A stretch of 64,000 nucleotides of DNA from an uncultured Candidatus Saccharibacteria bacterium (GTDB lineage: Bacteria; Patescibacteriota; Minisyncoccia; Phycocordibacterales; UBA9973): the NCBI GenBank assembly GCA_964553015.1, contig CAZKJE010000002.1:14175-78174 (forward strand), given 5' to 3'. This document shows positions 1 to 64,000 of the stretch, one piece after another. The notes under the pieces were generated by a model that did no database searches, was not told where the DNA came from, and saw nothing but the letters and a program-made list of their open reading frames with translations. Each line of letters opens with the position of its first letter. The first letter of the stretch is position 1. The position numbers were made by a program, and so were the translations under genes.

Positions 1-173
1 CCGGCAGTGACACTCTCTACAGTGTAGTTGTCATTATGCTTGTAAAACATTAAAAGAGTATAGCACTTGCTATGCGAAATTAAAATGCTATTATTGGTGC
101 ACATGTCCCGTACTAAATTTTTGATTACGGGATATAAACGATAAACATTATTAGTTAAAATTTTAGTACTGGG

Positions 174-530
174 ATGTTAGATAAGAAAAAAATAAAAGAA
201 AAATTGGAAAAAGAGCGCGATGTTTTGCTCGCCGAGATGAAAGACATGGGCAAGCTCAACACGGAGACTGAAGAATGGGAAGCAACTCCAGAAGAGCAGA
301 CTTTTCCTGAATCCGATCAGAATGATATGGCCGATCGCTTTGAAGATTTTGAAGCGCGAAGCTCCATGATGCGGACGCTCGAACCAAGGCTTAATAATAT
401 TTTAAAAGCGCTTAAGTCGCTAAACAACGACTCATTCGGCAAATGCAAAGTTTGTAAAAAAGATATTGAGATGGCGCGCCTCGAAGCGAATCCTGCGGCC
501 AGAACCTGTAAAAAACATTTAGAAGAGTAG
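174..530 (+). CDS. DksA/TraR-family C4 zinc-finger protein
   Basis: 118 aa. Acidic helical N-terminus. C-terminal CKVCKK...CKKH CxxC pair typical of DksA/TraR. Confidence 0.6.
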   Translation: MLDKKKIKEKLEKERDVLLAEMKDMGKLNTETEEWEATPEEQTFPESDQNDMADRFEDFEARSSMMRTLEPRLNNILKALKSLNNDSFGKCKVCKKDIEMARLEANPAARTCKKHLEE

Positions 531-547
531 AATAACAAAAAAATAAA

Positions 548-2140
548 GTGGCTTTTGCCAAAATATACTCAGCGCAAGTAAATTTACTTACCGGAGCTAT
601 CGTAACTATAGAAGTGGATCTCTCCCGAGGCCTGCATTCTTTTAGTGTCGTCGGCCTGCCGGACAAAGCAGTCGATGAATCTAAAGACAGGGTATCGGGC
701 GCGATAAAGAATTCCGGTTTCCAGTCCCCGAAGGCAAAAAATCAAAAAATAATTGTTTCTCTTTCACCGGCCGACTTAAAGAAAGAGGGGCCATTTTTTG
801 ATTTAGGAATTGCCATCTCGTACATGAAAGCAGCGGGAGATATTAAATTTGATTCCGAGAAAAAAATATTTTTAGGCGAGCTAGGCTTGGACGGCACACT
901 TCGCCCTATCCGCGGAGCTTTGCCTTTGGCGCAGGAAGCCAGACGGAAAGGATTTGAAGAAATATATCTGCCGAAAGAAAATGCCTCCGAGGCGGCCTTG
1001 GTGGAAGGTATTAAAATTTTTGGCGCTGAAAGTTTGCAGGAAGTCGTGGAGCATATCGATGAGTATAAAAGACCCCCTCTGTCCGATAAAAATAGGACAT
1101 CTCCCCCTTCGCAGGGGGCGAGGAATAAAATTCCGGTCCAGCCGCAGACAAAAGTAAATTACAAAAAAGAAACAAAGGGCGCAGACTTTTCTGATATTCG
1201 CGGACAGGAAGGCGCCAAGCGCGGGCTCGAGATCGCGGCCGCCGGCGGGCATAATATAGCGATGTATGGCCCGCCCGGCACAGGCAAGACGATGCTGGCC
1301 CGGGCTTTTTCGCAATTGTTGCCGGATCTGCCAATTGATGAAGTACTTGAGCTCACGGGAATACATTCTGTGTCCGGCAGCACGCAAGGGGAGCTTGTGT
1401 GCTTTCCCCCGTTTCGCGCCCCGCACCACACTTCTTCTTATGTTTCTATTATCGGCGGGGGAACGTATCCAAAGCCAGGAGAGGTTACACTCGCGCATCG
1501 CGGCGTTTTATTTCTAGACGAGTTTCCGGAATTTGAGAAGAGGGTTATAGAATCTTTACGGCAGCCGCTTGAAGACAATATCGTTTCCATTTCCCGCGCC
1601 AAGGGCACAGCAGTCTTCCCTTCAAATTTTATTTTAGTGGCCGCCATGAATCCCTGCCCGTGCGGAAACGCTGGGAACAAACAAAAGGCCTGCATCTGCA
1701 AGCCGTCCGATTTAGACAGATATAAAAGGAAACTTTCCGGTCCGATTATAGACCGTATTGACCTCTGGGTTTCAGTCGGCAACGTGGATTATAAAAAACT
1801 CGGCGCAAGTGACGATGAGCGGAACGCAGAGAAAAGTGAAAAAATAAAAGATAGAGTTACCCTAGCCAGAGAAATTCAAAAAAAGAGATTTCAAAAATTT
1901 ACAAAAAAAATCAGCACAAACAGTGAAATGAATGTGAAAGACTTAGGCACGATGGCAAAACTCGATGCAAAAGTTCGCGAACTCTTAGACAACAGTGCCG
2001 AAAATCTAGGCCTGTCCGCTCGCGCCTATCACCGCGTAATAAAAATAGCCCGCACTATTGCCGACTTGGAAAATTCTGAAAACGTAGAAGCGAATCATAT
2101 CTTAGAGGCCATTCAATATAGGCCAAAAGTTAACTCATAG
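548..2140 (+). CDS. comM: YifB/ComM-family Mg-chelatase-like AAA+ ATPase (competence protein ComM)
   Basis: 530 aa, GTG start. N-terminal Lon-like domain, Walker A GPPGTGKT and C-terminal ChlI-like domain. Carries an in-frame GC-rich hairpin insert at about 1101-1123. Confidence 0.85.
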   Translation: MAFAKIYSAQVNLLTGAIVTIEVDLSRGLHSFSVVGLPDKAVDESKDRVSGAIKNSGFQSPKAKNQKIIVSLSPADLKKEGPFFDLGIAISYMKAAGDIKFDSEKKIFLGELGLDGTLRPIRGALPLAQEARRKGFEEIYLPKENASEAALVEGIKIFGAESLQEVVEHIDEYKRPPLSDKNRTSPPSQGARNKIPVQPQTKVNYKKETKGADFSDIRGQEGAKRGLEIAAAGGHNIAMYGPPGTGKTMLARAFSQLLPDLPIDEVLELTGIHSVSGSTQGELVCFPPFRAPHHTSSYVSIIGGGTYPKPGEVTLAHRGVLFLDEFPEFEKRVIESLRQPLEDNIVSISRAKGTAVFPSNFILVAAMNPCPCGNAGNKQKACICKPSDLDRYKRKLSGPIIDRIDLWVSVGNVDYKKLGASDDERNAEKSEKIKDRVTLAREIQKKRFQKFTKKISTNSEMNVKDLGTMAKLDAKVRELLDNSAENLGLSARAYHRVIKIARTIADLENSENVEANHILEAIQYRPKVNS

Positions 2141-2160
2141 AGTTATCCACATCTGGCTTG

Positions 2161-2189
2161 TTGACAGTGAACGCTCGTTCACTTATACT
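2161..2189 (+). promoter_or_regulatory. sigma70-like promoter TTGACA-17-TATACT with embedded LexA operator
   Basis: TTGACA at 2161-2166, a 17-nt spacer, TATACT at 2184-2189. The spacer is the perfect inverted repeat AGTGAACG-CT-CGTTCACT. Confidence 0.6.
2166..2183. promoter_or_regulatory. LexA (Cheo/SOS-box-like) operator GAAC-N4-GTTC
   Basis: AGTGAACGCTCGTTCACT is an 8+8 perfect palindrome matching the Gram-positive-type LexA box CGAACnnnnGTTCG. It overlaps the promoter spacer upstream of the lexA operon. Confidence 0.6.
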
Positions 2190-2278
2190 AATTAAGTCGC
2201 AAATACCCCTACCCGGCCTCTCCCTAAAGTAGGGGGAGGAGAAAGGAGGGGGTAAATTATAAAATTAAAAACAAAGCT

Positions 2279-2479
2279 ATGAGTCAAACACAATATTTAA
2301 AAATGCTGGAGAGAGAAATCCAAGCAATAAATAAGAGGATAGATCTTAAAATTCTCAAGGGTCAGAATTATCACAAAGAGGCGATAGAACACAAGCTCCT
2401 AATTAGGAAAGTGCGATATCATTCCCGAAGTAACTTTTTGCGTAAATTTTTTCCCACTTTTGCGCAGTTTTCTTTTTAG
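2279..2479 (+). CDS. small basic helical hypothetical protein (66 aa), first gene of the LexA-box transcript
   Basis: ORF sits between the LexA-box promoter and lexA. No SD sequence, no recognisable domain. Confidence 0.3.
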   Translation: MSQTQYLKMLEREIQAINKRIDLKILKGQNYHKEAIEHKLLIRKVRYHSRSNFLRKFFPTFAQFSF

Positions 2480-2506
2480 TTTCTTTCTAAAAGATAAACA
2501 AAATAA

Positions 2507-3076
2507 ATGATAAGAAATCCCCATCAGATAAAAATAGAATCTTTCTACGGAGAGAATAAGAGGATGCCGACGTATTCGGAAATGATGAAGCTCTTCGGCT
2601 ACAAATCCAAGAATGCGGTTTTTAAAGTCGTGGAGAAATTGATTGACGCAGGGCTCGTCGCCAAAGATCATCTCGGCCGGTTAGTACCCACACAATCTTT
2701 TGGCGAAGTTCCGATGCTTGGGCTGGTGACTGCCGGTTTGCCTGCAAGTGTGGAAGAAGAGCTCGCAGATACTGTGAGCTTGGACGAATTTTTAATAGAA
2801 AAGAAAGCTTTTACATATATGCTAGAGGTGGACGGGGATTCTATGATAGATGCGCACATAGAAAAGGGGGATATGGTTCTCGTCGAGAAGGCAAACCAGG
2901 CTAAAGATATGCAGATAGTCATCGCCGAAGTGGATGGCGAATTTACGATGAAATATTTTAGGCGTGATGGGAATAAATGTTGGCTCGAGCCGGCCAACAA
3001 AAACTACAAACCGATCTATCCGGAACATTCTTTAAATATAAATGCAGTGGTGAAAGCGGTGATTAGGAAATACTAA
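2507..3076 (+). CDS. lexA: LexA repressor (S24 peptidase)
   Basis: N-terminal wHTH. Ala-Gly cleavage site in VTAGLP. Ser/Lys dyad in GDSM ... FTMKYF. Strong similarity to the LexA C-terminal domain. Confidence 0.85.
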   Translation: MIRNPHQIKIESFYGENKRMPTYSEMMKLFGYKSKNAVFKVVEKLIDAGLVAKDHLGRLVPTQSFGEVPMLGLVTAGLPASVEEELADTVSLDEFLIEKKAFTYMLEVDGDSMIDAHIEKGDMVLVEKANQAKDMQIVIAEVDGEFTMKYFRRDGNKCWLEPANKNYKPIYPEHSLNINAVVKAVIRKY

Positions 3077-3091
3077 ATAAGATAGGAAATC

Positions 3092-3118
3092 AAAAAATCC
3101 CCCGAATGGGGATTTTTT
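3092..3118. terminator. bidirectional intrinsic terminator between lexA and hup
   Basis: AAAAATCCCC-GAAT-GGGGATTTTT hairpin flanked by A and T runs between two convergent genes. Confidence 0.7.
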
Positions 3119-3166
3119 GATTTCCTAATTTCTCTCGAGAGAACCCCACTTGGCGGGGCAGGAATA

Positions 3167-3439
3167 TTACGCAACCATATCCTTCAAACCTTTTGCAGGT
3201 CGGAATTTTGGCACTTTCTTTGCAGCCACTTTGACTTGCTCCCCAGTCTTTGGATTGCGAGCCATGCGAGCAGCGCGAGATTTTACTGAAAAGATTCCAA
3301 AGCCGGCGATCGATACTTCCTGTCCCTTTTTCAAGGTCTGGATGATAGCATCAAACATTCCGTCTACGAGCTCTTCAGCCTGCACTTTTGTGCCGCCTAG
3401 TTTTCCGTGTACCCATTCAGCTAATGCTTGTTTATTCAT
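3167..3439 (-). CDS. hup: HU-family DNA-binding protein
   Basis: 90 aa. GFGIFSV ... RNPKTGE arm motifs of HU/IHF. Confidence 0.9.
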   Translation of the reverse strand: MNKQALAEWVHGKLGGTKVQAEELVDGMFDAIIQTLKKGQEVSIAGFGIFSVKSRAARMARNPKTGEQVKVAAKKVPKFRPAKGLKDMVA

Positions 3440-3530
3440 AATGTAAAAAAATTATTTTTGTAATTCTTTCGACCTTTTAACCCTTATTTTTGATACCTAT
3501 TCATTATATATCAAGGGTTTTTTAGCGCAA

Positions 3531-5057
3531 CTACCGGGCGTATTCCACAATTCTTGTCTCTCGGATCATAGTGACCTTGATTTCTCCCGGATATTTTAGT
3601 TCCTGCTCTATTTTTATAGCTATATCGCGTGCCATTATTTTAGCTTCGGCGTCAGATATCTTTTCCGGAGTTACAAATATGCGGATTTCGCGTCCGGCCT
3701 GCAGAGCATATGATTTTTCAACAGCAGGGAACTGGTTTACCAGAGCTTCGAGCTCCTGCAACCTCTTTAGGTAATTTTCAACAGAGTCTCGACGGGCTCC
3801 CGGACGGCCTCCGGATATCGCGTCTGCGGTCTGCACGATGATGGATTCAATAGTTTCGTATGGATAGTCCTCGTGGTGCGATTTCATTGCAGTCACGATG
3901 CGTTCGTCAGCGCCGAATTTCTGAAGGATACGCATGCCTATCTCCACATGCGTGCCCTGTACTTCGTGGTCGAGCGCTTTTCCGATGTCATGCACCAAGG
4001 CTCCAGCCTTGGCAATCTGTACATCGGCGCCGAGCTCTTCGGCAATCATGCCGGCAATGTGAGACATTTCCGTAGAGTGCTGTAGAACGTTCTGGCCATA
4101 GCTTGTTCGGAAATATAATCGGCCGATAATCGCTACGATGCGCGGATCAAAGTTAAATATTCCGCATTCATACACCGCCTGTTCTCCTTTTTCCTTAATT
4201 ATTTTATTTATATCTTCCTTCGCTTTTTCTACGAGCTCTTCAATTTTTGCCGGCTGAATGCGTCCGTCTAAGATTAGGTTCTCAAGCGCCAAGCGGGCTA
4301 CCTGTCTTCGGATAGGATCGAAACAGGAGATAACAATAGAGCCAGGAGTATCGTCCACGATGAGCTCCACTCCCGCTGCCCGTTCAAATGCGCGGATATT
4401 GCGGCCTTCTTTTCCGATAATTTTTCCTTTAATTTCATTGTTTGGAATAGAAACAACTGTCGTCATGAGTTCGGAAGCTGTACTCGCGGCTAAACGCTGA
4501 ATAGAAGTCGCCAGGATATCTTTTGCGTGCCTATCAAGCTTTTCCTCGTTACTATTTTCCAATTTCTGAATACGAATCATGATGTCTTCTTCATATTTTT
4601 TTTCTACATCTCGAAGAAGTTCTTCTTTGGCTTCGTTTTCTGTCAGCTCTGCGACTCTCTCCAGCTCTATTCTTTTTTCATCTTCTATTTTTAATATTTT
4701 TTCCTGTATTTTTTTAACCTCCTCAACTTTTAGCTTGATCACTTCGGCTTCCTTGTTTACTTCCACCTGCCGCGCGTCCAAGAACTCATCTTTTTTTATG
4801 AGTCTTTTTTCGGTTTCTTTCCATTCATCAGTCTTTCTCTTCTCTTCTTCTTTTAAGTTGCCGACCAGCTCTTCGGATTTTTTCTTGGCTTCATCCGTGA
4901 TCCTTTGCGCTTCTTCTTTCGCGCCGACCATCATCTGTTTTATGTCTATCTCAATAGACCTGCGTTTTCCGAGCGCGACCAAAAGGCGCAGATAGTATCC
5001 GACTATCACGCCCAAAAGGAGCACTCCGACTCCGACTAGAATTATTATTATGCTCAT
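3531..5057 (-). CDS. rny: ribonuclease Y
   Basis: N-terminal TM helix, coiled coil, KH domain (IIGKEGRNIR) and HD domain (HSxEV ... AMKSHHEDY ... DAISGGRPGAR). Confidence 0.9.
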   Translation of the reverse strand: MSIIIILVGVGVLLLGVIVGYYLRLLVALGKRRSIEIDIKQMMVGAKEEAQRITDEAKKKSEELVGNLKEEEKRKTDEWKETEKRLIKKDEFLDARQVEVNKEAEVIKLKVEEVKKIQEKILKIEDEKRIELERVAELTENEAKEELLRDVEKKYEEDIMIRIQKLENSNEEKLDRHAKDILATSIQRLAASTASELMTTVVSIPNNEIKGKIIGKEGRNIRAFERAAGVELIVDDTPGSIVISCFDPIRRQVARLALENLILDGRIQPAKIEELVEKAKEDINKIIKEKGEQAVYECGIFNFDPRIVAIIGRLYFRTSYGQNVLQHSTEMSHIAGMIAEELGADVQIAKAGALVHDIGKALDHEVQGTHVEIGMRILQKFGADERIVTAMKSHHEDYPYETIESIIVQTADAISGGRPGARRDSVENYLKRLQELEALVNQFPAVEKSYALQAGREIRIFVTPEKISDAEAKIMARDIAIKIEQELKYPGEIKVTMIRETRIVEYAR

Positions 5058-5248
5058 AAGCCTGTGTCAGCTTACAAGAACAAACCACTATATTTTAGAT
5101 TTTTCCTGCCTGCATGCCAAAGATTTGCAAACTTTCTCTTATCTTTTCTTTTGAAAACTTCATAATATATGGGATATTCCTGTGAACCAATGTAAAATAA
5201 ATTTTTAAAATTCAACGTACATAGTATAACAGAAAGGATAAAATTAGT

Positions 5249-5854
5249 CTAGTTTTCCTGTTTTGACCCTGGAGTTTTGGATTTGGTGACTATTTCGTCT
5301 ATTATTCCGTACTTCTGCGCCTCTTGCGCATCCATGAAGAAGTCCCTCTCCACGTCTTTTTCAATCTGGGTGAGGGATTTGCCGGTATTTTTTGCCAAAA
5401 GTTTGTTTAAATTATCTCTGGTCTTTAAAATATGCTTTGCCGTGATTGCAATATCGGTGGCTTGGCCTTCCACTCCGCCCAAGGGCTGGTGGATCATGAT
5501 CTCGGCGTTCGGCAAAATATAGCGCTTGCCACGCTTACCGGAAGACATGATGATAGCGGCGCCTGAAGCAGCGAGGCCGACACAGAAGGTAGAAATATCC
5601 GGACGGACATGATTCATGGTGTCCACTATGGCCATAGTAGAAGTCACCGATCCGCCCGGAGAATTTATATAAAGATGAATATCTTTTTTAGCATCTTCGG
5701 ATTCTAGAAATAGAAGCTGGGCGATGACGATATTTGCGGTGTTGTCGTCAATCGGTCCGGCTAAAAAGACTATCCGCTCGCGCAAAAGGCGGGAATATAT
5801 GTCGTAAGCGCGTTCTCCAAATTGCGATTTTTCTATTACTGTTGGTATTAACAT
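5249..5854 (-). CDS. clpP: ATP-dependent Clp protease proteolytic subunit
   Basis: Ser-His-Asp triad context ([17 protein letters not shown]). TATAAT lies 6 nt upstream of the ATG on the minus strand, so the transcript is probably leaderless. Confidence 0.9.
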
Positions 5855-5894
5855 GTAAATATTATATTCTAATTTTTAACTTTTTCAAGCTTGT

Positions 5895-5923
5895 TGACAT
5901 AAACCTACTTTAAGTGTATAATA
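5895..5923 (+). promoter_or_regulatory. consensus sigma70 promoter TTGACA-17-TATAAT
   Basis: TTGACA at 5895-5900, spacer taaacctactttaagtg, TATAAT at 5918-5923. It lies about 40 nt upstream of a strong SD (AAAGGAGGA). Confidence 0.6.
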
Positions 5924-5964
5924 CCAAACGAATAAAAATTGAACCAAAAGGAGGATTCCAATCA

Positions 5965-6144
5965 TGAAGTTTATTTTCTTGCAGAATACATCTGACGGGT
6001 GCAAGCCCATGTGGCTTACGCCCCCGTTTGATGCCCCGTCCGTAGAAAGAGCGGATCAGATCACCAAAGAGCGATACCTCCACGAGGGCGAGCTCTACAA
6101 AAAGGTTGAAAAAACCGAGACGATCGTGAGAGGAATCTGGTAGA
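5965..6144 (+). CDS. small hypothetical protein (59 aa) with strong SD and GC-rich, atypical codon usage
   Basis: Not in the ORF track because it is under 60 aa. AAAGGAGGA sits 7 nt upstream of the ATG. Sequence MKFIFLQNTSDGCKPMWLTPPFDAPSVERADQITKERYLHEGELYKKVEKTETIVRGIW. Terminator hairpin downstream. Confidence 0.45.
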
Positions 6145-6159
6145 GTAGCACAACAACAT

Positions 6160-6215
6160 CGCTCGCTCTGGGCAAGAAGACTCGTCTTCTGCTTCGGGCG
6201 AGTTTTCTTTTTACC
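6160..6215 (+). terminator. intrinsic terminator / possible attenuator upstream of the pyr operon
   Basis: Nested GC stems (GCAAGAAGAC-TCG-TCTTCTGC inside CGCTCGC...GCGAG) followed by TTTTCTTTTT. A second weaker hairpin lies at about 6222-6255. Confidence 0.5.
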
Positions 6216-6275
6216 TCCTTGCCCTGCTTAGCGGGGCTTGCTTCTCTTTTTTAAAGTGCTACTATTTTACCTAAT

Positions 6276-7523
6276 GTGTCTAATGAAATACGTAAAAATA
6301 TGCCAAGAAAAATGATAAGTGTAGAAGGCAACATAGTAAATAAAGATAAAGTTTTCCGCGGAAGAATTGAAATTGATCAGAGCGGAATGATAGATAAAAT
6401 CGGCGAACCGAAAGGTGACGCCGATTTTATTTTTGAGGATGAATTAATTTTTCCCGGATTCATAGATCTGCATGTGCATGCGCGGGAAGATGCAAGCCAC
6501 ACGCAAGATTACAAAGAAGATTTTATCTCCTCGGGAGTTGCGGCGATAAGCGGCGGAGTGACAGCATTTGCAGAAATGCCGAACAATCCAGTACCGCCGA
6601 TTGATGATAAAAGTTACGCAGAAAAAAAAGAATTAACTAAGAAATCTCCAGTTCCAGTTTTACTTTATGCAGGCATCGGCCCTAAGACAAAACCGCTTTC
6701 ATCAAAAGTTCCGTACAAAGTTTTTATGGGTAAATCTGTCGGCGATCTTTTTTTTACAACACTGGAAGAATTAGAATCAGTAATAAAAAATTACAAGGGA
6801 CAATACGTGAGTTTCCACTGCGAGGATCCGGAAATTCTGGAAGAAAAAACTCATGAGTTAACTCATGAGTTACAGCGCCCCAGAGAAGCTGAAATTTCCG
6901 GAATAGATTTCGCGCTCAAATTAATAGAAAAATATAATATTTTTGGAAAAATTTGTCATGTATCTACGATAGGAGGAATACAAAAAATTATTGAAGCAAA
7001 AAAAAGAGGGGTAAATGTAACAGTAGAAGTAACTCCGCATCATTTGTATTTTGCGAAAGCAAATAAAAATTTACAAGTCAATCCGCCCATACGTGATGTA
7101 GAAGATTGTGCGGCTTTAATAAAACTTTTGAAACGAGGCGATATTGATTTTCTTGCTACCGACCATGCTCCGCACACAAAAGAAGAGAAGAAAAAAGGAG
7201 TTTCAGGCATGCCGCATTTAGATACTTACGGACCGTTTATCGCATGGCTTATAAAAGAACACGGTTTTACGCAGGAAGAAATTGCGAGAGTATGCGCATA
7301 TAATCCGGGTGTTTTTTTAAATAGTTTTATGCCTGAGAAATATGGAGAAACAAAAGAAGGCTACGTTGGCTCGCTTACAGTAATAAATATGAACAAGCCA
7401 GTAAGGATAAAAAAAGAAATGCTTAAAACGAAATGCGGCTGGTCGCCTTTTCTGGGGGTGACATTTCCGGGAAGCGTTACTATGACAATAGTAAAAGGAG
7501 AAATTTATGAAAACAGAAAATAG
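6276..7523 (+). CDS. pyrC: dihydroorotase
   Basis: Amidohydrolase motifs DLHVHARE and DHAPH. GTG start preceded by the extended -10-like TGCTACTAT. Confidence 0.85.
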   Translation: MSNEIRKNMPRKMISVEGNIVNKDKVFRGRIEIDQSGMIDKIGEPKGDADFIFEDELIFPGFIDLHVHAREDASHTQDYKEDFISSGVAAISGGVTAFAEMPNNPVPPIDDKSYAEKKELTKKSPVPVLLYAGIGPKTKPLSSKVPYKVFMGKSVGDLFFTTLEELESVIKNYKGQYVSFHCEDPEILEEKTHELTHELQRPREAEISGIDFALKLIEKYNIFGKICHVSTIGGIQKIIEAKKRGVNVTVEVTPHHLYFAKANKNLQVNPPIRDVEDCAALIKLLKRGDIDFLATDHAPHTKEEKKKGVSGMPHLDTYGPFIAWLIKEHGFTQEEIARVCAYNPGVFLNSFMPEKYGETKEGYVGSLTVINMNKPVRIKKEMLKTKCGWSPFLGVTFPGSVTMTIVKGEIYENRK

Positions 7524-8565
7524 AACAGCAAAATTAATTCTGAAAGACGGTACTATTTTTGAGGCAAAAAGTTTCGGCGCTTCAAAATCTACTGCCGGCG
7601 AAGTGGTTTTTGCCACGGGAATGACCGGCTATCCCGAAGCGCTGACAGATCCATCCTTCAAGGGACAAATTTTAGTAATGACATATCCCTTGATCGGGAA
7701 TTATGGAGTTCCTAAAAAAGAAGACTGGGAATCGGACAAGATCCAAGTTTCCGGGCTTGTAGTGTGTAATTACATAGATACGCCGTCGCATCATGCAAGC
7801 GAGATGACTTTGGCCGAGTGGTTCAAAAAAGAAGGCGTGCCACTTCTTGAGATAAAAGACACAAGGCTGCTTACAGAAAAATTACGGGACGAGGGGGCAA
7901 CACTAGGCAAAATAATTATTGGAAGCAAAAATGTTAATTTTGCAGATCCGAATTTGAGAAACTTGGCTGGAGAAGTGAGTACGAAAGAAATTTATTTTAT
8001 GGGCGAGGGAAAAGATACGATTGTGCTTTTGGATTGTGGCGCCAAGAGGAATATAATTAGAAGCCTTGCAGAAAGAGGGCTTAGGGTTGCAGTAGTTCCG
8101 TGGAATACCGATGTAACCAAATTAGATTTTCAATTTAGCGCGGTAGTGATTTCAAACGGCCCCGGAGATCCAAAGAAAGTAACCGCTACTATCAATAATG
8201 TTAAAAAAATTATTGCTAAAAAAATCCCTACGCTGGGTATTTGTTTGGGAAACCAAATTTTAACTTTAGCCATGGGAGGCACAACGTATAAAATGAAATT
8301 CGGGCACCGAAGCCAGAATCAGCCAGTAGTGCAAACGGGTACAAATAAGTGTTATTTAACAACCCAAAATCATGGTTTTGCAGTTAAACAAATTCCCAAA
8401 AATTTCAGACAATGGTTTCATAATGCGAACGATAATACGAATGAGGGAGTTATTCATGAGACCCTGCCATTTATGTCTGTGCAGTTTCATCCGGAAAGTA
8501 CTCCGGGACCCGTGGACACTGATTGGGTATTTGATTATTTTTTGAAAAAAGCTGATGAAAAATAA
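7507..8565 (+). CDS. carA: carbamoyl-phosphate synthase small (glutaminase) subunit
   Basis: CPSase small-subunit N-domain plus class I GATase (GICLGNQ, HRSQNQPV, QFHPE). Confidence 0.9.
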   Translation: MKTENRTAKLILKDGTIFEAKSFGASKSTAGEVVFATGMTGYPEALTDPSFKGQILVMTYPLIGNYGVPKKEDWESDKIQVSGLVVCNYIDTPSHHASEMTLAEWFKKEGVPLLEIKDTRLLTEKLRDEGATLGKIIIGSKNVNFADPNLRNLAGEVSTKEIYFMGEGKDTIVLLDCGAKRNIIRSLAERGLRVAVVPWNTDVTKLDFQFSAVVISNGPGDPKKVTATINNVKKIIAKKIPTLGICLGNQILTLAMGGTTYKMKFGHRSQNQPVVQTGTNKCYLTTQNHGFAVKQIPKNFRQWFHNANDNTNEGVIHETLPFMSVQFHPESTPGPVDTDWVFDYFLKKADEK

Positions 8566-18957: not shown

Positions 18958-19707
18958 ATGCGGCGCAACATAATCGGTTGTCTCGTTGTTCTCTTGGTCT
19001 TGGCGTTCTCTGTTAACGCACAAGACTCTGAACTCTTAACGCTTGACCGTCGTCCAGACATTTTCTCAACGAAGATGGCGGTCCAACAGGGGGTGGGCGG
19101 AGTTTTCAACTCCGTTCAAATTCCGACTAGACGTCGCGGAGCACGTCGCCCTGTGCCAACTCCCACTTATATGACGCTCGAAATGGGAATCGGAGTAGTG
19201 GGGCCTGACGAGTTCGGGAAGTACAAGGTTCCTTTCTCCATTTGGTTTCCCGTTCCGGAGGGAACCACGTTCACAGGTTACTCTGTGGATGTGAATGGGA
19301 ACAGGAGTTACCTTGGGCACAACACGGTGACCAGCGAAACTGCGAACCTCGGTTGGGCGGGTAATCTCTGGGGTCCATATACGGGAGGTGCTCTCCTGCC
19401 AGAGAGCATCGTAGGGTTCGAGGTTGAGTTTACTGGTAACTTCCAGACCTACGGTATGCATACTCCGGCACCAGGGGCTACCAGACCTCCAGTGATAGTG
19501 GACGTGTACCCCAATGGGTTGCTCTTCCTCAAGGAGACGTTCGCAGTTCCACCGGTTATCTCTCTCAACGGAAGAGGCCATCCGATTCTGAACGGATGGG
19601 TGACTCCGATGGAGGGATATACGGGACCGGACGTTGTCGTAATTAGGTGCACAGGCTTTCCTCGTTCGGAGTGTCTGACCCAGGTCGTCGACATTCCGAC
19701 CTCATAA
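18958..19707 (+). CDS. secreted hypothetical protein with foreign (GC-rich) codon usage
   Basis: Start refined to the ATG after SD AGGAGGG. Signal peptide MRRNIIGCLVVLLVLAFSVNA. About 55% GC with G/C-ending codons (aag, gag, ttc, aac, tac), unlike neighbouring genes. Confidence 0.7.
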   Translation: MRRNIIGCLVVLLVLAFSVNAQDSELLTLDRRPDIFSTKMAVQQGVGGVFNSVQIPTRRRGARRPVPTPTYMTLEMGIGVVGPDEFGKYKVPFSIWFPVPEGTTFTGYSVDVNGNRSYLGHNTVTSETANLGWAGNLWGPYTGGALLPESIVGFEVEFTGNFQTYGMHTPAPGATRPPVIVDVYPNGLLFLKETFAVPPVISLNGRGHPILNGWVTPMEGYTGPDVVVIRCTGFPRSECLTQVVDIPTS

Positions 19708-19759
19708 CATTGAGAAGTTTAATAGAATCTGACCGAAAGGAAAGGTTCGAAGATCAACC

Positions 19760-19797
19760 GCCCCGGTTCCGCAAGGAATCCGGGGCATAACTTTTTA
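19760..19797 (+). terminator. intrinsic terminator
   Basis: GCCCCGGTTCC-GCAA-GGAATCCGGGGC hairpin followed by a T-rich tract. Confidence 0.6.
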
Positions 19798-19865
19798 TAC
19801 CAAAGTCTGAGTTATCCACATGCTTTCTTGATATTTTGTTTACTTTTTAAAGTATAATTGAGTAT

Positions 19866-22676
19866 ATGAACAAACTAAAATATTTTTTATTTGGCGCATT
19901 TTTTCTTTTAGCATTCGCTTTTTTATTTACTAATGTTAATCAAGTTTCCGCAGCTGGAAATTGTACGACAGATACTTGGAATCCTCCTAGTCTGGTTCCT
20001 TGGAAGACTACAGCCTCTACTCAAACATTTGACTTGACCCATACTTATAAGGATGGGTTTTTGCCTGGAGCCCCTTCTACAACTGAAACAGATTCTTGTA
20101 CAACAACAGCAAATCACGGCGCTACTTGCCAAGCGGGAGGTGTAACTGAATCATTACAAGGTCCACAGGATCCAGAATTTGGATATCCATGTAATCCAAG
20201 TGGATTAATAAACGTAACCAGTCCCATAAATAGAATAGATACACTTCTGCCAGTTTGCGGTACATGGAGTGGTTCGGGGCCGACATATACTCTCTCGGGT
20301 TCAACTGACCCGGCTGCAAGCGGGGGTAGTGGACAAAGTGGGATAAATGTTTCTGGTGGTTCTTGTACCGCTTCATCGGGGAGTTCTTGTACAGTAACTA
20401 TTTCAGATGTTGCGGGAAATCTAAAATCTTGTACCAGCCCGGTTTATGGTAATTATACAGTAGCCGCAGTTGCAAATAGTGGTGGCAGTGTTTCTCCAAT
20501 TTCTCAACCAAATGTAGCTTATGATTCTACGACAAATTTTACCGTTACCCCAAGTAATGGCTTTACTCATGCTGTTGGATCTCCAGGCTTTGGTCCTTCA
20601 GGGTGTGCTGATAATACAGGGACTTTTACTACTGGTACTAACTATCTTACTGGTAAGATTAAAAACAACTGCAACTACACTTTTAGTTTTACTCTTAGCG
20701 TTCCCGCTACTCCCACTGGTCTAACTGCCACACCTAGTTCTTGCGGAACAGGGAGAATAGATGTTTCGTGGAATGCATCCAGCGGCGCTACCAGCTACAC
20801 GCTTAAGGATGGAGCTGTTACTATTTATACCGGAGCTGCAACTTCTTTTGCTCACACTGGTCTAGTAGCGGGCTCGAGTCATAGTTACACCGTGAGTGCT
20901 ACAAATAGCGGCGGCACTTCTGCATACTCAAGCGCTGTTTCAGCGAGTGCGCCGATAGCGTGTGCTGCAGTTGTCAACGGCTCCTGTTCAGTAACCCACT
21001 ACGGTTGTACTGCAGGAACAAGCGCCAACAATGTAGACGGCGCTACTTCTTGGACTTGGGTTTGCAATGGTTCAAATGGCGGAACCAACGCATCCTGTTC
21101 TGAAGCGAAACCTTTACCCGATCTCACTGCTTCCTCTCCCACGCCAACGACAGCCACCACCGGCGTAGCGCAGACGTTCTCTTCAACTATCTCCAACATC
21201 GGCACCGCTTCAACTGGAGCTTCTTTCTCCAACTTCTTCCAGGTAGCCACAGCTGCCGGAGGAGGGGGAACTGTTACGGATCTTGCCTCTACTACAATGA
21301 CAACTCTGGCTGCCGGAGCCACTGGCACCAGCACCAAGGCCTACACCTTCCCATCTGCCGGCACATACTCTGTCCGAGCTTGCGCGGACAAGACTAACGC
21401 CGCTTCTACTGGAGTAATTACGGAATCAAATGAGGGTAACAATTGCAGTTCGTGGACAAATGTTTCAGTCACCAGCACCCCTGTCATGTCCGGCACCCTG
21501 ACTCCAAATCCTACTTCTTGTGTTATAGCTTCTGGTGCTTCAAGTTGTTCTGTCACTCTTAATTGGAGCATAGCAAATCCTGAAGGAATACCGACCGCTA
21601 TCACAGCCACAGGAATGACTAATGTGAATGTCACAAACACTCTGGCAACACCCCAATCCGGGAATCAATCTTTAACTGTTCCGTACAGTTCTAGAATATT
21701 TTATCTTTACAATAATGGAGTTCAGCTTGCTACCAGCAGTGCTACTGCCAGTTGTACAGGGGGGACTGCATGGAATGGAAGTATCTGCGCTCCCGCTATG
21801 TCCGGCACACTTACGTCTTCAGCTCCATCTTGCGTAATTGCTTCCGGAGCAAGCACTTGCATTGTAAATCTCACTTGGACTACGACAAATCCCGAAGCAA
21901 CTTCTGCGGTCACTTCTTCTTATCCTGCTCCTAACACTACTGTTTTCACTGGATTAAACGGCGGTCCTTCATCGGTTACCATTCCGTACAGTTCCAGAAC
22001 TTTCTATCTTTACAATAATGCAAAATCACTCGTGCCGACTTCTCCTAGCGGAGCCGGTATCGTCGTGACTGCAAGCTGTACAGGAGGAACAGCTTGGAAT
22101 GGAACAGTTTGCGCAAACGTTCCTCCCACGGTTAACGCCGGTCCCGATAAGGCCATAACTCTTCCTACTAGTTCTTCCGCTCCTACCGGCGCCTATGCTA
22201 CCGATGTCTCGCCTGGCACAATAAGCAGCAGATTGTGGACGAAAACTTCTGGCCCGAGTGCTACCATTACCAATGGGACGACGCTTACTCCTACGTTTTC
22301 TAATATGACAGCCGCCGGCACATACGTCTTCCGTCTCACTGCTACCGACAATCAGGGGGCTACAGGATTTGACGAAATGCAGGTTGTGGTTTCAGCTTCC
22401 GGCGGTGGAGAAGAATGCACTAATGGAGCAACGAATTATCCCGAGTGTACTATCGATGGCGGAGGATGCCTCAACGGCGCAACCAATCCGCCTCTTTGCA
22501 CCATCGGGGCAGGCACTAATGGCAACTGCGCAATCACGCCTAACACCTGTTCTTCTGGAACACCGACCGTTGGCGCATGGAATGCCTCTAACCATGTCTG
22601 GACTTGTACTGGAACGAACGGAGTGCCTGTATCATGTTCAGCCCCGAAGAGACAGCCGGACTTTATAGAAAATTAA
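19866..22676 (+). CDS. large Thr/Ser/Gly/Cys-rich cell-surface protein with an Fn3-like domain and tandem repeat modules (putative adhesin)
   Basis: 936 aa. N-terminal signal/anchor. Fn3-like segment (GLTATPSSCGTGRIDVSWNASSGATSYTL ... YTVSATNSGG). Two tandem repeats of about 105 aa. Repeated Cys modules (C..GC..G...W.W.C.G.NG...SCS). TATAAT lies 7 nt upstream of the ATG. Confidence 0.8.
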   Translation: MNKLKYFLFGAFFLLAFAFLFTNVNQVSAAGNCTTDTWNPPSLVPWKTTASTQTFDLTHTYKDGFLPGAPSTTETDSCTTTANHGATCQAGGVTESLQGPQDPEFGYPCNPSGLINVTSPINRIDTLLPVCGTWSGSGPTYTLSGSTDPAASGGSGQSGINVSGGSCTASSGSSCTVTISDVAGNLKSCTSPVYGNYTVAAVANSGGSVSPISQPNVAYDSTTNFTVTPSNGFTHAVGSPGFGPSGCADNTGTFTTGTNYLTGKIKNNCNYTFSFTLSVPATPTGLTATPSSCGTGRIDVSWNASSGATSYTLKDGAVTIYTGAATSFAHTGLVAGSSHSYTVSATNSGGTSAYSSAVSASAPIACAAVVNGSCSVTHYGCTAGTSANNVDGATSWTWVCNGSNGGTNASCSEAKPLPDLTASSPTPTTATTGVAQTFSSTISNIGTASTGASFSNFFQVATAAGGGGTVTDLASTTMTTLAAGATGTSTKAYTFPSAGTYSVRACADKTNAASTGVITESNEGNNCSSWTNVSVTSTPVMSGTLTPNPTSCVIASGASSCSVTLNWSIANPEGIPTAITATGMTNVNVTNTLATPQSGNQSLTVPYSSRIFYLYNNGVQLATSSATASCTGGTAWNGSICAPAMSGTLTSSAPSCVIASGASTCIVNLTWTTTNPEATSAVTSSYPAPNTTVFTGLNGGPSSVTIPYSSRTFYLYNNAKSLVPTSPSGAGIVVTASCTGGTAWNGTVCANVPPTVNAGPDKAITLPTSSSAPTGAYATDVSPGTISSRLWTKTSGPSATITNGTTLTPTFSNMTAAGTYVFRLTATDNQGATGFDEMQVVVSASGGGEECTNGATNYPECTIDGGGCLNGATNPPLCTIGAGTNGNCAITPNTCSSGTPTVGAWNASNHVWTCTGTNGVPVSCSAPKRQPDFIEN
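21478..22113 (+). repeat. two tandem coding repeats of about 318 bp inside the surface-protein gene
   Basis: Repeat 1 is PVMSGTLTPNPTSCVIASGASSCSVTLNW...CTGGTAWNGSICAPA. Repeat 2 is MSGTLTSSAPSCVIASGASTCIVNLTW...CTGGTAWNGTVCAN. Roughly 60% identity. Confidence 0.6.
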
Positions 22677-22747
22677 AAAATAAAATTATTCAGCAAAAAA
22701 ATCCCCCAGATAAACATTTGCGGGATTTTTTTGTTATAATAGAGAAG

Positions 22748-24511
22748 ATGCAGATCAATGAAGACAAGATAAAAAAATTTATTTTAGATTCAGGCCTCGT
22801 TTCTAAAACGGATCTCGAAGATGCTATGGAAAAAGCCGCGGAGAAAAATCAAAAGATCTCCGATTTTTTACTTTCCGAGGGAAAAATATCTGAAACGGAT
22901 ATGAGGCGGATGCAGGCTTTTGCCTTAGGCATTCCTTTTATAAGCTTAGCTGGAGAAAAAATAGAATTTTCCGTCTTGTCCCTCATTCCGGAGCCGATCG
23001 CCCGAAATTACAATATAGTTGCCTATAAAAAAAATGACGATAAATTGGAAGTCGCCATGCTGGACGCAGATGACCTGCCGGTAATTGATTTCATCAAGAA
23101 ACGCTCTGGGTTGAAAATATTGCCTCGGCTTACCGACGATGCTTCTATAAAGTCTGTACTGGTGCAATACAGGCAGAGTTTAAAGGCCGAATTTCAGAAT
23201 ATAATTCAAAAAGAAGCAAATGCACTTGCCAAAGCAGGGGGTGAAAAGACAGGAGATAAGGGAGCAGAAAAAACTGAAAGCGAACTCAAGAAAATGGCCG
23301 AAGATTTGCCGGTGGTCAAAATCGTCGACTCACTTATTTTTCATGCTATTCTCCAAAGTGCTTCAGATATTCACATAGAGCCGGGAGAAAAAGAACTGAC
23401 AGTGCGCTACAGGATAGACGGCATATTGCATGATGCCATGGTTCTGGACAAGACCGCCGGCGCCGGCATAACCGCCCGCATAAAAGTATTATCCAATTTA
23501 AAACTGGACGAAAAACGCTTGCCCCAAGACGGCAGATTTAAAATAGAGCAGAACGGAGAAAAAATTTCTTTCCGCGTTTCCACTCTGCCGACTTTTTACG
23601 GAGAAAAAACTGTTATCAGAATCCTCAAGGAAAACGCGCACGGCTTTTCTTTGGAGACGCTCGGCTTTCACGGGGAAGGACTGGAGCGGATCCACGCTTC
23701 GCTCAAACAAAAAACCGGAATGGTGCTCGCGACGGGACCGACGGGTTCAGGAAAGACGACGACGCTCTACACCATGCTCGATATTTTAAATAGGCCCGAA
23801 GTAAATATTTCTACGGTTGAAGATCCGATAGAGTATCAGATGCCGAGGGTGAATCAAACTCAAGTCAAACCCGAAATCGGGCTAACTTTTGCAAACGGCC
23901 TGCGCTCACTTTTGCGTCAGGATCCGGATATCGTGATGGTTGGGGAGATTCGCGATGGCGAAACGGCCGGCCTCGCCATCAACGCGTCTTTAACCGGACA
24001 CCTTGTACTCTCTACCATCCATACCAATTCCGCCGCCGGCGCGATACCTCGGCTCATAGACATGGGAGCTGAGCCGTTCCTCATAACCGCCACCGTCAAA
24101 ACTATCATCGCGCAGAGATTGGTGCGCAAGCTTACCCCGAATAAAGAAAAATATTTTTTGTCTCCGGCTGAGTTGAAAAATCTCGGAAACGTTGTTGACT
24201 TGGATCGCCTGCTTGGATTTCTAAAAGCTGAAAAAATAGTGGGCGCGAGCGATACTTGGGCGAAAATTCCTTTTTACAAGCCGGTAGCTTCAAGTGAATT
24301 TGAAGATGGATATTCCAGCCGAATAGGCATGCATGAGGTTCTAAAGGTTACGCCTACTATCAAGGAAATGATCATAAAAGGAAGCTCACAGGATGAAATG
24401 GAAGCGCAGGCAAAGAAAGAGGGAATGATGACCATGATAGAAGACGGAGTTTATCAGGCGGTCTTGGGAGTGACGACGCTTGAAGAAGTGTTCAGAGTAG
24501 TTTCAGAATAG
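22748..24511 (+). CDS. pilB: type IV pilus assembly ATPase PilB (GspE family)
   Basis: Start refined to MQINEDK, which gives an N-terminal GSPII domain. Walker A GPTGSGKTT. Asp and His boxes present. Confidence 0.9.
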   Translation: MQINEDKIKKFILDSGLVSKTDLEDAMEKAAEKNQKISDFLLSEGKISETDMRRMQAFALGIPFISLAGEKIEFSVLSLIPEPIARNYNIVAYKKNDDKLEVAMLDADDLPVIDFIKKRSGLKILPRLTDDASIKSVLVQYRQSLKAEFQNIIQKEANALAKAGGEKTGDKGAEKTESELKKMAEDLPVVKIVDSLIFHAILQSASDIHIEPGEKELTVRYRIDGILHDAMVLDKTAGAGITARIKVLSNLKLDEKRLPQDGRFKIEQNGEKISFRVSTLPTFYGEKTVIRILKENAHGFSLETLGFHGEGLERIHASLKQKTGMVLATGPTGSGKTTTLYTMLDILNRPEVNISTVEDPIEYQMPRVNQTQVKPEIGLTFANGLRSLLRQDPDIVMVGEIRDGETAGLAINASLTGHLVLSTIHTNSAAGAIPRLIDMGAEPFLITATVKTIIAQRLVRKLTPNKEKYFLSPAELKNLGNVVDLDRLLGFLKAEKIVGASDTWAKIPFYKPVASSEFEDGYSSRIGMHEVLKVTPTIKEMIIKGSSQDEMEAQAKKEGMMTMIEDGVYQAVLGVTTLEEVFRVVSE

Positions 24512-24533
24512 TTCTCACGAGCACCATAAATAA

Positions 24534-25751
24534 ATGTTATTTTCATACAGCGCAAAATCAAAAACGGGAGAAATCATGGAAGGAATTTTGGAGTTCCCGG
24601 ATCGTTTTTTGGCAGCGCGCGATTTGCGGTCTCGGGGCTACACGCCTATTTCTATTTCCGAAAAGGGCAAAAGTATTGCTGACAAACTTGGTTCCATGAA
24701 AGGCATGTTCTCAAAAGTAAGCGTAGGAGAGCAGATTATTTTTACAAAAAATTTAAGCGGTATGATAAAGGCGGGACTTTCGCTGTCGCGAGCGCTCTCG
24801 GTTTTACAAAAACAAACAAAGAACCCAAAACTTATTGATATTCTGACTTCGGTCTCAAGCGATATAAATTCCGGCGGAAACTTTTCCGCGGCGCTTGCAA
24901 ATTTTCCAGATGTATTTTCCAAACTTTTTACTTCCATGGTCCGTGCAGGAGAAGAGTCCGGAAATCTATCTGGCGCGCTTTCTGATATAGGAGTAAATCT
25001 GGAAAAAGCTTATTCGCTGACTAAAAAAGTTCGTGGAGCGCTCATATATCCAGGGGTAATAATGTCGGCCATGATAGTCATAGGCGTGCTCATGTTTGCT
25101 TTCGTGGTGCCGACCTTGGCGGGAACCTTTAGAGAGCTCGGGGTTACATTGCCGACTTCAACTCGTATTCTTGTATTCATCGGCAACTTTTTCTCAAACC
25201 ACCTCCTGCTAACTTTTTTGATACTAGTTTTGGCTTTCTCTGCCTTGTTTTTCTTTTTTCGCGCAAAGTTTATGGCAAAGTATATAGACTTCGTTATTTT
25301 AAAAATACCCGTTATAGGTGTTTTAGCAAAAGAAATAAATACGGCTCGTACCGCTCGCACTATCGCCTCTCTTTTGTCTTCTGGGGTTTCTATCGTTCGA
25401 GCGGTCGAGATAACGGAAGATGTCGTCCAGAATGTTTTTTATAAAAGAATTTTAAACGAAGCAAGAATTGCTATTGAAAAAGGCGCTCCTTTTTCCGCTG
25501 TATTTGAAGCGAACGAAAAGCTTTATCCGGTAATGATGGCGGAAATGGTAGCCGTCGGCGAGGAGACGGGAAAGCTATCGGACATGCTTCACGAAATCGC
25601 TCTTTTCTATGAAGAAGAAATAGAAAATAAGACAAAAAATCTTTCTACTATCATCGAGCCGGTACTGATGATCCTGATTGGCACAGCAGTGGGCTTCTTT
25701 GCTATTTCTATGATCTCTCCGCTTTATTCAATTTTGGGCAGCATAAATTAA
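24534..25751 (+). CDS. pilC: type IV pilus inner-membrane platform protein PilC (GspF family)
   Basis: Two GspF repeats. 405 aa. Confidence 0.9.
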   Translation: MLFSYSAKSKTGEIMEGILEFPDRFLAARDLRSRGYTPISISEKGKSIADKLGSMKGMFSKVSVGEQIIFTKNLSGMIKAGLSLSRALSVLQKQTKNPKLIDILTSVSSDINSGGNFSAALANFPDVFSKLFTSMVRAGEESGNLSGALSDIGVNLEKAYSLTKKVRGALIYPGVIMSAMIVIGVLMFAFVVPTLAGTFRELGVTLPTSTRILVFIGNFFSNHLLLTFLILVLAFSALFFFFRAKFMAKYIDFVILKIPVIGVLAKEINTARTARTIASLLSSGVSIVRAVEITEDVVQNVFYKRILNEARIAIEKGAPFSAVFEANEKLYPVMMAEMVAVGEETGKLSDMLHEIALFYEEEIENKTKNLSTIIEPVLMILIGTAVGFFAISMISPLYSILGSIN

Positions 25752-26219
25752 ATGAAAAATTTTTACAAAAAAGGAATAAGCGCTATTGAGATATTTGTGG
25801 TAGTGGCCATAGTAGCTCTTCTCGCTACTGTCGTTATTCCTCAGTTTTCTAAAATTCGCGAAAGACAGGTTTTAAAAAGCGCTGTCAGTGACATTTTATC
25901 CAGTATAAATAAAGCACAGATAAAAACTCTGGCCTCGGTCGACTCGTCTTCTTATGGCGTGCATTTTGAATCAGGTAAAGTTATAATTTTTAAAGGGATA
26001 GTTTTTTCTTCCAGCGACTTAAATAATGAAAATGTAGATCTGACCTCGCCGGCAAATATTTCTAATGTAACTTTGGCAGGAGTAAGCGCAAGTTCAGGGG
26101 AAATTTATTTCAATCGACTGTCCGGTGTTCCCAATAAATCCGGTACGGTGACGGTATCAACGACAAATTTTGTAAAAACCATTACTATTTCCGCCATAGG
26201 CCAGGCAAGCGCGAACTAA
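25752..26219 (+). CDS. type IV pilin-like protein (pseudopilin 1)
   Basis: Prepilin leader MKNFYKKG followed by ISAIEIFVVVAIVALLA, with Glu at +5 and a hydrophobic helix. Confidence 0.7.
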   Translation: MKNFYKKGISAIEIFVVVAIVALLATVVIPQFSKIRERQVLKSAVSDILSSINKAQIKTLASVDSSSYGVHFESGKVIIFKGIVFSSSDLNNENVDLTSPANISNVTLAGVSASSGEIYFNRLSGVPNKSGTVTVSTTNFVKTITISAIGQASAN

Positions 26220-26220
26220 A

Positions 26221-26640
26221 ATGAGAATAAATTTTAAAAATAAAGGCTTTATGATGGTGGAAGTATTGGTAGCAGTCTCAATTATTACTGCTGCTATATT
26301 GGCTACGATGGCCGTCGCCCAAAAGTCTGTGTATGTTTCCCGTCAAGCTCTGCATACTACACAGGCGGCATTTTTATTGGAAGAAGGGGCGGAAAATGCA
26401 CGAATCGCGCGAGACAATGCATGGAGCAATGTCGCTTCTTTGAACACCTCGGAACAAATAGGGATTTTTACCAGAACAGTTGCTGCTTCCGGTGTGAACC
26501 GAGACAATACCACTTCAGATATTAGTGCCGCTGGCACGGATGATCCGGATACAAAATTGATCACCGTTACCGTATATTGGCCGGAAGGAGGAAACGTAAT
26601 AACCAAGACTTTACAATTTTATATTATGAATATTTTTTAG
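26221..26640 (+). CDS. type IV pilin-like protein (pseudopilin 2)
   Basis: Leader MRINFKNKG followed by FMMVEVLVAVSII, with Glu at +5. Confidence 0.7.
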   Translation: MRINFKNKGFMMVEVLVAVSIITAAILATMAVAQKSVYVSRQALHTTQAAFLLEEGAENARIARDNAWSNVASLNTSEQIGIFTRTVAASGVNRDNTTSDISAAGTDDPDTKLITVTVYWPEGGNVITKTLQFYIMNIF

Positions 26641-26648
26641 TTGTTACA

Positions 26649-27152
26649 ATGCTTACAATTTATAAAAATAAGAATAAAAACGGTTATGCGCTTCTCGAGC
26701 TTTTGTTTTACATAGCTTTTTTCTCACTGCTTTCGATTATAGTTATAAACGCCATGATAACCATGGCGCAATCTTTCAAAGAAACAGAAATCCAAACAGA
26801 ACTTTTGCGAAGCGGATCAATAATGGAAAGGATCTCGCGAGAAGTAAGAGGAGCGATTAACATAAGCTCAATAACTACGACTGACCTCAAATTAAATACA
26901 ACAGACAGTGCCGGAACAGCAAAAACCGTAGAATTTTTAATGTCCGGTTCAAATCTGCAGCTTTTAGAGAATGAAATCCTTACCGGAAATTTAAATAGTG
27001 CGAATATAATCATTTCTGGCCTTACTTTTACGCAAATAACCACCACAGAAGGAGTCGGAGTTAAAATTGTTTTAACTGTGCAGTCTCCAAGCGATAAATA
27101 TAGCAGAACAGTGGATTTTTACGACACTGTCATTTTACGAGGAAATTATTAA
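26649..27152 (+). CDS. type IV pilin-like protein (pseudopilin 3)
   Basis: Start refined to MLTIYKNKNKNG followed by YALLELLFYIAFF, with Glu at +5. The longer upstream ORF extension would give an implausible 36-aa leader. Confidence 0.65.
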   Translation: MLTIYKNKNKNGYALLELLFYIAFFSLLSIIVINAMITMAQSFKETEIQTELLRSGSIMERISREVRGAINISSITTTDLKLNTTDSAGTAKTVEFLMSGSNLQLLENEILTGNLNSANIIISGLTFTQITTTEGVGVKIVLTVQSPSDKYSRTVDFYDTVILRGNY

Positions 27153-27158
27153 TCAAAC

Positions 27159-28439
27159 ATGAAAAAAGATTTCAAAAAAATTAATAATCAGTCCCTGCCT
27201 GCCGGCCGGCAGGGCGGAGCAGCGATGCTGATAGCCGTAGTTTTTTTTCTGTTTATTTCTTTAGCAATAATTTCCGGCCTCGTGTCGCCGTCTGTGCGCG
27301 AATTCAAAAATGCCAATGATGCGGTCAGATCGAGACAAAGTTTATTTTTGTCCGAATCGGGAACAGAGGACGCCTATTTTAGATTGAAAAATGCAAAAAC
27401 TATAAGCTCTCCGGTGGTGCTGGTTTTAAACGGTAATACTGCGACAACCACTATCACAGATTCCGGATATAACGAAAAAACTGTAACGGCGCTTGGAGAT
27501 GTTTCAGCGCGGCAGAGAAAAAGTGAAATTGTTCTGACCACGGGCGACGGGGTTTCTTTCAGCTATGGTATCCAGTCAGGGGTCGGCGGATTTGTTATAG
27601 GTAACGCTGTCGTGAATGGTAATGTATATTCAAACGGAAATATCACAGGGGCTAATGGCGCTACTATTACCGGTTCGGCTTTTGCCGCCGGAGCGACGGG
27701 GGTTATTGATAATATAGATGTGGGACAGGGAGGCATAGGGGACATAAAAGCGCATACTGTGAATGATTCTACTGCTGCCGGCAATTTATATTGCCAAGTT
27801 GGCTCGAACAATAATAAATCCTGCAATACATCTCAGGCTGATCCGGAAATAGCGCCGATGCCAATCACGGAAGAGATGATTAATAAATGGAAAGCAGATG
27901 CAGAACTTGGCGGAATTTTTACTGGAAACATGATTATATCCGAGCAGACGAGCCTAGGGCCGAAAAAAATTACAGGCAATTTGTCTATTGAGGCTGATGT
28001 AGTTATTACGGGTACTGTTTATGTAACAGGGAATATTACGACTAATAACGGCGCAGAGGTTTCTTTGAGCAGTTCTTATGGGGCTCTCGGCGGAATTATT
28101 GTTGCTGACGGAAGAGTAACTCTTTCCAATAACGTTAAATTTTTTGGATCTGGCACTGCAGGCACATACATATTATTAGTCACTACAAGCGCGTGCCCGA
28201 CGGACTGTTCAGGCTTGAATGCTCTGGAAATTTTAAACAACGTAGGCGCAATACTGGTGAATGCTCAAAATGGCACGGTGCACCTCAACAATAATGTTAC
28301 CCTGAACGAAGTTGTGGGAAATACAATTATTGTAGACAATAGCGCGGTGATAAATTATCTTTCGGGGCTTGCTAACCAAAATTTTTCTTCCGGACCTTCG
28401 GGAGGATGGAACATTGATAGCTGGAAGGAGGTGGAATAA
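27159..28439 (+). CDS. PilX-N-like pilus-associated protein with a Gly/Asn-rich beta-helix-like repeat region
   Basis: N-terminus RQGGAAMLIAVVFFLFISLAIISGL resembles the PilX N-terminal domain. Repetitive GNxxVNGNVYSNGNITGANGATITG tracts. Contains the perfect 16-bp palindrome CCTGCCGGCCGGCAGG in-frame. Confidence 0.5.
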   Translation: MKKDFKKINNQSLPAGRQGGAAMLIAVVFFLFISLAIISGLVSPSVREFKNANDAVRSRQSLFLSESGTEDAYFRLKNAKTISSPVVLVLNGNTATTTITDSGYNEKTVTALGDVSARQRKSEIVLTTGDGVSFSYGIQSGVGGFVIGNAVVNGNVYSNGNITGANGATITGSAFAAGATGVIDNIDVGQGGIGDIKAHTVNDSTAAGNLYCQVGSNNNKSCNTSQADPEIAPMPITEEMINKWKADAELGGIFTGNMIISEQTSLGPKKITGNLSIEADVVITGTVYVTGNITTNNGAEVSLSSSYGALGGIIVADGRVTLSNNVKFFGSGTAGTYILLVTTSACPTDCSGLNALEILNNVGAILVNAQNGTVHLNNNVTLNEVVGNTIIVDNSAVINYLSGLANQNFSSGPSGGWNIDSWKEVE

Positions 28440-28458
28440 GGTGTGTTATACTGTACTC

Positions 28459-29229
28459 ATGGCAATGAAAAAGCTCGTAATAGGCAACTGGAAAATGAAT
28501 CCGCTCACCTTAAAAGAAGCGGAAAAACTTTTTAGTGATATCGCTTTTGGAGTATCGCGCACTAAACATACTGATGTCGTAGTATGTCCTCCAGTTTTAT
28601 ATCTTGAAAAATTAACCAAAATCAGAACGAGTAAAATAAAACTCGGCGCGCAGGACAGTTTTTGGGGAGATACTGGCGCTTTTACCGGCGAAGTTTCCTC
28701 GGAAATGCTGTATGAAATTGGAGCACGGTATGTGATATTAGGGCATTCAGAAAGGCGGGCCTTGGGTGAAAGCAATGTTGATGTAAATAAAAAATTAAAA
28801 GGCGCTCTGGCATCAGGTCTTCGCCCCGTGTTGTGCGTAGGTGAAACCGTTCGGGACGAGAATCACGGCTATTTCAGCTTGGTAAAAACACAGCTGGAAG
28901 AATGCCTTGCCGGCATTTCAAAAAACTCAATTTCTAAAATTGTTATTGCCTATGAGCCAGTGTGGGCGATATCCAGCACCGTAAATCGCAAAGATGCCAC
29001 CGCCGATGATTCCAGAGAAATGAGTATTTTTATTAAAAAAATTCTGTCAGACAAATTCGGGAAAGGAGCCTCGGCTGTGAAAATAATATACGGCGGATCT
29101 GCCAATGAAAAAGATGCGGAAGATTTTCTCTCAAACGGAGGAGTGGACGGACTTCTTGCGGGTCGGGCCAGCTTGAGTGCCAAAAAATTCACGGAAATTG
29201 TAAAAATATGCGAAACATTAAGTCGTTAA
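28459..29229 (+). CDS. tpiA: triose-phosphate isomerase
   Basis: Start refined to MAMKKLVIGNWKMN. Motifs AYEPVWAI and GGS. Confidence 0.85.
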   Translation: MAMKKLVIGNWKMNPLTLKEAEKLFSDIAFGVSRTKHTDVVVCPPVLYLEKLTKIRTSKIKLGAQDSFWGDTGAFTGEVSSEMLYEIGARYVILGHSERRALGESNVDVNKKLKGALASGLRPVLCVGETVRDENHGYFSLVKTQLEECLAGISKNSISKIVIAYEPVWAISSTVNRKDATADDSREMSIFIKKILSDKFGKGASAVKIIYGGSANEKDAEDFLSNGGVDGLLAGRASLSAKKFTEIVKICETLSR

Positions 29230-30350
29230 AGTCTGCAAAAAATTTAAAAGGAAAAACAATACTCCTGCGGGTAGATTTTAATGTGCCGGTTAAGGATGGC
29301 AGAGTTCAGGATGACTTCAGAATCGCTAGAGCGCTCCCCACCATAAAATTTTTGCAGAAAAAAGGAGCGAAAATAATTTTAATCACCCACTTGGGCAGAG
29401 GCGGGGATACGCTTCTGCCCGTTCATAAAGTTTTAAATAAATATCTAAAAACAAAATTTATTCCCAAAATTCTTGGGCCGGAAGTTTCGGCTGCAATTTC
29501 AGGCATGAAAAATGGAGATGTGATTTTACTTGAAAATTTACGCAATAACACAGGCGAAAAAGAGTGCAGTAAAATTTTCGCTCTTGAGTTGTCAGAACTA
29601 GCTGAAATGTATGTGAATGAAGCTTTTCCCGTTTCCCACAGAGGAGACGCTTCAATTGTTCTATTGCCCAAAATATTACCTGCGTATGCAGGACTCCAGC
29701 TTGAAGAAGAAGTAAAAAATCTGTCTCACGCCTTGAAAAAGCCCAAGCATCCGTTTTTGTTTATCTTGGGCGGCGCAAAATTTTCAACTAAAATGCCGTT
29801 AATCAAAAAATACCTAAAACTTGCTGACCATGTTTTTATCGGCGGAGCTTTGGCAAATGACTTTTTGAAAGCTAAAGGCTATGAAATAGGGCAGTCTCTG
29901 GTAAGCGACACAAGTTTTGAAATTGCAGAAATTTTAAAAAGTAAACTTGCCCGCCATGGCGGAAAATTAATAATACCCTCCGATTTTTTGGTAAAATCCG
30001 GCGACAAGCTGATTAATAAAAAAGCTGATCAGGTAAAAAGCGATGAAATTATTTTAGATATTGGAAAAGAAACGATAGAAAATCTTGCCCCCCTGATTAA
30101 AAAGTCAAAACTTATTTTATGGAACGGACCACTGGGCAAATATGAAGATGGCGGCGCACAAGGCACAAAAGAAATACTAAAAATCACTGCAGCATCAAAA
30201 GCTGAGACAATCATAGGCGGAGGAGACACGGTCGCTTTAATTTCTGAAATGAAATTAGAAAAAAAGTTTTCCTTTGTTTCTACAGGGGGAGGCGCTACGC
30301 TGGATTTTCTTGCAAACGGAACCTTGCCGGGAATCAAAGCGCTTCTATAA
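29208..30350 (+). CDS. pgk: phosphoglycerate kinase
   Basis: RVDFNVP N-terminal motif. 380 aa. Overlaps the tpiA 3' end by 22 nt. Confidence 0.9.
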   Translation: MRNIKSLKSAKNLKGKTILLRVDFNVPVKDGRVQDDFRIARALPTIKFLQKKGAKIILITHLGRGGDTLLPVHKVLNKYLKTKFIPKILGPEVSAAISGMKNGDVILLENLRNNTGEKECSKIFALELSELAEMYVNEAFPVSHRGDASIVLLPKILPAYAGLQLEEEVKNLSHALKKPKHPFLFILGGAKFSTKMPLIKKYLKLADHVFIGGALANDFLKAKGYEIGQSLVSDTSFEIAEILKSKLARHGGKLIIPSDFLVKSGDKLINKKADQVKSDEIILDIGKETIENLAPLIKKSKLILWNGPLGKYEDGGAQGTKEILKITAASKAETIIGGGDTVALISEMKLEKKFSFVSTGGGATLDFLANGTLPGIKALL

Positions 30351-30693
30351 TCTTCTGTGCGTTTCCTGCTAAATCTTTTTCGTCGCCGACGGTTTCCGGC
30401 CAGACCCAGATATGCGCATGATGTATTTCTTCGCCGTATACTTGCGAGCGGACTATGTCCGCATTAAAAGCTTTCTTTTGCGCGAGCGCAATTTTTCTGG
30501 CAACTTCGAAATATTCTCCTATGTTTGGCACTTCCCATACCCAGCGGAAATGTTTCTTTGGAATGATCTGCACGTGCCCCGGAGCTATAGGCCGTATATC
30601 TAGAAAGGCTAAAAAATTGCTGTCTTCATATATCTTTGTAGCAGGTATCTCACCTTTTACAATTTTGCAGAAAATACAATTTTGTTCATTCAT
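30334..30693 (-). CDS. HIT-family (histidine triad) nucleotide hydrolase
   Basis: HIT motif HHAHIWV. 119 aa. Confidence 0.8.
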   Translation of the reverse strand: MNEQNCIFCKIVKGEIPATKIYEDSNFLAFLDIRPIAPGHVQIIPKKHFRWVWEVPNIGEYFEVARKIALAQKKAFNADIVRSQVYGEEIHHAHIWVWPETVGDEKDLAGNAQKIIEAL

Positions 30694-30729
30694 AAGAATA
30701 TTATATCAAATTATGCTAGAATTTCACCT

Positions 30730-32388
30730 ATGCATCAGTATGGCGAGCTGCTAAGGAGTCTTTTAGAGAAAAGGGGAATTTCTGATCTGGAAAAAGCGGA
30801 TATTTTCCTGAACCCCAGCTATGAACGCGATTTGCATGACCCTTTTTTAATGCGCGACATGGAGCGTGCCTGTGTTCGACTGCTTGAAGCCATTGAAAAA
30901 AAAGAGAAAATAGTGATATATGCAGACTACGACTGCGATGGCATACCGGGGGCTGTAATATTAAACGACCTGTTTAAATTACTGAATTATAAAAACTATG
31001 AAGTATATATACCACAGAGAAATTCTGAAGGCTATGGACTAAACATCGAAGCCATAGATAAGTTTAGAGATTCTGGCATCAAACTTATAATAACTATAGA
31101 CTTGGGGATCACGGCAGTAGAAGAAGTTGCTAAAGCAAAAACTTACGGCATTGATACGATAATAACCGATCACCATATTCCTCATGCGGTTCTGCCGGAG
31201 GCGTTTGCAATTCTAAATCCAAAAGTAGATGATTATCCGGAAAAAATGCTCTGTGGGGCGGGGGTAGCTTTTAAGTTTGCGCAGGGAATGATAAAGATGG
31301 CAAATGGTGATTTTGCCTTTAAAATAAAGCCCGGCGCCGAAAAATGGATGCTAGATATGGCAGGGCTCGCCACTCTTTCCGATATGGTGCCGTTAACGGG
31401 GGAGAACAGAGCTATTGCATATTTCGGAATGAAAGTTATGAAAAAATCTCCGCGCCCGGGTCTGCAAAAACTGCTTGCAAAAATGAATATTGATCAGCGA
31501 TATTTGTCTGAAGACGATATCGGTTTTATGGTTACCCCGAGATTAAACGCGGCCTCGCGCATGGATGATCCGATGCGGGCGTACGAACTTCTTTCCACTG
31601 ATGATGAGGTAGAAGCCGGAAGACTTGCTAGCCATCTGTCAAAAATAAACGACGACAGAAAAAGTTTGGTAAAAGGAATCATGCGGGAAGTTAATAAACA
31701 CTTTGAGGAGAGAAAGGAGACGGATGTGATAGTGATCGGGAATCCGGGGTGGCGCGTGGGCATACTCGGGCTTGTGGCCGGTAAAATATGCGACGAATAC
31801 GAAAAACCGGTTTTCGTGTGGGGGAAAGATGAAAATGACTGCATAAAAGGCTCCTGCCGAAGCGATGGATCGGTATCTGTGGTGGAGCTTATGACCGAAG
31901 CCAAAGATTCGTTCGTAGATTTTGGAGGACACGAGCTTGCCGGAGGATTTACAGTACGGAATGAAAAGATCCATTTTCTGGAAGAAGCATTGTCTGTATC
32001 TTTTCAAAAAGTAAAAAGGGCAGTAGCGGAAAATAAAGCTCTGCATGATGTTAAAACGGAATTAGGCGCGGTCAATATAAAAAACTGGAGAGATATAGAA
32101 AAAATGTCGCCCTTCGGACTCGCTAATCATAAGCCGGTTTTTCTATTTGAGAAAGCAAAAATTGAAAAAATAAAAAAATTCGGCAAAAATGGTTCCGGTG
32201 AGCATTTGGAAATAGTTTTTTCAGACGAAAGCAGCAAAAAAGCCACAGCCGTTTCTTTCTTTTCTGGGATTGATTCATTTGGCAAGCTATTGGAGGAAGC
32301 AAAAAATGTAAATGTTCTGGCGACTTTTGATCTGTCTAGGTTTAGAGGCAGAGAGGAGCTTCGTTTGAGAATTGTTGATATAATATAG
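30730..32388 (+). CDS. recJ: single-stranded-DNA-specific exonuclease RecJ
   Basis: DHH motifs (DYDCDGI, ITDHH) and DHHA1 domain. Start refined to MHQYGELL. Confidence 0.8.
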   Translation: MHQYGELLRSLLEKRGISDLEKADIFLNPSYERDLHDPFLMRDMERACVRLLEAIEKKEKIVIYADYDCDGIPGAVILNDLFKLLNYKNYEVYIPQRNSEGYGLNIEAIDKFRDSGIKLIITIDLGITAVEEVAKAKTYGIDTIITDHHIPHAVLPEAFAILNPKVDDYPEKMLCGAGVAFKFAQGMIKMANGDFAFKIKPGAEKWMLDMAGLATLSDMVPLTGENRAIAYFGMKVMKKSPRPGLQKLLAKMNIDQRYLSEDDIGFMVTPRLNAASRMDDPMRAYELLSTDDEVEAGRLASHLSKINDDRKSLVKGIMREVNKHFEERKETDVIVIGNPGWRVGILGLVAGKICDEYEKPVFVWGKDENDCIKGSCRSDGSVSVVELMTEAKDSFVDFGGHELAGGFTVRNEKIHFLEEALSVSFQKVKRAVAENKALHDVKTELGAVNIKNWRDIEKMSPFGLANHKPVFLFEKAKIEKIKKFGKNGSGEHLEIVFSDESSKKATAVSFFSGIDSFGKLLEEAKNVNVLATFDLSRFRGREELRLRIVDII

Positions 32389-32390
32389 AA

Positions 32391-32882
32391 GTGACAGAGA
32401 AAACTATTAAAATTTATACTGACGGTTCAGCCAGAGGAAATCCGGGAAAAGCAGGCTGGGGAGCTGTTTTTCTTTTAGGCGATAAAGTTTTTGAAATGGG
32501 CGGGCGGTCCGATCACGCGACAAATAATCAGATGGAGCTCACTGCGCCAATAGAAGCGCTTAAATATTTAAAAAAATCCCCTAGGCAAGGTCTAGGGGAA
32601 AAAATTACACAGGGGAGTTCTGTGCAAATCGTGTCTGACTCAAAGTATGTTATTTTAGGTATTACCGAGTGGATCTTAAACTGGCAGAAAAATAATTGGC
32701 GAAATGCCGCAAAAAAGCCTGTTATGAATCGAGAACTTTGGGAAGAGCTGTACAAGCTTACGGAAGAATTAAAAACAACATGGGAATATGTAAAAGGCCA
32801 CAACGGCGACAAATATAATGACCGAGCAGATGAAATAGCGACAAGCTTTGCAGACAATGAGCCAGTGGAGTTGAAAAAATAA
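32391..32882 (+). CDS. rnhA: ribonuclease HI
   Basis: YTDGS...GWG and NQMEL motifs plus a C-terminal D. GTG start. Confidence 0.8.
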   Translation: MTEKTIKIYTDGSARGNPGKAGWGAVFLLGDKVFEMGGRSDHATNNQMELTAPIEALKYLKKSPRQGLGEKITQGSSVQIVSDSKYVILGITEWILNWQKNNWRNAAKKPVMNRELWEELYKLTEELKTTWEYVKGHNGDKYNDRADEIATSFADNEPVELKK

Positions 32883-32890
32883 ATATTTCA

Positions 32891-34456
32891 ATGCAAGATA
32901 AAATTTTTCATACGGTTTGTTTTGGATTTTTATTCGGAGTGCTGTTGCGCTCCTTCTTTTTTATAAGTATATATTTTTCGCTATTAGCCGGAATTATAAC
33001 GCTCGCTTTAATTTTATTTTTTACTCTTATATCCTTCGGCCATAGCCCTACCCTCGGGCGTAGTCCTACGGGCGAGCCGGGTGAGGCAAAAAGCAAATGG
33101 GGAGTTCTGATATCTGTTTTTATTTTTGCCTTTAGTTTTGGAGTTTTTAGATTTGGTCTTGCAGATGTGCCAAATCCTGTCGCCTTTGAATCTCAAGTAG
33201 GCGAAAAAATAACTCTCTCTGGGGAAATTGTAGATGAGTCCAGTATTAGAGAAAATAATCAGCAATTGATTATCGAAACAGAAAAAGAAGCGAGTATAGA
33301 TAGTAAGACAGGAATTTTATTATCAGTAAGTTTGAGTGAGAGTTATAAATACGGTGATAAGATAAATTTTACAGGAACTCTGAAAAAACCGGAAAATTTT
33401 ATCACGGATACCGGCAAAGAGTTTGATTATATAAATTATCTGCGCAAGGACGGCATTTTATACGTCATGAGTTATCCCAAAGTTGAAATTATTTCGCGCG
33501 GCAATGGTAATTTAATAAAAAAATATTTATTTCTCATAAAAGAAAAATTTCTAAATAAAGTGAATTTAGTTATAGCAAGTCCGGAAAATTTATTAATGGG
33601 TGGATTGATCTTGGGGGAGAAATCATCTTTTAGCAAAGATCTCCGGCAGGATTTCGTAGACACCGGCACGATACACATCGTCGCTCTGTCTGGCTACAAT
33701 ATCACCATAGTCGCTGAATGGTTTATGAAACTTTTCGCTCAACTGCCATACCTGTCTAAAAATTTTGGCATAGGCATGGGTGTTTTTGCTATTATATTAT
33801 TTATTTTGATGACGGGCGGAAGTTCGACGGCAGTCCGCGCCGGCATTATGGCAACTCTCGCTCTCGTGGCTAGGGCGACGGGAAGAAATTATGATGTGGC
33901 GCGGGCATTAATTCTTGCCGGAGTCGGCATGATACTTATTAATCCATTTATTTTAGCCTTTGATGTTTCTTTCGAACTTTCTTTTATCGCAACCGTTGCC
34001 GTGATATTCCTAGCGCCAAGAATAGAAAAATATTTTCTATGGGTCACCGAAAGTTTTGGCCTGCGGGACATAGTGTCTGTAACTTGTGCTGCATACATTT
34101 TTGTCTTCCCTTTTATTCTATACAAAATGGGCAATTTATCTCTCGTAGCTCTGCCGGCAAACATTTTAATACTTCCCTTTATTCCGTTTACTATGATGCT
34201 TGGATTTCTGACTGGTATCGCCGGTCTTGTTTTGCCGATATTGTCCCTGCCCATTGGCTATATATCTTATCTTTTTTTACATTATGAGCTATGGGTTATT
34301 AAATTTTTTGCAAATTTGCCGTTTGCGTCATTTTCTTTTCCGAATTTCCCGCTTTTCCTCACTTTGCTAATTTATGCCTATTTTGTCTACTATCTTTTCG
34401 GCAGAAATATAAAAGATTTTTTTAATATGGATAAAGACGAAATAGAAATATTGTAA
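32891..34456 (+). CDS. comEC: ComEC/Rec2 competence channel protein (DUF4131 plus competence domain)
   Basis: Polytopic membrane protein with a competence domain (HIVALSGYNITIV). Encoded separately from the MBL domain. Confidence 0.75.
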   Translation: MQDKIFHTVCFGFLFGVLLRSFFFISIYFSLLAGIITLALILFFTLISFGHSPTLGRSPTGEPGEAKSKWGVLISVFIFAFSFGVFRFGLADVPNPVAFESQVGEKITLSGEIVDESSIRENNQQLIIETEKEASIDSKTGILLSVSLSESYKYGDKINFTGTLKKPENFITDTGKEFDYINYLRKDGILYVMSYPKVEIISRGNGNLIKKYLFLIKEKFLNKVNLVIASPENLLMGGLILGEKSSFSKDLRQDFVDTGTIHIVALSGYNITIVAEWFMKLFAQLPYLSKNFGIGMGVFAIILFILMTGGSSTAVRAGIMATLALVARATGRNYDVARALILAGVGMILINPFILAFDVSFELSFIATVAVIFLAPRIEKYFLWVTESFGLRDIVSVTCAAYIFVFPFILYKMGNLSLVALPANILILPFIPFTMMLGFLTGIAGLVLPILSLPIGYISYLFLHYELWVIKFFANLPFASFSFPNFPLFLTLLIYAYFVYYLFGRNIKDFFNMDKDEIEIL

Positions 34457-34457
34457 T

Positions 34458-35327
34458 ATGCCAAAAAATTCTAAAAACTACAACTTGCTGATCCTGACTA
34501 TTTTCCTCGTAGTAATAAATATTTTTCTCGCACATGCTGACTGGCAGAATTCGCACAGGGTTCTGACTTTTGCTATGCTTGATGTGGGGCAGGGGGATGC
34601 GCTTTTTATAGAATCACCAACGGGTACGCAAATTCTTTTTGACGCCGGATCTGTGCGGAAAATTTTAGGACCGCTTAAGCGCCTGATGTCTCCCATTGAT
34701 AAAACAATAGATGCTATCGTGATAACAAATCCAGATGCGGATCATATCGGCGGATTTTCTGATATTATAAAAAATTATAAAGTAGGGGCTGTCTTGGAGC
34801 CGGGGACGCTGAACGATTCAAAAACTTTTCAAAATTTAAAAGAAGAAATAGACAGGCAAAAAATTCCGAATATATTAGCAATGCGAGGCATGAGAATTGA
34901 TATGAGCGGGGGAGTAATGATAGAAATTTTATTTCCGGATCGCGAAGTGAGAGAATGGAGCACAAACGACGGCTCAATAGTCGCGCGCCTTACTTACGGC
35001 AATACTTCTATTATGCTTACCGGAGACTCTACTACAAAAACAGAAGAAATAATTCTAAAGAAAAATAATATTTCAGAGCTTAAAAGCGCGGTATTAAAAG
35101 TGGGGCATCATGGCTCGCGCACCTCTACTTCATCTTCATTTGCCGAAGCGGTTTTGCCCGCGTATGCTCTTATATCAGACGGCGTAGACAATAAATATGG
35201 TCATCCGCATAAGGAAACTCTGGACACATTAACGAAGGTTGGCGCAAAAATCTTGCGCACTGATTTGCTTGGCACGATAATCATGAAATCAGATGGTAAA
35301 AATGAGACCTTTTCATTCCACAAGTAA
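34458..35327 (+). CDS. ComEC C-terminal metallo-beta-lactamase domain protein (separate ORF)
   Basis: N-terminal TM helix. MBL motifs MLDVGQGDA ... HHGSR ... H. Starts 2 nt after the comEC stop. Confidence 0.75.
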   Translation: MPKNSKNYNLLILTIFLVVINIFLAHADWQNSHRVLTFAMLDVGQGDALFIESPTGTQILFDAGSVRKILGPLKRLMSPIDKTIDAIVITNPDADHIGGFSDIIKNYKVGAVLEPGTLNDSKTFQNLKEEIDRQKIPNILAMRGMRIDMSGGVMIEILFPDREVREWSTNDGSIVARLTYGNTSIMLTGDSTTKTEEIILKKNNISELKSAVLKVGHHGSRTSTSSSFAEAVLPAYALISDGVDNKYGHPHKETLDTLTKVGAKILRTDLLGTIIMKSDGKNETFSFHK

Positions 35328-35346
35328 CTTGTGATAGTATATAAAG

Positions 35347-36591
35347 ATGAAAGATAAAAAAATAGAAATGCTAATTAAAGGGGAGGAAAAAAGGCAACGG
35401 GAAGGGCTGGAGTTGATACCTTCAGAAAACTATGTTTCAGAAGACGTGCTTAAGGCGAATGGGTCAGTTTTTACAAACAAATATTCAGAAGGCTATCCGG
35501 GCAGGCGGTATTATGGTGGGCAGGATTTTACCGATCAGGTGGAAAGGCTAGCTATAGAAAGGATTTGCAAGCTTTTTAAATGTAAATTTGCGAATGTGCA
35601 GCCTCATTCCGGCGCGCCGGCAAACTTGGCAGTATACGCTGCGCTTCTGGAACCGGGCGATACCGTCCTAGGCATGGATCTCTCTCACGGCGGACACCTG
35701 ACCCACGGCCACCCGATGACTCTGCCGGCAAAGATATATAAATTCGTCACCTATAAAATGAAAAATCCGGATACCGGAGAAATTGATTACGAAGATATGC
35801 GAAAAGTGGCGCTTGCGACCAAACCGAAATTAATTATCGCCGGATTTTCTGCATATCCAAGAACTCTGGACTACAAAAAATTCGTGGATATTGCGCATGA
35901 AGTAGGGGCGATAACCATGGCCGACATGGCGCACATCGCCGGACTCATTGCTGCAGGCGTACTTCGTAATCCTTTTGATGATGGTTTTGATATTATTACT
36001 TCCACGACACACAAAACTCTCCGTGGTCCGCGCGGAGGAATAATTCTTACCCGCGAGAGCGAAGAAATAGCAAAGAAAATAGATAAATCAATTTTCCCCG
36101 GTATTCAGGGCGGCCCGCACATGCACACAATCGCGGCCAAAGCTGTCGCCTTTGGAGAAGCTATGACTCCAAAATATAAAACATATGCCAAGCAGATTCT
36201 GAAAAATGCGAAAGCCATGGCAGAAATTTTCAAGAAAAATAAAGTTCGCATGATCGGCGGCGGCACGGATAATCACCTAATTTTGGCAGATGTGTTTGGC
36301 TCGCTCGGAGTAACCGGCAAAGAAGCGCAGACTGTGCTGGACGAAGTAGGCATTACTTTGAACATGAATTCCATTGCGGGGGATACCAGAAAACCGCTTG
36401 ATCCTTCCGGTATCAGGTTTGGAACTCCGGCTATAACAACCAGAGGATTTAAAGAAAAAGAATGCAAAAAAGTTGCAGAAATGATGATCACAGTGCTAAA
36501 AAATAAAGACGATAAAAAGATAAAAGAATCAATCCACCAAGAAATCAAAAAACTTGCCAAAAAGTTTCCGATCCCAAAGAAGTTTGTATAA
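35347..36591 (+). CDS. glyA: serine hydroxymethyltransferase
   Basis: PLP site TSTTHKTLRGPRGG. 414 aa. Confidence 0.9.
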   Translation: MKDKKIEMLIKGEEKRQREGLELIPSENYVSEDVLKANGSVFTNKYSEGYPGRRYYGGQDFTDQVERLAIERICKLFKCKFANVQPHSGAPANLAVYAALLEPGDTVLGMDLSHGGHLTHGHPMTLPAKIYKFVTYKMKNPDTGEIDYEDMRKVALATKPKLIIAGFSAYPRTLDYKKFVDIAHEVGAITMADMAHIAGLIAAGVLRNPFDDGFDIITSTTHKTLRGPRGGIILTRESEEIAKKIDKSIFPGIQGGPHMHTIAAKAVAFGEAMTPKYKTYAKQILKNAKAMAEIFKKNKVRMIGGGTDNHLILADVFGSLGVTGKEAQTVLDEVGITLNMNSIAGDTRKPLDPSGIRFGTPAITTRGFKEKECKKVAEMMITVLKNKDDKKIKESIHQEIKKLAKKFPIPKKFV

Positions 36592-36595
36592 AATT

Positions 36596-37003
36596 ATGGA
36601 ATTACAAGTCGGAGTGAAAATTTTATTGAAGAATAAAGACGGCAAGTATCTCACAGTTTGTCGTAGTGCAGAGAAATACCCCGATGCTGGCCGGCAATGG
36701 GAAATTCCCGGCGGACGCATAAATCCGGGCGTATCTTTAATGGAAAATTTAAGGAGGGAAGTACTTGAAGAAACTGGACTTGAAATTACAGATGAACCAA
36801 AGTTGGTAGCTGCGCAAGATATCCCAAGACCACAGAGAAACAGACACATTGTTCGCTTGACCTATTTAGGCTTTGCAAACGGGGAAGTGAAATTGAGCGA
36901 CGAGCATACAGAGTACAAATGGCTGAGCCTAGAAGAAATTTCTAAACTGGATCCAATAGATTTATATTTCAAAGAAGTTTTAGCACATTTTGATCTAGAT
37001 TAA
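36596..37003 (+). CDS. NUDIX hydrolase
   Basis: Nudix box GGRINPGVSLMENLRREVLEETGL. Start refined to MELQVGV. Confidence 0.75.
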   Translation: MELQVGVKILLKNKDGKYLTVCRSAEKYPDAGRQWEIPGGRINPGVSLMENLRREVLEETGLEITDEPKLVAAQDIPRPQRNRHIVRLTYLGFANGEVKLSDEHTEYKWLSLEEISKLDPIDLYFKEVLAHFDLD

Positions 37004-37006
37004 TTT

Positions 37007-37564
37007 ATGATTGAAGTTGAAAAACAATTTCAGCCAACAGAAGAACAACTTAGGGTTCTAATTGAAAATGCGAAGTTTGTGAATGAAGTTATAAATCATG
37101 ATGTTTATTATGACTATCCAGATTACAGGCTTTTTAAAAAAGATATAAGATTGCGCATTAGAAATGGAACTTTCGAATTAAAGATTGGAAAATCTTCAGG
37201 GGTAAGTCAAGAATTAGAAATAAAAGAGGAAATAGCGAAATATTTTAACGTTAATTCTCTGGAAGAATTTATAAAAAATAACCTTATTGTAATAATAGAT
37301 TTTAATAATAAAAGAAAAAAGTACAAAAAAGAAAATTTTAATATTGATATAGATGAAACAAGTTTTGGATATAAACTTTGCGAAATTGAGCTTATGGTTG
37401 AGACAGAAGATAAAGTAAAAGAGGCCGAAGGTAGAATAATTGATTTAGCAAAAAAATATAATTTTGAGATTAAAAGAATACCATCTAAGCGCTCTGAATA
37501 TTTTCGTTTAGTTAAACCAGAAGTGTACAAGCAACTGTATGGAGAAAGAAACCTAGACTCGTAA
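37007..37564 (+). CDS. CYTH-domain (triphosphate tunnel metalloenzyme / class IV adenylyl-cyclase-like) protein
   Basis: N-terminal IEVEKQF matches the ExExK CYTH signature. 185 aa. Confidence 0.65.
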   Translation: MIEVEKQFQPTEEQLRVLIENAKFVNEVINHDVYYDYPDYRLFKKDIRLRIRNGTFELKIGKSSGVSQELEIKEEIAKYFNVNSLEEFIKNNLIVIIDFNNKRKKYKKENFNIDIDETSFGYKLCEIELMVETEDKVKEAEGRIIDLAKKYNFEIKRIPSKRSEYFRLVKPEVYKQLYGERNLDS

Positions 37565-37565
37565 C

Positions 37566-37591
37566 AAAAAATCCCCGTTACTGGGATTTTA
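37566..37591. terminator. bidirectional hairpin terminator
   Basis: AAAATCCC-CGTTACT-GGGATTTT between convergent genes. Confidence 0.55.
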
Positions 37592-37608
37592 TTATGTATT
37601 CATAACTT

Positions 37609-37950
37609 TTAGAAACTAATGCCAGGAGTGGTGTTGGTAGTCCAAAAGAAAACTGGGAAAAATAGAAAGATAATTATTGACAGTACTAAAAGTAATATAT
37701 AAGTATTTCTTAAAATACCAGGATTGTCTTTTCTGTAAAGTTTCTTAACTGATAAAAAAGTTCCAATCATTCCAAATAATAGAGATGAAGGTAAACATAT
37801 GAATAATAGATAAGCTGCTTCATCTATATATTCCATACTTTTTGGGAGAAGAATTAAAGTAACAGAACCACCAAAAATAATAATTTCTAAAATAAATAAA
37901 AGAGTTAATGACGAAATACTATCTTTTGTTTGAGGTGGTGTTGATTCCAT
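37609..37950 (-). CDS. small polytopic membrane protein, hypothetical
   Basis: 113 aa, 3 predicted TM helices. Confidence 0.5.
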   Translation of the reverse strand: MESTPPQTKDSISSLTLLFILEIIIFGGSVTLILLPKSMEYIDEAAYLLFICLPSSLLFGMIGTFLSVKKLYRKDNPGILRNTYILLLVLSIIIFLFFPVFFWTTNTTPGISF

Positions 37951-37978
37951 TAATTTATTTGCAATTCATTACGATTTT

Positions 37979-38323
37979 TTATCTTACAGTTTCCAGAATT
38001 CTTTTGAAAGTTGCGGGATGATGTTCTGCAAAGTCGGCCATAATCTTTCTATCAAGCATTATATTTTTCTTTTTGAGGGCATCAATAAGTTTGGAATAAG
38101 TCATGCCGAGCTCTCTACTTCCAGCATTTATTTTTATATTCCAAAGCTTTCTGTTGTGAGATTTTTTATCCTTTCTATGCGCGAAAGAGTAATTTCCTGC
38201 GTGCAGAAGCGCATCTTTTGCCTGGCGCTCTTTCTTGCTTCTGCCGTGGCGCATTCCCTTTGTCTGCTTCAATACGCTTCTCCTTCTCTTTAACGCATGT
38301 ACCCCCTTTTTTACTCTGGTCAT
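37979..38323 (-). CDS. rplT: 50S ribosomal protein L20
   Basis: MTRVKKGVHALKRRR ... typical L20. Confidence 0.9.
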   Translation of the reverse strand: MTRVKKGVHALKRRRSVLKQTKGMRHGRSKKERQAKDALLHAGNYSFAHRKDKKSHNRKLWNIKINAGSRELGMTYSKLIDALKKKNIMLDRKIMADFAEHHPATFKRILETVR

Positions 38324-38365
38324 AAAATCAATTACGAATTATAGATTATTAATTACAAATTTAAA

Positions 38366-38560
38366 TTAACTGAAAGGCAGCAAGTAACTCTTTGGCTTGT
38401 TTTTGATCACGAAGTTTACTCCCTTTCGCCCTGCAAGCTGTGAATTTCGCGACTGTTTTGCATTAAAATGGTTAAAGCCAGCCTTGCGAGAAAGAACCTT
38501 GCCGTTTTTGGTAAGCTTTAATCTTTTGCTGTATGACTTGTTTGTCTTCATTCCTTTCAT
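38366..38560 (-). CDS. rpmI: 50S ribosomal protein L35
   Basis: MKTNKSYSKRLKLTKNGKV ... typical L35. Confidence 0.9.
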   Translation of the reverse strand: MKGMKTNKSYSKRLKLTKNGKVLSRKAGFNHFNAKQSRNSQLAGRKGVNFVIKNKPKSYLLPFS

Positions 38561-38566
38561 AAAATT

Positions 38567-39070
38567 TTATTTTTTCTCTATTGTTATGGTTAAACCCTTC
38601 GGACCCTTTTTATAACTGTCTGAAACTTTGTAATCTTCGGTAATTAAATGCAATACTCTATCTAAGCGCTCCCTTAAAAATTTTTCATCCATATACTTCG
38701 CGCGTCCCGCGAGGAAAAGTTCTACTTTGATCCTATGGCCTTCCTTGATCCACCTGGATGCCGTTTTGGCTTTTAGTTCGAGGTCGTGATCTCCGGTGCC
38801 TATTTTTATCTGAATGGATTTCGTCTCGGTCTTGTTTGCTCCGGCTTTGGCCTTTTTTAATTTCTTTGCGGCTTCGTACTGATATTTGCCAAAATCCATT
38901 ATCTTGGCAACCGGCGGATTGCCGGTAGGACCAATCTCAATTAAGTCTAAACCCTTACTTTGCGCTAATTCCAAAGCATCTCTTATGCTTAAAACACCTA
39001 AATTTTTATTTTCACTATCCAGAACCCGAAGTTCCTTGGCCCGTATTTGGTTGTTTATTCGTTCGCGCAA
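38567..39070 (-). CDS. infC: translation initiation factor IF-3
   Basis: IF3 N and C domains. Forms the infC-rpmI-rplT operon. Confidence 0.9.
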   Translation of the reverse strand: MRERINNQIRAKELRVLDSENKNLGVLSIRDALELAQSKGLDLIEIGPTGNPPVAKIMDFGKYQYEAAKKLKKAKAGANKTETKSIQIKIGTGDHDLELKAKTASRWIKEGHRIKVELFLAGRAKYMDEKFLRERLDRVLHLITEDYKVSDSYKKGPKGLTITIEKK

Positions 39071-39145
39071 TTGATATTAGTAGCAAAATAGACTTATGAA
39101 ACTACAAGAAGGATAATAGCGTAACTAAACCATAAAGTCAATTTG

Positions 39146-39535
39146 TGGAGATGGGGGAAATTGAATCCCCGTGCAGAAGGTTTTTGCAAAGAAGTCTACA
39201 TGCGTAGCGCGCTTTTTGTTTTAAATTAAAAAATTATGAAACGCGCCAAATATTTTTTAACCGAGTTCTTTTGTTTTGCGAGAGCGTCAGAACAGGCGTT
39301 CAAGCTATCCCGATAATGTTATGCCTCGTCTTATATATCGGAAGTCTATAAGAGAGACACCACCTCAGGCTTACGCGAAAGATGGAGCGAAAGCGAGCGC
39401 ATTACCGAAGTAAGGCGAACGCATTGCTGTGAAAGCTGATTTTGCAATTAGCTGTTGAACGAATTTTTACGAGATTACGTTCATTCTCGGCATGCATCAA
39501 TAACAAATGGCCAACTGTCTATGCCTTGCATCCCC
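39146..39535 (-). ncRNA. ssrA: transfer-messenger RNA (tmRNA)
   Basis: 5' end GGGGAUGCAAGG...GCAUGCCGAG...CUCGUAAAAA shares the PK1-region strings with E. coli tmRNA. 3' tRNA-like end with T-arm GGGGA-UUCAAUU-UCCCC and acceptor CAUCUCC-A pairing with the 5' GGGGAUG. Lies next to smpB. Predicted tag ORF is GCA AAA ... GCG UAA. Confidence 0.75.
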
Positions 39536-39546
39536 ATATTTACTTT

Positions 39547-39993
39547 TCAACGTCCTTTAAAATCTCGGCGAATCTCGCGATCAGTGTCACGCTTTTTTAG
39601 AGTTTCGCGTTTATCAAATTTTTTCTTGCCTTTCACCAGGGCAATTTCCAATTTGATTTTCCTGCCTTTATTATACACTGAAATCGGCACTATTGTCAAA
39701 CTTTTATTCTTCTCGCTGCCTTGTAGCTCATTAATTTCTTTTTTGGTCAGCAAAAGTTTCCTATTGCGCAGAGGATCATAATCTTTTGGCGCATTTTTTG
39801 CCTGATATGGAGGTATGTTGGCATTGATCAGGTATGCTTCGCCGCCGCGTATAATTACAAAAGCCCCCTCGAGCGACATCTGACCCGTTCGTACAGCTTT
39901 TACTTCTGTTCCCAAAAGCTCAATACCGGTTTCGTGCTTTTCTAGGAATTCATAATTGAATCGCGCTTTGCGGTTTTCTGTATAACTAGCCAT
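39547..39993 (-). CDS. smpB: SsrA-binding protein SmpB
   Basis: 148 aa, typical SmpB sequence (GIELLGTEVK ... ). Confidence 0.9.
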   Translation of the reverse strand: MASYTENRKARFNYEFLEKHETGIELLGTEVKAVRTGQMSLEGAFVIIRGGEAYLINANIPPYQAKNAPKDYDPLRNRKLLLTKKEINELQGSEKNKSLTIVPISVYNKGRKIKLEIALVKGKKKFDKRETLKKRDTDREIRRDFKGR

Positions 39994-40129
39994 AGCTTTA
40001 TCTTAACATAACTTTTCTTTATTTTATGATGACTATGATTCTATGTGCTTAATTGATAGTAAATTTGACTCAAATTTTCTAAAGTGTATAATCTAGGTAT
40101 TATTTTTATAATTAAATCTTGAAAAAACT

Positions 40130-40642
40130 ATGAAAAATATAGAGAACGCGGGGCGTCTTTCCGAGGAAAAAGCTCAAAAGGAAGCCAAAGCAATTCAAGG
40201 TATGTCAGAGTTTAGGTCTTACGAGGAAGGCTACAAGAATCCAACAGCAGAACATTATGAAAAATCCTCAAAACATTTGGATAATCTAAAAGGGATAAGT
40301 TCTAAAGTTGCAGAGCTTTTTATAGAAGCAGCCGGACTAGGAAAGGATTTGAGAGATGAAATGGGTCCTGAAACACATAGGATATTTGAAATAGCCCAAA
40401 GAGATATTGTCCAACGCCTCAGATTAGAGGGTCTTTTTCTAAGATTGGGTAGTGAAGATCCAGAAGAAGAAAAAGAGAATATGGATTATATTCTTTCCAG
40501 ATGGGACAATGAGATTCGTTCAGATGAACGCATTAAGGATGTTTTCTTAGGGAAAGAGGAATTACTTAATAGGACAATAGAGTTTACTAAAAAGCACACC
40601 TTTCAACTTCTTGCTGGTATTAAGATAGAGATAGGAGAGTAA
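40130..40642 (+). CDS. hypothetical protein
   Basis: 170 aa, charged and helical, no recognisable motif. Confidence 0.55.
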   Translation: MKNIENAGRLSEEKAQKEAKAIQGMSEFRSYEEGYKNPTAEHYEKSSKHLDNLKGISSKVAELFIEAAGLGKDLRDEMGPETHRIFEIAQRDIVQRLRLEGLFLRLGSEDPEEEKENMDYILSRWDNEIRSDERIKDVFLGKEELLNRTIEFTKKHTFQLLAGIKIEIGE

Positions 40643-40716
40643 TATAAAAATTTTATAATTAAATCTCGCTTTTCGGTGTAATGAGACATAACTTTATATT
40701 AACATAGATTTTTATT

Positions 40717-40849
40717 CCCCTCTTGAGGGGTGGCTCGCGTGCAAGACGGGGTGGATAATTTACCTCACCCTGCTGCCCTCTCCTGTAAAGGGGAGGGGAA
40801 AATTCATCCACCTCCCTCCGACCCATGTCGGAGTACTCCTCAAGAGGAG
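40717..40849. repeat. GC-rich hairpin cluster / miniature element related to the CCCT-loop-AGGG family
   Basis: Bounded by CCCCTC-TT-GAGGGG (40717-40730) and CTCCTC-AA-GAGGAG (40836-40849). Internal hairpins include CCCTCTCC-TGTAAAG-GGGAGGG. About 55% GC in AT-rich intergenic DNA. Confidence 0.45.
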
Positions 40850-40926
40850 AATTTTTTACTCATATACTACTCTAATCCTATAAATAAGGGTTTTTTGACT
40901 TTGCTAGCAACAAAGTGTAAAAATGC

Positions 40927-40954
40927 TTGACAAAAAATGTAGATATGCTATGAT
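40927..40954 (+). promoter_or_regulatory. sigma70-like promoter TTGACA-16-TATGAT
   Basis: TTGACA at 40927-40932 and TATGAT at 40949-40954. Confidence 0.5.
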
Positions 40955-40960
40955 ATAAGC

Positions 40961-41250
40961 ATCTCATAGATTTTATTTGATTTAATATGAGGTCAAGAGA
41001 TTGTTTCGTATAGTCTCTTGCATATCCCTAAATCAAATGTAGTTTCTCAAAAACGATTAGCGAATTGAGAGATTTTCGCTAAAAACGCTTGAGAAATGAA
41101 GAGCTGAAATCTCTCTGGGTCTGGAGCGCTCGGGTTACCTTTAGCTCTTTGATCCATCTGTTGGTAAAAACCCGAACATCATCGCCGTCGGTTCGAAACA
41201 ACCCTCGGCACCCCACCCAAAGCTTCGGCCGCGGGTGGGTTTTTATTTTT
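40961..41250 (+). ncRNA. candidate structured ncRNA of unknown class (about 290 nt) with its own promoter and terminator
   Basis: Long imperfect inverted repeat at 40972-41045. Nested stems TTTCTCAA...[GCGAA-TTGAGAGATT-TTCGC]...TTGAGAAA. Terminal GC stem CCCACCC...GGGTGGG followed by TTTTTATTTTT. No ORF with a plausible start. Confidence 0.35.
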
Positions 41251-41301
41251 ATACTGAATTTTTTATTTCACATTTTGGGTTTTTTGTGCTATTATCTCAA
41301 A

Positions 41302-43230
41302 ATGGATTTAAATTTTCTTAACAATAAAACTGGCGACAAAGGGCGAAAGAAACTTCCGAAGCCGACGAAGTTCAGTGGGAATATTTTAGGCGCGATAATT
41401 TTTTTCATGCTCATCACTGCGCTTTACTTGGTGGTAGCAGGAGACCAAAAAACGGTTCCAGAAATTCCAATTTCCGACCTGGCGCAAAGCGTATCTGCGG
41501 GAGAGGTAAAAAATATTTTAGTTTCCGGAGACAAGCTCACCATCACGTACAAAAACGATCAAGTTAAGACATCCAAGAAAGAAGTGGGCTCGGCGCTGTC
41601 GCAGACACTTTTTAATTATGGGGTGCCGCCGGAAGCACTTGCGCAGACAGAAATAGAAATAAAAAACGAAAGTGGATTTGCGTACTGGCTCGTAAATATT
41701 CTGCCGTTTCTTCTGCCGGTAATTTTTATTCTGTTGTTTTTCTGGTATTTATCACGCCAGGTAAAAGGCGCAGGCATGCAGGCGTTTACTTTCGGACAAT
41801 CCAAGGCCCGCATCACAGATCCGAATGATAAAAATAATAAAGTTACTTTCAAAGACGTGGCCGGAGCCAAAGAAGCGAAGGAAGAATTGAAAGAGATTGT
41901 AGACTTTTTGAAAAGTCCGAAAAAATTTCTGGATATTGGCGCAAGGATTCCAAAAGGTGTAATGCTGACAGGAGCCCCGGGTACAGGAAAGACGCTGCTC
42001 GCTCGCGCTGTAGCAGGCGAGGCCTCCGTGCCGTTCTTTCATTTATCCGGCAGCGAATTCGTGGAAATGTTCGTTGGTGTCGGGGCTTCGCGTGTGCGTG
42101 ACCTATTTAAAATGGCTAAAAAAGCTGCACCGGCCATCATATTCGTGGATGAAATAGACGCTATCGGGCGCACGAGAGGGGGAGGCTTTGGCGGCGGGAA
42201 TGATGAACGCGAGCAAACCTTGAACCAGATTTTGGTGGAGATGGACGGCTTTGAACCGAACGATAAAGTGATAGTCATGGCGGCTACAAACAGGCCGGAC
42301 GTCCTCGATCCGGCGCTCATTCGCCCGGGACGTTTTGATAGAAAAGTAATGATAGATCTTCCGGATCGCGCTGACCGCGAAGAAATTTTAAAAATTCACG
42401 CTGTTAAAAAACCTCTCGCCGAAGATATAAATTTGAAATTAATTGCCGAACGTACACCTGGTTTTTCTGGCGCCGACCTGTATTCGCTCATGAACGAAGG
42501 TGCGATACTCGCCGCACGCGAGAACCGCAAGAAAGTTTTTCAATTTGATCTCATACGCGCGATAGAAAAAGTAATGCTCGGTCCTGAGAGGAAGAGCCAT
42601 TTGCTTTCCAAAAAAGAAAAAGAAATTACTGCGTACCATGAAGCGGGTCATGCGATCGTCGCATCAGTTTTACCTCACGCAGATCCCGTTCATAAAGTTT
42701 CTATCATCTCCCGCGGAAACGCCGGAGGATACACTTTGAAGCTTCCGCTTGAAGAAAGGCGATTGCAATCTAAAAAAGAATTTATAGATGACATTGCGAT
42801 GTCGCTCGGAGGATATGTGGCCGAGCAGATGATGTTCGGAGATATCACGACTGGTCCGTCAAGCGATTTGCAGGCAGCAACAAACATTGCGCGCGCCATG
42901 GTGACGCGCTGGGGCATGTCGGACATTATCGGACCGATAGCCTTGAACGATTCTCCCGGCCGTTCTATGTATGGAGGAGAAACAGTAGAAAAAGAATTTT
43001 CCGAAAGTGTTTCTACTAAAGTAGATGCTGAAGTTTCAAGAATAATTAGTGATGGGCTAAAGTCTGCGCAAATCGTAATTACCGAAAACAAAAAAGCCTT
43101 TGAGGCTATAGCACAAAAACTCATAGAAGTTGAAACCATAGAACAGGAGGAATATGAAAAAATTCTCATAGCGCACGGAATTATCTTAAAAAAGAAAGAA
43201 GTCATAGCTCCACCGGAAGGTACAAAGTAA
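41302..43230 (+). CDS. ftsH: ATP-dependent zinc metalloprotease FtsH
   Basis: Start refined to MDLNFLNNK. Two TM helices, AAA+ module (GPPGTGKT) and HEAGH zinc motif. Extended -10 TGCTATTAT lies 6 nt from the ATG. Confidence 0.9.
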
Positions 43231-43323
43231 AAACCAAAGCGCTTTTCTGACTGTTTATATTATATGCGAACTATGGTATGCTATACTAGTACTAACTATT
43301 TGTAAGTTCATAAATAAAAAGAA

Positions 43324-43998
43324 ATGGCGAGAAAACAAGATAAACAAAGCGTTTTGGCTATGCGCAAGAGAGGAATGAGCTACAGCCAGATCAAAGGGAA
43401 AATAAAAATAAGCAAAAGCACTTTGAGTGTCTGGCTTAAAGATTTACCACTCGATGAAAAACGGATAAGAGAATTAAGAGACAATAGCCCTATTCGTATT
43501 GAAAAATTCAGAAATACAATGCGAGCAAAAAAAGAGATGAGACTTTATGAGGTATATAAAAAAGTCGCAAATGATATTTGTGATCTCTCAAAAAGAGATT
43601 TATTTTTAACAGGCTTGTTCTTATATTGGGGAGAAGGCACGAAATCACAAAATTCTTTAGTTGCCCTCACAAATACAAATCCAGCCATGGTTAAGTTTTT
43701 CATACAATGGCTAAAATTGTTTGGAGTAAAAAGCAAAGATTTGAAAATTAAACTACATTTATACTCCGATATGAAAATTAAAGAAAGTCTTGATTTTTGG
43801 TCAAAAGAGCTTAATATTCCGATAAGCCAGTTTTATAAGCCGTATGTTAAGAAAAATACTCTCAAATCTATCTCGTATAAAAATGGCTTTGGAAAAGGAA
43901 CATGTAGTGTTATATTTGGGAGTAGAGATCTTTGGGAATATATAACAATGGGATTGAAATATATTTCTGAAATTAGTAATGAAAATTTCCGCCCCTAG
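43324..43998 (+). CDS. hypothetical protein with N-terminal helix-turn-helix
   Basis: N-terminus RKRGMSYSQIKGKIKISKSTLSVWLK is HTH-like. The C-terminal 150 aa are unassigned. The stop overlaps the tRNA 5' end. Confidence 0.55.
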   Translation: MARKQDKQSVLAMRKRGMSYSQIKGKIKISKSTLSVWLKDLPLDEKRIRELRDNSPIRIEKFRNTMRAKKEMRLYEVYKKVANDICDLSKRDLFLTGLFLYWGEGTKSQNSLVALTNTNPAMVKFFIQWLKLFGVKSKDLKIKLHLYSDMKIKESLDFWSKELNIPISQFYKPYVKKNTLKSISYKNGFGKGTCSVIFGSRDLWEYITMGLKYISEISNENFRP

Positions 43999-44061
43999 CT
44001 CAGTTGGTAGAGCAATCCGCTTATACCGGATCGGTCCTTGGTTCGAGTCCAAGGGGGCGGA
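43989..44061 (+). tRNA. tRNA-Ile with anticodon UAU
   Basis: 73-nt cloverleaf. Acceptor CCGCCCC/GGGGCGG, D-arm GCTC-AGTTGGTA-GAGC, anticodon arm ATCCG-CTTATAC-CGGAT with U33 and A37, variable loop CGGTC, T-arm CTTGG-TTCGAGT-CCAAG, discriminator A. CCA is not encoded. Confidence 0.75.
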
Positions 44062-44063
44062 CA

Positions 44064-44624
44064 ATGAAAGATAATTTGAACGAAAAATTAATTTCTGTTC
44101 CCCAACCACCCGTATTCCATACCTCAAGCCGTTTTTTATACGACGAATGGGTGCGCCTGAGTAAGCGTCTGGAAATAGAAGAGTTAAACGAAGAGGAGCG
44201 TGTTATAATAGAACAAAAGAGATCTGCGCTATTTAAAGAATATGAAGTTGCGTCTAATCGTGAGCAAGCCGAACCCGAAGCCATAGGCTTAGAATTTCTA
44301 GAAAACTTGAAATACGCTATTAAACAGAAAGACAAAGCTTTGTTACGAAAAACAATCCTTATGATTCAAGAGTTTGTTAATCGCCCTAACTTTTATAAAG
44401 ATTTAGATTTTATCAGATTTGCTGATGATGAATTAGATAAGATTTTAAATAATCGAATTGCCGCTATTATTGTCGGATCAGGTACTTATGGTCAAAGAAT
44501 TTTGATTTCTTCCAGCCGCTTGCGCATGAGCGGAGATAGACACGGACAGGAGTATAGAAACCGTTTTGCTAAACTTTTCGGTCTCAAATTCGATCCTAAC
44601 ATTGATTTAAGTATTGAATTTTAA
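44064..44624 (+). CDS. hypothetical protein
   Basis: Start refined to MKDNLNEKL, immediately after the tRNA. No motif recognised. Confidence 0.5.
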   Translation: MKDNLNEKLISVPQPPVFHTSSRFLYDEWVRLSKRLEIEELNEEERVIIEQKRSALFKEYEVASNREQAEPEAIGLEFLENLKYAIKQKDKALLRKTILMIQEFVNRPNFYKDLDFIRFADDELDKILNNRIAAIIVGSGTYGQRILISSSRLRMSGDRHGQEYRNRFAKLFGLKFDPNIDLSIEF

Positions 44625-44829
44625 ATCTAATCCAGCTTATAGATACTCGGTTTCTGGAAGTCGCTCTTGTGTTCTCTTTTTCGGTGTTTTCTTTTGCGAA
44701 ATTTGCAAAAAAATGGCGGTTATCCACTTGCTATGGGTGTGTAAAATGGATTATTATTATAGTCCAACCAAGCTGAACAAAAATTATCTAAAATGTTCAC
44801 TTTTAATCCAAAAATAATTTAAAAAACTC

Positions 44830-47124
44830 ATGAAACCAACTGCAAAAATTTCAAAAAGCGAATTAGCAAAAATAAAAACTATCCGAAGGAGAACCGGAGA
44901 AGTGGTTCCGTTTGATCTCGACAGGGTAGCCCGCGCTACATTCAAGGCTTTTGAAGTTACCAGAGAGGGGGGAGAAAAGGAATCGGAAAAAGTTGCTACG
45001 AATGTTTTCAAAATGCTGCTTGACCTTCGGGAAGGCCTTTTGAAATCAAACAAGAGCGCAAAATTTCTGCCGACCGTGGAACTTGTGCAGGATTTTGTTG
45101 AAAAAGAATTGATGAAAGACGGGTTTACGGATACCGCGAAAAAATATATTTTATACCGAAACAAGCGTTCAGAGCTTCGCGCTACTTTCGGGCCGGTGTC
45201 AGAAGCAGTCCGCACCGCGGTTGAAGAATCCAGTAAATATTTCGGAAGCGCGTACTCTGAATATATTTTCTATCAATTTTATTCGCGCTGGGTGCCGGAG
45301 CTTGGCCGCCGCGAGACATGGATAGAAACTGTTGATCGCTACATGGCTTACATGAAAGAAAATCTGGCAAATAAACTTACCGCAAAAGAATATTCAGATG
45401 TGAGACAAGCTATCTTAAATCAGGATATTTGTCCTTCCATGAGGCTTCTCTGGTCTGCGGGCAAGGCCTGCAGACAATCGAACGTCTGGGCATACAACTG
45501 TTCCTACATCGCGCCTACGTGTCCGCAAGATCTAGGAGAGATAATGTATGTTTCAATGTGCGGAGCAGGCTTGGGGTTTGCCGTTGAATGGGAAAATGTT
45601 CAGCAGTTTCCGCAAATCCAAAAGCAAACAAATGAAAAGCCGATCACTCACGTAGTTATAGACAGCAAAGAAGGCTGGGCAGATGCTTTTGTTCTCGGGC
45701 TAACATCTTGGTTTGACGGCAAGGATGCAAAATTTGATTATTCGGGGATCAGGCCGGCCGGCGCACGACTGGAAACAGCAGGCGGTAAAGCATCCGGACC
45801 GCAGCCGCTGATGGATCTAATGGAGTTTGCAAAAAGAAAAATTTTAGCAAAACAGGGACGCAGACTTTCAAACATAGACATGCATGACATCATCTGCCAG
45901 ATCGGCATGATCGTCGTAGCCGGCGGAGTTCGCCGAAGCGCCCTCATCTCCTTGTCAGAACTGGAGGACACAGAGATGCGCGACGCAAAGAAGGGACAAT
46001 TTTATCTGACCGAAGGTCAGCGCAGCATGGCAAACAATTCTGCGGTGTACAACGCAAAGCCGGGAGCAGAAGAATTTCTTGATGAATGGACTTCTCTTGT
46101 AAAATCAAAATCCGGCGAACGCGGAATTTTCAATCGCGCGGGGCTGGAAAAACAAGTGCCGGCTCGCAGATGGGCAGCGATCAAAAATGAAAGACAGATG
46201 GGATTAAATCCTTGCGGAGAAATTTATCTTCGTTCAAAACAATTTTGTAATTTGACCAGCATTGTAATCCGTCCGAAGGACACCGCGGAAACTCTGAAGA
46301 GAAAAATGGAGCTGGCGACACTTCTCGGAACGTATCAGTCCACCCTTACCAATTTCGGATATCTTTCAAAGAAGTGGAAAGAGAACTGCGAAGAAGAAAG
46401 ATTGCTCGGCGTATCGCTCACTGGCTACTATGACAATCCTCTTATACGAACCGATAAAGTTTTGGATATGTTAAAAAAGGATTCAGTAGAAACAAATAAA
46501 AAATATGCAAAACGCTTTGGCATAAATCCTTCTACGGCTATCACCTGCGTAAAACCTCATGGAAATTCCGGGCAGCTCCTCGGCGTCGGCTCCGGCATGC
46601 ACCCTTGGTTTGCTCCTTATTTCATCCGCCGTGTGCGCATTTCTCACACTGATACTCTTTTAAAGATGGCCCGAGATCAGGGAGTGCCATGTGTCCCAGA
46701 AGTAGGACAGGCAGAAGGAAGCGCCACTACGTATGTACTCGAATTTCCAGTCAAGGCGCCGCAGGGAGCAATATTCAAAGATGAAGTTTCCGCTCTTGAT
46801 CTCATGAAAGAATGGAAGAGGCTAAAAGAGCATTTTGTGGAGCACAATCCTTCGGCTACCATATATGTCGGCCCTGACGAATGGATCGCCGTAGGAAACT
46901 TTGTCTACGAAAATTGGGACTGGATCGGCGGACTTTCCTTTCTTCCTCGCTCGGAACACGTGTATCAGCTCGCTCCATACGAGCCCATAACAAAAGAACA
47001 GTACGAACGCCGCACAAGGGCAATCGGCAAGATTGACTTCTCAAAACTTTCTCAATATGAGGCGCAGGATAATACTACCGGCGCCAAAGAATTCGCGTGC
47101 GTTTCAGGCGTCTGTGAAATATAA
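44830..47124 (+). CDS. nrdJ: class II (adenosylcobalamin-dependent) ribonucleotide reductase, NrdJ-like, with N-terminal ATP-cone
   Basis: ATP-cone (KTIRRRTGEVVPFD). Active-site NPCGEI and Cys-containing loop FCNLTS. C-terminal CVSGVCEI cysteine pair. Confidence 0.7.
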   Translation: MKPTAKISKSELAKIKTIRRRTGEVVPFDLDRVARATFKAFEVTREGGEKESEKVATNVFKMLLDLREGLLKSNKSAKFLPTVELVQDFVEKELMKDGFTDTAKKYILYRNKRSELRATFGPVSEAVRTAVEESSKYFGSAYSEYIFYQFYSRWVPELGRRETWIETVDRYMAYMKENLANKLTAKEYSDVRQAILNQDICPSMRLLWSAGKACRQSNVWAYNCSYIAPTCPQDLGEIMYVSMCGAGLGFAVEWENVQQFPQIQKQTNEKPITHVVIDSKEGWADAFVLGLTSWFDGKDAKFDYSGIRPAGARLETAGGKASGPQPLMDLMEFAKRKILAKQGRRLSNIDMHDIICQIGMIVVAGGVRRSALISLSELEDTEMRDAKKGQFYLTEGQRSMANNSAVYNAKPGAEEFLDEWTSLVKSKSGERGIFNRAGLEKQVPARRWAAIKNERQMGLNPCGEIYLRSKQFCNLTSIVIRPKDTAETLKRKMELATLLGTYQSTLTNFGYLSKKWKENCEEERLLGVSLTGYYDNPLIRTDKVLDMLKKDSVETNKKYAKRFGINPSTAITCVKPHGNSGQLLGVGSGMHPWFAPYFIRRVRISHTDTLLKMARDQGVPCVPEVGQAEGSATTYVLEFPVKAPQGAIFKDEVSALDLMKEWKRLKEHFVEHNPSATIYVGPDEWIAVGNFVYENWDWIGGLSFLPRSEHVYQLAPYEPITKEQYERRTRAIGKIDFSKLSQYEAQDNTTGAKEFACVSGVCEI

Positions 47125-47157
47125 GCGCGAAATAGGAAAGCTCTAAAATAAAAGTTT

Positions 47158-47715
47158 ATGCTTTATACCAGAAAAGGGGATGGAGGCACGACCAAGACTT
47201 TTGGATGCGATCAGCGCATTTCAAAAAGCTCTTTGGTGGCGGAAGCACTCGGTTCGCTGGATGAGACTAATTCTTTTTTAGGCATTGCGCGAGCTAAAAC
47301 TGAAGGCTTGAGTTTTAAAGTTGGAACAGGGGAAATAAAATTTTCAGAACTGATTTTAGAAACCCAGCAGAATTTATTTATCGTGCAGGCAGAAGTCGCA
47401 GGTTCTACTCTTTTCATCACGCAGGATAAAATAACTCGAGTTGAAAATATAGTTGATGAAATAGAAAAAGTTCTACCGCCGATTAAAAGTTTCTTCATCA
47501 GCGGGGCGACAGAGCTAGGTGGAATTTTTGATTTCGCGCGAACGCTTTCAAGGCGGGCGGAGAGGAGAGTAGTCGCCGCCAAAGAAGAAGGTAAAATAAC
47601 TGTGAGCGCAGAAACAATGTCTTATTTAAACAGACTTTCAAGTTTACTGTATGCTCTAGCAAGAATCTCAAGCCACATTGAGGGCGTAGAAGAAGTAAAA
47701 CCAGAATATAAATAA
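47158..47715 (+). CDS. ATP:cob(I)alamin adenosyltransferase, PduO type
   Basis: N-terminal YTRKGDGGTTK, matching the PduO/MMAB motif. 185 aa. Confidence 0.8.
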   Translation: MLYTRKGDGGTTKTFGCDQRISKSSLVAEALGSLDETNSFLGIARAKTEGLSFKVGTGEIKFSELILETQQNLFIVQAEVAGSTLFITQDKITRVENIVDEIEKVLPPIKSFFISGATELGGIFDFARTLSRRAERRVVAAKEEGKITVSAETMSYLNRLSSLLYALARISSHIEGVEEVKPEYK

Positions 47716-47749
47716 CACTATATTTTGACGGCCGTCTAAAAGTGACGCT

Positions 47750-49957
47750 TTACTCGAAGTGAAACTCTCCGGCTTTGGTGCGGACTTTTTGTTTTAGGAG
47801 AGGATATTTACTTAGTTCGGGGTCAGATTCTATCATGCTAATAGCTTCAGTTCTAGCCGCTTCTACCATTTTTATATTTTTTATAGCTTCCATGCCGAGA
47901 TCAGTGATGCCCCACTGCTTTGTACCGCCAAGCTCTCCGGCGCCTCGGAGTGTGAGATCTAGCTCTGCCAATTCAAAACCATTTTTTGCAGTCTTGAGCG
48001 CTTTAAGGCGGTCTACGGTTTTTGCGCTTTTGGCTTCAGCAAAAATATAACAATATGCCTGATGCGAACTTCGGATCACCCGTCCGCGGAGCTGATGCAA
48101 TTGGGCCAATCCAAAACGCTCCGCACCTTCTATGATAATTATTGTCGCATTTGGAACATTCACTCCGACTTCTACCACGGACGTAGCGCATAAGATATGT
48201 ATCTTGCCTTCGGTAAATTCCTGCATTACCTCTTCTTTTTTTTCTCTGCTCATCTTGGAATGAAGTACGCCTATTTCATACTCTTTGAACACTCGCTCTT
48301 TTAATATTTTAGCTTCAGCTACGGCAGATTTTACATTTAAAGCCATTTCTTTTTCAGGATCAGGCTCAAAAATTCGCGGGCAGATGACGTAGAGCTGTCT
48401 ACCGGCCTCCAATTCTTTTCTGATTGCTTCGTAAGTGTTAGTCCTCTTGTCCGGAGTAATAATCTCTGTAATTATTTGTTTTCTTCCTACCGGCATTTCG
48501 TCTAAAAGCGACAGATCCAAATCTCCGTATATCGTGAGCGCGAGCGTGCGGGGGATAGGAGTTGCGGTCATGGATAGCAGGTGCGGAGCGATGTTATCTT
48601 TGCGCACTAACTTTCTTCTTTGTGCTGTGCCGAAGCGATGCTGTTCGTCTATCACCACAAGTGCAAGATTTTTAAATTTAACAGTTTTTTGAATGAGCGC
48701 ATGTGTACCGATAAGTATAGGTATCTCGCCGTTTCCGATCCATTTCAAAAGTTGTGCTCGGGAAATTGTTGTCCAGCTTGCCCCGTCCTTGGCGGGACCG
48801 ATTGTTTTTGATGGAAATTTTCTGCAGCCACTTCCAGTGATCAAGCCTATGTTTATCGGCAAATGCTTGAAATATTCTATGAAAGATTCAAAATGTTGCG
48901 TTGCTAATATTTCTGTCGGCGCCATGTATGCCACTTGCAAATTACCAAAATTTTGTGGTTTACCCTGGGTGTAATCGAAGGGCCTTTGCTGTACTGTCAC
49001 ATAGCTTGCAGTCGCAGCTACAGCAGTTTTACCGGAGCCGACATCGCCTTCGAGTAATCGCGACATCGGAAAATTCTTTGCCAGATCAGCAAGTATCGTT
49101 GCGATGGATTTTTCTTGTGATTTTGTCGGTTTAAAAGGGAAGCGCTTCAGAAATTCTTCTGCACTTTTCTTTTCAGGTTTTATTTGAAAAGATTTATTTT
49201 TTCTATATTCAAATTTATCATGCTGGCGTTCCAGCTGAATACAGAATACTTCTTCAAAAGCGAATCGTTTGCGTGCCGACTGCGCATCGGCTTTATTTTT
49301 CGGTTTGTGTATCCAAATAAGCGCGGTTTTCAGAGTAGGCAAATGATATTTTTTTAAAATTTCGGCCGGAATATAATCTTCAATATTATCCAAAGTTTTT
49401 TCTTTAAATATTTTTTCAATTGCGTGGTAAAACCATTTGGAAGTGATACCTCGCGTCTCCGCATAAATTGGATAAGACAGACCCTCCCCCAACCCCTCCC
49501 TTCGCAGGGCGGGGCTTTTAAATAATGTGTCGTGCGAATCTATCGGCATATTCGGCAATTTTTCAAATTCCGGATTAGCAAGATACATGCCATTTTTGCC
49601 TTGCGTGACTTTGCCCGTCAGCTTCACATTTTCGCCGTCATGGATCATTTTTGCCAAGTAAGTCTGATTGAACCATGTGATTTTTATTTTTCCAGATAAA
49701 TCTTCTATTTCGCCTTCGCCCATGGGCATTTTTGAACGAAATCCTTTTTTGGTTTTCAATTTTGAAACTTTGCCATATACAGTAGCCATATCTCCGGCAA
49801 CTAATTCAGCAATATTCTTTACCTCGCTGATATCGCTGTAGCGGACAGGGAAGTGAAACAAGAGATCAGCCACAGAAAAAATCTTGAGCTTATGCAAAGC
49901 CCTTTTCTGGCTTTCATCCAGCCTGAATTTTAGTTCAAGCTTATCGCTTAAATTCAT
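47750..49957 (-). CDS. recG: ATP-dependent DNA helicase RecG
   Basis: Wedge domain plus helicase motifs (GDVGSGKT, DEQHRFG). Start refined to MNLSDKLELKF, since the longer ORF overlaps pilA. Carries an in-frame GC-rich hairpin insert at 49481-49515. Confidence 0.85.
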   Translation of the reverse strand: MNLSDKLELKFRLDESQKRALHKLKIFSVADLLFHFPVRYSDISEVKNIAELVAGDMATVYGKVSKLKTKKGFRSKMPMGEGEIEDLSGKIKITWFNQTYLAKMIHDGENVKLTGKVTQGKNGMYLANPEFEKLPNMPIDSHDTLFKSPALRREGLGEGLSYPIYAETRGITSKWFYHAIEKIFKEKTLDNIEDYIPAEILKKYHLPTLKTALIWIHKPKNKADAQSARKRFAFEEVFCIQLERQHDKFEYRKNKSFQIKPEKKSAEEFLKRFPFKPTKSQEKSIATILADLAKNFPMSRLLEGDVGSGKTAVAATASYVTVQQRPFDYTQGKPQNFGNLQVAYMAPTEILATQHFESFIEYFKHLPINIGLITGSGCRKFPSKTIGPAKDGASWTTISRAQLLKWIGNGEIPILIGTHALIQKTVKFKNLALVVIDEQHRFGTAQRRKLVRKDNIAPHLLSMTATPIPRTLALTIYGDLDLSLLDEMPVGRKQIITEIITPDKRTNTYEAIRKELEAGRQLYVICPRIFEPDPEKEMALNVKSAVAEAKILKERVFKEYEIGVLHSKMSREKKEEVMQEFTEGKIHILCATSVVEVGVNVPNATIIIIEGAERFGLAQLHQLRGRVIRSSHQAYCYIFAEAKSAKTVDRLKALKTAKNGFELAELDLTLRGAGELGGTKQWGITDLGMEAIKNIKMVEAARTEAISMIESDPELSKYPLLKQKVRTKAGEFHFE

Positions 49958-49971
49958 AAAACCATTATACC

Positions 49972-50424
49972 CTATCTGGTCAGTGTAATAGATTGGCCAA
50001 GTTCCGCATTTGGAGCGGCTATAGTGTAGCGGCCATTTGAATCCACTAATACAGTGTATTGCGTGTCTGCCGCTGTTCCCGCAGTCAATCCAGCTCCGCC
50101 GGGGTCCATAGGAATTACTGAAGGAATATATGTAGGTACCAGGCAGCTCAAGTCCATATTCCCTGCGCCGGTTCCAATATTTTCGGCAGTGGAAGTTATG
50201 GTAACGCCGGCACAAGTAAATATACCTTTGTTATCGGCAAGATTTTGCCCGATTGCATTTAAAATAGTCTCGACGTTGCTAATGCGTTGGCTGTTTCTCG
50301 CCTGCGCAAACTGACGAGCGGGATTTATAGCTACTACCACGATAGATGCCAATATCGCGATAATACCGATCACAACTAAAATTTCAATAAGCGTGAAACC
50401 TCTTTTCCTCGCAACTTTTTTCAT
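49972..50424 (-). CDS. pilA: type IV major pilin (PilA-like)
   Basis: Canonical prepilin leader MKKVARKRG followed by FTLIEILVVIGIIAILA. 150 aa. Confidence 0.85.
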   Translation of the reverse strand: MKKVARKRGFTLIEILVVIGIIAILASIVVVAINPARQFAQARNSQRISNVETILNAIGQNLADNKGIFTCAGVTITSTAENIGTGAGNMDLSCLVPTYIPSVIPMDPGGAGLTAGTAADTQYTVLVDSNGRYTIAAPNAELGQSITLTR

Positions 50425-50562
50425 ATTTAATTTTTGAAAACATTAGAGAACGTCGACGTTAATATAATTATAATTTTACGCTTCAATAATTATCTTGTAA
50501 AGATAAAATGTTTATAACTTAATCAATTTTTCATTTCTATCTTTTTCTGGTATATTTCCTGT

Positions 50563-51273
50563 ATGGCAAAAAAGTCAAAACGAGGTAAACTCATAGTCAT
50601 AGATGGCACGGACGGCAGCGGAAAAGCGACACAGATAGGCCTCCTCATAAAACATCTAAAAAAAGACGGCAAAAAAGTAAAGCTTGTCGATTTTCCGGAA
50701 TACTATTCAAACTTTTTTGGCGCATTCATAGGGCATTGTCTTTCCGAGCAATATTATAATTTCGTAAAAGTGCATCCCAAAATTGCTTCCGTGCTTTACG
50801 CCGCAGACCGCTTTGAATCAAAAGATAAAATACAAAAATGGCTAGCAGAGGGAAACATCGTAATTGCAAACAGGTACGCGAGCGCGAATCAGATCCATCA
50901 GGGCGGAAAGATTGCTAATACACAAAAAAGAGAAAATTTTTTAAAATGGCTTGCCGAGATGGAGTACGAGGTCTTTAAAATTCCAAGGCCGGATGCAGTT
51001 TTTTATTTAAGCGTGCCGATCCCGATAGTTATGAAGCTGATAAAAGAAAGAAATAAGGAAAGTAGGCGCGCCTACCTCGGCAAGAAAAAAGATGTGGTGG
51101 AAAAAGATAAAAATTATATGGAAAATTCCAGAAAAAGCGCACTCTGGCTCGCCAAGACCCAGAGGGGCTGGATAAAAATTGAATGCCTAAAAAATAGCGA
51201 ACTAGAAAGCCGTGAAGTTATTCACGATAAGATTTATGAAAAAGTTAAAAATATTTTGCTTGCCCGTCCATAG
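50563..51273 (+). CDS. tmk: thymidylate (dTMP) kinase
   Basis: P-loop IDGTDGSGKAT. LID region present. Confidence 0.8.
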   Translation: MAKKSKRGKLIVIDGTDGSGKATQIGLLIKHLKKDGKKVKLVDFPEYYSNFFGAFIGHCLSEQYYNFVKVHPKIASVLYAADRFESKDKIQKWLAEGNIVIANRYASANQIHQGGKIANTQKRENFLKWLAEMEYEVFKIPRPDAVFYLSVPIPIVMKLIKERNKESRRAYLGKKKDVVEKDKNYMENSRKSALWLAKTQRGWIKIECLKNSELESREVIHDKIYEKVKNILLARP

Positions 51274-51299
51274 CTTTAGCGAAGGAGGGGAATAAACCA

Positions 51300-51722
51300 A
51301 TGAAAATCAAAGTTAAAAAATTAAAAGAAAATGCAAAGCTGCCTACATATCATCACCCCGGAGATGTGGGCATGGATTTGTATTCTATGGAAGAAGTGAC
51401 AGTAAAACCCGGAGAGCACTATCGTTTCTGGCATGGCTTTGCTCTTGAATTTCCGGAAGGCTATGCGGCTCTTATAATGGATAAAGGAAGTATTTCCAGG
51501 GCTGGATTTGCGCATATGGGCGGAGTATATGATGCAGGCTACAGAGGCGAATACAATACACTATTGGTAAATTTGTCCGATCAGCCGTATACTTTTGAAG
51601 TAGGTGATAAAGTTTCCCAGCTTGTCATCACGCCGGTAGAAATTGCAGAATTGGAAGAAACAGATACTTTGAGCGAGTCTGCTCGCGGGGAAGGTAAATT
51701 TGGAAGTACCGGAAGAAAATAA
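51300..51722 (+). CDS. dut: dUTP diphosphatase
   Basis: dUTPase motifs (AGYDL-like GMDLYS, GVYDAGYRGE, GKFGSTG). Confidence 0.85.
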   Translation: MKIKVKKLKENAKLPTYHHPGDVGMDLYSMEEVTVKPGEHYRFWHGFALEFPEGYAALIMDKGSISRAGFAHMGGVYDAGYRGEYNTLLVNLSDQPYTFEVGDKVSQLVITPVEIAELEETDTLSESARGEGKFGSTGRK

Positions 51723-51770
51723 GCGCCGCGCTTTAATTGACGATTACGCGGCATGATTTCGTAAAATCAT

Positions 51771-53486
51771 ATGCAAACCAGAATAAAAAATTTAATAAGA
51801 GATGCGCTGAAAAATCTCAACATTGAAGTGAGCGAAATTTCCCTGGAGCATCCGGAAGATTTGAAAAACGGGGATTATTCTACAAATGTTGCCCTAGCTA
51901 TTGCAAAAAATATGGGAGAAAAACCGAAACATCTTGCCGAAAAAATAGTAAAAGAATTAGAAAGATTAAATACAGACAAAAATATAGAAAAATTTCAAGT
52001 TGCAGGCGCTGGATTTATAAATTTTTATTTATCGCGCAGATATTTTGCCGGCAGCATAGAGGAAATTGTAAACAAAGGGGGTAATATCGGCAAAAACGAC
52101 GTGCTTTCTGGAAAAAAAATAATGGTGGAATACACCGACCCAAATCCTTTTAAGCCTTTTCATATAGGCCACCTCATGACAAATGCCATCGGTGAATCTT
52201 TGGCAAGAATCTTAGAACACTCGGGCGCCGAAATTTCCCGCGCAAATTATTATGGAGATGTGGGGTTGCATGTGGCAAAAGCGATCTACGGCCTATTAAA
52301 AGATACTGATCTTCAAAGCAAAGCAGGTTCACACAACGAACAGGCTTCTAATATAGGCAAAGCATACGTTCTCGGCGCGGAAGTCTATGATAGTAATGAT
52401 TTTTCTAAAAAAGACATTGATGAAATAAATAAAAAAATTTATGCTCGAAGCGACCAGGAAATAAATGACATATATGACTGGGGATATAAAGTGACGATGG
52501 AGGCGTTTGAAGATTTATATAAAATGCTTGGCACGAAGTTTGATTTTTATTTTCCAGAAAGCCAAATGGCGCCCATTGGTGAAGATATTGTTCGTGCTAA
52601 TGTTGGTAAAATTTTTGACAAATCGGACGGCGCTATTGTGTTTAAAGCTGAAAAACATGACCCAAAACTGCATACTAGAGTTTTTATAACCTCCCAGGGA
52701 CTACCTACTTACGAGACAAAAGAATTCGGGTTAACTGAAGAAAAATTTAAAACGGAGCCAGATATGGATATTTCTGTTGTGGTTACGGCAAACGAGCAGG
52801 CAGATTATATGAAAGTTGTTGCCAAAGCCATTTCTCTTATTAAACCCGAACATGAGAAAAAAATGCTGCATATAACTCACGGCATGATGCGCTTGGAAGG
52901 CGGCAAAATGAGTTCCAGAAAAGGAAATGTAGTAACGGGTGAATCTCTAATTCGCGATACCATAGCCCTCATAGGTGAAAAAATCAAAGATAAAGACTGG
53001 AATAATGCAGAAAAAAATAAAATTGCCGAGATTGTCGGCGTCGCAGCGATAAAATATTCCATACTTCGCTCCAGAGCGGGAAGTGATATTGTGTATAACG
53101 CCGAAGAATCAGTTTCCACCGAAGGGGACTCTGGTCCATACCTGCAATATTCCTATGCCCGCGCAAATTCTGTCTTAGAAAAAGCGCAAAAGGAAAACAT
53201 ACTGCCGGATTTTGAAAAATTGCCGGAAGAAATTTTTGAAATAGAAAAATTTCTGTACAAATTTCCAGAAGTTGTCCTGCGCTCTTCATCGCTGTATGAG
53301 CCGCATCATATTACAGGCTACTTAGTAGAAATCGCTCGCGCATTTAACAGTTTTTATGGCAACAATTTGATCGTAAAAAAAGAAGACGACACCTCTCCGT
53401 ACAAAGTCGCCCTGACGTACGCCTTTTCTTTTGTAATGAAAACCGGTCTGCACCTCCTCGGCATCGAAGCCCCGAAGCAAATGTAG
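51771..53486 (+). CDS. argS: arginine--tRNA ligase
   Basis: Class I HIGH (FHIGHLM) and KMSSRKG motifs. DALR anticodon-binding C-terminus. Confidence 0.85.
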   Translation: MQTRIKNLIRDALKNLNIEVSEISLEHPEDLKNGDYSTNVALAIAKNMGEKPKHLAEKIVKELERLNTDKNIEKFQVAGAGFINFYLSRRYFAGSIEEIVNKGGNIGKNDVLSGKKIMVEYTDPNPFKPFHIGHLMTNAIGESLARILEHSGAEISRANYYGDVGLHVAKAIYGLLKDTDLQSKAGSHNEQASNIGKAYVLGAEVYDSNDFSKKDIDEINKKIYARSDQEINDIYDWGYKVTMEAFEDLYKMLGTKFDFYFPESQMAPIGEDIVRANVGKIFDKSDGAIVFKAEKHDPKLHTRVFITSQGLPTYETKEFGLTEEKFKTEPDMDISVVVTANEQADYMKVVAKAISLIKPEHEKKMLHITHGMMRLEGGKMSSRKGNVVTGESLIRDTIALIGEKIKDKDWNNAEKNKIAEIVGVAAIKYSILRSRAGSDIVYNAEESVSTEGDSGPYLQYSYARANSVLEKAQKENILPDFEKLPEEIFEIEKFLYKFPEVVLRSSSLYEPHHITGYLVEIARAFNSFYGNNLIVKKEDDTSPYKVALTYAFSFVMKTGLHLLGIEAPKQM

Positions 53487-53544
53487 TAATTATCCCCCTT
53501 TTGTCTGGCTATTGTTTTCAATCCTGTTATTATTAAGGATAGTT

Positions 53545-55965
53545 ATGAATCTCCGGCAAAACTTGTCGATTTTATTTATTCTAGCTATTTTTTCGTTTCT
53601 AGTATTTTTAGGCAGTTTCCCTTCTCTGGTTTTTGCCACTGTGTATACAGGATCTACGGGTATTGTGTACTCAGATTTTGATGAGGTTGGGTTAGGGCCT
53701 CATGGCTTTAAGGATGTAATTGCGGAATGTCCTCCCGGCATTGGGGCAGTAAACTCTTTGAAAGATAATATTACTCTCGGCAGTGCTGCTTCCTGCAGCA
53801 ATTCGTATTTTTGGTTACAAAATAACATGGCCGTGAATGGTAACAATAACGACGAGCAGATTGCGGACGGGCATTACTGTATTTATGTAAATGGTGGAAA
53901 CCAGAGTGAATGTACGCATGGAGAATTTGATATAGTAAACGGTCTTCTTGTAGGTTCGCCTTGCTTAGAAAATTGTTTCTCAAATGTGCTTTTCTTGCCG
54001 GGGCTTGAATCAAGCCGTTTGTATACCCAAAGAACTGATGGCAGCGAAGACCAGCTCTGGGAGCCAAATGGCAATAGCGATGTTGAAGACATATATTTAA
54101 ATACAGACGGCACAAGCAAAAATCCTGATATTTACACACGAGATATTATTAAAGAAACAAATACGCCATTTCCATCAGGCTCTGCCGGCCAAAATATTTA
54201 TAAAAGCTTTTCCGACACTATGAATCAGCTTGTCGATGATTTTAAAATTGCGGACTGGCAACCTTACGCCTATGACTGGCGGCAAGATGTAAATGATATT
54301 GTGAATAACGGAACAAAATATCAGGATGGCAGTAAATCTCTCATTGAAACCCTGCAGTCGCTTGTCGATTCGTCAAAAAATGGAAAGGTGACAATAGTAG
54401 CTCACAGCAACGGCGGACTTTTAGCGAAAGCTCTGCTCAAAAAATTACAGAATGATAAAGCTGCCGGAATTAATAATTTAATTGATAGTGTAGATGTGTT
54501 GATTTTAGTCGCTGTTCCGGAAATAGGGACGGCAAAATCAGTGTCAGCAATACTGCATGGATACGATCAGCAAATATTGGGAGGTCTGCTCATGAATGAA
54601 ACTCATGTGCGCGAACTCGGCAGAAATATGAACGGAGCTTACGGACTTTTGCCAAGCCGGGAATATATAAATAGAGTGAGTGCGTCGCCGGCGACTTTCG
54701 TGGATACAGCGCTTCCTTCAAATGTCACAACTTCATTTGTGCAAAAATATGGGAATGTAATAGATTCGTATGCTGAATACAAAGATTTTCTCTTTGGCGC
54801 AGAAGGCAGGACAGATCCAGCGATAAGCCAAACAAATTTACCGATTAATTTATCTCAAAATTTATTTTCAAAAGCTGAAAATTTGCACGACAGCATAGAC
54901 AACTTTACTCCACCCACAAGCTTGCGAGTGATAGAAGTAGCCGGTTGGGGCTTGGACACGGTGGCGAGTTTTGAATACTATCCGAAAAAACAACAATGCG
55001 GGCAATTGATTTGTCCTTTCACTTTAGACGAAAGACCTCGTTTTACGTCGGATGGAGATAAAACTGTTGTGGTGCCGAGTGCACATTATATGAGCCTTGG
55101 CGGGGCGGAGAAATATTGGGTAAATCTTCCATTTTATAATGATGGATTAACGAAAAATAGAGAACATAAAGATATATTGGAAGTTGATCCAATTTTGAAT
55201 TTAATATCAAGTACAATTCAGAATTTGTCGTTAGATAATTCACCTTATTTATCTTCCGCGGCACCAACAGATTCTTCAAATCGTTTTCGAATTTCAATTC
55301 ACTCGCCCGTAACCATAGATGCATACGATGAAGAAGGAAATCACACCGGGAAAATTTGTCCTCAAAATTCTGACTTCTGTTATGCAGAAGAAAATATACT
55401 AAATAGCTCATATCTTGAATTCGGAGAAGGGAAGTACATTAATCTGCCAGAAGACCAAATGGCAAAAGTCATACTTCAGGGAACCGATATTGGAACTTTT
55501 ACCTATGAATCTGAAAAAGTTTTACCCGACGAAACATCAACCACTTCTTCCTTTATAGATATTCCAGTGACGACGCAGACACAAGGAGAAATAACGCTTG
55601 ATCAAGATGGTATGCCACAACTGGCATTAGACGTGACAGGAGATGGGGTTATTGATTTCAATATTTTACCAAATACTGCTTTTGACCCTGTTTTATATTT
55701 ACAGATCATGAAAACTACCATTGATTCCCTTGATTTAAACCAAGGCCAGATCAAAGCCTTTGATAATCGGGTTGATATCATAATTAAATCCATACAAGAA
55801 GGAAAATCTGACAACACTAAACTAAAAGCAGAGATATTCAAATCTGCTATTCAAAAGACATTATCTAAACCCGATTTGAAAACTCCAAAACCCAAAAAGT
55901 TATCTAAAACAGACGCACAATTATTGCTTGATATAATGAATAAATTATTAGATAATATTAGTTAA
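53545..55965 (+). CDS. secreted alpha/beta-hydrolase (PGAP1/LCAT-like lipase/esterase) with large C-terminal extension
   Basis: Start refined to MNLRQNL after AAGGA. Signal peptide. Nucleophile elbow VAHSNGG (GHSxG type). Confidence 0.55.
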   Translation: MNLRQNLSILFILAIFSFLVFLGSFPSLVFATVYTGSTGIVYSDFDEVGLGPHGFKDVIAECPPGIGAVNSLKDNITLGSAASCSNSYFWLQNNMAVNGNNNDEQIADGHYCIYVNGGNQSECTHGEFDIVNGLLVGSPCLENCFSNVLFLPGLESSRLYTQRTDGSEDQLWEPNGNSDVEDIYLNTDGTSKNPDIYTRDIIKETNTPFPSGSAGQNIYKSFSDTMNQLVDDFKIADWQPYAYDWRQDVNDIVNNGTKYQDGSKSLIETLQSLVDSSKNGKVTIVAHSNGGLLAKALLKKLQNDKAAGINNLIDSVDVLILVAVPEIGTAKSVSAILHGYDQQILGGLLMNETHVRELGRNMNGAYGLLPSREYINRVSASPATFVDTALPSNVTTSFVQKYGNVIDSYAEYKDFLFGAEGRTDPAISQTNLPINLSQNLFSKAENLHDSIDNFTPPTSLRVIEVAGWGLDTVASFEYYPKKQQCGQLICPFTLDERPRFTSDGDKTVVVPSAHYMSLGGAEKYWVNLPFYNDGLTKNREHKDILEVDPILNLISSTIQNLSLDNSPYLSSAAPTDSSNRFRISIHSPVTIDAYDEEGNHTGKICPQNSDFCYAEENILNSSYLEFGEGKYINLPEDQMAKVILQGTDIGTFTYESEKVLPDETSTTSSFIDIPVTTQTQGEITLDQDGMPQLALDVTGDGVIDFNILPNTAFDPVLYLQIMKTTIDSLDLNQGQIKAFDNRVDIIIKSIQEGKSDNTKLKAEIFKSAIQKTLSKPDLKTPKPKKLSKTDAQLLLDIMNKLLDNIS

Positions 55966-55966
55966 T

Positions 55967-56344
55967 ATGAAGAAAATTATTAGTTTGTCCTTGTTTATAT
56001 TATCCTTAGCAATATTCTTTTGGTTGTCATCTTATACTAATGAATGGCCATTTAATTACCATGTATCAGAATTTGTTAGCTACTTGTTTTATTGGAGTAG
56101 CGTGTTATTTATAGTAAGTCTACTAGCCTTAACTCTTAATCAAAAAAAATATAAAATTTGGCTTTTTGTAACTATTATTTATATTGCAATATCTGTTTTA
56201 ATTGCTTGGGCTACAGGAGATGGAAATGGTGCTATTGTAAGCTTTGACGGAGAATTAACTACATGGTTTTTAATAGGGTTGTATTCTTTAATTTCAATAA
56301 TTTATTTTATTGCTCAATTCTTCAAGGAAAACAAATCCAACTAA
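55967..56344 (+). CDS. small polytopic membrane protein, hypothetical
   Basis: 125 aa, 4 predicted TM helices. Confidence 0.5.
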   Translation: MKKIISLSLFILSLAIFFWLSSYTNEWPFNYHVSEFVSYLFYWSSVLFIVSLLALTLNQKKYKIWLFVTIIYIAISVLIAWATGDGNGAIVSFDGELTTWFLIGLYSLISIIYFIAQFFKENKSN

Positions 56345-56396
56345 TTACGTAGCAAATTACGTAATTAAATAATTACATAGAGCGGCGTTAGTTTTC

Positions 56397-56570
56397 TTAG
56401 TCGTCTCCTACGTGATCGTTATGGTCTATGGGCGTGATATCGTATGGTGATTTTGGTTTTTCGCCGGGTGGCGGTGGTTCGGGAAGAATACCTATTCGTA
56501 GTTCTTCCTGTATCTCTCGGAACGGCTTTCTCTGGGGAGTTGGTTCCCATTCTTCTTGGTGGTTTTTCAT
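56397..56570 (-). CDS. possible small leaderless ORF (57 aa, Pro-rich, acidic tail)
   Basis: On the minus strand the extended -10 TGCTATAAT lies 6 nt upstream of the internal ATG (MKNHQEEW...). No SD. Confidence 0.25.
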   Translation of the reverse strand: MKNHQEEWEPTPQRKPFREIQEELRIGILPEPPPPGEKPKSPYDITPIDHNDHVGDD

Positions 56571-56613
56571 GTTTTTATTATAGCACAAAAAGTTATGCAC
56601 TTTGGCAAGTACT

Positions 56614-56640
56614 TGACTTTGTTTATAGGTATATAATTAT
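56614..56640 (+). promoter_or_regulatory. promoter-like TTGACT ... TATATAAT upstream of a GC-rich structured region
   Basis: The sequence is ACTTGACTTTGTTTATAGGTATATAATTAT. Confidence 0.35.
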
Positions 56641-56883
56641 AGTGGAGTCAAATTGCACGCCTGAGTAGTTTGAAAGGAAATCCAAATGAGCTCTGAGTCA
56701 CGGTCACCCAATTTCCCAAGGCAGATGAAGCGGTATTGGTGGATGCGAAGGACACCACCGCCTCCATACCCCGTTCTCCGGCGCTTGCGCCTAGTGTTTC
56801 AGAACCACAACAGCGCAGTGTCACTTTCGGTCAAGGGAGTGATTCAGAGACATCTCGTGCGAGGCTAATCACTCCGCAGACCC

Positions 56884-56920
56884 GCGGGCACACCCGAGTG
56901 CCCGCTTCGTTTTTTCTTTT
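56884..56920 (+). terminator. intrinsic terminator 28 nt upstream of ileS
   Basis: GCGGGCAC-ACCCGA-GTGCCCGC hairpin followed by TTCGTTTTTTCTTTT. The extended -10 TGGTATATT at 56927-56935 follows. Confidence 0.6.
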
Positions 56921-56947
56921 GATATATGGTATATTTTCTTTACATAT

Positions 56948-64000: not shown

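Follow-up and report, generated by a model that had tools for sequence, protein, structure and literature searches.

How does a bacterium read AUA with a tRNA-Ile whose gene itself specifies the anticodon UAU? To our knowledge, AUA/AUG is the single site of the bacterial code at which a wobble uridine is deemed too risky, and for that reason TilS, which converts the CAU anticodon of tRNA-Ile2 to LAU in the canonical lysidine system, is essential and nearly universal. A first-pass annotation of the stretch of DNA analyzed here, 64 kb in length and referred to as the window, had reported a tRNA-Ile with an encoded UAU anticodon and had called such a tRNA rare. Published surveys agree on its rarity: tilS-less bacteria number nine species in three clades (PMC3575796), tRNA-Ile genes with a TAT anticodon are recorded in 19 species (PMC4013482), and TilS is present in 98.18% of the bacterial genomes in a 2018-era survey, which termed it evolutionarily stable (PMC6063277).

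The window genome is that of a Nomurabacteria-like member of the class Paceibacteria (also Minisyncoccia) within the CPR/Patescibacteria. By gene content the window is chromosomal and bacterial; it carries genes for RNase Y, CarA/CarB, aspartate carbamoyltransferase, trigger factor, H+-pyrophosphatase, NusA, PilB/PilC, TIM, PGK, RecJ, ComEC, SHMT, L20, IF3, SmpB, tmRNA, FtsH, class II ribonucleotide reductase (RNR), RecG, Tmk, ArgRS and IleRS. At 90% identity, the SHMT clusters with proteins of Candidatus Nomurabacteria.

We examined the tRNA gene itself with ARAGORN, Rfam and folding. ARAGORN called a tRNA-Ile with anticodon tat at 43989-44062 (+), the sole tRNA across the 64-kb window, and Rfam model RF00005 was matched over its full length at 43989-44061 with 65.7 bits (gathering score 29; E = 4.7e-12) and no non-canonical stem pair. 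The gene on the forward strand at 43989-44061 spans 73 nt, from C1 to the discriminator A73, and reads CCGCCCC-UA-GCUC-AGUUGGUA-GAGC-A-AUCCG-CUUAUAC-CGGAU-CGGUC-CUUGG-UUCGAGU-CCAAG-GGGGCGG-A; the cloverleaf is its minimum-free-energy fold (-30.4 kcal/mol, z = -2.4). The anticodon loop C32-U33-U34-A35-U36-A37-C38 lies at 44020-44026 (+) (C44020, U44021, U44022, A44023, U44024, A44025, C44026), with the UAU anticodon at 44022-44024. C1-G72 is the first pair, A44061 serves as discriminator, and the gene encodes no CCA. Promoter-like matches that might serve the tRNA as a promoter of its own were as frequent in shuffled sequences, with no excess. The canonical cloverleaf, the C-U-UAU-A-C loop and the isoleucine-compatible A73 described in the first-pass annotation were all recovered, and the tRNA scanner that it had named as a check returned the same anticodon and identity, in agreement with Rfam on the locus and with no rival assignment.

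We then asked whether relatives carry the gene. A search seeded with the ORF adjoining the tRNA led to seven species-representative MAGs (51-72% protein identity), and tRNA-Ile(tat) was in the same position in all seven loci. With FtsH as a probe on metagenome contigs, 80 further loci were found (FtsH identity 64-90%), 63 of which contained tRNA-Ile(tat). When all loci were pooled, the tRNA was located downstream of ftsH in 70 of 88, at a median distance of 518 nt, on the same strand as ftsH in 59 and inverted in 11. In 17 of the 18 loci lacking the tRNA, the sequence stops no more than 1316 nt past ftsH. The single true exception, L087, extends 3770 nt past ftsH with no tRNA-Ile(tat), so that 70 of the 71 informative loci are positive. 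The anticodon was TAT in each of the 70 orthologues, which come from independent assemblies, and none of the 88 loci had a CAU tRNA in the ftsH-linked position. These results show that tRNA-Ile(UAU) is a conserved, ftsH-linked gene of a large clade within the ultra-small CPR bacteria and not the oddity of one genome.

We next considered how much AUA there is to be read. The first-pass annotation had described an AT-rich genome that uses many AUA codons and had suggested a codon count. Our count, made over 35 confidently identified window genes (15,906 codons), gave 505 ATA, 499 ATT, 260 ATC and 340 ATG; AUA is therefore the commonest isoleucine codon, making up 40% of isoleucine codons and 31.7 per 1000 of all codons, and it outnumbers AUG. 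The very high use of AUA was thus borne out. The description of the genome as AT-rich needs to be softened, as GC ranges from 0.37 to 0.47 along the window and is about 0.41, which is only moderately AT-rich.

Does the lineage also keep the canonical system? The classical place of tilS is beside ftsH, as in the order tilS-hpt-ftsH of Bacillus and many others, which made the 88 ftsH neighbourhoods a sensible place to seek it. No TilS or PP-loop protein was found among the ORFs of the 64-kb window. From the related loci, about 12 kb per genome around ftsH, we collected stop-to-stop ORFs of at least 120 aa; a phmmer search with E. coli TilS as the query gave no match at E <= 10 among these 1475 ORFs from 1.11 Mb and 88 ftsH loci, and no genuine SGGxDS PP-loop motif was present in them. 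The lone match to the SGGxDS/T pattern, in a 1196-aa ORF of L045, was out of context in an irrelevant protein. These data exclude an ftsH-linked tilS in the sampled related loci. In Minisyncoccus archaeiphilus, we found no K04075, PF01171 or 'lysidine' entry among about 600 of the 1305 CDS (about 46%, ftsH not among them). A 'lysidine synthase' label in PMX_810, an incomplete MAG without ftsH, was also discarded: the best match of that protein was an N-acetyl-sugar amidotransferase, and it carried neither K04075 nor PF01171.

CAU tRNAs of one compact type did occur in two related loci, at 20044-20115 of L068 and 2439-2512 of L084. They have G1-C72, a 4-nt variable loop, A38, and D and T arms unlike those of tRNA-Ile(UAU), and they are not initiator-like. 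Because their backbone is very different from that of tRNA-Ile(UAU), we read them as probably elongator tRNA-Met, which is a judgement and not a classification.

The alternative that survives best is that tRNA-Ile(UAU) is redundant: tilS and tRNA-Ile2(CAU) would be kept elsewhere in the genome, and AUA would be read by both LAU and UAU tRNAs. Both systems are indeed kept in L. casei, L. plantarum, Cyanothece and Ferrimonas, in what has been described as a transitional state (PMC3575796), and the near-ubiquity and stability of TilS (PMC6063277) point the same way, as do the CAU tRNAs in L068 and L084 and the small fraction, about 12 kb, sampled from each genome. However, neither the window nor the 1.11 Mb of related loci yielded a tilS, its classical neighbourhood beside ftsH included; the UAU tRNA is kept in nearly all informative loci over FtsH identities of 64-90% in strongly reduced genomes; and the codon concerned is the top isoleucine codon. 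Given the extreme genome reduction of CPR bacteria, a redundant UAU/CAU pair would be unlikely to persist. We therefore regard redundancy as rather unlikely. Three points, namely the retention of the UAU tRNA throughout, the heavy use of AUA and the extreme reduction of CPR genomes, lead us to infer that the lineage has probably lost both tilS and tRNA-Ile2(CAU), the sample behind this view being about 12 kb per genome around ftsH. The suggestion of the first-pass annotation that such a tRNA implies a different solution to AUA/AUG discrimination is to this extent plausible and partly supported.

A different possibility is that AUA does not mean isoleucine here, being reassigned, for example, to methionine, or that the tRNA accepts some other amino acid. 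In some mitochondrial codes AUA is methionine and is read by a UAU-type anticodon, and the genetic code is altered in some CPR lineages. To see what AUA stands for, we aligned CarA, CarB, NusA and FtsH with their E. coli orthologues. The E. coli residues facing 71 ATA positions were I 24, V 17, L 11 and M 4, and those facing ATT were I 22, L 19 and V 14, whereas ATG faced M at 11 of 40 positions. In these four proteins ATA matched the profile of ATT and ATC and was unlike ATG. The tRNA also argues against reassignment: A73 is invariant in the 59 distinct orthologue copies, C4-G69 is present in 52 of them, and U12-A23 is largely kept. C29-G41, considered as an E. coli-type isoleucine identity element, was invariant in the first 8 sequences only and not in the 59, and it was dropped. 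Judged from the alignments, AUA behaves as isoleucine in the window genome, and a reassigned codon or a mischarged tRNA is very improbable.

The tRNA could also be an accessory gene that arrived with a phage or genomic island, integrated, for instance, near the tmRNA gene, which is 4.5 kb distant; integration often targets tmRNA and tRNA genes, and the ORFs that flank the tRNA, at 43324-43998 and 44064-44624, belong to no confident family. The first of these ORFs (224 aa, +) has a weak HTH match and lies between ftsH and the tRNA. The first-pass annotation had described the tRNA as wedged between two hypothetical ORFs and overlapping the stop of the upstream one. The overlap is real here, the TAG stop at 43996-43998 falling within the first 10 nt of the tRNA, but it is not conserved: in L002 the upstream ORF stops 6 nt short of the tRNA. 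Not all of the clade has this ORF; it is absent in 24 related loci, since the tRNA there lies less than 150 nt from the end of ftsH. Nor is the neighbourhood only hypothetical. The conserved linkage partner of the tRNA, ftsH (41089-43230, +; Pfam Peptidase_M41, AAA and FtsH_ext), is situated 760 nt upstream, and the tRNA is placed between two core genes, ftsH and class II RNR. Pfam revealed no integrase or phage gene near the tRNA among the window ORFs, and the 3' end of the tmRNA is directed away from it. We rejected a phage or island origin on this gene context and on the clade-wide synteny with ftsH, and we give it hardly any chance.

The orthologues further allowed us to ask whether the fold is under selection. 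In an alignment of eight sequences, 99.3% of cells were paired and 12 of 21 pairs showed two-sided compensatory changes; 0 of 500 shuffles reached the observed values, and no slid register came near them. This covariation across relatives excludes a chance fold. Among the 59 distinct copies, the loop CTTATAC and A73 were each found in 59, all 12 scored acceptor and T-stem pairs were intact in every copy while the stem letters varied in a compensatory manner, and the D-arm was nearly invariant. The end pair was C1-G72 in the majority (42 of 59) and G1-C72 in 16, and CCA was gene-encoded in just 4. The tRNA is thus shown to be under purifying selection with compensatory changes in its stems. TAT and CAT differ by one base, and a recent C34-to-U mutation or a sequencing error in a tRNA-Ile2(CAU) or tRNA-Met could in principle mimic such a gene, as could a pseudogene or a chance cloverleaf, but TAT in 70 of 70 orthologues from independent assemblies, the strong covariation, the Rfam score and the conservation in 59 distinct copies rule these out, and we rate their probability as practically nil. 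The behaviour as a pseudogene that the first-pass annotation had named as a ground for abandoning its reading was thus not observed. These data confirm 43989-44061 as a true tRNA gene under selection, with UAU as its genome-encoded anticodon and with isoleucine-compatible features.

Taken together, we hold it likely that AUA has this functional tRNA-Ile(UAU) as its dedicated, and probably its sole, decoder, and that the same arrangement extends across a large clade of relatives.

If the tRNA reads AUA as isoleucine, an IleRS would have to recognize its UAU anticodon. The presumed charging enzyme is encoded 13 kb downstream of the tRNA, at 56948-60448 (+). It scored 868.9 bits against TIGR00392, the ileS equivalog (cut-off 621.4), and the next-best models were those of the mupirocin-resistant enzymes MupA (751.5 bits) and MupB (737 bits). 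Its C-terminus is DUF5915 (Pfam), and no type-1 Zn-binding domain was detected with Pfam, models or motifs. From the MupA/MupB models and the DUF5915 C-terminus, we assign the enzyme to type 2, the eukaryote-like, MupA/MupB-like kind. A histidine-phosphatase domain is nested in it at about aa 520-690, and this architecture is common to more than 100 protein clusters, with homologues labelled Nomurabacteria, Paceibacterota, Pacebacteria or Minisyncoccia. Type-2 IleRS is also found in many tilS-positive bacteria, so that it permits TilS-independence and does not diagnose it.

Two routes by which tilS-less bacteria recognize UAU have been described (Taniguchi et al. 2013, PMC3575796). In the first, that of Mycoplasma mobile, an Arg substitution in the Zn-binding domain of a type-1 IleRS (Arg865, W905 in E. 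coli) gives UAU recognition; in the second, that of tilS-less Bifidobacterium and Neorickettsia, a eukaryote-type IleRS is combined with tRNA-Ile(TAT) (PMC3575796). M. mobile is the experimentally proven precedent for a UAU tRNA that decodes AUA in a reduced genome, as would be the case here, but it is a single species inside a tilS-positive group (PMC3575796), whereas the present gene is clade-wide, and the window IleRS lacks the Zn-binding domain and with it the type-1 Arg/Lys at the W905 equivalent. With a type-2 enzyme present and the defining feature of the M. mobile route missing, the window case fits the eukaryote-type route. Bifidobacterium and Neorickettsia share with the window a genomic TAT tRNA-Ile, a type-2 IleRS in place of the Zn-binding type, and reduced or host-associated lifestyles. 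They differ in that the absence of tilS is documented in them, for few species, whereas here it is inferred for a clade spanning at least 64-90% FtsH identity, and in that the nested histidine-phosphatase domain is a feature of the window enzyme and not of theirs.

Eukaryotic cytoplasmic tRNA-Ile(UAU) is likewise a UAU-encoded decoder of AUA with a type-2 IleRS, its charging by that type being presumed for the window tRNA. An intron in the eukaryotic genes guides the conversion of U34 and U36 to pseudouridine, whereas the window gene is intronless, and we know of no intron-directed U34/U36 pseudouridylation machinery in bacteria. Eukaryotic IleRS charges tRNA-Ile with a pseudoU-A-pseudoU anticodon, and the same was proposed for Bifidobacterium and Neorickettsia (PMC3575796). 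The tRNA-Ile2(CAU) of the canonical system resembles the window tRNA in being a minor tRNA-Ile dedicated to AUA, with A73 and a similar backbone. There, however, the CAU anticodon is converted by TilS and AUA is a rare codon, whereas the window tRNA and its orthologues carry UAU, so that modification of C34 is unneeded for identity or decoding, and AUA is a major codon.

We propose the following mechanism. The type-2 IleRS would charge tRNA-Ile(UAU) and accept its U34, as expected from the type of the enzyme. U34 would pair with the A of AUA, and AUG would largely escape reading, since G-ending codons are bound poorly by a U34 that carries no or minimal modification, given a suitable tRNA and ribosome context. 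[quoted passage not shown] In Bacillus subtilis, a tilS deletion was suppressed by a tRNA-Ile1(UAU) that bound AUA >>> AUU > AUG with about 10^-3 misincorporation, such that the cell lives on an unmodified U34 with little misreading of AUG (PMC3919564). That suppressor arose as a laboratory G34-to-U mutation of the major tRNA-Ile1, whereas the window gene is natural, lineage-wide and dedicated. The anticodon-loop context is known to change what U34 reads (PMC3919564), and here the invariant C32/C38 context, together with the ribosome, may help to tune it. Other tRNAs in the same related loci carry A38, as opposed to the invariant C38 of tRNA-Ile(UAU), which makes the C32/C38 pair, as a speculation, a candidate tuning element. 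A37 is compatible with t6A. With tRNA-Ile(UAU) in place, the lineage would then, in fair likelihood, have dispensed with TilS and tRNA-Ile2(CAU). By analogy with these systems, decoding of AUA by tRNA-Ile(UAU) without lysidine modification is the most likely situation in the clade.

In the literature searched, no paper connects CPR, Patescibacteria or Parcubacteria with lysidine, tilS or the decoding of AUA. Rare bacterial examples of tRNA-Ile(UAU) have been described, but the clade-wide occurrence of the gene in CPR is apparently unreported. The mechanism has a precedent; what is notable is the breadth, a syntenic, clade-wide trait as opposed to species-level exceptions, and with it a known exception reaches a major uncultivated lineage, one that offers a rich comparative data set. 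A broader version, on which our judgement is evenly divided, is that a whole class-level CPR radiation (Paceibacteria/Minisyncoccia, including Nomurabacteria) does without TilS and lysidine, its top isoleucine codon being decoded by an ftsH-adjacent tRNA-Ile(UAU) with invariant C32/C38 and C1-G72 that is charged by a type-2 IleRS with an acquired nested, apparently active histidine-phosphatase. The known natural exceptions to TilS are a handful of species. Were the broader version true, the clade would exceed every other natural TilS-less bacterial lineage in size by a wide margin, and use of a plain UAU tRNA by so large a lineage would require the picture of an evolutionarily stable TilS to be revised. 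It would also provide a natural system for how U34 tells A from G in a split codon box, with dozens of naturally varied tRNA/IleRS pairs in which the avoidance of G could be studied and the invariant C32/C38, the type-2 IleRS and the ribosome as candidate factors. Where TilS is expected in CPR genomes by annotation pipelines or by marker-gene estimates of completeness, adjustment would then be needed. The linkage of ftsH with tRNA-Ile(UAU) is, in addition, usable as a synteny marker for the clade.

The isoleucyl-tRNA synthetase that presumably charges tRNA-Ile(UAU) is encoded on the forward strand of the window at 56948-60448, and it contains, at about residues 520-690, a complete histidine-phosphatase domain of the phosphoglycerate mutase-like family (PF00300). 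This nested domain is bracketed by two cysteine pairs (CEAC...CSC) and keeps the catalytic RHG at residues 527-529 as well as, farther on, SHG. IleRS with a nested histidine phosphatase is shared by Paceibacterota, Nomurabacteria, Minisyncoccia and Nealsonbacteria, whose proteins of this build fall into more than 100 clusters and have been wrongly named 'GpmB' or 'class I tRNA ligase family protein' by annotation pipelines. Some of these proteins, such as P0014, P0042 and P0090, carry an extra HD domain, and at least one near relative, P0036, is without the phosphatase insert.

Near the N-terminus of the same enzyme (about residues 46-62), the position that we take to be the class I HIGH signature, from an alignment by eye to the E. 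coli IleRS, reads V-L-H-T instead of H-I-G-H within DGPVTANSKPVLHTML. Judged from this reading, the HIGH signature of the window IleRS appears to be non-canonical. Mupirocin hyper-resistance has been tied to IleRS2 with non-canonical HIGH variants (bioRxiv 10.64898/2026.02.03.703510).

Neither of the two ORFs that flank the tRNA-Ile(UAU) gene on the forward strand, at 43324-43998 and 44064-44624, could be assigned to a confident family, and the former gave only weak matches to HTH_23 and HTH_28. The presence of this upstream ORF between ftsH and the tRNA gene is restricted to part of the clade; the distance from ftsH to the tRNA is 150 nt or less in 24 loci. Only one related locus, L087 (ftsH at 5032-6978), extends amply past ftsH (3770 nt) and yet is without tRNA-Ile(UAU); the gene may have been relocated or lost there.

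Farther downstream on the forward strand of the window, a ribonucleotide reductase of the adenosylcobalamin-dependent class II, which carries an ATP-cone at its N-terminus (44830-47124), is adjoined by a cobalamin adenosyltransferase (47158-47715). This gene pair implies that the source organism would be B12-dependent. Minimal biosynthesis is a known trait of its lineage.

On the reverse strand, smpB (39547-39993) is followed directly downstream by a tmRNA gene (39143-39535) that matched the Rfam model with 119.6 bits. ARAGORN did not call this tmRNA in the window, and it called the orthologous tmRNAs in related loci. Inspection of the Rfam alignment by eye gives the tag as AKSAFTAMRSPYFGNALAFAPSFA*, which fits the family pattern of the relatives.

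Two related loci, L068 (20044-20115) and L084 (2439-2512), bear a compact 72-nt CAU tRNA with a 4-nt variable loop, a 7-nt D loop, A73 and an apparent A31-G39 mismatch. This tRNA is probably an elongator Met tRNA, the alternative being tRNA-Ile2.

Bacterial anticodons beginning with A are very rare, Arg(ACG) excepted, and a serine tRNA with A34 would have to decode AGY and yet leave AGR alone. A class II tRNA-Ser with the anticodon ACU (A34) in the loop U-U-ACU-A-A is conserved in seven related loci (L002 15547-15633, L014 20743-20832, L035 14858-14945, L036 8206-8293, L049 7009-7097, L065 17951-18038 and L083 15107-15196). In all seven it is adjoined by tRNA-Ser(GCU). From locus to locus, the anticodon stem of the ACU tRNA differs by compensatory changes.
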